Of a stretch of 64,000 nucleotides of DNA, positions 1-64,000 are shown one piece after another (positions within the stretch are counted from its first letter, which is position 1; the number at the start of each line of letters is the position of its first letter). Source of the DNA: Diadema antillarum (lineage: Eukaryota); NCBI RefSeq assembly GCF_040938485.1, contig NW_027271504.1, forward strand, positions 1,364,001-1,428,000, read 5' to 3'. A program made the translations under genes and the position numbers. Below the pieces are notes generated by a model that was not told the origin of the DNA, ran no database searches, and saw nothing but the letters and a program-made list of their open reading frames with translations.

Positions 1-126
1 TACAATCCATAGTATGATTAATATATCTAAATGCAAATATATGTGTGTGGTTGTGATGATGATGATTAATGGTAGGAATTAATTTTGTTTTTACCCTTTT
101 CCTGAATTCAATCCCTGCTCTCTCAG

Positions 127-241
127 ATTCTACAAGGGCACACTACCACGTCTCTCACGTGTCTGTCTCGACGTCGCCCTGGTGTTCGTCATCTACGATG
201 AGGTGGTGAAGATCCTCAACAAGGCATGGCCTACGGAGTAA
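127..241 (+). CDS. SLC25A1: Terminal coding exon of mitochondrial citrate/tricarboxylate carrier; upstream exons lie outside the window
   Basis: Acceptor ctctcag at 126/127. From 128 it reads [37 protein letters not shown], with TAA at 239-241. This closely matches the SLC25A1 C-terminus as I recall it ([34 protein letters not shown]). Confidence 0.95.
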
Positions 242-3200
242 GAAGACCTGCTCTGCCCTGAGTTTTATGTGATGTGGATGCGCGCCCACTTGCAGCAAGC
301 TTGGACCCCCCTCAAGGAGCAATGGATTGATCCAACAGACGCACAAGCTTGTCTATAAGCCAGCATGCACAGCCAAAAGAGTTTTGTATAGGATGTACTG
401 TTAGGGGCTGGTAACCATTAATTGTTGGTATTAAGCTCTTAATAATCAGCCACTTGGACAGGGGAAAAATTAACTGGGATGATAAAGAGTAAACACTGGC
501 AGGTCATAGGCATAAATTTTAGTTCATATTTGTTTCTTTTGTGAAAAATCATATACTTTATAGATAACTATGCTGTAAGAATTCAGTTTCTTAAGCAGTG
601 GCCCATGCTGTGTGGCTCAATTTGTGAAATTACAGGTGTATGTTTATTTGAGCAGGTCAAGTGAAATATTTCATAGGAAAAACTAATTTTGGTTTGTTTG
701 TACATATTTGTTACTAGTTTATTTGATTAATGTTTTATGTATCTACACATAGCTCTTAAAAGTTTAATATTTTGAGGTAAAGTGAATCATTTGAAGGGAG
801 CACTTTGTTTGAATTCAGTTGTATTCAACTCAACATAAATGCACAAAAGGGGCACTCTTGTATGTACTTTTGTTTAGTTAGATAGCTAGCCCTGTTTTGC
901 TCCCTCTCTCTCTCTGTATTTCTGTCACCTGATCATCTCAAGGCATGGAGGGATGATAATGATAGATTGTAATAAGTCTTGGTCACTGCCTTAAGTCTCA
1001 TGGATAACCCGATAGTTGTGCTCAACTGTAAGACGATAAGAATTAGAGATGTTGTCCTGCATTTTTATAGGTATTTTCTTAATGTTCTGCGTCGACGTGA
1101 ATGCATACATGAGTCCGACAGAAATAGACTATCCTTCAAACAGGCCTGTGTTATAGATGTAGCAGGCCTAACATACATTGATGATTGTTCTGCATGTGTA
1201 AAGTTCAAGTGCTATGATGGACACCAGAATGAACAACAAATTAATTTCTAGATATAGTATGGTAATCTTTGCTTGCAAAAGAACATGGAAGCTCTTGTGG
1301 AAAGCAGGTATCTGGGTAGAGCGCAAACTGACAACTCATGGCTGGAAACACCTGATGTTTGAATAAAGAATTTAATGCATTTTCTTAATTAACGAAGATC
1401 AAAATAGTGGTTATACCATATTTCTTTTCAAACCTGCCCCATGTGAGAAATTTAATTCCATGATTAAACATTGCAATATCAATTTACATTGTAGATGAAA
1501 TATTATTATTTTTACAGAAAGGGCTTGGGCTATTTTAACAGTGAAAGGGGAAAATGATAAATCAGTCAAATTCAAATATTTGGTGCTTATGCTCCAGCCA
1601 AAGTAGAACTGTTCCTCAATATAGCTTGTGATTGGATACCAAAGCCCTGCATGAATGAAAGGCCTGTTGCATATTGTAATGCCAGGTTTAATGTCTTGAT
1701 TTGTGTAGGTTCTACACAGTGCAAGGAAAGACACCGTCCTACTAGCCTTACTTAAGATTGGTGTTTATACATTGCATGGAGCGTGTATAGCTTTGCAAAT
1801 GAGGCAGTGAAATCATCCTTACAAAGCACCATATTTTTTTTCTCTAGTTGGGAACCCCCCTCAAAAAAATAATAGTAATGATGATAAATTATAAAATTTA
1901 ACAAAACAAAATTCAACACAAGAAAACAGAAGAACTGATGCTTCATTTTGCAAAATTATAACGCTATTTAGACATTGTCTCTCCTTGCCCATCAAGTTGA
2001 TATCAAGTGTTCCTGTGAATGCTAGTGCATCACGAAATGACAGTTTCAGCCTTGGTTACCTTGGAGCTTCTAAAATTCGTACTGGGCCTACGAAGAGATG
2101 CAATGATAAATGCAATAGTAATGATGGGGAAAAAAAAAAAGAAACAGTATGTAGTGTACAATGTGCATACAGTAAATGTCATTGTGACTGAATGATAGGT
2201 TATGTGCACATGTGACTAATAAATGTAAACAAAAGTGTGTGATCTGACAAGTAACCAGCTATCTAGCACTATCCACATCTCCAATTTCAGAATCGTAATG
2301 AAATAGTTGATCTTGTGTCACAGTCGGCATGACTGTTATGAATAATATTTGTATGCTTAATCACATGTTTAAAGACCTGATGGCGTGGGGAAGCATGGGT
2401 CATGTGACTGAATTGGTCTTCATTCGCTGCCCACCAGGGTACATTAAAAAACAATGAAGAGTGCCCATCAGCGAATATGTGCATTGAGGCATGCACTCAT
2501 TGTAAACGGTCGACTCTAGTTAAGGTTCTTTGGCTGTGTGCATGTACTGAATTCGGTGATAGAGCTGTACACAATTCATTACAGGGATTCTTGAATATAT
2601 CTGAGCTGGGCCAGCCTTACCACTCCATGGTATCCCCACACTATTCAGGTTTTTAACCCATTGAAGACCAGTCCCAAGTATACTTGGGCAGGTGTCTGTG
2701 GGAAATGCGTGTTGTAGCAATATCAGCCTGTATTCAACGGGTTAAGCGGTAGAGATTGATTGTCTCTTGCAAAGAATACTACGCAATTTGTCATATACAT
2801 GATGTCATGCCTATCATCGCACAACTCATTGGGGAGATGTATGATGCGTGAAATCCACAATCTCCCTCCCAGATACCGCTTTTCTGAGGCATATTACCAA
2901 GCACAAATGATGTGTTTGATTAACGCATCAAACCCCTGATAAATATTTACTCAGTCTTCACCTTGACTTGTGGAGAGTTTAGGTTCAAGTTTGTGTGTGA
3001 AGAAGTACTGTACTTGTGTCATATATTAGAAAATGAAGAAGAAATGATTGCATGTTTAATGCAGCGCCTTTTAAAAAGTGGAGCATAACTTTGATCTCTC
3101 CCAACTTTGAGCATTTTGGATAAATACATTCCAAAGTATTCAATTTACCTCATGAATGTATCGTGGGTCAAGGATTGACGTCTGTTATCATATATTAACT

Positions 3201-3562
3201 GCATTTCTTTTCTTGTCCTTAACTTCTTAATTTTGATTACACTTGATTTGTAATATTTCAGACATCGCATTACTCATTTTAAAGGACAAACACAGCATTT
3301 CAAGTCACATCCCTCACTTAAATATAATTTTCGTCTGTAGGGGAAGACATGCATTCATCAGCATATTTCATATCAGTGAGTGATGACTGGAAGAAGGCAA
3401 TATGTCCCTTTGTGCCAGATTTTGAACATCTACTTCCATATAACCAAAACAACTCTGCTCTAGACTACTAAGCTATAAAAGCAAAAGAATTGTTTCAAAA
3501 ACCCCATTACAGGTGACCCCATAAGTATGACATTATTTAGGATCTATCATCTTGGTGTATCA

Positions 3563-5333
3563 TTTTTAGCTCACCTGAGCCAAAGGCTCAAGTGAGCTAT
3601 TGCGATCGCCCTTCGTCCGGCGTCCGTCGTGCGTCGTGCGTCGTGCGTCGTCCGTCGTCCGTCGTCCGTCGTCCGTCGTCCGTCGTCCGTCGTGCGTCGT
3701 GCGTAAACTTTTTACATTTTCATCTTCTTCTTGAAAACCCCAAGACCGATTTTCATCAAACTTGGCAGGTAGCATCCCTAGGGGGTTAGGAACTCAAATT
3801 GTTAAAATGGGCACCATGCCCCACCCAGGGGGCCCCCAGGGGGGCCCAAACCCCCCAAAATTAAGGAATCTGTAAAAATCTTCTTCTCTAGGACCAGAAG
3901 TGATAGAGCTAAGTTAATACTATGAGTTAGTACATTGATGACTGTAGTTTCAAGTTTGTTCATGGCAGAATCAGGGGTGCCCCCCTTGGGACCCAGGGGA
4001 GGGGGGTGGGGAAGGGTTCTAATGGGGCCTAAATTGTACATTTTCATCTTCTTCTTGAGAACCCCAGGACCCATTTTCACCAAACTTGGCAGGTAGCATC
4101 CCTAGGGGGTTAGGATCTCAATTTGTTAAAATGGGCACCATGACCCACCCAGGGGGCCCCCAGGGGGCCCAAACCCCCCCAAAATTAAGGAATCCGCAAA
4201 AATCTTCTTCTCTAGAACCAGAAGTGATAGAGCTAGGTTAATACTATGAGTTAGTACATTGATGACTGTAGTTTCAAGTTTGTTCATGGCAGAATCACGG
4301 GTGCCCCCCTTGGGACCCAGGGGAGGGGGGGGGGGGGGTGAGGAGGGGTCCTAATGGGGCCTAAATTGTACATTTTTATCTTCTTCTTGAGAACCCCATG
4401 ACCCATTTTCACCAAACTTGGCAGGTAGCATCCCTAGGGGGTTAGGATCTCAATTTGTTAAAATGGGCACCATGACCCACCCAGGGGGCCCCCAGGGGGC
4501 CCAAACCCCCCCCCCAAAATTAAGGAATCCGCAAAAATCTTCTTCTCTAGAACCAGAAGTGATAGAGCTAGGTTAATACTATGAGTTAGTACATTGATGA
4601 CTGTAGTTTCAAGTTTGTTCATGGCAGAATCAGGGGTGCCCCCCTTGGGACCCAGGGGAGGGGGGGGGGGGGTGAGGAGGGGTCCTAATGGGGCCTAAAT
4701 TGTACATTTTTATCTTCTTCTTGAGAACCCCATGACCCATTTTCACCAAACTTGGCAGGTAGCATCCCTAGGGGGTTAGGATCTCAATTTGTTAAAATGG
4801 GCACCATGCCCCACCCAGGGGGCCCCCAGGGGGCCCAAACCCCAAAATGAAGGAATCTTTAAAAATCTTCTCTAGAATCAGAAGTCATAGAGCTGAGATA
4901 ATACTATGAGTGAGTACATTAATGACTGTAGTTTCAAGTTTGTTCATAGGAGGTCCAGGGGTGCCCCTCTTGGGGGTAGGGGGGGGGGGGGGGTTGGTTG
5001 GAAGGGTCCAAATGGGGGCCTGAATTGTACATTTTCATCTTCTTCCTAAAAACCTCATGATGGATTTTTGTCAAACTTGGCAGGTAGCATCCCTAGGGGT
5101 CAGGATCTCAATTTATCAAACTGGGCACCATGCCCCACCCAGAGGGCCCCAGGGGGCCCCAATCCCCCAAATTAAGGAATCTTTAAAAATTTGGGCCCTT
5201 ATTGTACATTTTCATCTTCCACTTGAGAATGCCTGGTCAAATTTTGGTAGAGCTGTGAATAATTTAGATTAGTGACTGCGTGAAAGGTGAACTTGCGATA
5301 CTCAGGTGAGCGCTAGACCCGCGGGTCTCTTGT
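3563..5333 (+). mobile_element. Non-autonomous Helentron-type element (HINE/DINE-1-like) carrying an internal tandem array
   Basis: T-run, then subterminal IR GCTCACCTGAG (3569-3579) inside a 5' stem-loop. (CGTC/CGTG)n microsatellite at ~3613-3703, followed by an internal array. Matching inverted CTCAGGTGAGC at 5301-5311, palindrome AGACCCGCGGGTCT at 5315-5328, then a T-rich flank. Confidence 0.8.
3715..5220 (+). repeat. Tandem array of ~325-335 bp units (about 4.5 copies) inside the HINE
   Basis: AAACTTGGCAGGTAGCATCCCTAGGGG recurs at about 3758, 4084, 4414, 4748 and 5073. The units differ mainly in G/C homopolymer length. Confidence 0.92.
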
Positions 5334-7836
5334 TTTAATGTTGTAACCATGGTGATTTGTTGGTGAGACTAGTGAATCACATACTTATATTTGTCTGAGG
5401 TTTCACTGAAAAAGAAAGAAGGGTTATGCAGGGATGAGTTAGTGTGATTTTTGGTTTGTTGTTGTTTTTTATAAGGGTATGAGCACATTGGTAAAGATGA
5501 TGAAAAGGTATATCTAGCTGGTTTTGTGGCAAGATGTTATAGCGATTCCTGGCAGTGAGGCATATTTTTTCTCAGGAGGGGTTGGGGGAAATAGTGGCTC
5601 AACAACAACAGAGATGATTCAAATTCAGCTGCTTTTCTCAAAATGATATAAATCTCTTTTTGTTAAAATGGCTCATTAGAAATAGAAAGAAAAATTAACT
5701 TGATTTAAACAAGTGGAAACAACAAGCAAAGTAAGGGGGAAGATTTTCTGTTAGTTTGTTGATTTTTTTTTCAGTATATTCGCTCGAACAGTGCGTATTG
5801 ATTGAAGCTAGTGATTTTATTTTCATAGGAAATAAGCCTGTATAGACAAACAAAAGGGGAATTAGAAATGAACTGAGTTAGAGATTGTTCAAATTTATGT
5901 ACATTGATTGGATGTAAGAGTTTGAAGAAGGAAAAGGTAGATGTACATGACAAAAGTCTTTATGATACTGGTAGTGCACTTTCCTCTACATCTGATCGCA
6001 GAGAACTGCTCATAGTGAGGTGTGTATAGGGAGTAAGGTTGGTACACATTTAGGTTAACTAACATGACACATCTGTGTAGTCACTTGGTATGTTACAGTA
6101 TTATCAATTAATTTATTTATCTGACACTCTTGTTTATTGTTTAAATTGATATGTATTTGTTCCTTATTCTCAACCCACTTCAGATTTGACTTTTTGTTTT
6201 ACCATGAACTTTTAATATAACAATACAAGAAGTTTATGCTAAAAACCAGCCAAATAGAATATTTTGGTGACAAATATACAATTATGATAACACATTGTTG
6301 GTCAATATCATGAATTTGAAATGTAATGGTTTACTTTTTCCTTTGTGTTTCCTTTGTGTTTCCTTCATGTTTGTCAACGTATGGATATGAGTTAAACGTT
6401 TTACAATGCACAAAATGTGTGGAAATAGATTCTGTGTGTTAAGTGAATATTTGACGGCTCAAAAGCAGAAAAAAATGAGAAGTAGATTCATTCTCACTTC
6501 ATGATATTTTTGAAAATGACAGTGTAGTATAAATATGTCTAAATGACAGCACATACCCTTCACAGTGCTACGATACCTGCTCTAATCTTTCTAAACAGAA
6601 CTTTGCAATGTCTTTAATGGTAACATGTCTGAATGATGTAATTTTGCAGCTCTAGACATTCTTGGCCCATGCATATCTTTACTCTGAATTGCTGTTTTTT
6701 TACCAAAAAAAAAAAAAGTAAGGTTGCTAGTGTTGTTGATATCATACCTCATCCCAATTGCTGCTCACTGTACCCTGGCATTTCTCCTACCCCACCATTA
6801 CCCTGTCCCTGTCCCCCTCCCCTCCCTCAAGAAAAAAAAAAATCTTACAAATTGGTATTGGTTTTGTGTCCCTGTGTCTTCCATCCTGCTGGGTATATTT
6901 AGTAAAGTATGATATATGAGTGAACTGTGCAGCATTATGTAATAAACAGGGAGGTGGTCCCACCTCCATAGTAATAACATGTGAATGTTGAATGGAATGT
7001 AGAGAATATTCATATTTGTTGTTTCATTATTACAAGGGTTGATTTGTAAATTTTAGATTTGTTCGCATTGTGAATTTAATCAGAAGACAACTGGATGTAA
7101 CATCTCTTGTCTAAATTTGCTCAGTGGAAATAATTATTTTATTGAATTTTTCGTGTTGACGCAATATAGGATATATTTTGTCTTCTTGTGAATTGCTATA
7201 GATAGCATCTATCTTTTTATTCCAGCCCTCTGGTCTAGTTGAGGAGTAGCTTTCGCAAAGTTCTATTATGTGCAGCGTCAAGATGTGTTTGACTATGGTG
7301 GTGTGAACTGGTCAACCTCGCTGATACTCTAGAAATGGACGCTTTGTAGAGACATGTGTGGAAAGATGGGCATCGTTCAGACTGTAGTTTGTTTATGCTG
7401 TTGATTGTTCAGACTGGCAGATGTAGCAGACAATGGCTGTTAACGTGCCCCTTAAGCTGTGACTTGTTGAGAAGGAAAAAGTGTACCCATACCTCTATCC
7501 GTTTCCCACTTGTCTCATGGGTGTTGAGATAAAGGACAAAGATTCTACAAATGTTTGTTTGTTTTCCGTGCATGAATCTCAGGCACACAACAACCGAGAG
7601 AATAAATGAAATCTTGTGATGAAAATCAACCCGTGGATATGATTTCATGTTTCCTAGATCTATACACATGTAGCAGTTGAAGTGAGAGTGCCAGAACTGA
7701 ATGTAGTAGAGAAATGTTAATGGTGGGTTCACTTCGGTAACTATTCAAGCCACTTTCAATTTTGTTAAATAGCCCAGCATCAACTTTGATGTTAACAAAA
7801 AAAGAAGAAGAAGATAACCCTTACCTTCATACAGTA

Positions 7837-8034
7837 TACTGTAAGAGCTGAATTTTCGCGTACAGATATTTTCGCGAATTGCTACTTGGAGGACATTTTC
7901 GCGTGTTGTTAATTTCGCGGTTGCGAGGGTCTAACTGAACTTAATTATTTGCGCTTTGTTATTTTCGCGGTTCAAAGGCGATTCGCGAAATTCGCGAAAA
8001 TAAAACCACCTCGAAAATTTCACCTCGTACAATA
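7837..8034. mobile_element. MITE with TACTGTA...TACA(A)TA ends and multiple internal TTTTCGCG/CGCGAAAA motifs
   Basis: The left end tactgtaagagctgaattttcgcg is mirrored imperfectly by the right end cgcgaaaataaaacc...cgaaaatttcacctcgtacaata. Confidence 0.65.
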
Positions 8035-9791
8035 CAGTGAAATAAAACGAAGGGGAGTCACCAAACATTAAATTTGAGAGACATATTTCCAATCTTTTTT
8101 TTTTCTTGACTAGCCAAGTTTATTCCACCCAGTTTAGACAAAGAATGTCCAGACACTAAATCAAGTTACCTCTACTGCAAATAAGTAACTGCTGTACAGA
8201 CAGTCAAATGAAGTGGGGAGACAAAAGAATTATTATATACATAATATGTGATAATGTACAATATTTAGGGTCTTGATTATCTGTTATCCACAGCTGTAGC
8301 TGCAATTGTAAAGGCAAGACGGAGACACAATTTTTAAAGGGGACCCCAACCCCCCCCCCCCCCCCACACACACACACATTTATATGTGAATTCAGTGAAT
8401 GTAGTGATCCTAGCAGAACACGTCAATGAAGTTCAAAGGAAATTGGACGATCCATTCAAAAGTTCGGAATTTTTCGAAGTTTTGGTCAAATCCTTGTACT
8501 GTCATGGCTGGATGAGAACACTACAGGAATTTGTGATGTCACAGCAAGGAAATGATGTAACAGGAGATAGGAAGAGAATTCCATCACAAAATTTCATTAA
8601 AAAACCCCAACAAAAACTACATATTCTGTCATCTGGTCACTGATTATCTTAAGGGTACTATAGTAATCATTATTCTCCCTGCCTTCCGAAGGGGGTAGTT
8701 GAATTGCTCTTTTGTAAAGCTAGAAAAATTCTCTGAATCCAGATGTGTGTATACTTGAAGTAAATTCCCCTTTAAAGTAATGCTCAATTAAAATTTCAGC
8801 AATTTCTTTTGTCATATTTTGTAGTAAGAATGTGAGCAATTGCTACTGATTGATTTGTACTCATCTGTTACAAAGGAAACTACGCTTATTCATTAATGTG
8901 CTTTAGTCGGAGGTGACGTTTCCTGCTTGGTCATAATCCGAAATAGATATGGTATTAAAAGTTGAAGATGTCACACCTTGGCACCGTAATAAATGCTGAT
9001 ACGCACGCACGAACATTAAACACACCATCTAAGAAACACACACAAAACACATTGGCAATGAAAATCTAACCAGAATAATGTTCCTTGTAGTGTATGTCCC
9101 CCCCCCAAAAAAAAAAAACACACACACACACAACAACAACAACAACAACAAAACAAAACAAAACAAAACAATTCATTTTTCGCACTGATAACACCCAATA
9201 TGACTAAACCGTCTAAATGCTATATACTTCAGAGTCTTAAAATATAACATCTTAGCTCTGTTTTGCAGAAAACCCCATTTAATTTGGTTAAGCGGTCACA
9301 GAGAAATGTGTATTGTTGTAAAGCATGTCATGAGTCTGATTCTTCCAAGTCTAGCACTTGGATGCCCTTGGAAATGCAAATTAATGTGTGAACACAATAG
9401 ACAGAACGTGGAGGGAAGAGATTTCTGACATGCTCTACCAAATTCTTCATTTCTTTTTTACCACTGAAGCAAATCGAATGGGGTTTTCTGCAAGGTGTGG
9501 GCGATGAGTTATAGTTTCATACCCTGAAATTGCATTTGGATTGATTAGCTTTTTTAATAGCTACCGTTGCGGAGGGCACCGTTGTATTTTTTTTTTTTTT
9601 TTTGGGGGGGGGGGGGGGCGGGGACATACGGTACTGTCGCAGCCATGGCACACGAAATTCACTCTATAGATACGTTATTTTCTTTAATCATGACAAAAGG
9701 CTATGTGTGATCTTAGACATGGCATATTGTATAAGGCATTTTGCCACAGCAATTTGAAAAAGGATTTTGGTTTCACATTTTTGCTTCTTTC

Positions 9792-9965
9792 NNNNNNNNN
9801 NNNNNNNNNNNNNNNNNNNNNNNNNNNNNNNNNNNNNNNNNNNNNNNNNNNNNNNNNNNNNNNNNNNNNNNNNNNNNNNNNNNNNNNNNNNNNNNNNNNN
9901 NNNNNNNNNNNNNNNNNNNNNNNNNNNNNNNNNNNNNNNNNNNNNNNNNNNNNNNNNNNNNNNNN
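9792..9965. other. Assembly gap (N run)
   Basis: Run of N. Confidence 1.
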
Positions 9966-12082
9966 CTGTCTATCATCAGGAGTTCGGAGAGGACATAATC
10001 ATTGAGGTCATTTTCGCCTTTCGTCTGGTTTGTTTCTTATATTCCGGTTAGCCACCGCAATGGAATTTGATCACTGATCTTTGGGGATCTGATGAGGATC
10101 TGAAGATCTGAGGAAATAATAGAGATCGATGACTTTGATTCAAGACCCTCAGACTGCTTCACCATGAACGTAGATGGGGCTATGTAAGTCCACAGTCCGT
10201 AATAGAAGGCTCTGCCACAATCTAGTAAGAGTACTTACACATCTACAAAGACACTCTATAGACCACAGTCGAAGTCAGGTGCCTTCTCGATACAATAGCT
10301 CTGCCACAGTCTAATAGGGTAGATAACATAAAAACAGCATCAAAGTTTCAGTGTGATGTCTTGTATGGTCAGGGTAACTGGAACAAGACATTTGACTCAT
10401 AATACTTATTAGTACAGTAGTTGTGAATTCTTGTGTGCATGTGATATTAGTATTCAATCATCGTTCATTTATCGGGCAATTTTTTTTTTCCAGAAACGTG
10501 TTCGATGAATATATTACAAGGTTTTTGAAGCAGATATTAGTTTTCGTCGCAATGTGACTATTGAGCGCCCAAATATACATGCTCAAATATCATGAATTCT
10601 TCTTCGTACCAGCAAAATGTGAAGTGAATCAGTTGGACATACAGACAAAATGGTTCTCACCTTCAAAGGCACAGGAGCAGCACAGTAGAGTTTTCAGAGG
10701 AGCAGCAGCTGTCGCAGTCATGTCGCGCAAAATATACCATTGTATTGTTACACTCATAGCGATGTAATTCCCTTTTCGCAAGGCAAAGTGCTATTCTAAG
10801 GGATTATGACACAACAATTTGAAGAAATGAAAAACGATTTCAATTTCACATTCTGTCTCGTTTCCTCCATCCCTCCCCCTTCTCTATCTCTCACTCGCTC
10901 TCTTATCATGTATTATATAAAGATATTGCCAGTCTATCATATCTACAGAGTTCAGAGGGGGCATAATCGTCAAGGTCATTTTCACCTCTCGTCTTTGTTT
11001 CTTATTTTCCGGTGAGCCACAAACCGCATCGGAATTTGGCGATCAAGTACATTGAGGGTCCTTCACCATGTAGAAAGCAGTTAGCAATAACCGCAAAAAT
11101 CCAATAACCGCCGGTACCACGGCTATAGCTTGGCAACGACCAGATAGCTTAGAGTATTTTTGTTTGATGTCACCATGGAAACCACATTCCTTTTTTATGT
11201 GAATTACGACTTATCTTTTTAGAGACCATGGCAAATGTCAAATTCATCAAATATAGCACTCCGAGACTCTCTCAAGTTACGAGGTGGCAATGGAATCGCG
11301 AGAATGTAGCTATAATATCAAAATTCAGAAGTGAAGATGAGGCAAATGCATGACAAGCACTGCAGCCGATGGGGCCAAAATATCAGCAGTGGCTGGGACA
11401 GTTGATAGCTCTCATATCATAAAACATTCTTGTGAACAATATTTATGAGCATATACGGTAAATACTTATAAACCAAAAAAAAAAAGTAGCAACAGACTTC
11501 AAGATACTATAGGCGCACGTCTCTAACAAAGACGCTTTAAACGACAAGGAAAGATTTGCTCGCGCAATTAAATTAGTAACTATTGATAGGGGTCAGCATC
11601 ATGTGTTTTCCTGGTTTCGTGTTTAAAAAAGTCACATCGACTTTCTAGTAGGTCTAGATAATCTGGGCTTATTAAAATTCATAGTCTCTTGTATATGATA
11701 TGCCCTCCCAATTTTAAACAAAGTATAATGAGGTATAGTGTTAAAAGAGCATATTTTGCAAATTTTGAGCTGGAACTGTCGATCAGTGTACAGGGAAGAT
11801 TATGTGTGGTATATAGTGCTTCATGGGTTCGTGTTCATTTTCCCTTTTAATGTCTTGGGAGTTTCAAGTACATGTAGTTGTAAGACAGAGGGGTTCCCTA
11901 GTCAGGAGTAGATATAGATATTAGATAGAAATTAAAATGACGATCTTTGGACAAGATTTAGTGTTGCAATGTTATACCACGATGATCCAATTTCTTTTCC
12001 AAGTCTCCCTGGTGTTCTCAAAGGTAAGGCCTGAAAACGTCAGTACAATCAGATAATTGGTTCACCACATAAAATAAAAAAT

Positions 12083-12331
12083 AAGGGCTCGCGACATTAG
12101 CAGTGGCCCGGCGACTCGTGGCCACTAAAGAATTGATGTCTGGACGCCAAATTTTTCAAAAGATTATAACTTTTGGTGACCCGCTCGGGTAACTAAGATT
12201 CAAAATGAATTGCTAGGTTTTCCATTTATTTCGTGCCGATCAATTTCCTTTTCGTGCCACCAAAATTTGGGATTTTAATATTTCAGGGTCTCGAATGGGC
12301 AACCAGAGTAAAAAGTTTGTGTCGAGCCCAG
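12083..12331. mobile_element. Possible degenerate MITE with AGGGCTCG(C)GACA / TGTCGAGCCCAG ends
   Basis: Imperfect terminal inverted repeats; no clear TSD. Confidence 0.4.
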
Positions 12332-13309
12332 ACGTTATTATATAATTATGAGGGATTGCAGAAATGCTCCTTATACAAGACTTCGATTGTCACACTTTAT
12401 ATAGTTTTCAAACATTCATTGATTTGTTTGTTTGTTTGTTTGTTTGTTTGTTTTTTGCTTGCTTGATTGTTTGCTCGTTTTTCAGAGAAGGGAACTTGAA
12501 TAAAGATGTTATTCCAAGCAAGGAGAAATCGCCCATAAAGGATTGTTTATAGTAATGTTGAGGCACCCGTCTTCCAAATTATGCCGAATATGGAAAGAGA
12601 AAGTAAATGTGCCTGTTTTGTTAACTTGACTTTGTGAGACTGTTGCCGGTCCAAACAGTCCGTAAACAATTTTCTACAAGAACACTTTAAGTCCGAGTAA
12701 AGTCCCGTTATAGGGAGAGTGTCACACTGTACCATTCGCCGGTCACTTGGTTCCTGATGTCTGCACTGCTGTACATCAGCGATAAGATCGATATCTTCCG
12801 CCGGACAACGACCATTCTGATCGATATCAACACTAGATGAGATGAAAACGATGGGAGTGGTCTATTGTTCGTATCCAAGGAAACAACAAAGCACCCTTTG
12901 CCCGGGGTCAATATGCATATTAGTTTGAGAGTCGCGTTCCCGCGGTGTCCAAGAAATAAACTTTTGTTGATTGTTATAGGCCCACAAACACTTTTGTTGC
13001 ATGGGGTAGCAACGAAAAGGTACTGGAACTTTTCGATTGGATGGGATAGAAAAATGTGCATATGTGTGTGAAAAAAGGGCATGAATCCTTCGAAATTCTA
13101 ACTTGCAATTGAGTGTTTATTGTATAGAATATTGTAAATTGATAATTTCTCCTTTTCCTACATTTCCCATCTATCACTGGTAATAATCCCACCTATATGG
13201 ACTGCGAGCCGAAACATGTTCACATTCAACTGTTCTGTTTGAGATAATTATCACTGAATTGTCAGTCATTGAGTTTGTATGCCTACGTGTGATATGATAT
13301 GCATTCTTA

Positions 13310-13524
13310 NNNNNNNNNNNNNNNNNNNNNNNNNNNNNNNNNNNNNNNNNNNNNNNNNNNNNNNNNNNNNNNNNNNNNNNNNNNNNNNNNNNNNNNNNNN
13401 NNNNNNNNNNNNNNNNNNNNNNNNNNNNNNNNNNNNNNNNNNNNNNNNNNNNNNNNNNNNNNNNNNNNNNNNNNNNNNNNNNNNNNNNNNNNNNNNNNNN
13501 NNNNNNNNNNNNNNNNNNNNNNNN
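13310..13524. other. Assembly gap (N run)
   Basis: Run of N. Confidence 1.
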
Positions 13525-14780
13525 TCGAATTGAATTTCTCAATTTGTGAAGTCAAGATTTACAACATAGCATTCGAATCACACTCTGCAAAGTGCACACT
13601 TCATTCAAATCCTTAGAGATACCCAATGATAGTAAAATGATATAATAAAACAAATCGAGCAGAGAATCGAAGCGTCACGTTTAGTCAGGAAACAAAGTGG
13701 CCACTTTATTTACTCAGCATCATGCATAAATAAATATTGCGACATTGAATGGTAAATTAGACATTTTAGGGTGCGCACCACAAATTTCATTCACAATAAT
13801 TCAGCTGAAAAAAAATGAGGTAAGACATTCTCACAAAAAAAAAAATAGGATAGAGCACAAAAAAGAGAGAAACAGATGTAGCGCTACATTACAATGTTTC
13901 AAATTTGTGGAAACATTATGTGAGAAAGAATGAAAGGTGAAGAAATGACAATCAAAAGCGAATACAATCCTAGCTATATTCTATCAAGGTGGTTGGATGA
14001 CAATAATTATTGGCACCAGGCTTGCTGAATGCGGACAGAGTTCACATAATATCTTAGACGTCTTTTTTTTTTAATTGAACCACAATTATTATCAAAGTAT
14101 AATCTTGACATCGCTGTAGGGCGGAGATGAACCAGTCGACGCCAGACGAGACCGAGTAGTGCTAGCGAGTTGTGACATTTTTCGGTGTGAGTTGGTCGTC
14201 ACACCAAGGCGCGCCAAAACATCCCGACCCGCTACGCAATACTCTGTCTCGCGAAGCTGCGACTACTCGAATCCGAGCAAATCTCACATCCCACGGTCAT
14301 CCGTCAGACTGACCCGAAATAAGTGGCAAGCAATAATCATTATTCTTTTTTCAAAGTGCTTTCTAACATGAGTCCCCTATCAACTTATCGTTTGCAACTG
14401 TACGATACAAAACACGAAAAGAAACTCATATGGCAATTTATACAGTTGTGCATACTATACACAGTATGATGCGACAAGTAACATTAATCGAAGCCTTATC
14501 GTCTTTGATACAATATTTTCTTTATGTACATTTGACTACACTTTGTTACAGTTTATGATACTGTTCATATCCGGGGTTAAACATGCCGTCGGTCTCTTCA
14601 TATCAATCCAGAACATGGGTTGATATCAGATGAAATGGTGGCAATAGCGCTGAGATTGCCTTGCCTCCCGCAGAAGAGCTTTTTCGCAGTCGAAATCGAT
14701 ACCCGGTAGTATAAAGTGTCATAAGATTATGATTTATGTAGTTGTTTTTTGTTTATTTTCGCTTTTGAGGATGCTTATAG

Positions 14781-16039
14781 TTAGTGGCTGAAGAATACAC
14801 TTAGGAGAACAGCAACAAGCATGACAGCCATACTCGTCTTAACGATGCACGCCCCGCAAGTCACGCTGATGCACAGGTAATTATCGCTGCCGCCGGAGAC
14901 GGGGGCAATCCAGTAGGCGCTGGAGCTCGGCGAGGCACTGACGCAGGCGTAGTCGAAGTCGTCGCAAGTGACGTCACTGAGATCCAGGGTGACAGCCAAG
15001 TCGGAGAAGGAGCCGGTGCTGCCGGCAGAGACATCGACAGACATTTCCGAGGAGGAGAGGGAGACGGTTTCCGTAGCAACGGCGGTGCCGCCGGTCTCGG
15101 AGTCGGAGAGGTAGGCGCGGATCAGCCAGTTGTCGCGTGCCCGACACGTCGTCGCTTGAACCCGAGTTGGCAACGACCATGTCGAACTCGATGGCTCTGG
15201 CCACCACCGGGAGTGATCACGTGCTGCGTCGCGGGGTTCGTCATGGTGAAAGTGGTGACGGTGACATCAGCAACAGCTGTTGGTAGAGTAAGGAGAGGAG
15301 AAAGGTAGATGGTAAATTATCGAGTACGAGAGAAACGACATCAAATTAATTATATATTATCTATAGTAGTCATCAATAAACGAAATAATACCTACGCAAA
15401 TAGCAAAGATGTATTGTCATTTGTAAAATAGTTTACGATCCCATTTTGATATTTTTATGCGTTTTAGAGTACATTTCTCTCCCCCCCCCCCCCCACACAC
15501 ACATTTAGAGTGAAATTAACACTTGGAAGATGATGTGCGAGTTTTCTTTCACGATGCTCACCTTTGCAAACGAAGCTGATACACATGGAGCTGTTGGAGG
15601 TGTCAACGGAATCCCAGCTGACGCTGGGGTAGGGTGTGACCGAGACGCAGAGGTACTGGTAGGTGTCCCCGTTACCACAGTCAACGCTGGAAAGATCCAT
15701 AGTGGCCGCGAGGTTGTTCCATGTCACAGTCGAGTCGTCCGTCATGTCGACGAGCTGCTGGCTGCTCGACAGCGACGCCGACCCAGCACCGTCCATCGTC
15801 AAAGTGGAGCCGTCTTCGGAGAGGGTGATGGCCACCATGAAGCGGTAGGTGTCGTTGGATGCCTCGATCAGGTCGGCGGCACCAAGCGTAGGCGTGAACT
15901 GGAGGTCGAAGGTGAAGTCGAAGGAGGCTCCGCCGTAGATGGTGGAAGGGCTGTCGACCGAAAAGGCGTCGACATCGATGTATTGGGCACATGCGACGGC
16001 GATGAGAGCCGCGAAGACGATAAAGCGTGCCAGGGCCAT
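14781..16039 (-). CDS. Uncharacterised secreted, probably GPI-anchored protein with two ~140-aa four-Cys repeats; coding exons 16039-15562 and 15276-14781; the last exon has two +1 frameshifts (pseudogene or assembly error)
   Basis: Signal peptide MALARFIVFAALIAVACA. Acceptor at 16072/16073, donor AAG|GTGAGC at 15562, acceptor caacag at 15276 (phase 1 on both sides). The repeat motifs LDLSxVxC...YxCV...W...N..C...C occur in both exons. The hydrophobic C-terminus is MAVMLVAVLLSVFFSH*. Strong GC3 codon bias. Confidence 0.75.
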
Positions 16040-16925
16040 TACACTGGAGATGTGGAGTTGGATGTTGAAGATCTGTTGAGTAACAATGGGAAGGAAAAAA
16101 GGTTAGACTAAGTTTGTCATAAAACAACTAGAGTTCGTTTTCTTTTAACTTGTGAGAAAAATTCAACTCTGCAAAAACAGTTTTCTACGCAGTAGTTCGA
16201 AACAATGATTACTTACATCTATTTGGAAAATGGAATTTGGTTTTGGAGAGAGTGTGACGAAAACAATATTGAAGCACGAGGAAGTTCGGCAATAATAAAT
16301 GGAAATCGTCGGAGTCGTCAAGAAAGCATGAAACTCCGTTTTGGTGTAGTCGGGGGCAACAACGTAACACCCCTGTCCGCAGGGGAGGTCCTCCTCTATA
16401 GTTCGCGGATATAAGAAAGGCGTTTATCGATCAGGTGCCCGGCCCAGCGCACCCCGTTTAGCACCGTCGCTATGGCGACAAGCAATCTCGCGCTGTACCA
16501 GTGCCAGTCACATGCAGATCTGGGAGACTTTGTCATTTACGACATGCTAAAATTTTGGTGTTCTAAAAACTTATCTGTCTTTCTATAATGATATCCGAAT
16601 AAAGTTGAAAGACAATATACTACAGTGAGACTTCCGTCGTCGCTTTAATCACTTTCGTTTGAAATCTCCATTGGATATGAAGTCATTTTCGTCCGAACGC
16701 GGATTTGAAAGCTCAAAAGAAATGAAACAGAACATATTAAAATAGATAGAATGAAAAGCTTCAACCGGATAAATTTCAAACGAAAGGCAACAACACAGAC
16801 TGAGAAATAACAGCAGCTCTAATCAGCACCGAAATAATGGATGCTGTCGTGCCACAGGCCAATGTCCCCTCCCCCCCCCCCCCCCGACAAAAAGGGAACA
16901 AAAACCGAAAATGAAGTTGTCTTAC

Positions 16926-17125
16926 CTTAAAAAATAGAGATGCTCAGTAATATAGATCCTGAGAAGAACAATAAATGTTCTCTGTAAAGTTCCTGCTAAT
17001 AACTATCGGTATTGGAGCAATGTACGGTTTCGTTGGTTCCACAAACGAGATAAGATCCCAAAATGTATCACAGGAGCAGAGCTTGTGACGAGATCACTGG
17101 TGAGACCGCTGGTGGAGGGAATGAT
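16926..17125 (-). other. Probable non-coding first exon of the 14.8-16.0 kb gene
   Basis: Strong donor TTAAG|GTAAGA at 16926/16925. TATA-like TAATAAAA at 17155-17148 and CCAAT at 17245-17241 lie upstream on the minus strand. The 5' end is approximate. Confidence 0.45.
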
Positions 17126-20100
17126 CCACCCTCACCAAGAGTTCAGGTTTTATTAGCTCCTCCCGTGTTTGCTAAGCAACAGGCCTACACCCACAGGTTG
17201 CTACACGAGAACAAAGGAGAGTGGGCTAACGGGGGACGCTGATTGGTCAAAAAGTTACCGAATCGATTGCCGAGACGGAGGAATTGATATTGTGGATGTC
17301 GAAGAGTGTGTACATGAGTTTGTGCGTCTTCCCCTAGGATGCGGGAAGGATCGATACAAATATTGATGGAACTCACCAAGAGACAGGCTAAAGAATGACC
17401 GATGTATAGACGAATTATGCAGGGATGCTAAGGAATGCTCAGACTCGTAACAATAAATAAACACGTGTTTGTCTATAATTGTATTGGATCTATGTGATGC
17501 CCATGTGTGTTAATTACTCGGAAATCCTTTAACCAATGCTTAATAAATAGAATATATATTTTCTTCAAATGTTGGAAATTTATCCTTGCTAAATTGCATG
17601 TATACCATTGCATACATAAAAATGTATTACTACCTCCTCTATTTATTCTACACTTAACCGTAATAGGGGTATGGATCCTGACTTTCATGTACAAATAACA
17701 CTTGAGAAATCTGTGACACACGTTTGAATTAAAGCTTTAACTAATCTATTGAAAATTGTTCTGTAGAAATGGTAGTTGACAAAAAAGAATAGTATACACG
17801 TGAGTGCAGAGTCAAAGGAATACCAAATAATAATGGGTGACATACACCCTACTAAATATCATCAAAATGGCAGCATCGCGAACGATATCAACATATATAA
17901 AAAAAAATACACATTTTCTGTGATTAAGAGAAGACAAAGAGTATAACGCACTTGTGGCACGCATGAAGGAACATAACACATTGTCTTTAATCCACTACAA
18001 AGAAGTGGCAAATTCATGCTAAAAGGAGCGAAATTCGGATGACAAACACAACAAAATAACGAACAGCCTATTCACCTCATGATTAATTGACGTGTTTCAA
18101 TTAAGTTTTGCAAACACAGGAATTGACAACTGTATTGGAATAGCCATGATAGAAAAGTCGTCTCAGATTGACATCATGTCTTGGAGTTATGCGCTGTCAC
18201 CGACAGACGAAAACTTTTCCCCATCCTTTACCCTTTCATGGAATTAACAAGTAGAAAATCTCCTCTTCTTGTGAGGGTAAGTCATTGACGCCTGTTCCGA
18301 GGCCATCCCTTATACTCTCCTTCCCCTCCATTACCGCCCCCCCCCCCCCCATGAAACAATTACGAAACACAATTAAACTTACAGTGGGCAAATTTCCACC
18401 TCCCAGCACCCAGCACAATATATGGTGAAGGTTAATCATATTTCGACACTGTTGATTTAATCCTAACAATTTTCTGCACTTAGGGCAGGCAATTTCCCAT
18501 GAATTTTTGTTATGACTACTCTTTTCTTCAATTTGATAATTACGGCATACACGAAAAAGTTTGGATGCTAAAACATTCATTGCTTAAAAGTGATAAAGTT
18601 ATCTATATGTAAAATATAGATGTCTTGTGGACAAAAAGTATAATAAAAGTGTAAGTAAGTTTTTGAGGTCGTTCTTCTTTTTCTTCAAGACACAACACTG
18701 AGCTACTAGGCAAGATTTAATCGTTAAATACCCTTTGCTGCCAAGATGTTCAAATGAACATAATATTGTGAATATGTTATCCACTGATGTGTTCAGTTGA
18801 CGTTTTTATGTTCTTTTATTCTTAAAGTACAATAGACAGTATTGAAGAACCAAGCTATACTCGTTGTTAACTTGTTATCTAAAGCCACATTTCCACATAA
18901 AATACAGTATATTCGATTCAATTCTAGAATTGTGTTCTAAAGGCTATGTAGATAATGAATGCAATAACAGTGCTCACTATAATTGTTATCCTATAATAAA
19001 ATCCATTCCATCGAATTATTGTTCTACATTAGGTACAATAACTCCCAATATCCCAAAGATGATTTTTTTTTAAAATCAGCTGGTAAACATCATCATGTCG
19101 TTATGGATCCGAGTATAAAGACCCTATTAGTTCCGTAAGGGGTTTGGAATATTTGTTTCCAGCTTGTATTGAGTGGTACAATAGTATTCAATTTATAGTA
19201 TACACATTACACACATATGAAAATCCATTTAAAATGTCTTATGGATGTTTCTTCGATTGTAAATGCATGGTGATTAATAGTACAGATAGTTTTGACATGA
19301 ATGCCAGGCCATCATTTTTCCCATCAAAGTTTTTTTTTTCCTCTCGCAGTTTTGATTTCCTTTGGGAGTTATCTAATAAATTATAGAAAAAAATTAGAAT
19401 TGTAATTATTAGTGATTTCTTCAGCTTACTGGGACTTTAAAACACAGAGCAAAGGGTGCTGTGTATGGATTAAAAATTCCTGAAACAATGTTGATGGCGA
19501 CTGAAGCGTGTTTTAAATGCTCAGGTTTTCCACAAGTCATATTGTACAACGATCTGGTTCAATTATTAGTATGTGCCTTGTGTTGTAATGTAACTTATTT
19601 GATGGACACATCCATCTAATAACGTAGATAATAAAAATCCTTACGAGCTGACCAGAGTTATGACTCAAATGTGGTTAAAATGAATGAGAAAGAAAACCTT
19701 ATCATCGAAAATGTCAATCTAATGTAAATTTCAATAAAACAGCCTCTTATTTTGTGATTCCATTTCAGGAATACTTGGTACTTTGACCAGAAGTTATTCC
19801 ATTTTGGGTATAGGAAGTATTAAACACTCTATAACATAATATTTATTTTGATAAGAAGAAAAATTACTTCAACGCAGGATGGGGATGCACCTTCGGTAAC
19901 AAGATGATTTTTATAGAATAAAAGACAGTGGCAAATATTCAGCTGTTTGTTGGACACATGAATGTTACAATTATGATATTTCTCATTGATCTCATTCTAA
20001 GTTCGATATACTGTTCCGCTCATCAGATTTTGCTCTTATCATCAACGTCAATCTAAGATACGTACAGAATTTTATTTCATTGACCGCAATGCCTGACATG

Positions 20101-21835
20101 AGATATAGTGCATAAGCATAGACAAGTGATACAGACATTTTTGAGAAGGTGTTTTCACGGCGAAACAGTTCCCCGTTATCATAATCCTATATCAAGAATA
20201 CAAAAGCGTCAACACAGTTAAAGCCCTGATACAGTTATCGACCTGTTAATCGGATTAGCACTTGAACTTCGTTAGAGCGGTCGCGCGCTTGCGAGTGTTT
20301 GAGGGGGGGGGGGGGAACAACAGCAATAACGAACTTTATTCTATACGGGAAGGAGTTCTGTCACCCTGTGTATTTCTTTTTCATTAATTTTAATGAATGT
20401 TTCTCTTTAATTGAATAAGTTTGAAGTCTCTTTTCTCACTTTGTGTCACTGTCAAGCTCCTCATACACCCATCACCTAGTATATACGCCACTCCTGATCG
20501 AGCTTTTGGTTAGCAAATAGTAGCGATTTAGAAAAACAAGAGAGAATACAATTCCACTCGCCCTTACATCATTGCTTTGCTGCGAGAGGTAACAGGCGTC
20601 AAGGTAATTGTAATACCACTCCAGCGGTGCATCGATGCTAAATCTAACCACTTCCATTTTCAGCTCCCTCATGGGGGACATGCACATTTCTTCACACCTG
20701 TGCGGGATGTTTCCCTCAATTCTATTCTCATTATAATATGTTGCTGGTTTTTTTTTAATTGAACGTACTTCAGCGTTTTCGGAGCTTAAAAAGTAGAGAA
20801 AACTTGTCGCACGTTTTTACACATTCAGTTCTAGCTATTTCACAATGACATATCAGATTGACGTTGACTGCCCTTTATAATGCCGCGTTCATTATAGAAG
20901 TCGCATGGGCTGAAAGAAACGCCGAAGATACATAAAATTGATTATCAGGAATCAATGGAAATATAAATTAACAATAACATCTACACAGGACAACTTGTCC
21001 ACATTGGCAGGTACCTATCACGTATATAGATACATCTTAGATAAATCTTAAAAGTATCCATTCAGGCAACCGTACAAAAAACAAACCAAAAACAAATGCA
21101 TTGTACACTATGTTAAGCAGTTCCAATCATGCACTGAACGAATGGAGAGAGATTGTTCAAACAAAAGCCATGATTAAGCTTGTTGGATTTGCTTTGAGTT
21201 TGTTCATAACGAGGTATGAGAGGTATGAGGTATGATAAGGTATGACATCGTCACCTTTAAACATAGTTTTTTTTTTCAGTGTTAGCGTTGTTGTCCAAGA
21301 GGGTCCTGCGACCCTGATGACTGTAATTGCCATTGTAGGCCTATTTGTCAGGTAGACTATACCTATAGTAGGCAAATCGCCTATGGATCAACAAGAACCT
21401 GTTTATGACGTGGAGTCTTGTCCAATGATGAACGTATACCGGGATAGAAAGATTCGAACCCAGAACAGGACCGCCTGTTTAGAAAATCTATGGGAGCCTC
21501 ATGCACGGTATCCCACGATGGCTATTGACTATAATGACTTGTGTATAGTGCGCTTGATGCCGATGCAGACTTGACATTGTTTGCATGCATGCGTGTAGTT
21601 CCATTAGTTATTACCAGTTTTGATAGAATTGAAGTTTGTGGGCAATATAAATGCATCGGTAGTGAATACTGGCACGTTCAATTATCAAACATATGGAATT
21701 TAAATGGAATAAATTCAGGAATGATCACGTGACATATAATACGTACTAAACCTGAGGATTACTGATTACCATGTCCGCAATTAATTCTGTGGGAAAATTA
21801 TGATATTGTGTGAAACCCTCCTTTCTTGAACGAGT

Positions 21836-21886
21836 GTTTGTTTGTTTGTTTGTTTGTTTGTTTGTTTGTTTGTTTGTTTGTTTGTT
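21836..21886 (+). repeat. (GTTT)n microsatellite
   Basis: Direct reading of the sequence. Confidence 0.95.
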
Positions 21887-22481
21887 CATTTCCATCTGAG
21901 AAGATGGCTGGATGCCCATATTCAGTGGAATATTGCCCTCTACAATGTGTTGTAGTGTAGTTGTGAGTGTTCGATGTTGGTATGATATACTGCTTTCGTA
22001 CTTCTCTTCATGCTAAAGCACGATGTATTTTATTGAGTAATGTATCATTTTAGTCATTGTAGAGGGCAATATTCCACATTGTGTTTAATGTTAAAACAGT
22101 ATGGACAAAATCCTGATTGAGATGATCTCCCAAACTATCTGAAACGATTCACATTTTCCTTAAAACCTTTCAAAAGAAAATCAAATAAAATAATGAGAGA
22201 TAGATAAAGTTTTTTTTTAATAATCACATTTTAAGAAATATATTGTCATATAGTACACATAATACATTCACAACTACAACAGAAGCGCAAAGTCATGTTA
22301 ATTCACGGTCACTTTTGGCATAATCACATGTATTTTAAAAGTAAAATGGAATCAGGCCATTCGTGATTCCTCCCCCCCCCCCCCACACACACTTTTTTTG
22401 CGTGTAAGTCCTTGAGAACAAGTTATTAGTCGTTTTTTTCACGAGGAAAGGCCAGGCTGTCATCGCATTAAGGATCATTAC

Positions 22482-22619
22482 CAGTGGCGGATCCAGGGTT
22501 TGTTTTTTTGTTTGTTTGTTTTGTTGTTTTTTTTTGTTAAAACAAAGAAATAAAAAAAATGGAGGGGCGCGTGCACCCCCCCCCCCCCCCACTTTACGGA
22601 ATTCCTGGATCCGCCCCTG
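22482..22619. mobile_element. MITE with CAG(T/G)GGCGGATCCAGG TIRs and 5-bp TSD
   Basis: cagtggcggatccagg at 22482 and cctggatccgcccctg ending at 22619. ATTAC is duplicated at 22477-22481 and 22620-22624. Confidence 0.85.
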
Positions 22620-22739
22620 ATTACGTATGTTTATTGTGACAGCCCCTGCAACATGGAACATGGATTGTCATGGAAGAGAAACTGCAACAATGGGGATATT
22701 ACTGTATTTTGTTTCTGAATGATTTATTGGATTTGTCAG

Positions 22740-23080
22740 AAAAACTTCATTTTACCAAAATCTGTTATTGTTTTGAATTTTCGTTTATACATTGTACTGT
22801 TGAAAAAGATAAATTGCAGAAATAGATAAGAATGGAAAAGAAGTGACTTATATATATTTAGAGTAATACCAAACGAACGAAACCATAAAAATAAAATGAT
22901 TTGAATTTCAGCAAAACATGTCTTATTTTACCCAAATCTCTGTTATTGTATTCTTGAAGAAAAAAGTTGCAGAAGTAGTTTAAAATTGGGAAAAAAAAGA
23001 ATGCGACTTACACAGATAGAGTAATACCATCACAGCCGAACGAAACGATATAATTCAAATTTCAGCAAAACATAGACATA
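22740..23080 (+). repeat. Diverged tandem duplication (~155-180 bp period)
   Basis: ttttacc(a/c)aaatct(c)tgttattg...ttgcagaa...gacttа-like blocks, agagtaatacca and atttcagcaaaacat each occur twice. Confidence 0.6.
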
Positions 23081-25089
23081 AAATGAGAAAACTCTGGAAT
23101 TCTAACAATTTGCATGATTTTCTTAACCGAAAACATGGAAATCGGAAGAAGTGGTGGCGCCCATCCTGTTGGTTTGTACACAAATAAACTTCTGCAATCA
23201 TAATTTTGGTCGATAATTCAGAAACTGCATTCTCTTTCCCCCATTTTAATGTCATCGTCGCTATGACTACAAAACAACAGTGATTTGATGTAAAGGATAC
23301 ATCATATCTTATTACTTTAATGTAAAAAAAAAAGAGATTTACGGAAGATTTATGCAAATATGAATGGAGATCGAGACTTGAGAGATATGACACAATATTC
23401 CATCTGTCAAGTTGAGTTTGTGGTTGTGACTAATTATATCAATGTGAATTGTACTTTAAGTAGTTTGCTTAACGTGAACATGAAGTAAGCCAATACTGTT
23501 TATTTATAGTTATGTATATAGCACATTCATTCACTTCACTTCACATCATGGTACTTCCAATTAAGTAATGCATTGTAAATTTAGTTTGGAATTTACTTTC
23601 AGATCACATGAGTTTGGTAATCTGTTTTTCTTCCAGGCGTATGCATATGTAATATGACTTTTTATACATTATCATTTTAGACAGTGGTAACACGAAATCA
23701 AGCAGGTGACTGAACTTTAACAGTCGCTGCATCTAAAAGAATACAATTAATTTTCCTCTGTCAGAAAAATAAAAAATATTATCACATTAAGTAATTTCCT
23801 TGTTAAACATGTTAAAAGTGCTGAAAGCATAAATCTTCTTCTGTGAATATCTCATTTGGTAATATTTTCATTTGTTTTATATATGTACAATTTCAATAGA
23901 CCCACTAAATAAGTTTCAAAATAATGACAGAGTTGTATTTTTATTTCATGTATGAATATATATAGGCTATTTATTCATAATGTATAAGCTCTCTGATCCT
24001 AACGAAAAGGTTACATGAAATGTTTATTGTATCATACATGTCATATGATATATGTTTGCAACGTGCATCTTACATGGGAGTACAATCACAATTTGATTAA
24101 TCAGGCTAAAATTTCAAATCAAATTTGACCTCTCAAAAGAAATAAAAAGGGGGAATTTCGACAACGCATTTTACCCGTCATAAAAAATAATAATAAGGCC
24201 AATATTGGAGAGGAAATAAAACGCTGGTGCATATAGGAAGAAAAGAACACAAAAGTATATTCAGTGTTCAACGCTAACTCACCTTAAATCAGCCTTTCAG
24301 CTTTGATGGTTGTAAGTAGATTAAAGTGCTTGAGAAACGGGAACGATGTGATGGAACACGTATAATCTGAGCAACGAAGTGTGGGGCAATAATGAACGGT
24401 CAGATGTTTTGCGTAACTATTATACCACGTGTGTGTAGTGCATTAATTAGGAAGTTTGGTGCAAGGGACAATAATACAACACTGTATACTGAATTGCCCG
24501 GCGCAACCATCGATTTCTTTGACCTTTTCTTTCGTGTCAGCGAGGGTGAAGACGCAAACTTTCTCGTTGACTGGAAAGTGAGTTACATGTACATGCAGTG
24601 GGGCCCATTGTCCGCTCCGACGGAATGTCGCGGTAAAACTTGCTGAATGGCGGCATGAATAATATATGAGTTTGGGGCTAGCACTGTTTTGGGAATTGCC
24701 ATGGGCTGCATGCACGTTTGTGTATCTGTATTTTTAACAACGCAGGACAAAGCCCCGTGTCCTGTTTGGCGCTGGTATCTATTTATCAAACGTGTATCAC
24801 GAAAGTTACAGTATTTATTATGCGACCCACTTTGACGACACCGAAGAGGTATCACACATCTTGACAAGACTGAGGCTTCTTTATGATCAAGTATAAAAGT
24901 TGTGCAAACATAATACGTACACGGACGATGTCGTTCTCTTTTATGTCTGCAGATTTTGAGGTAGCTTGTTTCCTCATCTAAATGCAGATAATATACATGT
25001 ACATCGATCTTTACAAAGCATGGGTGATGTGAAGAAAATATATCAGCTGTTACTTTGAGCTATTCTTTTCTTCTTTAAACGGCAAAATA

Positions 25090-25273
25090 NNNNNNNNNNN
25101 NNNNNNNNNNNNNNNNNNNNNNNNNNNNNNNNNNNNNNNNNNNNNNNNNNNNNNNNNNNNNNNNNNNNNNNNNNNNNNNNNNNNNNNNNNNNNNNNNNNN
25201 NNNNNNNNNNNNNNNNNNNNNNNNNNNNNNNNNNNNNNNNNNNNNNNNNNNNNNNNNNNNNNNNNNNNNNNNN
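25090..25273. other. Assembly gap (N run)
   Basis: Run of N. Confidence 1.
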
Positions 25274-27445
25274 TAAATGCAAAAACAGATGCTGTCCATC
25301 CATTTTAGCAATTTCAGATATTTGAGATTGCAGCTGCTAGAAACGAAATGAAATATTTGTGATAACTTCGAAAACATCTTCATATATATGTATTTATATA
25401 ACGAGTGTGTCATTGAAAATATTTTATTTTCTCGATTTGATGATGATCTAACTTGTTGAAAAAAAGAACATGGCGTTTATCTTCCTTTGCATTTAAAATC
25501 TTCATGCCTGTTACGTCCTTGCTTTCGTTCTTGTCCTTGCCATAGTCCTTTCTTTGTTTGTTTCGCCTGACGTCATGATATCAAAATTTCATACATGGAG
25601 TCCTTGACAGATCTTGAGATGCCCTCATCTTCTAAAATCATTCACAAAATTTACGAGCTATGCTTCTGTTGTAAATTTTACATATAAAGTTACAAAATTA
25701 AATCGTATTGCTTGCTTTAAAAACAAATATTATTACAATATTTTATCCATGTTTTACTGAAACTTATGTGATTCAAAGTTCTTTGAAATATCACGTGCTC
25801 ATCATGTAAGAGTTATGTAGGGCCTATATTGCTTTGTATTACCGGATGTGGAAATAAATTTACTTGAATTGTTAAAATTCATGAAAATCTTGAATTAAAT
25901 TTAATAAGATTTAAATGAAATGAACAAATAAAAAGTACAACAAAACCAATGACTTTCCGAGGATTCGGCCCAAAGATTTTCCCCATCAAGGTAATGAACA
26001 CTATCCCTAACACCCCTTCCCCCACCCTACACACATACATACACATGTACCAATAAACTTTCCGTTGAACCTGTCAAAGATTTCAATGTATTTTTGTTTT
26101 CAATTCAGTTACTTCTATTTCTTTAAGATGCTTGAACACCCCTAATATCAAGAAATACTTCGTGATGATCTGCAATGTCAATGCCGTCTCCCAGTCGAAC
26201 GCCCTCTGACACGCTTTGAGACATGAACAAAGAAGGGAACAAAATCCACTTTTTGAGAAAGCCCCCCCGATGACAAATAGCATACACTTATCGACGACAC
26301 ACACATACACAAGTCTCGGCCACACACATATAAATCAATGAGCTTTGGACATAAGGATTGGGAAAGTTAGTAATGCCAACACCTTCCAAACCAGCCAACA
26401 TGTATGGGCGCCCTCTATAGCGCTCAATGCATGTACTGTATTTTCTCTGTCTTCTATCAAATTGTTTTAATACATGTACCTGGAACTCTGCGCATATTCC
26501 ACATACAATATAGAGATGACATAATAAAACCAGGGCAAAGCATTTTCATGTGATCAACACAACATTTATTACTTGACTTACATACTCTACAAGACAGTTT
26601 GTATTCCAGTAATTCAACCATTTTAATAAAGTACTACACTGTATATAGAATTTAGAAATACACATGTATGTAATCTGTTTTTCTGGATACTGCATTTGTA
26701 AACTGAAATTTGAGATATTGCAGTATACATGTAAAATCATACTGTATATATTTTGCACCGAAATTGGTTAATTCCACTGGATTTCTGTAATGTATTAGCT
26801 ATCAGTCTCTGCAAAGATTGTCAGAGGTGCATATTGTGGCAACATTATGGGAAATCAGAAAACCTGTGATCAATTAAATATGTAGATTGGCCTTCTGGGC
26901 CAAACATAGCAGGGACTGTGGCAGAAGCTTCAATGGCATACGAGCAGAAACATCCAGTTAAGGTATGCTGCGGTCCAGAAGCAGAGTAACTTCAAATAAT
27001 AGAGTTCGACTTGGTTGCGAACAGAGAAAACTCAAAAAATTAGTACTGTACACAGTGGTGCAGTTAGGACCTATGGGATAAACAGCAGTTCAAGCTCTGT
27101 GACAGAAGCAAAGAAACATTGCAGATGACACCACATTGCTATGATGGCAGAGGACCTATTGTATTTTCAACTACTTGACTAACTCTGAGGCATGTGCAGG
27201 CATGAACCCATGGTCCAATGATGAGGCCCTTAAATATTTAGCTGCCAGGGGAATATTGGTACGTGTAAAACAAACGGGGAGAAAGCCGACTTGTCCCCAG
27301 CTCATTCAGTGGGCTGAAGCAACAGTTGGAACTGCCCACAAAGCAGAGATAACCTTGGCTGAGCTATGGACGAGATGAAGGAGGCCAAGGAGGCTTTGCA
27401 GAAACTGAGGCAGAGTATGCGGGAATTGAGGGCACTTTTCAATTC

Positions 27446-27800
27446 AATTCAATTCATTTCAACTTGCCTACCAAGATTTTGACGAGGCTGGGCAGGACCG
27501 TCGACGGGTTGGCAAGAGGGCACTTCAGGGATGCAGTGGTGAGATTAGAGATTTGTAAAGGTCTGTTTCGTGCATAACCCCACACAATGGACAAGACAAT
27601 TGAAACTGTATTGAGCACTGAAGCACTTTTAAAGATGGAATTAGAGAAATACAATGGTAGGCCACAGCAACATAACTGAGCTCTTGGGGTAGTGTCGAGC
27701 AGAAGGTTGAGTTTACTAAACAATGTTGCAATGATATTTTTGACACTGGATAAATATAAATCTGTTAGATTTACAACAATGCTACGAACTAAAAAAAACA
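27446..27800 (-). mobile_element. Possible decayed 3' end of a non-LTR retrotransposon
   Basis: On the minus strand a CPLCGVMHET zinc-knuckle-like remnant is followed by a (TTGAA)n-like tail (plus strand caattcaattcaattcatttcaa). Confidence 0.3.
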
Positions 27801-28270
27801 TAATTTGCAATGGTCATGGGAACATAGCCCAGTGTACCAAAGCAAGTAGCAATGCAAGTACATTGCATTAGACACAAGACACAAGCTGCATGGTGCTAGC
27901 TATGGGCTTTATGGTGATGTTGTGACAATGTCAAACATTGTACAATTCAAAACACCCAAACACATCACACTCGGCTAAAAAGATGTGAAAGTGTTACAAG
28001 AAAAAAAATAATAACAAATCAAGTTTCTCATGGTAAGGTCAGTGGGTGTATATAGACAAGACTCTTATGAGTTTCTCCTATGATGGCTGCTTACATTAGG
28101 CTGGGGCTCTTGTGACAGAAAGCTTATGAGGCCAGAAGACTTAAAGAGAGGTGACAGAGCTCGGAAAGGATGCTGTGAGTGGAGAATGCGCCAAGCTCCC
28201 CCCCCCCCCCCCCCCCCCCCCCACTAAAAGAATGTTCCATGGCCCCTGCTCAAAACCCTGTCTTATTCAC

Positions 28271-30814
28271 TCAGTCCTCCTCTTGATCTCCTTTTTCAAG
28301 CTGAACTTTGACCTTTTCTGGTATCTCGACCTCATTCAGGTTCTCCATCCCGGGCTCTGGGTCGTCCATAATCAGTACGTCAATCACCTTGCGGCAGAGG
28401 GCCTCAACTTTGGGGTCCTTCTCCCACTTCATGAATTCACGGAAGATCACATAGGTCCTCTTTTCTTTCACTATCTGCCGCCCAATTGCCGTTGCGCATA
28501 ACTGTTGTGAAAAAAGACAGGAGTTCCATTAGATATTTGCAAATTGACAAAGACCAAAATAAATGTTAATAGGCTATACATTGACATCTAGCCAGAAATA
28601 GGCAGACTGATGGTACTGACAGAGGTAGATATGCATGCATGTGTTTACTTTGCATCCATGCACATCTGCTTGAATACTCACATAAACACAGATGTGGTTA
28701 TATACTCACATGCACACCAGCACATAGATATGGACTAGTAAAGTGCCAAGAGGGAAATATCAAATATAAATGACACTCAAAGGGAATAAAGAAATGCCAT
28801 AGAATAATTTCTTTTTTGTCTATCAATTCAGTTTTATTTAAAGTAATAAATAAATACATTGAAACACAATTCTACTTACATTTATAATTCTTAAATTTGG
28901 TATGATGCCTCACAACTTCCTTAGATTTGTCCAACACATAGGAATAAATCTTCAATGCAGGGCATCAAATCTATATCCCTTTTGAATGAGTTCTCAAATT
29001 CTGTAAAAGTTGTCCAGGCCAACAGTTTCTTTATCGAGGCAAACGGTCAACATGCAAACCAGCATGATACACGTATGACATTTTAGCAAGCCTCAGCTAC
29101 AATACACCTGTTTTGGAGAAAATTGAGAGGCACATGGATCACAGATCTAGCATATCACATGACTCAGATCACCTGATACACAGCTTCTAGGAGCATGATC
29201 CTGATCTCAGGATCCTCCTCCCTCTGTTTGTCCCTCTCGAGATACTGGAGGTCATCGGGCATCCCTTCCATGTCCTCTTCACTGAGTTCCTCTGGCCCAG
29301 CCAGTGGGAGGAGAAGATGTGGTAGGATGTCCACCTGGTCTCCTAGCAACCATTCATGAGATGCTGCAGAAAATACATTAGACACAATAACTGACAATTA
29401 GTTTTCTATGTCAACTATTCGACAGTGCAAATAAGAGGCAATTAATGATGATAATCAAACATTTTAAACATGACTCAATCAATGTTATATTAAACCATTA
29501 CAGGTATTCAAAAAATCACAGGAATCTCAAGAGAACACATGAAAAAAACTGTTCAATTACAGTGCACTCCCGTTATAACGAAATGCTCGGGACCGGCAGT
29601 TTTCTTTCGTTATAACGAAATTTCGTTATAACCGAACAAATACAATATATAACGAAAACAAGGAAGCCACGTGCATAATATCATAATTTATGTTTGCTGA
29701 ATACTCATCATACACTGGAAAGCTATGTGAAATGTGATGGGATAACTGTATTAAAATAATAAACGAAAGTTCCTCTCAGAAACTGTGCGTGACACAAGGA
29801 GCGAACACACAGTGGTGTGTTAAAACGTTAACCCATGCAGAGATGCTATATGATATGCTTGTTCCGCTACGTATTTTCGAAAGCAATTCGCATTTCATTA
29901 TAACGGAGCACATTTCTTTTGTTTTTCTTTGTCTGTGGTGCTCGGAAAAGACTTCGTTATAACGGAAATTTCGCTATAACCGTGTTCGTTATAAGCGAAT
30001 TTTGTACCATAGATAATAAGCGAATTTTGTACCATAGATAATGGTGATAATTTTGGGACCAGAAGATTTACTTCGTTATAACGAAATTTCGTTATAACCG
30101 TGTTCGTTGTAACGGGAGTGCACTGTACTGTGCCATACCAATATCAAAGCAGCAATTTTTCAGAGCAGTCACCACGCCTCTCCGTCTGACCTCGGATTTG
30201 ATGTACTGAGTGTATGGCAGCAGTCTCTGAACAGTGCAGCGGTTCCGATCCAATACAAATGTCCTGGCTTCACTGAGTTGTGTTAAGTTTGCTAGTAGGG
30301 GACCTACAAAATCGAGACACGAATTTTTCTTGTTGTATCCTTGCAAGCAGAATGCTTCTATGAGTTTATTCATCCCCACCTGTTGTGACTCGTTCTCACT
30401 TTCCAAAATTGACAAAACTCTTTTCGATCCGGTCAAGGTTCGAGTTAGGTTGCTGAGTATCATGCATGCCGGCTGAGCGTATTGACTTGAAGGATCAACG
30501 ACAGTCTGCAAGAGATAAGGAATGAAAGTGAGATCCCTGGCGAGCTTCTCCGCGAAAGTGTCCTCAGACGTCAGGTTGACTAGCGCGTGATAGCACTGTT
30601 TCACGTGAGGGTCGCCTATCCCTTCACTGCCACTAGCACGGATGAGCTCCCCGAGAGCTTCGGCGCAAGGAACAATGTGGGTGCCGAGCGCTTCACGTCC
30701 ATCCCGAGTCGCAGTTGTACCGACGACGTGCTGGAGCGCCGTATTTCTGACGTCTTGCCTTGTCGCCGGTGATAAAAATGGAAGTAACTCTTCAATCACA
30801 GATGCATCTACCAT
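28271..30814 (-). CDS. HGH1: Protein HGH1 homolog (FAM203, eEF2 co-chaperone), 365 aa; exons 30814-30139, 29363-29173, 28501-28271
   Basis: All introns are GT-AG and phases are consistent (1, 0); total 1098 nt. Family motifs: ELLPFL, LVNL, ILSNLTR, LANLTQL...R, RRRGVVTALKNCCFD, HEWLL...DILPHLLLPLAGPEE...DMEGMPDDLQYL...KQRE.DP.IR.MLLE, LCAT..GR...Y.IFRE...WE. Confidence 0.96.
29560..30125. mobile_element. Tigger/pogo-like MITE (TIR CAGTGCACTCCCGTTATAACGAA, TA TSD) in HGH1 intron 1
   Basis: TA at 29558-29559 and 30126-30127; near-perfect TIRs; internal 26-bp tandem duplication near 29990-30040. Confidence 0.9.
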
Positions 30815-31192
30815 GCTCAACTATTGTCAAAGATACCAAAATGGAAAATGTAAGTATGATTTCAACGACTGAGATACGAGTACACGATTCGCAATTGCGA
30901 CACATGTGGGACAGTGAGATGAGAAGCCATATATCTAAATCCAGTCGTTTCTTTGTTTTGTATTAACCCGTAATTTCCCTTTGCTTGAATTTACCAAGCA
31001 CAAACATTTTGTATTTCTTGAAGTGTCTCTTAGCAAGTCTATTCGTGTCTCCGCGCGCACTGAGCTTCCGGTTTGTTGAAACGTTATTCGCGTTGGCGAG
31101 TGCCCGGAAAAAACACATTCTCAAGTTGAAAGTAGGCACTGTTAATTATATATATTGTTGTGATAACACTCAGAATAAGTTGCCAAATAATA
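30815..31192. promoter_or_regulatory. Bidirectional promoter region shared by HGH1 and PGAM5
   Basis: Only 378 nt separate the two divergent ATGs, and the region is locally CpG-enriched. Confidence 0.75.
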
Positions 31193-34100
31193 ATGCCTTC
31201 TTTTCAACAAAGCTACCGACTTCTGAAAGTAGTTATTGGCGTTACGAGTAGCGCCACTGCCGGAGCTGTAGCCGTCTGCTACTCGCACGAGAATAAGAAT
31301 GGATTCCTCCCTGCAGTTCTGGCTGCTTGGACGACTAATCATTCGCCTAGTGTCAAATGGGACGCCAACTGGGATAGGTAAGATCATGAGCAGGGAGCAG
31401 AGGTGATGATATGACTATGAGCATCAAAATGTCAAACCAGAGTGGTCAAAATATTTTAGCATTTAATGATGTATTTTTTTATTTCGGCAATAACAATACT
31501 AAAGGCATGATGGAGTTGTGCAAGATTTCATCTAAACTAGGAAACTTCTAAGGCAGGACAAAACTCAAGAGAAGAGGTAAAGCTAACATTACATCTAATG
31601 TCTAATCATTTCACTTAAAGTACACACTTTCCAAAACACAATTTCACATTTTAAAGCATAAACACTCGATAAAAGCACACTTTTGCATTACTACACAAAA
31701 AGCCCTGACCCTGCATGTCGCTGTACACAAATCAGGTGTCGCGATCAAGCACTTTTGTCTGGACAGGCTAACTTTTAGACAGATTGTTTTTCCTAATTAT
31801 TTGATGCTAGAAGGAATGGTATGATAACACACAACGTTGCTCATTTAGACTTGGGGAATCAAACCCGGGTCCTTTGGATCTACTGGAGGCAGGTGGACAC
31901 GATATTGACTGAGCCCTGACTGTATATTATGTGTATTGTTTGATCTTTTCTTGATGAAATTACATCAGTAATCAGCAAGGATTTGAGAACATGTTTCATT
32001 TTCTCCCTTTTATTTTCTATCATCTCGAAATCTCTTTCCTTAATTTTTTTTTCTCTCTTTTCCTTTGCTTTTCTTTCACTTGTTGTCTTATATTCAGGAG
32101 GGAGCCAGAGAGTTTGACGCAACCATCAAAGACTGAGGTAGATTCCAAGGGCAGCCAGGAGAGCAAGCTAGAAGGTGTGAAGGCTACAGCAACAAGACAC
32201 TTGATTCTCATCAGACACGGACAGTACAACTTGCAGGGTGCCACAGATGAAGCTCGGATACTTACTGCCTTAGGTTTGTCAGCTTCTTCTTCATATTCTT
32301 CTCTCATTCTTGTCCTCCCTCTTCTTCTTTCTCTTCTCCTTTTTCTGCATTCTTTTTTCTTCATCTTTCCTCATATTATCTTCTTCTACATCCATCAAAT
32401 TCAGTTGTGAAGATTATGCTATCTGTTGTATGCCAGTCAAATTTTCTTCAAAACAATACATTTTACATGATTCAGAAATGCCAAGTCTCCCAGAATCTAC
32501 AGGATGCTTCCTTAAAAGTAGCTGCTTCCTCACATCCTGAACAAAGAATTTAAAAACATCCCTGATAACTTGGAAATCCTTTACTGTTGCTTGCTGAAAT
32601 GCGTGTCTATGCGACACCCAAGTACATGTATCTCCATGGGGCACTTTGGAACCTTATTGATTTTGATGTTTGAATGTGGTAAGCCCTGTATCACTGAGTG
32701 AGAGATGATCATGAACTGTAAACCATTCAATTGCTGTAAATATTAGCATGCCTTGATTTGACTTAACAGTCATTCTTCTGTCTTAGCTTCGAGGAGTGAT
32801 TCTATGAAGTTTCACACTTTCCTTTGAACGGATGTCATATTTTAATTGTTCTGCAGTCAACACCACGCTTTACCATTTGAAGTTCTGGGTTGCATGGTAG
32901 CAAAACTAAAACAATTACCTGGCAACAATATTATATTCACTCCTCAGAAGCATGTATAGAATAATGGTTGTGCTAACGATTTGTTGTTGTATCATACTTC
33001 AGTAGTTCTTGATGGCAGTGATAGTCACAGAAAGACAGAGCTGGATAAAAATAAGAGAAGATTATGCTCTGTATATGCTTTGTATATAGCTACAATGCCC
33101 AATTCTACACCCATTCCCTTCTTCAATGATATCTCAAGGCCGGGAGCAGGCCGAGCTGACGGGAAAGAGGCTGAAGGAACTGGGCCACCCCTACACCGTA
33201 TTGGTCAGCTCCACCATGGCCCGGGCCAAGGAGACGGCCGACCTAATCCAGGCCCAGTTACCACCAGAGATCCCCCGCATGGAGTGTGACCTGCTCAGGG
33301 AGGGTGCCCCCATCCCACCTGAGCCTCCTGTGGGTCACTGGAAGCCTGAAGTCAGGGTAATGTACTGTCACTGCCTTTTGGCCACCTGTTAGAAACATAC
33401 CTGTATTCTTGTTTAAAGTGTTGGACTATTTTTTGTAGTCGCAAGTTTCATTTAGATATTCAGACGCAAGTGTTTTCCTCAGAGCTTGCAATTCTCTTGA
33501 ATTGTAATTATTGCCTCTCTGTTTTATTTCAATGGGGAGTTTTAACATTATCAATCATTCTTTTTTTTTGTATCTATTTTCATAGAGCCACTATTTCACA
33601 GCCCCTTTTCATGTAGGTAGAGTTGATAGGATAGAAACAAAATTGAAATTTGATGTGTTTTTTTCCCCCTGCAATTATAAATGCAGAATTTTGTACACCA
33701 TCAATGATTATGATTTTAGGTGTATTGTAGAGTGCATTCATATGTTTTTAGCAATCTCAGTTTCAGAAAAACAAATTCTGTTTGACACATTGCATCAAAT
33801 TTGAATGAATGAAGTAATGAAAGTCTATTTTTACGGGCTTAAAAACATTTTAAAATTTTTATGGTACCTTCTTGATGTTTTCTGAATACCAAAGACCTCC
33901 TCCACCTAACTTGAGATCAGTGAGTGTAGTGACCGAAGTTGATCGGATTAGCTATGAGCTTGAAATAATGTTGTGAATCCTTATTTGATTATTCAGTATA
34001 CATGTATCATTACTTCTTCTCCACACTTCCTTGATATTTTGTGAATGAAGGCCACCTTCCATGATTGTGGCATTCCTCCACTACAGCTAGCTAGCTATCC

Positions 34101-34217
34101 TCCCTTCCTCTTCTCTATGAATATCAACCGGGACTTTCAGAAACCAGTCTTTACTATGCTCTTTATTTATGGGTTGCTGGCTTTATTAATCATCAAATGC
34201 AGACACACTGTCACATT

Positions 34218-34254
<37 letters not shown>

Positions 34255-36493
34255 ACACACACACACACGCACACACACTCACTCACTCACTCTGCAACCC
34301 AACACACAAAATTTACTAATCTTAAAAACTGCAGAGAAATGCCTGCAAAGTTAGTTTTCCTGCTTGTCCAGTGAAGCAATGGGACCACCAAGCACCATAC
34401 TCATCCTAGGTGGCAAGTTTCCGCTTTTCTTAGAACAGACAAATACAGTGCACTCCCGTTATAACGAACATGGTTATAACAAAATTTCGTTATAACGAAG
34501 TAAAATTCTGGTCCCGAAATTATTGCCACATAAGTCTAGCGAAATTTTTGATATAACAAAGTCTTTTCCGAGCACCACCGACAAAGAAAAACAAAAGAAA
34601 TGCGCTCTGTTATAACGAAATTGGGATCGCTTTCGTAAATGCGGAGCGGAACAAGCATTTCCTGCGTCTATGGACGAACGATTCAATTAAATCTGTGCTG
34701 TGTGGTTGCTCCGTAACTTGCGTTATTGTAATACAATAATCTGAAATTGAATTAGGTTCGTTTTATTGTTCCGAAGGCTCTTATTACAAAAACAAAAAAA
34801 ACAACAACAACAACAACAAAACAAGTTCTGATACACCTCAATGTCCGTTAGTTCTGAAATGAAATAGGGTTTTGTTATTACGAACATGTTGACGTTATAC
34901 CAAAGGTTCGTTGTTCATAAGGTTCGTTAATCCGACAATGAAATAGGGTTCTTATTACGACGGTTCGTTAATCCGAGTGATATAGGAATTTCAAACGTTC
35001 ATTAATCGGAACATTAAAAAAGATTTCGCTAATCCAAAAGTGAAAAAGGTGACTCCACTAACAAAATTTAGGAATTGCAAACCTTATAACCATCATTAAA
35101 GGATAACCAAAACTTCGAAATAACTAACCTTCCTCATTTTTGTGATAAACAAACCTTCGGAATAACGGACCTTTTATTTTCATGTTTGGATCGAAAAACC
35201 TTCGGAACAACGAACCTTCGGAAAAGTGAACTTTTCTTATTTTATGATTTACAAACCTTCGAATGATGAACATCATTTCATTTTCCGAGCAATGAACCTT
35301 CAGAAAAAGAACAATATATTAATATCTAAATTATGAACTTTCGGAATAACGAATCCTCGGAAGAGCGTAGCTTCAAATGAACAAACCTTCGGAATCCCGG
35401 GAATGGCAAAACTTCGGAATAAGGAGCCTTCGAAGTAACAAACTTTTGTTTAAAAAACAAACAGTTGGCATAGCGAATTGTCATTTTCTATACGGGTCTG
35501 AAAATACAAAAAAAAAACTTTATGTTCTCTTTTAAGTGTATGATGAGTATTCAACAAACATTATATGATATATGCGTGGTTTGCTTGTTTTCGTTATATT
35601 GTATTTGTTCGGTTATAACGAAATTTCATAATAACGAAAGAAAACTACCGGTCCCGAGCATTTCGTTATAACAGGAGTGCACTGTACCCTAGTATCCTGG
35701 CTGAATCATTTTTACTGCCCATAGCTGCTATTTTTGGTCTCTAACACCCTTCAGCAGATGTGTGCTGACTTTACTCTTTGCACCTTTCTCTTCTCGTGTG
35801 CACCTTCATTCCTAACACTGGTCCCGTGTACATCTTCTTGATGACATGCCTTGGCCCCTCTTCAGCAGTTCTTTGAGGACGGGGCCCGCATCGAGGCGGC
35901 CTTCAGAAAGTACTTCCACCGTGCCGACCCCGAGCAGGTCAAAGACAGCTACGAGATCATCGTCTGCCACGCCAATGTCATCAGATACTTCGTCTGCAGG
36001 TGAGTCGCGGCTCAAGATATCCAAGTCTTTCAGATTAGCTGTGTGGGATTGTAGCTCTTTACATGTCCTTATTCACTGACACCTGTCCACGTACAATTTT
36101 TTAGGTTTTGTCACCTTATTAGTCATTTGTGATGCTAAGTATGCAGGCCTTGGGATAGTATGCATAAATTGTAAAGGAACTAAACACATTTTCCTTTACC
36201 CCTTTTCAGAATGTTTTTGCAAGTCACTGGAATGAAAAGTTTTGGATCTATCTTTGTGTCTGTTTTCTCTTGATATTGATTTTAATTAGATTTGTATTTT
36301 ATCAAAAAAAAATTTGTCTTTGTTTTTATTTTTCTTTGACAGAGCCATGCAGTTTCCACCCGAGGCCTGGCTAAGAATTAGTCTAAACCATGGCAGTCTT
36401 ACGTGGCTCTCGTTACGACCCAGTGGGCGTGTCTCGCTCAAGTTCCTTGGTGACGTGGGCTTTATGCCCGCAGACAAGGTGACATCCTCATAG
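31193..36493 (+). CDS. PGAM5: Mitochondrial Ser/Thr phosphatase PGAM5, 287 aa; exons 31193-31377, 32098-32273, 33139-33356, 35866-35999, 36343-36493
   Basis: GT-AG introns with consistent phases (2, 1, 0, 2); total 864 nt. Motifs: N-terminal membrane anchor, [82 protein letters not shown]. Confidence 0.97.
34219..34290 (+). repeat. (CA)n / (CACT)n microsatellite in PGAM5 intron 3
   Basis: Direct reading of the sequence. Confidence 0.9.
34446..35684. mobile_element. Second, expanded Tigger-like MITE copy (opposite orientation to the 29560 copy) in PGAM5 intron 3
   Basis: TA at 34444-34445 and 35685-35686; same TIR; both ends are the reverse complement of the 29560-30125 copy; extra internal sequence is present. 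Confidence 0.88.
34750..35450. repeat. Foldback-like array of (CC)TTCGGAATAACGAA motifs, inverted between left and right halves
   Basis: Left half has GGTTCGTTAATCCGA-type units; right half has TTCGGAATAACGAACC-type units. Confidence 0.65.
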
Positions 36494-39400
36494 GGGTTTC
36501 CATGGCAACCATACCTCACCGTCTTAACAATGAAGCCTGCACAGTCCCTGCAAGTCAAAGCTGCCAATTTTAGCGAATCCTCAGGATTGATCGCCTGTCT
36601 GTTTAAGTGGATGTATGTATATACTAGACATATAGGACAGGATCTGGTGATATACTAGAAATTGCATGTTTTTGGTCCAGGACCGTGCTTGAGAAGGATA
36701 ATCCACACCATTTCTGTCCGGCACAACATGTGAAATACAGTTACAGTAGTAAATGTATTTGTTTAAACTCGTCTATTTTCCCACTGGAATGCTCTTTCCA
36801 GGCAGAGGCTTCTGTATTCCCTGGGCATGATATTATTTTCAACTTATTCAAGTTTTGGTGTTCTACCTTCTATCCTTTTTCTTGCAATTTTTTTTTTCTT
36901 TTCTTGTAGATTTGATTCTATTTTCTTGAGTTGCAGCAACTGGCTATGGATCTGTTTTATTAGTGTTATATAATGACAACAATTCATGGCTTCAGATGTT
37001 TGACTTGCAAACCTAGGTTTTGTATGTTTAACAAAAAAGTACTTAACTGAAATTATGTCCGAGTCTAGTGGTTAGACTGGAGTATTCAGTATAAGATTGT
37101 TGAATGCCTTAAGCGTCATCTGTATTTCTTACGTAGATTTATATGTGTGTTTAGACGAGTTGAACGAGTAGATGCTGGTAATTCTGTAACGCTTATATTT
37201 AAGTCATTCTGAGCTTTTGTGATCCCAAGTCTAATTTTAAGGAGGAAAGAATGTCAGAAATTGATGCTGATGAAAGAAATGCATTCTCCCCTTCATTTTT
37301 TTCCCCCCTTGAGGTGTATAATGGGTTTGCACTGTAGCTGATGAAAACTTCACATGATAGCTCCTTTTGAATTCAATAATGCTGCAAGTAAGTTGTATGG
37401 AAATTGTGAAAAGTACCAGTATGGCTGCAGAACATGTTTGCAATGCAAACCATGGGATAGAGTGGAGAAACGTTTTTAGCAGAGTGTGGGAGATATCAAG
37501 TCTTGATGCTCAGGGTTAAGTCTATAAATTGTATGACACTTCTGCTGACAAAGAGAGTCTATCTATCATTGATCGGGTTGTAAATCTGTCATGAGCCGTG
37601 TTATTGTTGGCAAGGGATGAAGCCTGACTCTATGCTATGAAACCATTTTCACTGGCATCTATATGGTCATGGTACCTTTGTCATGCTCTTGAGGCACAAT
37701 CATTCACTTTGCAATCAATCAAGTAGTAGTCGTACCTCATGTGTTCTGTTTGTATGCTGCATTTCGTGCACACATCTTGTGCTGTAAATTCAGACTGGTA
37801 TTAAGTTAAGCAGACCTAGGTAAATTATGCTCTTTTGCATGTTGGTCAATTCTAAAGTCTTTATGTAAGTCGTCATAAACGAGTACAATGAAGCTTTCTT
37901 CCACTACCTCCCCCCCCCCCAAAAAAAAAATAAAAAATAAAAAAATAAAAAAAAAATAAAAAATGTAATTACAACATAATTCTGATACTCACTTAACAAA
38001 TTCTAGGTGTGTATGTTTGTAATGTAACATTCCAGAGTTCCCTTATGTGCCAATATCTCCCCAAGCACTTTTCTTTTGTCTTATGCTGCCGATTGTACTG
38101 TTGAGAAGATTATTTGAAACATAAGGTCATTAAAAATGAGTAAGATGTAAGTGCTACTAGTAATTGACTCCCCATGGATATTTGTTTTCAGGCCTTTGCA
38201 TTGCCACTCTCCCCCCCCCCCCCCCCCCCCCCATTACCACCACCAGTTTGCACATAACATTCAAATATGACTGTTGGGTAATATGCACAAACCACCTGTG
38301 TAGGGTGCATTGTTTAAAAGACCACCCATGCAGAATGCTCTCCCCTCATAATGCACCCCCTTCAATTTCTTGATCAAGTTTGTGTGGATATAAAAGTGAC
38401 AAACTATGCTTGACACAAAATTTCTCCATTCTATGGAATTAGCTCACACTGATGTAAAAAATTTTGCAGGCGAGTCTCCAGGGGGAAAAAAAGTGATTGC
38501 AGACCAATTGTAATTCTAGTTATAATTTCCATAAATTATGATTATTAAATGTATGCAGATTTTGGTTTCTTTTTTGTTATTGTCATATAAGTGAAATCTA
38601 ATTTGAATTTATGCTGACTGTAAGTGGGCATACTGGGAACATAGTGTCAAAAACTTGAAGCACAACATCTGCATTATCTCATGGGCCATTTCATGTCAAT
38701 GTGTCTGGAATACATGGGTTAGCTGAAAATGCTTTTGCACACGTACCATGTAGACATCTTGTATTGACTTGTCAGAGTATCTCAGGCATACAAAGAGAGC
38801 CACAAACTAAATATACATGTATGTATGTGGGAATTTTCCCTCGAATAGATGGATGAAATAAAAGATAAATGAATGAAAACAGTCTCCAAGTCTCATATTG
38901 CCTTCTTGTTGGGGAATCCCCCTCTCCCAGACCTGCTTACAATTTACACTGAAAACTACTCAAACTTTAGTACAATGTACTTGGATAAGATTATCACACC
39001 TATAGATGAAGTGGAAATGAGTATGGAGGTAGACATTGTAATTGCTGAAAGTGGAATCACTCAATCTTTTGTCAGATGTTCAGCTACGTTTGGGTTTTGT
39101 GGATTCTACGCCCCATTTTGTAGAACACTTCGTGATTACCAATTGTACGGGAACATCTGTGAACATATGAACAGCTGTTGGCATTTTAGTTGATACATTG
39201 CACATTGTGTACTATGGTAACTGCAATTGTGGAAACAATCTGTAGAAATGTGGTACATCTGTACTTTAGTAATGAAGACAAAATGTGTATGTTGATCACC
39301 ATTGCTCTGTATTTTAATTTACGATCTGTCAGTGTAACTTACCTGAAAACCTTCCCAATCCTCCCCCCCCCCCAAAAAAAAAAAAAATGGCAATCATGAA

Positions 39401-39714
39401 ATAGTTGATGTACCTGGTACCAACAATACAAAAGACAGATTTTTGTGATTTTTAGACTTATAGATTAAGAATCCCCATGGTGTAGATCATTAATTTGTAC
39501 ACACTCCCTTGCAAGCCATATACACAAAATACTGTATAGTAAGAACACAAACACATATGTATAAAGCAATAATTACAGTGTGCCACTTTTTAGAACATCT
39601 TTTCATTCAAATATGATCTTTGGATACTTTGTAGAAGTTGGGTGAAAATGCAATTTAGCAATGGTTAAGATTGAAAGATGGACAAAATTGGGTTATCTGA
39701 ATCACTTGTAGATG

Positions 39715-40016
39715 CAGAGCTCCAACTCTGCCGTTTTCGACAGGAGATCTCCCGCCGAAAACCCATTTTTGCAAAATCTCCCGTTCTCCCGTTTGAGATT
39801 TAATTTCTCCCGCCCTGGCTCTTTGTCTTCCGTTGGAAATGATTTCTTACATATTTCTATCGTATGTTAAAAAAATAAGTCTTAGATAGCACCAGAGAGC
39901 ATCTAGAACCCTGGGAATTTCGCGCTTCGCACACATCAACTTTGAGTCTCCCGTTTGCTAGGGGTTTCAAGCAGGAGAATCTCCAGATCAGAAGGTACTT
40001 TCGGTTGGAGTCTCTG
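39715..40016. mobile_element. MITE with CAGAG(A)CTCCAAC TIRs and 6-bp TSD
   Basis: cagagctccaac at 39715 and gttggagtctctg ending at 40016. TAGATG is duplicated at 39709-39714 and 40017-40022. TCTCCCG motifs repeat internally. Confidence 0.8.
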
Positions 40017-43000
40017 TAGATGTATTGTCACAGTTTTATTAAAAGTACATGTTGGGTTTGTATAAAGGAACTGTTGGAAGACTCCAAGAGAAAGCAGCAA
40101 GATTCTGTGATTACTTTATGAAGACGAGACATTTTTAATGAAACAAATTTTGCATGTTTCCACTGACTTTACATACATGCATTCTTAAATCTCACAAAAT
40201 GTACAGTACATAATTCTGTTCATACATCTTTGACGTCTATCTTGATATAAATACAGTCAACCTTGCGTAAATATATTTCCCCAAAAGATCTGATCTTTCC
40301 CTTGTATGCCATGGACACAAATGATGCTGTGGTTAATTCGTCCTGAGACTTTACATTATGGTCACAAAACTCTAGTATTAATACAACCTGTGATCAGCAG
40401 CAACAGCCAAAAATTTGTGATATACATGGCAGCTAATTTGACCAATGACCACTGTTGTATAATATCATATTCAAAAATATCCAGCATTGCCCTTACTGCA
40501 TATTGCCATTGACATTGAGAATGATGATGGACAGAAGATAAATCATCATTCATTCACCAAAGGTACCTTCATCCTCACCATACATATCCTTGTTGTAAGA
40601 GGGCTGTTTTCCACAAGTTCTTCACAATAGCTTTAACGCCTTTGTACCAAAGTGGGTTCTTGCTTATGAGCATTAAACTGCTTTCTGTATAGGGGTCAAG
40701 TAAAATGAATCCATACACAACTAAAAACAAACAAACAAACAAACAAACAAAATAACAATAATTGCAATGCCTTGTAGGCAGAATGAAAGTTGATCCTTTC
40801 ACAGACAATGTTGCAGAATGAGTGCAAGGCAAGGTAAATGTACAGACACAGTGTTTGCAGGTGTTCAAACAAATGCTTACATTTTGGCACCTTTTTGGAG
40901 GGAGCAACATTTAAACTGTCCACTGCACCTTTACTACATCTCACACATATCAATGAACAGTTAATATTTAGTTTTCAATGTCACAAGGTAGATGAAGAGA
41001 ATGGGTTCGCAAAGTGGAAAAGCAGTTGGAGGTAAGAGAGAAGCTGGACATATCTCCATCCGGTCCTTGACCAGGGCAGTGTCCAGCAGGCTGGCACTTG
41101 CTACATAGCACGGTAATATGTCACATCATCATCATCATCACCTGATATCGCAATGGCATTTGGAAAGCAAATGCTACCACTGCAGGTTTTTTACTGGCTG
41201 TCCTGTTGGCTTCTCATGGCTTGGGCTTAAAACATCACTACATGCATAGTACAAACACTCAGAACTGAAGTCTTCCTGGGTAATCTGCAACCTTGGGGCT
41301 TAGTCCTTACTGTTTGTTTTAATAAACTACTCTCCCAGCTCTAAATGAACTCCTCTCATTGTAATTTTCATGCTCACTGTGCAAATGCTTGACTGTCAAG
41401 CAATGTCCGTAAACTGTTGTGGTCATCCAGTATTCACTCATTCATGGCCACTATAGTGTGCATACAAGATCATACACACATGCAACCGAGACTTAAGTTT
41501 TGTGCATGCACTGATCTCCAAAGTATGACATACTACAAAGTATTTACAATGGGAGGAATCTACGCCTCTTGTGATGAATCCTTTTTCTACTGCTGTCATC
41601 TTAATGGTGAATTGGGGACGTGGAAAGATGTACATATTCGTGGACAGGCATCAAAACAAATCTGCAGAACTGGGCTGCAGAAAGTACGTTGCCCTTTCAA
41701 AATCAAAACAACAACTCAACCTTGCATAAACAGATGTACATATTCAAGACAGATGTACATATTCTTAAACAAAGCTCATGAGTTTTCACAGTTTTCTTTA
41801 AAACTGCAGACTAGACTTATCAACAAGGATGGCAATACTTCAGAACATTTTCCAGTAACAGTCATCTCTTCACAATCTTGTCTGAAATTAATGACTATAG
41901 ATGCATTTATTCTCATGACATGTACTCAAAGGCTTCACTATACACATATTCATGCTATCTTTAATCATTCTCATTCTCCCTGAATTCATATAAGTATCTT
42001 ACTGATTTCTGTAACAGCATGACTTCCAACACTACCAGTCTCTGTTCTCCTTTGACTCTCAATAATGTATTTTGATTCATTGCTGCAACAATAAGATTTG
42101 CAAAACCATCTCATATATATCTGAGCACTAAATGCATATCAGCTCATTTCTCTAACAAGACATTCTAAAATATTCCACATGCTTGTAATCTCCAAGTGAA
42201 CAAAATTAGGCATTAGGCATTGGCAATTTGGAAATATGTATATGGATGCTGTTATCAAAAATCAAATCAGCTTCTCTGCATTATACTTTTAATCATTGTT
42301 AAGAAAAGTAGAGTTTGTCACAAAGAGGTATTTTCATATCTATTGAATTTTTCTTTTGCTACTAACAACCCATGTCTTCTTGATTGAAGTTGTGTGAATA
42401 CCTGTGTTTTAGACTAATAAATAACTTTTACATCACCAAACACACATATCCGACATGACTTGCAGTGTCTGACAAAAAGGATGAAATAAAATTCACCTTT
42501 TCTGCTTGCTTTTTCATCTTGACTCTTTCATGACAGAGTAACCAATGTTTTACTGCAGTCTCTTGGAACATGACAGTTACAGTCAAAACCTTGTCACCTT
42601 GTCACCTTGAAAATGGTAATTGATACTGTGGGTAAAATCTTTCAGTAACATGAACAGCATAAATTCTGCAAGTGCCGAGAATTCATTCACTGAATAGGTC
42701 ACAGACCTCACTTCTGACAGTATCCTAAATGTGCACGTTCCCAAGAAATGACCACAAAACTTCGGTTAACAATGATAAGGGCTTTAAGGTGCCTCGAACA
42801 CAATGGCTTAAGTGGCAACTTAATGTCCTATCATTCTCAACTAACGAAATTATACTATCAGGGGTACAGCTTTCATTAAAAAAGCAAAAAACAAAAACAC
42901 AAACTACAGAAATAATCATGTCTACAGTCCCTAGGAAATCCATTATCATCATGTTAATACATTGTAGACCTTAAAAGGGGTATAATCCACCCAAAAAAAA

Positions 43001-43348
43001 GAAAGAAAATGCACTGCTGTCTCCTGTCTTGCTCATCTCCTCTCAATGCAAAGCTCAAAGACTTTTCATATAATGCCTTTCAGCCTTGTAGATGGTGTCA
43101 CTTGCGGAGATATACCGGTAGGTCTTAGGTACAAGCACCAGCATAGCAAACTCAGAAACAACACATCCTTGATATACATATATATCCCCGTAATCTAATG
43201 CTAAGCTGCACATGGAACTGTCCACAGTAGACAACAGTTGTAAGGTTGTAAGGTCACAATGTTCCTCTGTACATTTTTTTTTTCCTCTGTAAAAAGTCTG
43301 GGAGATTTTTTCGCACCATTGCTCCTACCACTCCATCCAGACTCCAGA

Positions 43349-46300
43349 TCATGGCCTGCCTGGTCCGCTGCCCTCTTGTGGCGTCTGCATGCCAGGATGC
43401 ATGGGGATTTGACGAGTCTGTGTGACACCATGATGAGGCAGGGAGGGGGGGGGGGGGAGGGAGAGATACATTGTACAGAGAGAGTGAAAAGTGAAAGCTG
43501 CTCATACAGAACAATTTCAGCTTTCCTATTATAGGTGATGAAAGAAAAATAACCTGGGCTACCAAGAAAATAATATCTTAAAAGAAAAAGAAACATAAAC
43601 ACATACAACTTTGGTTTCTAGAATACATCTTGCAAAGCATTTCATGCCTCTCTGTCAAATATTAAAGCTTGTGCATCCCATTTACAACCCTGGATATTAG
43701 AATCCTTTCATATGCTGGTATATTGTAGAGGCAGGTACTACAGACCTCTCCTGAGAAAGATAAAACTGGAAACATTTTTATGATGGAGGGGGAAAAATAC
43801 TATAGATTTCCAAGTAATATAGTTGGACCAAAAAAAAAATCAAACCATTCATATTCTTGATACAAAAGGGGAGCACATTCTCAAGTGAAATGGGGTTGTT
43901 TTTAATTTCTTTTTTTTTAAACTACTAGTATAAGGTGTATTACTCTGAGATTCCATATGCAATGTTAGGAGATATTCAAAATTTCATGACATTTGCAAAG
44001 GAGATATACAACCTTTAATCATGCTAATCAGACTAAAATCGTAGCTTTTCAAATGAGAGAAAAACTCGCCAAGAGCTGTCCCTCTCTAATGAAAGAGGGT
44101 TGACTTGAATGCCCAACTTAATTTCGTGTTTTCATTTTGATTTCACTGCAATCCCTACCAGGCAATGTACTGGGAGGTCAAAGGTCAGAAATCAGTGAGA
44201 CGATCATACCTTCTTCTTCTTTTTCTTCTTGTCCCTCTTCTTCTTCTCTCCATCCTGGTCTCCGTGCTTCTTGGTCTTCTTGTGCTTCTTTTCATGACCG
44301 CTGTCACCTCCCGCTTCAGCTCCTGTAAATGAAATGATTGAGACAAAATGAGAGATGGAAGACGCACCACGATGACCGTCTACTCAATGCCGCACGAACT
44401 TTTTCATTTCTGGGTTTTTTTGTCATGTTTACTACTGTTTGTCTAGTTTACTGCAACAGTGAGAAAATTCTACTTCTTTATCTCCTTCTTGCTCTCTCTC
44501 TATTTATCTATCCATATATTTATCTATTCTATCTATCTTTCTCTACCCATCTGTCTCTATCTGCCTCTATCTATCTATCTATCTATCTATCTCTCTATCT
44601 ATCTATCTATCTATCTATTTATTTCTCTATCTCTCTATTCTATCTGTATTGCTCTATCTCTTCATCTATCTCTCTTTTTATCTCTCTGTCCATTTCTCTA
44701 TCTGCCTGTCTGTTTGTTATTGAAGGATTGCCATGTGCATCATATCCTTATGCTTTATTGGAATCATTTACAACTGATGGAGTACAAAACTCCCTTGCAT
44801 GTTTAAATTGTGAAGTACAACTTACTTCCTGGTCAAGCTGCTAAACAATAGCATTATAAAAATAGAACAACAACACCACCACTCTGCTTCAAACATCCCA
44901 AGCCCTCAAACCTCCACAGACCATACCTTGGGCCAGTCACCCTGGCCTATGCACCAACTGAACGCAGCGCATGCAGTTCTATCCATGAAAAGTACCTCAT
45001 TCAGTGCTTACACAGAGACCCAACTCAAACAAGAGACCCGGGGGTCTCCTGCTCACCTGAATATCACAAGCTCACCTTCCACACACTCTTGCAGACTGTT
45101 ACCCAATAAGAACACAGCAAATTTGGGCGAGCTTTGGGGGGGTTTCTGGGAGGGCATGGTGTCCATTCGCATATTCTATCACACTGGCAAAAATACCTGC
45201 CAACTTTGTAGAATATTTGACCATGCATTTTCTAAAAGAAAATCAAATGTGGAATTATGAAACTGGCCCCCAATTTGCATGTCCCAGCCTCAAAGGGGCC
45301 ATCATACAAAACAAACGAGTAGGTTCATTCACTAAAGTACACTGTGTTTACTAAAGTATTTCTGGTTTTATAGTAGACAACTTTTTAAAGATTCTCTAAT
45401 TTCAGGGGTCCAAGCCCAGAAAGATGAACAGAAGATGAAAGTGCGAAAGTTGGACCCAAATTTGGAGCCCCCCAAGAGAGACAGAGAGATTCTCCAGCCT
45501 TACCAGCACTCATGGGCTCATTGAGCTCTGGTATCCTGTGATCTCGTTTGTGCTTCTTGTGTTTGAGTTTCTTTGGGGGCTGATGATGGAGGAGCTTGTA
45601 TTGGTCCGGGATCTGTGCAGACAGGCAAAGAGACAAGAGAGAACATTGATGTGATGGAATGAACAAATATAACCAAATGGGCATAATGTGTGCTGGACTT
45701 GTCATAGACTAGGTCATGTTTGAGCATACTCTCCATTGTATCACCCGACTTCTTTTTTTTTTCTTCTTCTTCTTCTTCTTTTTGCTGATCACACAACTGC
45801 AGGGAGAAGAGGTTAGGACCCAGCCATTTGCTTCCTTGTTACTGATACCTGATTTCACATGTATTCAGTACAATGCATGCACAAAATGCACGGCACAAAC
45901 ATGCTCTAATACCTATGTGTGGAACTAAATTTGACATATTTCAGCGCTAACGATACCAGCACCAACCCCGGCCAAGAGTTTTAGAAAATACACGAGTTTT
46001 TAAATGTAACTAATATCATATGTCTCTATTTCTTTTTATAGTTTGGCCCTGTCTGTGTTGCTATTTCCTGCACGTAAGACTTTTGCTTAAAACTACGGAA
46101 TGGTGAAAATTGTCACCTTTTAGGTAGCAACAAGATGGAGACAGGGTAATACTTACTGATCCGGGGTGCAGCTTGAAGCCCTGGAGGGCAGAGGCACTGA
46201 GATGGGTGATCTCCTTAGTAATGGGCGGCTTCTCAATCACCGCCTGCAGACTGCTGTTGTCCTGAGAGCTCACTGTGTCTATATTTCCTGGAATCAAAGC

Positions 46301-46370
46301 ATTGTTGACCAAACATTTGAATACAATGGTTCACTTTTCATACGACTATTATTTTACTTTACTCTTCTTC

Positions 46371-46401
<31 letters not shown>

Positions 46402-47917
46402 GGGGGGGGGGGGGGTGGGGGGTGGGGGATTAAGGGCATTTGGTTACAGTCTAAACATATCCACTCACTTACTCCCTTGTAAACTATGTTATTTCCACAT
46501 AAAGTTCATTGTGCTGCAGGTATAACTGCCACTATGTACAGGGTAAGTGGATTTCATAATTTATGTCATTTGAAAGTCAATTTCAGGGTACAAGTATTTG
46601 AGATTACTGAAGAAAAAAAAAGTCACTGATTGTGGCAACAAATTAGACAAGTAATAGTGAAAAAGCACAGTGAGTGTTGACTTTATTCTTAATTACCCAT
46701 GATTGGTTTCTGGTGCCTAGATCAGGCATATATCAATGAATAAATGGTGAAGTTTTATTGTATTGTGGTGATGAGGATTAGTGTGTGGTACCAAATGTAT
46801 TTATTATTAAACTAGATGTACATGTACTTCTTACCTGGTAGGTGTGGCAAGAATGCACTGAGTTGGTCTTTGAGTTTCTTAGTAGAGAACTTGTTGAAGC
46901 TGTGTTCTAGCCCATAGTGGCTTATCATGTGGGTCTCTCCAGTGACTTCAGTTGAACCTGAAATTAAATTAGGTATCATAGCACAGAGAACTAGATAAGA
47001 TGGTGCGTACAGTGGGATCTTGATGTCATGCATTTCAATTAACATTATCAGATGTTTAATTGTTTCTTTGGCACAACTTATTGTTTGATGGACAAGCAGT
47101 CCTGACTACATGCAAGCAAATTATCACTCATTTCAAGAAAGAACTACAGTGTATACCAATTTCTGGTTTTTAAGGTTTTTATTCACTCAAGACTAGCCAA
47201 GTTAGTGAAGGTGGCGGTAATATTAATCATGCGACATGAGATAGATCTAGACCCTACTAGATTCTGCATTTTTTGGTTTATATTTATATAGATAGAAGTC
47301 TAAACCATACATGTACACCAGGACACCATTACCAGTTTAAATTTCACTGTTTTGATCACGGCATATTCTGTAGCACTATTGCTGTAGCTGTAGCGTAGTG
47401 TAGTGAGTGTAAAATGTCTAACGTTAACGTTACAAAAGTTTGATATTCACCGACACTCAGTTGGACGTTGCCGACACTCATCTTCCAAGCCCGTTAGTAT
47501 TCATTTTCCCCTAATGTGTTTATTCATGACAAACATGCTCGCCTTCCTTACACATTTCGGGTAACGTGACAGTGATATTCGATTCACTCTGATGTTTGAT
47601 TCACTCTGATGTTAGATTGTCGATACATTCAGACAGCCAGCTTAGCTCTGTTGCGGCTGTAAATTTATAACATGATTTGCAGTATGTGGGACTGCTTGTC
47701 AATAGCTGAATGTAAACACAACAAGCTCACCTGATGCGGAAGTTACTGAGTCTTTAAGCAGATAAAATGGATCTGGATCAATACTACTCGGGCTTACAAA
47801 CTGCTTAGATGACATAGGTGATCTCTGCCGGAGTGGAGTCGGCATTTTTGCTGGAATAACTCCGAAATTTGAGGTAGAATCGGATGGACTTCGCTTGAAA
47901 CTCGCAAGAGTATTCAT
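43349..47917 (-). CDS. MED19: Mediator complex subunit 19, 243 aa; exons 47917-47731, 46957-46835, 46287-46157, 45612-45504, 44322-44210, 43417-43349
   Basis: GT-AG introns with consistent phases (1, 1, 0, 1, 0); total 732 nt. Motifs: PFYLL, EVTGETHMISHYGLEHSFNKF..KKLKDQLSAFLPHLPG, DNSSLQAVIEKPP, GFKLHPG, QPPKK, Lys-rich tail, HPGM. Confidence 0.95.
44500..44705 (+). repeat. (TCTA)n and CT-rich microsatellite in MED19 intron 4
   Basis: Direct reading of the sequence. Confidence 0.9.
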
Positions 47918-48596
47918 GTTTGGGATTACGACTGAAGTTACGGGATCGAATAGCTGCACGTTAAAACAGAAAGAGATAATTGCGTTGCCGAATTGATAAT
48001 GAATCTCTTACCGATTATGACAAACACCTCGAGCAATTTGTGAGAGGGCCAGTTCAACGTGGAAAATGGTTTCCGGTGCATTTCTTCTATCAATGGGTCC
48101 CGGATAATAGAATTTGATCAATCTCAAATAGGATTAAACTTAGGTTTCATTCCATAGTGCGATTATTGCAAATATCAAACTGAAATTGCGATCAATCTGT
48201 AGGTCCTTTATTGTGCGGACTATTTTAACAATGACACAAGAAGTATCATGATAGGTGCCTATCTATAGTATGATTTGGTATTTTAGTATAGGCCCTACTC
48301 AGTGTATTACGAATTCAAATTTCCAGTAACCTTGAAATTGCTTTCATGACCATGATAAGTTACATATTCTGTATCTTATGATACTCTATTCATAATATGG
48401 ATGCCAAGAATTACTGATAAAGGACAAATTCGGGCCAAATACAATTACACTTGTATGTGTGGATTTGTAATGCATGCAGTAGGCCTATATACAGGCGTAG
48501 AACACACCAGTGAAAGTTGAGGAAAATTGGACAATCCGTTCAAAAGTTATGCATTTTTAAAGTTTCTACGACCGTTCTTGATGTCATGTACGTACA

Positions 48597-48751
48597 NNNN
48601 NNNNNNNNNNNNNNNNNNNNNNNNNNNNNNNNNNNNNNNNNNNNNNNNNNNNNNNNNNNNNNNNNNNNNNNNNNNNNNNNNNNNNNNNNNNNNNNNNNNN
48701 NNNNNNNNNNNNNNNNNNNNNNNNNNNNNNNNNNNNNNNNNNNNNNNNNNN
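48597..48751. other. Assembly gap (N run)
   Basis: Run of N. Confidence 1.
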
Positions 48752-49539
48752 ACGATTTTCAACACATTTTCATAATCATAGCAATCTGAAAGAATCACAC
48801 TTGAAGACAGGGGGACAACCGTGTCAGTAACAAGTCTAAGGAATGTGTACTTTCATGAGAATGAAATTTTGTGGAATTCTGTTTATATTTTCTTTATTAT
48901 CGTTTACATACGTGACGATACATCAGAAACTGTAATGAGTCTTCTCATCCAGCGATGGCTGCATTGCACAAGAAACGTTAAAGATTCATAACGTTTCAAT
49001 GGATTGTTTGATTTTCCTCAAACTTTCACTGATGAATTTATACTATACAAATATTGCTGCATTCACTCAATCTATACCCATATTTAGGGAAACTTGTCCA
49101 ATTGCAAATTTCATGACACTAAAATTTGCCAATGATTTTTTTTTCAACTTTCTATGAATGATTTAGAATCAATAACAACTTTTGAGAGCTCGAGAGTGAG
49201 TCAGCTAATCAAAGTATTAACCGCTCTGATTTGAGCTCCTCCTTTCGTTATTATTAACTATCACAATAACCTATGCCGTGGCCTTATGTTGAATGCCATG
49301 AGCCATAATAATGCCTTTATATTGACCTTCATTGTCGTGGAATGTAGGCCTACCCTATCTATTTTCACTGTATTTCCAAAGAGATCAATGTAAGTATATC
49401 TCTTGGTATACTATGCCTTTAGGCCTATAAAAGTACTCCTATATGGCGTTGATATCAGTAGTATACAGACCTTGACTGATACCCGCGGTCTGCGGGCTTG
49501 ATGTGAAGGAAAGCATGCTTTTACTTTTAGGAATTGACA

Positions 49540-49570
<31 letters not shown>

Positions 49571-50590
49571 AATTGATTTGAGTATATTTCCACTTGTGTT
49601 CACAAAAACAAGAAACAAATACAGTATACGATTGAGTCACATCGATTCTATACAACATTTTTTTAGGTACTCAAATCAAAACGTATGATAATATGAAAAC
49701 ATAATACATTTGCAACGATAGTAAATAAGAAAAAGTCAGGAGAGAAAGCGGAGGAGCCCTCCTAAATCAAAAGCACAACTTTCATTACCTATAGGCCCTA
49801 TAAGCCCCCGAAAATAGTCCCCGCGCCCGATTAAATCACATCATACTGAGACCCTAAACGCATAACAAAAAACAGAGTATATACCAGAATTGTATAAAGA
49901 ACAACAGCAACTAAAACTAAAGCTGAAGTTCCGCATTGAGAGAGAGAGAGGGGGGGGGGGGGATGGGAAGACAGGATACGAAATAGTCATATAGAGGGAA
50001 TAGATAAGACAAGTAGAGATGAAAAAGGAAAAGAGAGAGAGAGGGGGGGGGGGGGTTCTCGAGAGGACTGGATATCAAGCTGGAGAAAACTTTTATAATA
50101 ATTTGTGCCTAAATTGTGTTAATCAAAATAGACGTTTCTTTTAAACTTGCGTCCAATGAATTCCACCCAGTTTAGCCCTGTGATTGTTTTAAAAAAAGTG
50201 TTAGCAGGATAACGTTCTATTCAAAGGTATGTTTATAAAATCATATAGAGTTTAACTGAACACTGAGCTGAACAGAACTATTTTTAATGAACATTTCAGA
50301 AAATAAATCCATATCGACATTTATGACATTGTTTTCCCTATTTCGTATGGTTTTCACACATTTTGTGTAAAAATAGAATTATTTTGATTTTGTAATCATT
50401 ATCCCAAGTGTGCTTGGCAAATTGCCTCTGCAATTTCGTGGAAGGTAGACACTATTTTACACATGGGATTTGTTGCGCGATCGACACACCACCACAGTAC
50501 GGCCACATGTTACAGCGCTATACACCACGAAGGGGATTTTCACTTCATCTGCATCCTACAGTCACACGTGTGTAGTAGACACCGGCAAAA

Positions 50591-51722
50591 ATGGCGTTTT
50601 CTTCAACTTCATCGAGATTGTTAGCGAATATAACGAGCCGTGCTTTGACGCAAGGAAGACAATTTAGTGTACTGAATACATCAAAGAAATTTCTGTTGCG
50701 TGAACAACACGCGTCTCGTACATTCGCACGATCCATGTGGAACCTCTCAAGTAGCCGGCGAAACTCCACGGGCAATCTAGGTGATGGCACGCCAGGTCCG
50801 CAGGCGAACGGAGTCGGCACGACGACGGTCCACTGGCCGAGTAAAACGTGTTCATGTGGTTGCGGAAGCCGGGCGAGTCTTCACACAAAAGGTGTTTGCT
50901 CTTTCCAAGGCCAAATTTAATAGATACTTCTTCTTGTCAGAAAGTCTAACCATAGCCAAGTTTAAAGAGTAATAATAGGATTGCTGAGTAATTGATCGCC
51001 CAAGGATGCGGACATACAAAATGGCCATTTAATATGCCATTATGCCTGGGTTGCAGTGGTGTAAATTGAATTAAGTTGTAGACCAGGCGATGTTAGGGAC
51101 AGGGTCTAGGTTTTTGACCTTTGTTGAAAATATTATTAGAATATTGATCTTAGAATTCTACATTATTTTCAGTAATGTCTAGTGAGCCCCATGGCGTGCA
51201 GTATAACTATTGAAATTTAAATATGAAAAGTCGTCAAGGAAGATGCCAAATTATATCCAAATCTGACATCAGATGCAGATGGGAGATCTTTATTTGGTTT
51301 GATTTGTCTTGTCTTGTCTTTTTCCTTTCTTTCTTTCTTTTTTGCGAGTGGACAGTGATGTAGAGTAATCAGAATTTAGCTAGGATTAAAGGTGATGGCT
51401 AGTACCTGTAACCTGATCAGTACAGTGGGATTCAGTGGATAAGCTGGGGGATGATTGTTCCAATCCTTGTGGGATTCATTTAAGAGTACATTATATATCT
51501 ATTGTTGTGTGAAAATGATTTGCTTCAGAATGGTCTCATATTCAAGTAATGTGCAGTTCAATATTTCCAGGTTAGCATGCCTGTACAGTGATGGGGCGAT
51601 CGTTAACGGGCTGTTAACGATTGCTTTAGCCGCCATTTTTTTTTTTTTTTTTGCTCTCCTGAACATTTGACATTTTGTAGATACGAGATCTTGTCGCCCC
51701 AGCGACGATACATATGTACATG

Positions 51723-51761
<39 letters not shown>

Positions 51762-54700
51762 CCTCTTTTGTTTTCTGTGTTTTTTTAGCTGATGGTGAGC
51801 TGGTAAAATTTCTGCAAGAGGAGATTAATGTAGAGCAAGGCAGTCTGACAGATGTGCCCAAGGTTCCCGACTTTGATGTCAGCATAGATGGGGCAGACAT
51901 CACTCTTGCCAGGCAGCTCAATGGTGAAAGGTACATTGAGACATGTACAACTGTATCTTCTGAAAGAATGTGTTTTGGACAAATCTCAGTCTTTTCCTTG
52001 TTGATCTCTTCGATAGAAAATGCCTATGAGATTGGCATACTGTTACAGATAGAGAAATGACGGTTGATTTGTGATACAATTTTGTATGCAAAGACTGTTT
52101 GAGGTAACAAATGAAACAGTTGTGTATCATTGTCTTCAAATGGTCAAAACTGCAGTACAGATGTACCTATCATGTAATTTAGGAGCAAACAACTCCTTTT
52201 GTGGATGGTAATTCATTGCGAGTTTTGTTAATTATGTGTCTCTAGTCCTTTTGAAAAGTTTTGTGAATCAGTAGCACAGATAAATATACTTGATAGATAA
52301 AGCTGTATTTCATCATCCAGAAAAAAAAAAATCCTCTATCCTAGCCAACATACTTCAGCTTATACATGTACATATATTAAAAACTACACATATCTCTGTC
52401 AGCTAGGAAAACGAATCTAATAACAAATTGCAAGATTAATGTATACATCTAGCAGTAGCTTGCTAGTTGCTGCTTCCCAAAATAATTCCTTTTAATCGCT
52501 ATTAATTACCATGTGGCCCAAGAGCTGTAGGATCTAGATGTCAGCAAAATTTGGATTTTCAAATTTCTTAGTGACATTGACAAAGTCAGACCTAATGTTC
52601 TGTGAAAATGATCATGTCAAATTTCCTTTTGCATTCAGCTTAACATTGTATAAAACGATACCTTTATAATGTAATGTGAAGTCAGCTCATCAGCAGGTTA
52701 ATGAGGGTAAAGAATGTCAATTAAAGAGAGTCACTATTTTTAGTTCTTTGTGTTCCACAGTTTAAGCCCCCTTTGTGCCACGATATTCTGAGATCACAAT
52801 GCATGAGCGCTTTTGAAAAACCAAAGCTGTGTAACTATTCATCAGTGTTTTTGCCAGAAATGCAGAACAAATTTGTGGAGAAAATTGCAAAGCTTGCTGT
52901 GATGTAACGGTTATGACATAGCTTTGGCTATTAATTCCCGTGAAAAGCCAGTATTCAAAACAATTGGGCTATGCCTGGTTGTATGTTTGAGAAAAATGTG
53001 TGAAGTTGACAAGCCACTGACTGAGTTTGCATGTGAATGTGGCACTTAAAAGAGTTAGTATGTTCAGGTAGAAGGGGTACTTTGTGACTTGAGTGATGCA
53101 TGTACAGCTACATCCCCACCTCTATTGATGATGTAATGATACAGTGAAATAATTGCTTTGTTCTCCATCTTCTCACCCTCGTGCAGAGTGGTTGTGAAGT
53201 TCAACGTCAACCATTCAGTCGAGATGGAAGGAGGAGCCCTGGCGGAACAAGACCAGCAAGAAGCAGCACCAGAGGTAACAATCCATCCAGGTTTAGAGGC
53301 TGTAAGGCTGTAGTCCATCTTTGAGTCATCTGTGAGCAGTGCATGACCTCATTCTAGGGTACTAGGTGGTGTTACTGGGTAATAGTTTATTAGAGATTTT
53401 TGCCAGATAGGAACAGATGCTCATCTGAGGGGATACTCTGCAAAGTGTTTTTTTTTTTTTTTTTTGGTGATCTTTCAGTTGGAATAGCTACAGGTATTGT
53501 GTGTATTGAGTTGTCCAGGAGAATTGTGAGTCCATCGGTTGTGTTTATTTTCAGACATAATATGAGTAGGGATGAATGTCCATTAAAGTGACTCATTTGA
53601 ATAAATTTGAATTGTGCTGGCCTTTGAGAAACAGTGTCATATGAGGAACAGCAACACTTAACCTTGTTGATTGTACATTTGTTTCCCAGACTCCAGTATC
53701 TTTAAAAGGGATATGAAGATTACTACTTGCCACTGTGCAATCGTTGTGATTTCGTGAGAACAAATTCAAAACAAGTGAAAGCCACTTACTATCTTTAAAA
53801 AAAAAAAGAAATTGTACAATTCATTTTTTTTTCCTGCCCATGTCAGATGAGGTCATATCCGGATTTCTCAGTGGAGGTCAGTAAAGAAGGCACCAACACC
53901 CTGAGGATAAGCTGCGCCTTCCAACGGGACGAAGCCCTTGAAGACCAGGAGCCCGACCCTGAGGAGGACGAGGAGCTGTTCCTGATTGACGAGGTCCTCT
54001 TCACCAGGGGTGGTGCTTCCGCAGAGGCCTCCGAAGCCGCGTATCGTGTCGGGTCAGAGGTCATGAATGGGGTGAGGCAGGAGCTTCCTTTTTCTTTTCA
54101 TTCCTTCCCTTTGCTTTTCCTTGCCTAACATAGCAATATTCTTTTTGTCATTAAGGCTTCTTTTTTTCTACTCTTGCCTATAGTTATTTTCCTATCTTTC
54201 TTCCATCACTGAAGTAAATTGAACCAATTGGATAGTACACATCCTTTTGAGATACGTTTGTGATGTTTTTTTTTTCTTCATTGTGTGTTTTGAGATATGT
54301 ATTCATAATAAAATATTTTATTGAATGTTTTGTATGTAATTGAAGGGTCAGATTTCCTGAAGTACTGTGATTGTTAGAACTGTGATTCTGAATGGTTTAT
54401 ATGCAAGTTGAAAAATTCAAGTTTCTTGATCTTGTGATGATGCATTCTAGTCTGAAGTAAAACTTTTTCTTTTCAAGTGAAGGCAGGAGTGTTAGGAATG
54501 ATATTCATCAACTGTATGGATGGCCCTTGTAGAAATCATTGATAATGATTCAGCAATGTATTCAGGCTGAGGTGATTTAAAAAAGAATGGAAAGTTGTTA
54601 CAGTCAGTAAATGACTTCTCCCCTTTCCCCATGACAGTAAAGAATAAAATAAAATGAAGAATATGATTTTTGATTTCTTCAATCTTTCCTGTTTACTAGG

Positions 54701-54846
54701 ATCTGTATGACCATCTGAAGAACTACCTTGCAGACCGCGGCATTGACAACCAGTTCTCAGAGAAGCTGTCTGACCTCGCCAGTGCAGTGGAGCACCGGCA
54801 GTATATCAACTTTTTGGAGGAGCTTAATAGTTTTCTCAAACGTTGA
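50591..54846 (+). CDS. C1QBP: Complement C1q-binding protein / p32 (MAM33 family), mitochondrial, 300 aa; exons 50591-50891, 51789-51930, 53187-53274, 53847-54071, 54700-54846
   Basis: GT-AG introns with consistent phases (1, 2, 0, 0); total 903 nt. Basic Ser/Arg-rich presequence, then CSCGCG...LHT, ELVKFLQEEI, VVVKFNVNHSV, MRSYPDFSVEV, LFLIDEV, and LYDHLKNYLADRGIDNQF...EHRQYINFLEEL..F. Confidence 0.96.
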
Positions 54847-55531
54847 TAGAATCATCACATTGTTCCAAAGAGCAGATTCGGTCTTTTTTTCTTTTTTAAT
54901 TTTGTGTTAAGCCCCATCATTCATGTGTTGAGAAAAATAACAAGATGTGTCGATTGTAATAATGCTCTGTACCAACATCTTCATAAAGGAGGTTTAAAGC
55001 AAAATGTTCAACCAGGCCTGGTGAAGTGTGAGTAGACATGCTTTATTTGGTGAAACAATAGCTGAAACTATTTTCCTGGAAGCTATTGAAAGCTTGCAAC
55101 TTCCAAGGCTGAAGAAGTGCATTTGACCAGATCCATAATTACTATACAAACTGCACATTGACATGCTCACAGTGACATCCAGCTTCCAGTACACATGTGT
55201 ACCAGAGTGAGTTCCATGAACCCATTTGCTGTGTGTTCGTGATACATATCACTAGAATATTCTGTGCTCATATTCCTAATGAATATGTCGACAAAGTGGC
55301 ATTGTTGCAAAGCCAAGATTCAGTGTAATTGAGAGCCATTTCAGAATTCAAGAGATTCCATCACTCCCCCACCCCCAAAAGGAAACTGTTCCCCAAGGAG
55401 ATTTTCATTTTGAATAACTATAAGCAATGATACCAATTCTCCAGCTCCATAGAATTTTAGCGAAATTGAAGAGATTTTGAGAAAGTCATTGTGATTCAAA
55501 AGCCATCACTAGTAGTCTGCAAGAGCAAACA

Positions 55532-55593
55532 GTCATGTGACTATGGTCATGTGACTTGAGTCATGTGATTAGTCATGTGACAAGTAATGTGAC
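55532..55593. promoter_or_regulatory. Tandem cluster of GTCATGTGA(C) E-box/M-box motifs in the C1QBP 3' region
   Basis: Units at 55532, 55546, 55560 and 55572, plus a degenerate unit at 55584. Function is not shown. Confidence 0.4.
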
Positions 55594-55726
55594 TGATATG
55601 ATTTCCATTGTGCTTCTGTTTTGCTTCCAACATAAAATGACACTTTTACTGATTTTCTCAAATGATTTTCATGAATCTGCTGAATGCAAATTTTCATGAG
55701 AAACACCATGTCATGGCATGTTCTGA

Positions 55727-55732
55727 AATAAA
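55727..55732 (+). terminator. Candidate C1QBP polyadenylation signal
   Basis: AATAAA ~880 nt after the stop codon, followed by a T-rich region. Confidence 0.4.
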
Positions 55733-56948
55733 GAAGTCAAATTCATTGTAAAGATTTTATAAAATCAAACTTCTGGTCTCTGTTGGTGAGAAAACAAATG
55801 ACGAGTATGACAACATAAGCTGATTATAAAGACTGTTGTAGGATGCCTTGTTAGAGGAATTGGTGAAATTCAGATATTCATGATATTAGGCAACTTTTCT
55901 CTAATTATTCTCACCAAACTGTTCTTTTGCTTTTACTACCCTTGTCGGTAACAACACACTCTTCCTTTCTGTCTAGGCAAACATCTAGCTGATAAATCAC
56001 TGAACGAAAATGAACAGGACTAATAAACTTTATGATTCCTAGCATATGCTTACTTGTAAGGAGTGGGTGCAGTGTTTTCTATTGCTCAACATTCAAACAC
56101 ACTTGACCTTGAGAGTGCCAATTGTACTGGATAAGCACCCATCATGTCGAAATACGATAATAATCTGTCTGTCGGGTATGTTTCATCATTAATTGGAAAT
56201 GTACTAGCCTCTGTGTTGACTCGGTATTAAAGATTTAGTTCCGAGTCTTGGGCATCACTTTTAATAAAGTTGCAGTATTCCAGTCAAACAGTTATGTGCC
56301 ACCTTTTGTTCTCAACTGAGTGTCAGTGTACACAGTATATCCTTTAACCTTTATAAAGGTATGAACAAATCTACATATACAGTATTTATAAATGATTGTC
56401 ATTCAGTATATACACATGAACAGGATCAAAATATGATTGGTACAGAAAATCCAGTACAACTTGCGACAGCCAGTGCCTTGTGCAAACTGCAGATGACGTC
56501 ATGGTAACTTAAAATCATGCTCAGATTCTAGCCGCCTACCAACACACATTACACTAGATTGCTGCCCAATCAATTGTACAAGGCTCACAAATCACACTGG
56601 CATCACTGGGCAACCTTAGCAAATAAAATTTATCAAGTTCGACTTGTCCGCTAACAACGAGTTGATCGAAGAGGGCAGGCTTCATCCATCAAAGAATGAC
56701 ACAATGTTTGTGCGGCACCGATTTGTCTCTCCCCGTTGCTACCTGCACAACGAAAAATAAAAATTATGACGTGGGAATGTCGAATTACTAAACATACACA
56801 GTTTCATTCTTTACTTTGAAGGGTGCAGAATTGACTACTTTCTTTTTGTGACAGATTGAGAAACTTACGTGTCGGTCCAACACTCAAACAAATAGCGTCA
56901 AGTTGGCTCTTGCCATTCGAGTCACACAAGGAAATTTACAACTCTGTA

Positions 56949-57118
56949 CAGTGCACTCCCGTTATAACGAACACGGTTATAACGAAATTCCGGTTACATC
57001 GAGATAAAAATTCAGGCCGCAACATTATCCTACCTATGTTTTTATTGTTTATTTGTTCGGTTATATGGAAATTTCGAAATGTGGGTCCCGAGGACTTCGT
57101 TATAACTGGAGTCCATGG
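56949..57118. mobile_element. Third, internally deleted Tigger-like MITE copy
   Basis: TA|CAGTGCACTCCCGTTATAACGAAC on the left; degenerate right TIR cgttataactggagtccatgg|TA. Confidence 0.75.
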
Positions 57119-57120
57119 TA

Positions 57121-57339
57121 TTTCTCTTTCCAAATTGTGGCATCATTCAATTTAGAATGCATGTCTTGTCTTACGCAGATCCTAAATCCAAAAAAGTACA
57201 TTTGTGTGCTCATTCGAGCTGCACAAGGAATTTTGCAACACTGAATTTCTCTTTCCAAATGTGATACATACATCATTCAGTTTAGAATGCATGTTTTGTT
57301 TTACGCAGATCTTATATTAAAAAGTACATTTGTATGCTC
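57121..57339 (+). repeat. Diverged tandem duplication (~126 bp period)
   Basis: tttctctttccaaat...catcattca.tttagaatgcatgt.ttgt.ttacgcagatc...aaaaagtacatttgt.tgctc occurs twice. Confidence 0.8.
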
Positions 57340-57518
57340 TAGAATGCTGAAATGGAAGTAAGTTTATGAATCTTTCCATGGCCAAATCTTACGCTAGAGT
57401 TGCCAAGCAATGGCGTGAATGATGAAATGTAGGCCTTTTCATTCTGAGTGATGTTTATACAGATGTCCAAACTTTTCGTTTTGGACCTACAAAGTAACAA
57501 AAGAAAAGGGGGTTGGGC

Positions 57519-57665
57519 AAACGGACGGGAGAGTAGTTTGGCGTTTGTTGGCAATGTTTTGGGTTTTTTTCGTTTTTTTTTAATACACATTTCATAAAAC
57601 GGACGAGAGAGTGGTTTGGCGTTTGTTGGCAATTTTTTTTTTTTAATACACCTTTTTATAAAACG
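57519..57665 (+). repeat. Tandem duplication (~78 bp period)
   Basis: aaacggacg.gagagt.gtttggcgtttgttggcaat...ttaatacac occurs twice. Confidence 0.75.
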
Positions 57666-57711
57666 AACAATACATTTCATTTGTCAAAGGAGGTATTTCT
57701 GTCAGACACAC

Positions 57712-60680
57712 TCAAACAGAGAGACACAAAGTTTCACTTCTCACCAGGAATCGCCGATCGGTATATCGATCTCCCCAGGCCATCGTCATTTCCCTCGACA
57801 TCGAATGTTGGCGCTCTGGCGTTGGCACATCGCCATATTCCGAAAGTTCCGACTGACTGACGGAAAGACCCGAGTGCCTGTCCGTCATCGCAGATTTCTG
57901 GATCGTATCATGTTCGTGCGCTGTTCGACCGCCACTCGGTCTCCTCCCTGTGGTTCCAGAGCCTCTTATGGAAGCTGAAGTCAAGAACATGGATTCCGCA
58001 CGCGTCCTGTCGGTCTCGTCGTGTATGAGCATCGATGCCTCACAACGTTTATGCGTTGACGAGTCTACTTTTCCTTCTAAGCTGCGTTCGGCAATCTTCG
58101 TGGGAATTTCGGAAGTTGGCGTCTCCAGTATGCTTTTCTCGTCTTGCCAGTATGACCTCGTTGGGGGGTCAACCCGAACGGTTGGAGGACTGTATCGTTG
58201 TCTGTGCTCAATGGGACAGGTGCACCTTTTACACCTTTTGGTTTTTAACTTGGTTCGAGGGATGAATGTAGTTGGCATCGCAACTGCTGGCTAAAGAGCA
58301 GAGAGAGAGATGGGGGGGGGGGGAAGAAAGTACATGTATTGAGATCTGTAACATTAATGATGTGACGGAGGAGGATCAGCACAAAGGCTAATAAAGAAGA
58401 GGGCATGGGGTACCGTTCTCGGAGATTCACGGTTCTGTAGTTTCCTTCTAATAGCACTTGATTACTCACGAGACGCTCTGTTGATAGCCTAGCTCTTCAA
58501 CAGATTTGCTCGTGGGGATCAGTTAGAATGTAATCACAGTAGAGGAAAAATGTGACAGCGACAAATCAGAAAATCTATAGTACATTCCGAGGAAAGAAGC
58601 GGTACATGTAAAGTACATCTATATGTGCAACACACTTTGCTATTTTCAACATTTGCTGATGTTACGCAGTGCCATCAAAGTCAACTCGTGCTGATCATAG
58701 AAATTCTTTTGCTTGCACCATGAGGCTTCCCCGACATAAAAGTACACGGAGCAGTCCAATTTAGTTCACTGTGACTGCGAACTGTTCTATACCTCTGAGA
58801 GGGAAGTTACAATGCTTGTTAGCTTGTTTGAGAAACATAGTTTTGAACGTCAGCTTGCATCTAACGAACGCTCCTCACAACAACTAGCGAAGTGACTTGA
58901 GTGACGCTGCGTGCAATGGCGCCTTGGTGACACGTACGAACTCATCATGGCACGTACCTTGAGAGTGATGAGAAGGTCAAAGGGGAATCCGTTGGGGTTA
59001 CTGACACAGTCTTGGAAGAACAGCTGTGTTTGTGCCCTCTCGTGTTTGGAAACTCCGCCGTCGAGGTATGCCACAAAGATGAGGCGATCTAAATTTTGTG
59101 GAAAGACGGGAAAAATATTGACGGGTGAACTAAACGTATCAATACAAAGGAATTTAGCTTCAGAATGAATTTTTCCTCACAACACTCAAGAACAGAAAGC
59201 AATGAAACATATCATATTGGCTGTCGGGGTAATTTCACAATGACACCGCTGTAATGAAGGTATCGACCGATCGTATTAAGGTAAAGGTCATCTGCTTTGC
59301 CATTTGCGGCGACATTGAGTTCTGGATAATATAGTGATATTGCAGGCTACATTCGAATGACTAAACGTGAGAATAAAAGAAAAGACAATCACCAAAGTGG
59401 TAAGGGAGTCCTCAAAATATGAATTAAAGAATTGCCAATGAATTTTGAAGTTTTAGATCAGGGGTCGATATTGTCAAATCGTTATTTACTTTTCCTGCTA
59501 ACTGGTGAAGTCAGTTCTGACCCTTTTGCCGCCGACCGATCACGGCGGTCGGGACTTATCATATCGTAGGTGATCGTTCCGCCGGGTAGGGTGCGCCCGT
59601 ACGTCAGAGCGTGGATCTGGTCGACTACGAGCCCCGTGCGCCCGAAATCGACACACCAGCTGATGGAGCCGCTGGAATGTCTTGGCTTTCTGGTCAGGTA
59701 CGCCTGGGGCAAGGATAAAGACGTGTATATGGATCATGGCTCTGAATAAGCCTTCATAGGAATATTGTCTGAGAACGTAACACACACACATCCAGTACAA
59801 ATGCAGTATATCTCAGCGATTATTCTTTGGCACCGTATCACAAGAAGATGTTTACCATGTCATCATTGTCGTAACCTCGAGATATTATATCTAAGGGAGT
59901 CGATCTGTCTTCTTGAACACAATATGTCATACTACTAGTAATGCTCAAGGAGACCATACCACACATTCAAACACTCTCATTCCGAACATTGCTAGTGCTT
60001 GCAATTATATTTTTATCTTCAAGATTCCTTCATTAAACCTTGGGATGCCAAAGGGTAATTTCAGTCTGGTCTATCCCGTATCTTTATTTATTCGCGGGAT
60101 AGCTCCGTTCTCAGGACATAATGGTTTCAACCGCATCTACGTAATACGCCGACGATGGGCATTGATGGTGGTGCAGTGTATTGACGCAGCGAAAGTAAAC
60201 TTTTTCCGTAGTCAAATATACATCTTCATCGAAATACACATTTATTATGTATATGAGGTAAAATCAATATGCAGACACCAAAAAATCAGTGCCCTGCTGG
60301 ACAAAATTAGTAATAAACTTTGAAGTATAGCGGGGAATAACAAGCTGGCTTAGCAATATATCAAAATGAAATTTTAAACGTTTGTTGTTTGTCTGTTTTA
60401 TTTTGGTTTGGTTTTGGGTTTGTTTGTTTTTTGTTTGTTTGTGTTTGGGGGGGGGGGGGGGTGGTGGTATGCTTACCCACTCTCCTCTTTCAGGACCCTT
60501 GATGGCGTGGTAGCGCTGCATGTTCACCACTGTGAATGCACCCGCTTTCCACCCCCGAACTTCCGGGCTGGAGGAGTCTCCTCGGTAGTAGGAATCGTCC
60601 CTGGTGCTATACTGGAGACGGAAGCACCCAACCCGCGCTTCTTGCTCAGTCAGTGTAAACACGTGGTTTGGGTAATGGAC
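57712..60680 (-). CDS. PAW (PNGase C-terminal mannose-binding) domain protein with a 192-aa C-terminal extension; exons 60680-60477, 59703-59490, 59088-58958, 58290-57712; 5' end unresolved
   Basis: Four exons join through GT-AG sites with matching phases (0, 1, 0) into 375 codons plus stop. The first three align with the NGLY1 PAW domain as I recall it: VFTLTEQE...FRLQYSTRDDSYYR...VRGWKAGAF...W|AYLTRKPRHSSGSISWCVDFGRTGLVVDQI...GGTITY...LIFVAYLDGG...QTQLFFQ...FDLLITLK. Confidence 0.8.
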
Positions 60681-60875
60681 CTACAAGATGATAAAGATGA
60701 CATCAAAAGTATCGCTTCTGTAAATGTGTTTGCCGCAAAGACACTTGCTATATAAGCAATAAACAAAACACACCACCACCCCTAAAAACAAACAATCACG
60801 AAAGCAAAAATATAATAATTTATATGATACACCAGGGAGTCAATGCGTTTCGCGCGTGTTTCGCATCTATGTTAA

Positions 60876-62208
60876 CCCTATTCCCATGGGGGGGGGGGGG
60901 GCATTTTGCCCCTCCCCCCTCGACGTTTCGCGTGATTATGCCGCAACGCGTGATGCTCTCGCCGCGCATTATATGACTTTTTTCTTTCAAGTATCGCGCA
61001 ACTTTTGAGACCAAATTTGTCGCTCCCGCACTGTAAAAACATCGGTGTTAGATTTAACACCACGGGTGTTAAATCTAACACCGATAAAACTTCAATAAAG
61101 GACCACACCCACAGGTGTTAAAAATGCACTGTGATGGTGTTGAAAAGTGTTCACCTGACACTTCGTGGTGTTAATTTGATACTGTACCTGATGCTATTTT
61201 GACACTGTACTGGTGTTCATTCAAAAATGACACCACATGGTGTTGATTTGATATTTGCTGGTGTTAATATCAATGGTTTAGCACCCGTCCAGCTTCAATA
61301 AGGGACCACACCAGCTGGTGTTACTTTGGTGTAAATTTATTTTCACATTTTTTCAAAAATCTAGCATTTTAATGTAAAATTCTTGATCGTCTTGTTTAAA
61401 TTAAAAATCAACGGGAAGTGCAGTTACTAAGAAACTCTTCAAAAAACAGTTTAAAATTTGGAAATGACACCCGTAGGTGTTAATTTAACACCATAAATGA
61501 GCACCGAAAATTTAACACCAGCTCGGTGTTCACTATTTAACACCGGACTTTTTGCAGTGCGGGCATACCGTTTTGAAGCCACGCCCCTTTGATAAAAATT
61601 CGTCGACCCAAAAATTGCTCAAAAACATGATTTTGTACAAATCCAATGTAAATTGTGTTTTTGCAATTAATTCATATAGAAATGAATATTTTTACTTTCA
61701 AGGCTGACAATGATTTATTTTAGCCTGATTATGCTTTAAAAAGTTTCTGCGATAAATTTTGACGAAAAAAAAAACAAAAAGTAAAAGTAAAAAAACAAAG
61801 AAATGCATAAGAAATTCAATAAACAATGAAATGCATAAGAAATAATTATGAAGCCGAATTTTTACTTCAGTATTATTTTTGAGGATATTGAAAATATGTT
61901 CACCAAAAATTAGAAGTCTTGGAGCGTTATTTTTTGATTTACAGGCAAAAAAAAAAAAACATTTTTGCTTAAATTAGCATAAATTAATTAACATAAAATA
62001 CATACATTAAACTTTGAAAAATCTAACTACACAGTCTTGTAGATTACATTGACCTCTACCTCAGTGCAAATTTTCGCGAGGATCGCGCGACCAAGATCTG
62101 AAGGGGGGGGGGCCTTTTGGTCCCCCCCCCCCCCCCCCCCTTCAGATCTTGGTCGCGCGATCCTCGCGAAAATCCCTCAAAAAAAAAAAAAACCCGGTGG
62201 GATCAGGA
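60876..62208. mobile_element. TTAA-flanked non-autonomous DNA element (piggyBac-like ends)
   Basis: TTAA at 60872-60875 and 62209-62212; imperfect TIRs ccctattcccatgg / ccggtgggatcagga; G/C-run hairpins near both ends. Confidence 0.65.
61029..61559. mobile_element. Nested CACTG-ended non-autonomous element (CMC-EnSpm-like) with 2-bp TSD
   Basis: cactgtaaaaac ... ctttttgcagtg. CG is duplicated at 61027-61028 and 61560-61561. Many subterminal AACACC/GGTGTT motifs occur in both orientations. Confidence 0.8.
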
Positions 62209-62593
62209 TTAAGAAACTTGTTTCACTTCAGTATTGAGATCCATGCTCAAACTCCGCGCGCAGGGTAAGACAATGTTTTCACCATACATAGAGCAAATGT
62301 GCGTATTACGTGAATCCGAATAGAGTCTCTCCAATAGTGTTTAGTCTACAAATGAGACGCACATCAAAGACAAATTCATACTTGTCAACCACAGCTACTG
62401 TTCTTATTCTTGTAAATTCAGCCCATGGCTCATCTATACGTCAAGAGGCATTCATTCTCTTTGGAAGTGCGCCTGAAGATGACATATTTTGTTATCATCA
62501 TGACAACATGTAATGTGTCATTTTCATCTTTCAACGGTTCAGAGAAATGAGCATTCGTAAAGAGAGATGTATGCTCATTTTACGTCTGTTTGA

Positions 62594-62595
<2 letters not shown>

Positions 62596-62640
<45 letters not shown>
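62596..62640 (+). repeat. (GT)n microsatellite
   Basis: Direct reading of the sequence. Confidence 0.95.
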
Positions 62641-63138
62641 GTTCTCCACACACATGCTATTTTACCATGCTCTTTAGAAGTTCTAGATTCAAGAGGATGC
62701 GATTTTTCTCACTTCTTTTTTCACGTATTGCTATATACTAATACTCTGCCTACCATACACCTTCGGATTCAAGAGACTGCCTAGTCATGAATGTCACCAA
62801 AGTGCACTGATGACGAAACAAAGGGGCGCGCGCATCTTTTACTCCTCGTTGAATGTTTGCTCCAGGGTCAGTGAACTTTCATATCCCCGTAGGTCTTAGA
62901 TGAGAACGCTAATTGGTCAAAAGTTTGCGCATATCAGTGCGTTTATTTTAGCCGCCTTATCATTGGCTGAAATCACCGTAACTATAGTATTGTACTCCGA
63001 GTGTGTTTCTTACGATGTTCTGATGTGCTGTGTAAACAAATCCATTCATTCGGTATTTGCGTCAAGGCGTAGATATACGTTTTCTCTAGCTTCTAGTGAG
63101 CAGGTTGTTTTCTGCTGATTTTATTGTCGGAAAGAGAA

Positions 63139-64000
63139 ATGTCTTCTGCTGACAGCATGGCTGATACGGTAAGGTTCTGTATAATATCACAGACTAAACT
63201 TTACTATAATAACACTATCGAATTACGATGTCGTTTCAATGTCTATGCAACAAACTTCATTTGATGAACATTTCGAATTAATATTACATGGAACTTGGTT
63301 GGTAAAATGAAATGGCCAATCGTATTAGATGTATGAGTTGGATATCGAGCTACTATTTCGACGTGTTGTTTCATCTCGCTGTGAAAATGTAGAGATCAAC
63401 AGAGATAATAAAAGCGATTTGTGTTACAGAGAGGGAAAGACATAAACACAGAAAGACAAACAGCGACTACATGCGTGCAATGGGAGAAATGAAGACTGTA
63501 CGAAAGACTGTATAGTGCACTGAGAAGACAGGGAGAGAGAGAAGGGGGGGGGGGCGGGAGGGGTGGAGAATCAATGGGCACCGACCGTGGGGAGAAACAT
63601 CATGATATTGTGCATGCGACCCTGACATCCATTGATATTATCTTGCGCCCACTTTACATTTCCTTTCACAGACCAAGTCTGATTCAACCAATGTGCGGTC
63701 AGGATGCTCCGCATTTTGCTGTCTACCAATCTCCAAGCCAAAGTTCTCGCTCTCTGCGAGAAGACTTTGCCAAAGATTCCGCCGACGTTCTACCAAAGTT
63801 GTAGAATTTCTGCCACCAACAGACAACTCGTCGGAATCTCCTGGTCGACATTCGCTGCAGCCACCGCAGATGAACGACGTCGGTAGTGATCAACTGACGT
63901 CATCGACCATCTTCCTTGCAACCCCGAAATCTGCTCGCCGGCAGAGGTCCGACGACAACACAGATTTTGTTGTGGTTCAACACTCAAAATTACACGGGCA
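63139..64000 (+). CDS. Probable 5' part of an uncharacterised gene; exons 63139-63168 and 63672 to beyond the window end
   Basis: ATG...GATACG|GTAAGG (phase 0) joins a polypyrimidine acceptor tttcctttcacag|ACC (phase 0). The frame is open for 109 codons to the edge: MSSADSMADT|TKSDSTNVRSGCSAFCCLPISKPKFSLSARRLCQRFRRRSTKVVEFLPP... It is missed by the ORF track, and I do not recognise a homologue. Confidence 0.5.

What the first reader, a model, noticed from the sequence alone, without database searches (positions are those of the whole stretch)
57712..60680. Stand-alone NGLY1-type PAW glycan-binding domain spliced to a new 192-aa tail
Seen: four minus-strand exons splice in phase (0, 1, 0) and give a complete PAW domain. 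Where NGLY1 would stop after its ...IIIKF end, this gene uses AAG|GTACGT (58958) to add a 192-aa exon. No PUB or transglutaminase-like exon is recognisable between 60680 and the window end, and a plus-strand gene appears to start at 63139. Established: in animal PNGase/NGLY1 the PAW domain is the C-terminal high-mannose-binding module. As I recall, human NGLY1 has a phase-0 intron at the same W-H-M|V-Y-L-A-R position as W|AYLTR here, and the WQHTQLFRQ motif reads RAQTQLFFQ here. Inference: a duplicated NGLY1 3' end may have become an enzyme-free cytosolic lectin or adaptor, possibly with altered sugar specificity.
Basis: partly seen in the sequence, partly recalled or inferred. Interest (0 to 1): 0.8.

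Follow-up and report, generated by a model that had tools for sequence, protein, structure and literature searches.

The report
Sea-urchin PAW protein with prenylation tail

Summary
The gene model is incomplete at both ends.

**3' end.** The tail does not stop at 57712. A conserved donor (CTG|GTGAGA, last exon base 57745) splices to a final exon at 56742-56689, which ends in CVIL-stop.

**5' end.** A short 5' coding exon is needed. The candidate is 62244-62227.

**Product.** The six-exon model gives 388 aa here and 388 aa at the syntenic Diadema setosum locus.

**Family.**
- Orthologues of about 390-410 aa, with N-terminal PAW, a roughly 200-aa disordered tail and a CaaX box, occur in Strongylocentrotus, Lytechinus, Patiria, Ptychodera and Saccoglossus. 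Amphiura has a longer one (718 aa).
- They are filed only as 'uncharacterized' or 'PAW domain-containing'.
- The tail is therefore ancient, not new.

**Relation to NGLY1.**
- Canonical NGLY1 exists separately in these animals.
- Its PAW exons share all three intron positions and phases with this gene.
- The family is a 100/100 clade on a long stem.

**Selection.** dN/dS is 0.18 for the PAW part, 0.30 for the tail and 0.07 for the last 50 codons.

**Best reading.** An enzyme-free NGLY1 paralogue, tethered by prenylation to a cytosolic membrane face.

**Not tested.** Glycan binding, prenylation and transcription in this species.

The parts
62227..62244 (-). Candidate first coding exon, MDLNTE. 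Kozak context AGCATGG, donor GAA|GTGAAA, phase 0. Tentative.
   Evidence: The ATG, frame and donor are conserved at D. setosum L001:10726-10743. It resembles the S. purpuratus mini-exon ...KELADE| and the short hemichordate N-termini. There is no RNA support.
60875..62209 (.). About 1.3 kb of high-copy repeat inserted in intron 1, absent from D. setosum.
   Evidence: Alignment gap against L001. Contig depth is 10^3-10^5 against about 10 for the exons.
60477..60680 (-). PAW exon (68 codons), phase 0 at both ends.
   Evidence: Pfam PAW E 2.5e-7, model positions 24-75. 94% aa identity to the D. setosum model. The intron position before it is shared with NGLY1.
59490..59703 (-). PAW exon AYLTR...SRK. 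Donor A|GTAAAT, phase 1.
   Evidence: Pfam PAW E 1.2e-5. phmmer hit to mouse PNGase C-terminal domain 2G9F, E 1e-3. The long donor was chosen because it restores the frame, is conserved in D. setosum and matches the S. purpuratus exon length.
58958..59088 (-). Last PAW exon, ...ERAQTQLFFQ...ITLK. Donor AAG|GTACGT, phase 0.
   Evidence: 98-100% nucleotide identity to D. setosum.
57745..58290 (-). Tail exon (182 codons). Disordered and rich in Ser, Thr and Arg. Carries the basic CxxCTC motif and the AWG motif, and ends at donor CTG|GTGAGA.
   Evidence: The open frame and donor are conserved in D. setosum. dN/dS is 0.30 over the whole tail. S. purpuratus has the same last-intron position, L|V. 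The tail has pLDDT below 50 in the AF2 model of the S. purpuratus orthologue.
57712..57744 (-).
   Evidence: The peptide is not conserved in D. setosum, which reads VSSKNF.... Identity falls to 0.58 and then 0.30 here.
56689..56742 (-). Final coding exon, VATGRDKSVPHKHCVIL-stop. The CaaX box CVIL is at 56703-56692 and the stop at 56691-56689.
   Evidence: Found by scanning for C-x-x-x-stop conserved in the window and in L001. Acceptor is ...TTCGTTGTGCAG|. The last exon in S. purpuratus ends with the same CVIL. All six full-length orthologues end in CaaX.

Best explanation
The window carries the diadematid sea-urchin orthologue of a conserved ambulacrarian gene.

**Architecture.** A short N-terminus, a complete NGLY1-type PAW beta-sandwich, a roughly 200-aa disordered Ser/Thr/Arg-rich tail, and a C-terminal CaaX box (CVIL). 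The model is 388 aa from six coding exons between 62244 and 56689 on the minus strand.

**Origin.** It arose by duplication of the PAW-encoding 3' part of NGLY1 at or before the echinoderm-hemichordate ancestor. It has no PUB or transglutaminase domain, so it cannot deglycosylate.

**Proposed mechanism (inferred, not shown).**
1. The protein is made in the cytosol.
2. The CaaX cysteine is prenylated. X = L predicts geranylgeranylation; orthologues ending in CTIS or CIIM predict farnesylation.
3. The lipid, helped by neighbouring basic residues, tethers the protein to a cytosolic membrane face.
4. The PAW domain sits at the end of a long flexible linker. There it captures its ligand, most likely mannose-rich N-glycans on retrotranslocated glycoproteins or free oligosaccharides. 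It would act as a membrane-bound lectin or adaptor, not as an enzyme.

**Confidence by part.**
- Gene identity and architecture: about 0.9.
- Prenyl anchoring: about 0.7.
- Glycan as the ligand: about 0.45.
For: **PAW domain**
- Pfam hits on the window exons.
- 87.8 bits against a profile of canonical NGLY1 PAW domains only.
- Pfam PAW at 4e-16 to 5e-20 for the D. setosum, S. purpuratus and L. pictus orthologues.
- The AF2 model of the S. purpuratus orthologue has pLDDT above 90 across the domain. Its best PDB matches are mouse PNGase C-terminal domain 2G9F and 2G9G (E 8e-13, TM 0.76).

**Gene model and selection**
- The same six exons give 388 aa in the window and in syntenic D. setosum DNA, with all splice sites conserved.
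- Nei-Gojobori dN/dS is 0.18 for the PAW part, 0.30 for the tail and 0.07 for the last 50 codons.
- Exons are 85-100% identical without indels. Introns are mostly 45-90% identical and indel-rich.
- Exon depth in DNA runs indicates a single-copy gene.

**CaaX**
- CVIL is in a separate last exon in the window, D. setosum and S. purpuratus, with the same intron position.
- All six full-length orthologues end in CVIL, CVIL, CTIS, CTIL, CIIM or CHIL. None of the other 28 proteins listed, the canonical NGLY1s among them, ends in C-x-x-x.
- Tail length is held at 188-218 aa, with conserved ITLKP, CTC and AW motifs.

**Separate from NGLY1**
- Canonical NGLY1 is a different gene in Diadema antillarum and other echinoderms and hemichordates.
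- No PUB or TGase exons lie nearby.
- The family forms a 100/100 clade on a stem of 1.38 substitutions per site.
- Three intron positions and phases are shared with NGLY1.

**Orthology**
- Synteny with a MAM33-domain gene downstream holds in both Diadema and Strongylocentrotus.
Against: - No RNA run holding this locus was listed. Splicing, the 5' exon and expression in this species rest on comparative evidence only.
- The first coding exon is tentative. It is six codons long with one non-synonymous difference from D. setosum, and every difference in the in-frame stretch upstream of it is non-synonymous.
- Prenylation is predicted from sequence alone.
- Several residues invariant in NGLY1 PAW domains are replaced throughout the family: the K-x-E-x-D-W motif, the W-Q-H of WQHTQLFR, and the final R. 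Mannose binding may therefore be altered or lost. The paper defining the binding residues was not available.
- Synonymous divergence is oddly low in the PAW exons (dS 0.08 against 0.25 in the tail). This is unexplained.
- The target membrane is unknown.
Confidence: 0.6

Rival explanations
1. It is a membrane-tethered PAW protein whose PAW domain no longer binds glycans. The domain instead serves as a protein-protein or other ligand module. The architecture is the same but the biochemistry differs.
For: - Residues invariant in 31 canonical NGLY1 PAW domains (K, E, D, W before the VYLAR strand; W, Q, H and R of WQHTQLFR; W138) are systematically replaced in the family.
- The family sits on a very long stem branch.
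Against: - Many other PAW-conserved positions are kept.
- The fold is retained with high confidence.
- The replaced residues could be the contact surface with the NGLY1 catalytic core and not the sugar site. This was not tested.
Confidence: 0.3
2. It is simply the 3' end of the species' NGLY1 gene, with the PUB and transglutaminase exons lying beyond the window end.
For: - Only 3.3 kb of upstream sequence lies within the window.
- Exon 60680 needs an upstream exon.
Against: - No such exons occur in the window or in 10 kb upstream in D. setosum.
- Full-length RefSeq orthologues of 394-408 aa start just before the PAW domain.
- Canonical NGLY1 is a separate gene in Diadema antillarum. Its PAW domain is only about 32-35% identical to this one over the tblastn-aligned stretches.
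- The two groups are separate clades.
Confidence: 0.02
3. It is a decaying duplicate (pseudogene) of the NGLY1 3' end, and the tail is unconstrained sequence.
For: - Tail amino-acid identity to D. setosum (about 84%) is close to the non-coding nucleotide identity.
- No RNA evidence is available.
Against: - The 388-aa frame is intact in two species, with all splice sites conserved.
- dN/dS is 0.18, 0.30 and 0.07 for the PAW part, the tail and the last 50 codons.
- Orthologues with the same architecture occur across two phyla.
Confidence: 0.03
4. Retention of the last intron would give a protein ending ...LCLSV at 57712, and CLSV is itself a C-x-x-x end.
For: The read-through frame is open for 10 codons and ends in Cys-x-x-x in this species.
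Against: - The read-through peptide differs completely in D. setosum and has no Cys at position -4.
- Nucleotide conservation collapses after 57745.
- The donor and the CVIL exon are conserved as far as S. purpuratus.
Confidence: 0.05

Closest known systems
NGLY1 / cytosolic peptide:N-glycanase (PUB + transglutaminase core + PAW), e.g. Diadema antillarum P0092, mouse PNGase C-terminal domain PDB 2G9F/2I74
   Same: - Homologous PAW beta-sandwich.
- Three shared intron positions and phases within the PAW region.
- No N-terminal hydrophobic stretch is evident in the orthologue N-termini, so a cytosolic location is presumed. No predictor was run.
   Different: - No PUB or catalytic domain.
- The PAW domain is N-terminal, not C-terminal.
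- It adds a roughly 200-aa disordered tail and a CaaX box.
- Several NGLY1-invariant PAW residues are replaced.
- It forms a separate clade.
Database-only orthologues: S. purpuratus LOC100888005, L. pictus LOC129283041, Patiria miniata LOC119730737, Ptychodera flava XP_070572104, Saccoglossus LOC144354646, Amphiura filiformis XP_072024817
   Same: - Same architecture and exon structure, with synteny to a MAM33-domain gene.
- The window gene is their diadematid orthologue.
   Different: - 47-53% identity to the echinoid models, with the tail far more diverged than the PAW part; less to the other groups.
- They are annotated only as 'uncharacterized' or 'PAW domain-containing'.
- No paper mentions these loci, and none links PAW to prenylation.
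Stand-alone PAW proteins of nematodes (the 'other worm proteins' of the domain's name, e.g. C. elegans W09G12.8)
   Same: A PAW domain without a PNGase catalytic core (for the origin of the name; for an example).
   Different: - Not shown to be orthologous.
- None appeared among the 35 significant hits of the exhaustive search.
- No CaaX architecture is known to me for them. That last point is from my own knowledge and was not tested.
CaaX-prenylated peripheral membrane proteins (Rho/Rap GTPases, G-gamma subunits, lamins)
   Same: - C-terminal Cys-aliphatic-aliphatic-X, preceded by basic residues.
- X = L is the geranylgeranyltransferase-I signature (established knowledge).
   Different: The cargo domain is unrelated. 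Prenylation here is predicted, not shown.

Membership tests
PAW domain (Pfam PF04721) | Sequence match to the family profile above the curated threshold (31.4 bits) | tested here: met
   - Window exons alone score 31.2 and 25.8 bits.
- The near-identical D. setosum orthologue scores 59.9 bits, and S. purpuratus and L. pictus score 71.6 and 72.7 bits.
- The spliced window protein scores 87.8 bits against a profile of canonical NGLY1 PAW domains, covering model positions 15-190 of 192.
PAW domain (Pfam PF04721) | Two-layer beta-sandwich fold of the mouse PNGase C-terminal domain | tested here: met
   AF2 model of the S. purpuratus orthologue (not of the window protein itself). Residues 30-200 are mostly at pLDDT above 90. 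Top PDB hits are 2G9F and 2G9G at E 8e-13 and TM 0.76; the next hit is at E 5e-3.
PAW domain (Pfam PF04721) | Binding of mannose-rich N-glycans | not testable with these tools
   The binding residues from the 2I74 paper could not be retrieved. Several NGLY1-invariant residues are replaced. This needs a binding assay or a superposition.
NGLY1 / PNGase orthologue (EC 3.5.1.52) | Transglutaminase-like catalytic core (Cys-His-Asp) | tested here: not met
   - tblastn with four NGLY1 proteins finds only the PAW exons in the window and in 25 kb of the D. setosum locus.
- Full-length orthologues carry PAW as their only Pfam domain.
NGLY1 / PNGase orthologue (EC 3.5.1.52) | N-terminal PUB domain, with PAW at the C-terminus | tested here: not met
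   In orthologues the PAW domain starts within about 10-45 residues of the N-terminus and is followed by about 200 further residues.
NGLY1 / PNGase orthologue (EC 3.5.1.52) | Groups with NGLY1 PAW domains in a tree | tested here: not met
   The nine family members form one side of a 100/100 branch of length 1.38. All 23 NGLY1 PAW domains, from cnidarian to vertebrate, lie on the other side.
CaaX-prenylated proteins | Cys at position -4 followed by two mostly aliphatic residues and a specificity residue | tested here: met
   CVIL in the window, D. setosum, S. purpuratus and L. pictus. CTIS, CTIL, CIIM and CHIL in the other full-length orthologues.
CaaX-prenylated proteins | Cytosolic synthesis (no signal peptide or transmembrane segment) | tested here: inconclusive
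   No hydrophobic N-terminus is seen in the orthologues. This was by inspection only. The window's own first exon is tentative, and no predictor was run.
CaaX-prenylated proteins | Covalent farnesyl or geranylgeranyl on the Cys, and membrane association | not testable with these tools
   Needs metabolic labelling, and localisation of wild-type against Cys-to-Ser protein.

The most novel reading that the evidence does not exclude
Ambulacrarians (echinoderms and hemichordates) have an undescribed class of cytosolic lectin. It is a catalytically empty NGLY1 paralogue, lipid-anchored by a CaaX box to the cytosolic face of a membrane (ER, plasma membrane or nuclear envelope), with a 200-aa flexible leash. 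It would survey retrotranslocated or cytosol-exposed mannose-rich glycans, a membrane-bound counterpart of soluble NGLY1 and the Fbs-type sugar-recognising F-box proteins.
Probability: 0.35. Interest if true: 0.65.

Novelty: new variant of a known kind. Interest (0 to 1): 0.5.

Why it matters
NGLY1 is studied intensively because its loss causes a human disorder, yet its PAW domain is known almost only as an appendage of the enzyme. This is a paralogue kept for more than half a billion years in two phyla. It consists of PAW alone plus a lipid-anchor signal, which points to a job for PAW independent of deglycosylation, located at a membrane. Sea-urchin embryos are tractable enough to test that. 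On the practical side, the finding corrects the gene model. The D. setosum annotation is 'partial', and an ORF-style reading stops 33 bases into an intron, so both miss the one feature, the CaaX exon, that most constrains function.

Tried and rejected
- **RNA evidence.** No RNA run was listed for 57700-60700 or 57600-58290. The four runs laid were DNA contigs only. They showed single-copy exons, two high-copy repeats in introns, and a third related species at about 90% identity, but no junctions.
- **Exact-product look-up.** Searching for the 188-aa ORF found nothing.
- **phmmer against PDB.** The first PAW exon gave only a chance antibody hit. The second exon did find 2G9F.
- **Exon junction.** My first guess for the exon 2/3 junction (AAAAGG|GTCAGA) broke the frame. 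The short alternative donor ATAA|GTCCCG keeps phase 1 but removes about 22 residues that D. setosum and S. purpuratus retain. I rejected it in favour of A|GTAAAT.
- **5' exon search.**
  - tblastn with the S. purpuratus and L. pictus N-termini found nothing.
  - tblastx of the S. purpuratus upstream region gave only low-complexity hits.
  - A scan for ...[DE][DEK]|GT found nothing.
  - Only the scan for a conserved ATG plus donor gave a candidate.
- **D. setosum annotated start.** The 'MVT' start looks like a predictor's patch, and I did not use it.
- **Rfam.** No hit on 56000-64000.
- **Pfam on the conserved plus-strand frame** at 63711-63998: no hit.
- **Mannose-contact residues.** The 2006 structure paper is not held, and other papers give no residue list.
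- **Earlier findings of this scan.** Nothing relevant.
- **Spliced window protein.** It has no reference, so I did not send it to the database, structure or Pfam tools. I used orthologues and in-script HMMER instead.
Full report
**1. What is in the sequence**

- TCTTGTAG|GTCC at 60680 and GAGTGG|GTAAGC after 60477.
- CCCCAG|GCGTAC at 59703.
- ATTTAG|ATCGCC at 59088 and CTCAAG|GTACGT after 58958.
- CTTTAG|CCAGCA at 58290.

Translated alone, the first two exons hit Pfam PAW (PF04721) at E 2.5e-7 (model positions 24-75) and E 1.2e-5. The second also finds the mouse PNGase C-terminal domain 2G9F by phmmer. The phase-1 junction between the second and third exons is only in frame with the donor A|GTAAAT, whose last exon base is 59490.

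**2. Organism and orthologues**

A search with the 192-aa tail returned one protein: a 289-aa 'uncharacterized protein, partial' of Diadema setosum carrying PAW.

Its locus (L001, OZ188189.1) is collinear with the window at about 80-85% nucleotide identity across exons, introns and flanks. The window therefore comes from a diadematid sea urchin close to, but distinct from, D. setosum.

Further searches found these orthologues:

| Species | Identifier | Length |
|---|---|---|
| S. purpuratus | LOC100888005 | 394 aa |
| L. pictus | LOC129283041 | 397 aa |
| Patiria miniata | LOC119730737 | 408 aa |
| Amphiura filiformis | XP_072024817 | 718 aa |
| Holothuria | fragment | – |
| Ptychodera flava | XP_070572104 | 402 aa |
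| Saccoglossus kowalevskii | LOC144354646 | 396 aa |
| Glandiceps talaboti | XP_077995905 | 245 aa |

In all of them PAW is the only Pfam domain, and it sits at the N-terminus.

**3. The real 3' end**

In both Diadema sequences the tail frame runs into ...RRFL followed by CTG|GTGAG[A/T]. That is a good donor.

In D. setosum the read-through peptide is unrelated, and identity drops from 0.9 to 0.3 just beyond 57745.

Scanning downstream for a conserved C-x-x-x-stop found one exon present in both species. In the window it lies at 56742-56689, behind TTCGTTGTGCAG|, and encodes VATGRDKSVPHKHCVIL-stop.

The S. purpuratus gene has the same last intron (..NL|VESRRKSRCVIL-stop).

**4. The 5' end**

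The frame closes with a TAG immediately upstream of 60680, so an upstream ATG exon is required.
- Searches with echinoid N-termini failed.
- A scan for an ATG plus a phase-0 GT donor conserved in both Diadema sequences gave MDLNTE|GTGAAA at 62244-62227. It has a strong Kozak context.
- It resembles the S. purpuratus mini-exon ...LPKELADE| and the short hemichordate N-termini.
- I treat it as tentative.
- Intron 1 in the window holds a 1.3-kb high-copy repeat that D. setosum lacks.

**5. Coding status**

The six exons give 388 aa in the window and 388 aa in D. setosum, with every splice site conserved.

Nei-Gojobori estimates:

| Region | dN/dS | dS |
|---|---|---|
| PAW part | 0.18 | 0.084 |
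| Tail | 0.30 | 0.247 |
| Last 50 codons | 0.07 | – |

Exons align without indels at 85-100% identity, whereas introns are gappy and mostly 45-90% identical. DNA contigs from independent runs cover the exons at single-copy depth. No RNA run was listed, so transcription in this species is not shown.

**6. Relation to NGLY1**

Canonical NGLY1 (PUB, transglutaminase core, Rad4, PAW) is a separate gene in:
- Diadema antillarum, S. purpuratus and L. variegatus;
- Patiria, Amphiura and Holothuria;
- crinoids;
- the hemichordates Glandiceps and Ptychodera.

tblastn with four NGLY1 proteins finds nothing but the PAW exons in the window and the D. setosum locus. Those exons are about 32-35% identical to Diadema's own NGLY1 over the aligned stretches.

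In the D. antillarum NGLY1 gene (L003) the PAW region is interrupted at three places:
- a phase-0 intron before VGFVF;
- a phase-0 intron at WQM|VYLAR;
- a phase-1 intron at ..S|QFHE.

These are the same three positions and phases as in the window gene. That supports origin by duplication of genomic DNA and not by retroposition.

A maximum-likelihood tree of 36 PAW domains puts the nine family members on one side of a 100/100 branch of length 1.38. All NGLY1 PAW domains lie on the other side. Within the family the hemichordates and the echinoids each form a clade. The tree is unrooted, so the timing relative to other phyla is not fixed.

**7. Fold and tail**

The AF2 model of the S. purpuratus orthologue was built with a 41-row alignment.
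- PAW region: confident, mostly pLDDT above 90.
- Residues about 220-387: pLDDT below 50, read here as disordered.
- Best PDB matches: 2G9F and 2G9G, at E 8e-13 and TM 0.76.

Tail features:
- Length is held at 188-218 aa.
- The window tail is 34% Ser, Thr and Arg.
- It shares ITLKP, one or two CTC motifs next to basic residues, and an AW[GET][DE] motif 25-35 residues from the end.
- It ends in the CaaX box.
- All six full-length orthologues end in CVIL, CVIL, CTIS, CTIL, CIIM or CHIL.
- None of the other 28 proteins listed, the canonical NGLY1s among them, ends in C-x-x-x.

**8. What it most likely does**

Shown:
- It is a PAW fold without a catalytic domain.
- It carries a conserved CaaX box at the end of a long unstructured tail.
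- It is under purifying selection.

Inferred from established CaaX biology:
- Cytosolic prenylation, geranylgeranyl where X = L and farnesyl where X = S or M.
- Membrane tethering as a result.

Inferred from NGLY1's PAW domain, which binds the mannose part of N-glycans (citing Zhou et al. 2006):
- Recognition of mannose-rich glycans at that membrane.

The caveat is that a set of residues invariant in NGLY1 PAW domains is replaced throughout the family. These are K, E, D and W ahead of the VYLAR strand, and W-Q-H and R of WQHTQLFR. I could not establish whether they form the sugar site or the contact with the catalytic core. The basic clusters could equally be membrane-binding patches or nuclear-localisation signals, so the target membrane is open.

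**9. Novelty**

The orthologues already sit in RefSeq and UniProt as uncharacterized proteins. No paper in the library names them, and none couples PAW with prenylation.

Stand-alone PAW proteins are known from nematodes; the domain's name records this. The new elements are:
- the conserved PAW-linker-CaaX architecture in deuterostomes;
- its derivation from NGLY1;
- the corrected gene model.

I class it as a new variant of a known kind, of moderate interest.

**10. Limits**

- The spliced window protein has no reference, so I analysed it only in scripts. Orthologues stood in for it in the Pfam, structure and database tools.
- I did not touch the N runs at 9792-9965, 13310-13524, 25090-25273 and 48597-48751.

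Noticed in passing
ATG..ACG|GTAAGG (MSSADSMADT) is conserved with its donor in D. setosum (MSSTDIMADT). The block 63717-64000 is 93-100% identical between the species, with no indels over 63987-63717, and is open in one plus-strand frame for 96 codons. It has no Pfam hit and no gene is called there in the D. setosum record. It also contains a TGACGTCA (CRE-like) site. It would be a head-to-head neighbour and would bound the PAW gene's promoter to about 62250-63100.
   Followed up: partly
window 60802-62138 and 56791-57172: Two very high-copy repeats sit inside introns of the gene, at contig depth 10^3-10^5 against about 10 for the exons. The first is an insertion absent from D. setosum, with poly-C/G and poly-T runs. 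Internal 534-bp deletions are common among its copies.
   Followed up: partly
window ~50600-54900 (+); L001:18434-24378; L002:18718-20716: A MAM33-domain gene (C1QBP/p32-like) lies tail-to-tail downstream of the PAW gene in D. setosum and S. purpuratus. The window aligns to that part of L001, so the synteny is conserved. In S. purpuratus the upstream neighbour is GCN1. No GCN1 exon was seen within 10 kb upstream in D. setosum.
   Followed up: partly
window PAW exons 60680-58958 vs L001: Synonymous divergence in the PAW exons (dS 0.084) is about a third of that in the tail exon (0.247), and lower than the intron divergence suggests. It could be chance (10.5 synonymous differences) or extra constraint on these exons.
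   Followed up: no
P0028 (Nematostella LOC116620833), P0014/P0038 (Saccoglossus LOC100367056), P0018 (Ptychodera): Further non-NGLY1 PAW proteins exist in a cnidarian and in hemichordates, with PAW near the N-terminus or internal, 649-914 aa long and without CaaX. They fall on the NGLY1 side of the tree on long branches. PAW has apparently been reused more than once outside nematodes.
   Followed up: no
L001:10001-15377 (D. setosum annotation, P0001): The public D. setosum model is flawed. It has an artificial 'MVT' start. Its exon 3/4 junction inserts LPSFEH in place of the conserved RDHSAAKGSELTSPISRKN segment. It is truncated before the last 99 residues, so the CaaX exon is missing. The Holothuria model P0010 likewise ends ...SCDHLHKRR, which may be a mis-called 3' end.
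   Followed up: partly
window 58165-58242 (tail exon), runs X1 and X4: A second haplotype in the likely source sample, and a related species ('organism B', about 90% identical), differ from the window at a cluster of eight positions in the N-terminal part of the tail exon. The one listed difference in the CaaX exon (56719) is synonymous (TCG to TCA).
   Followed up: no
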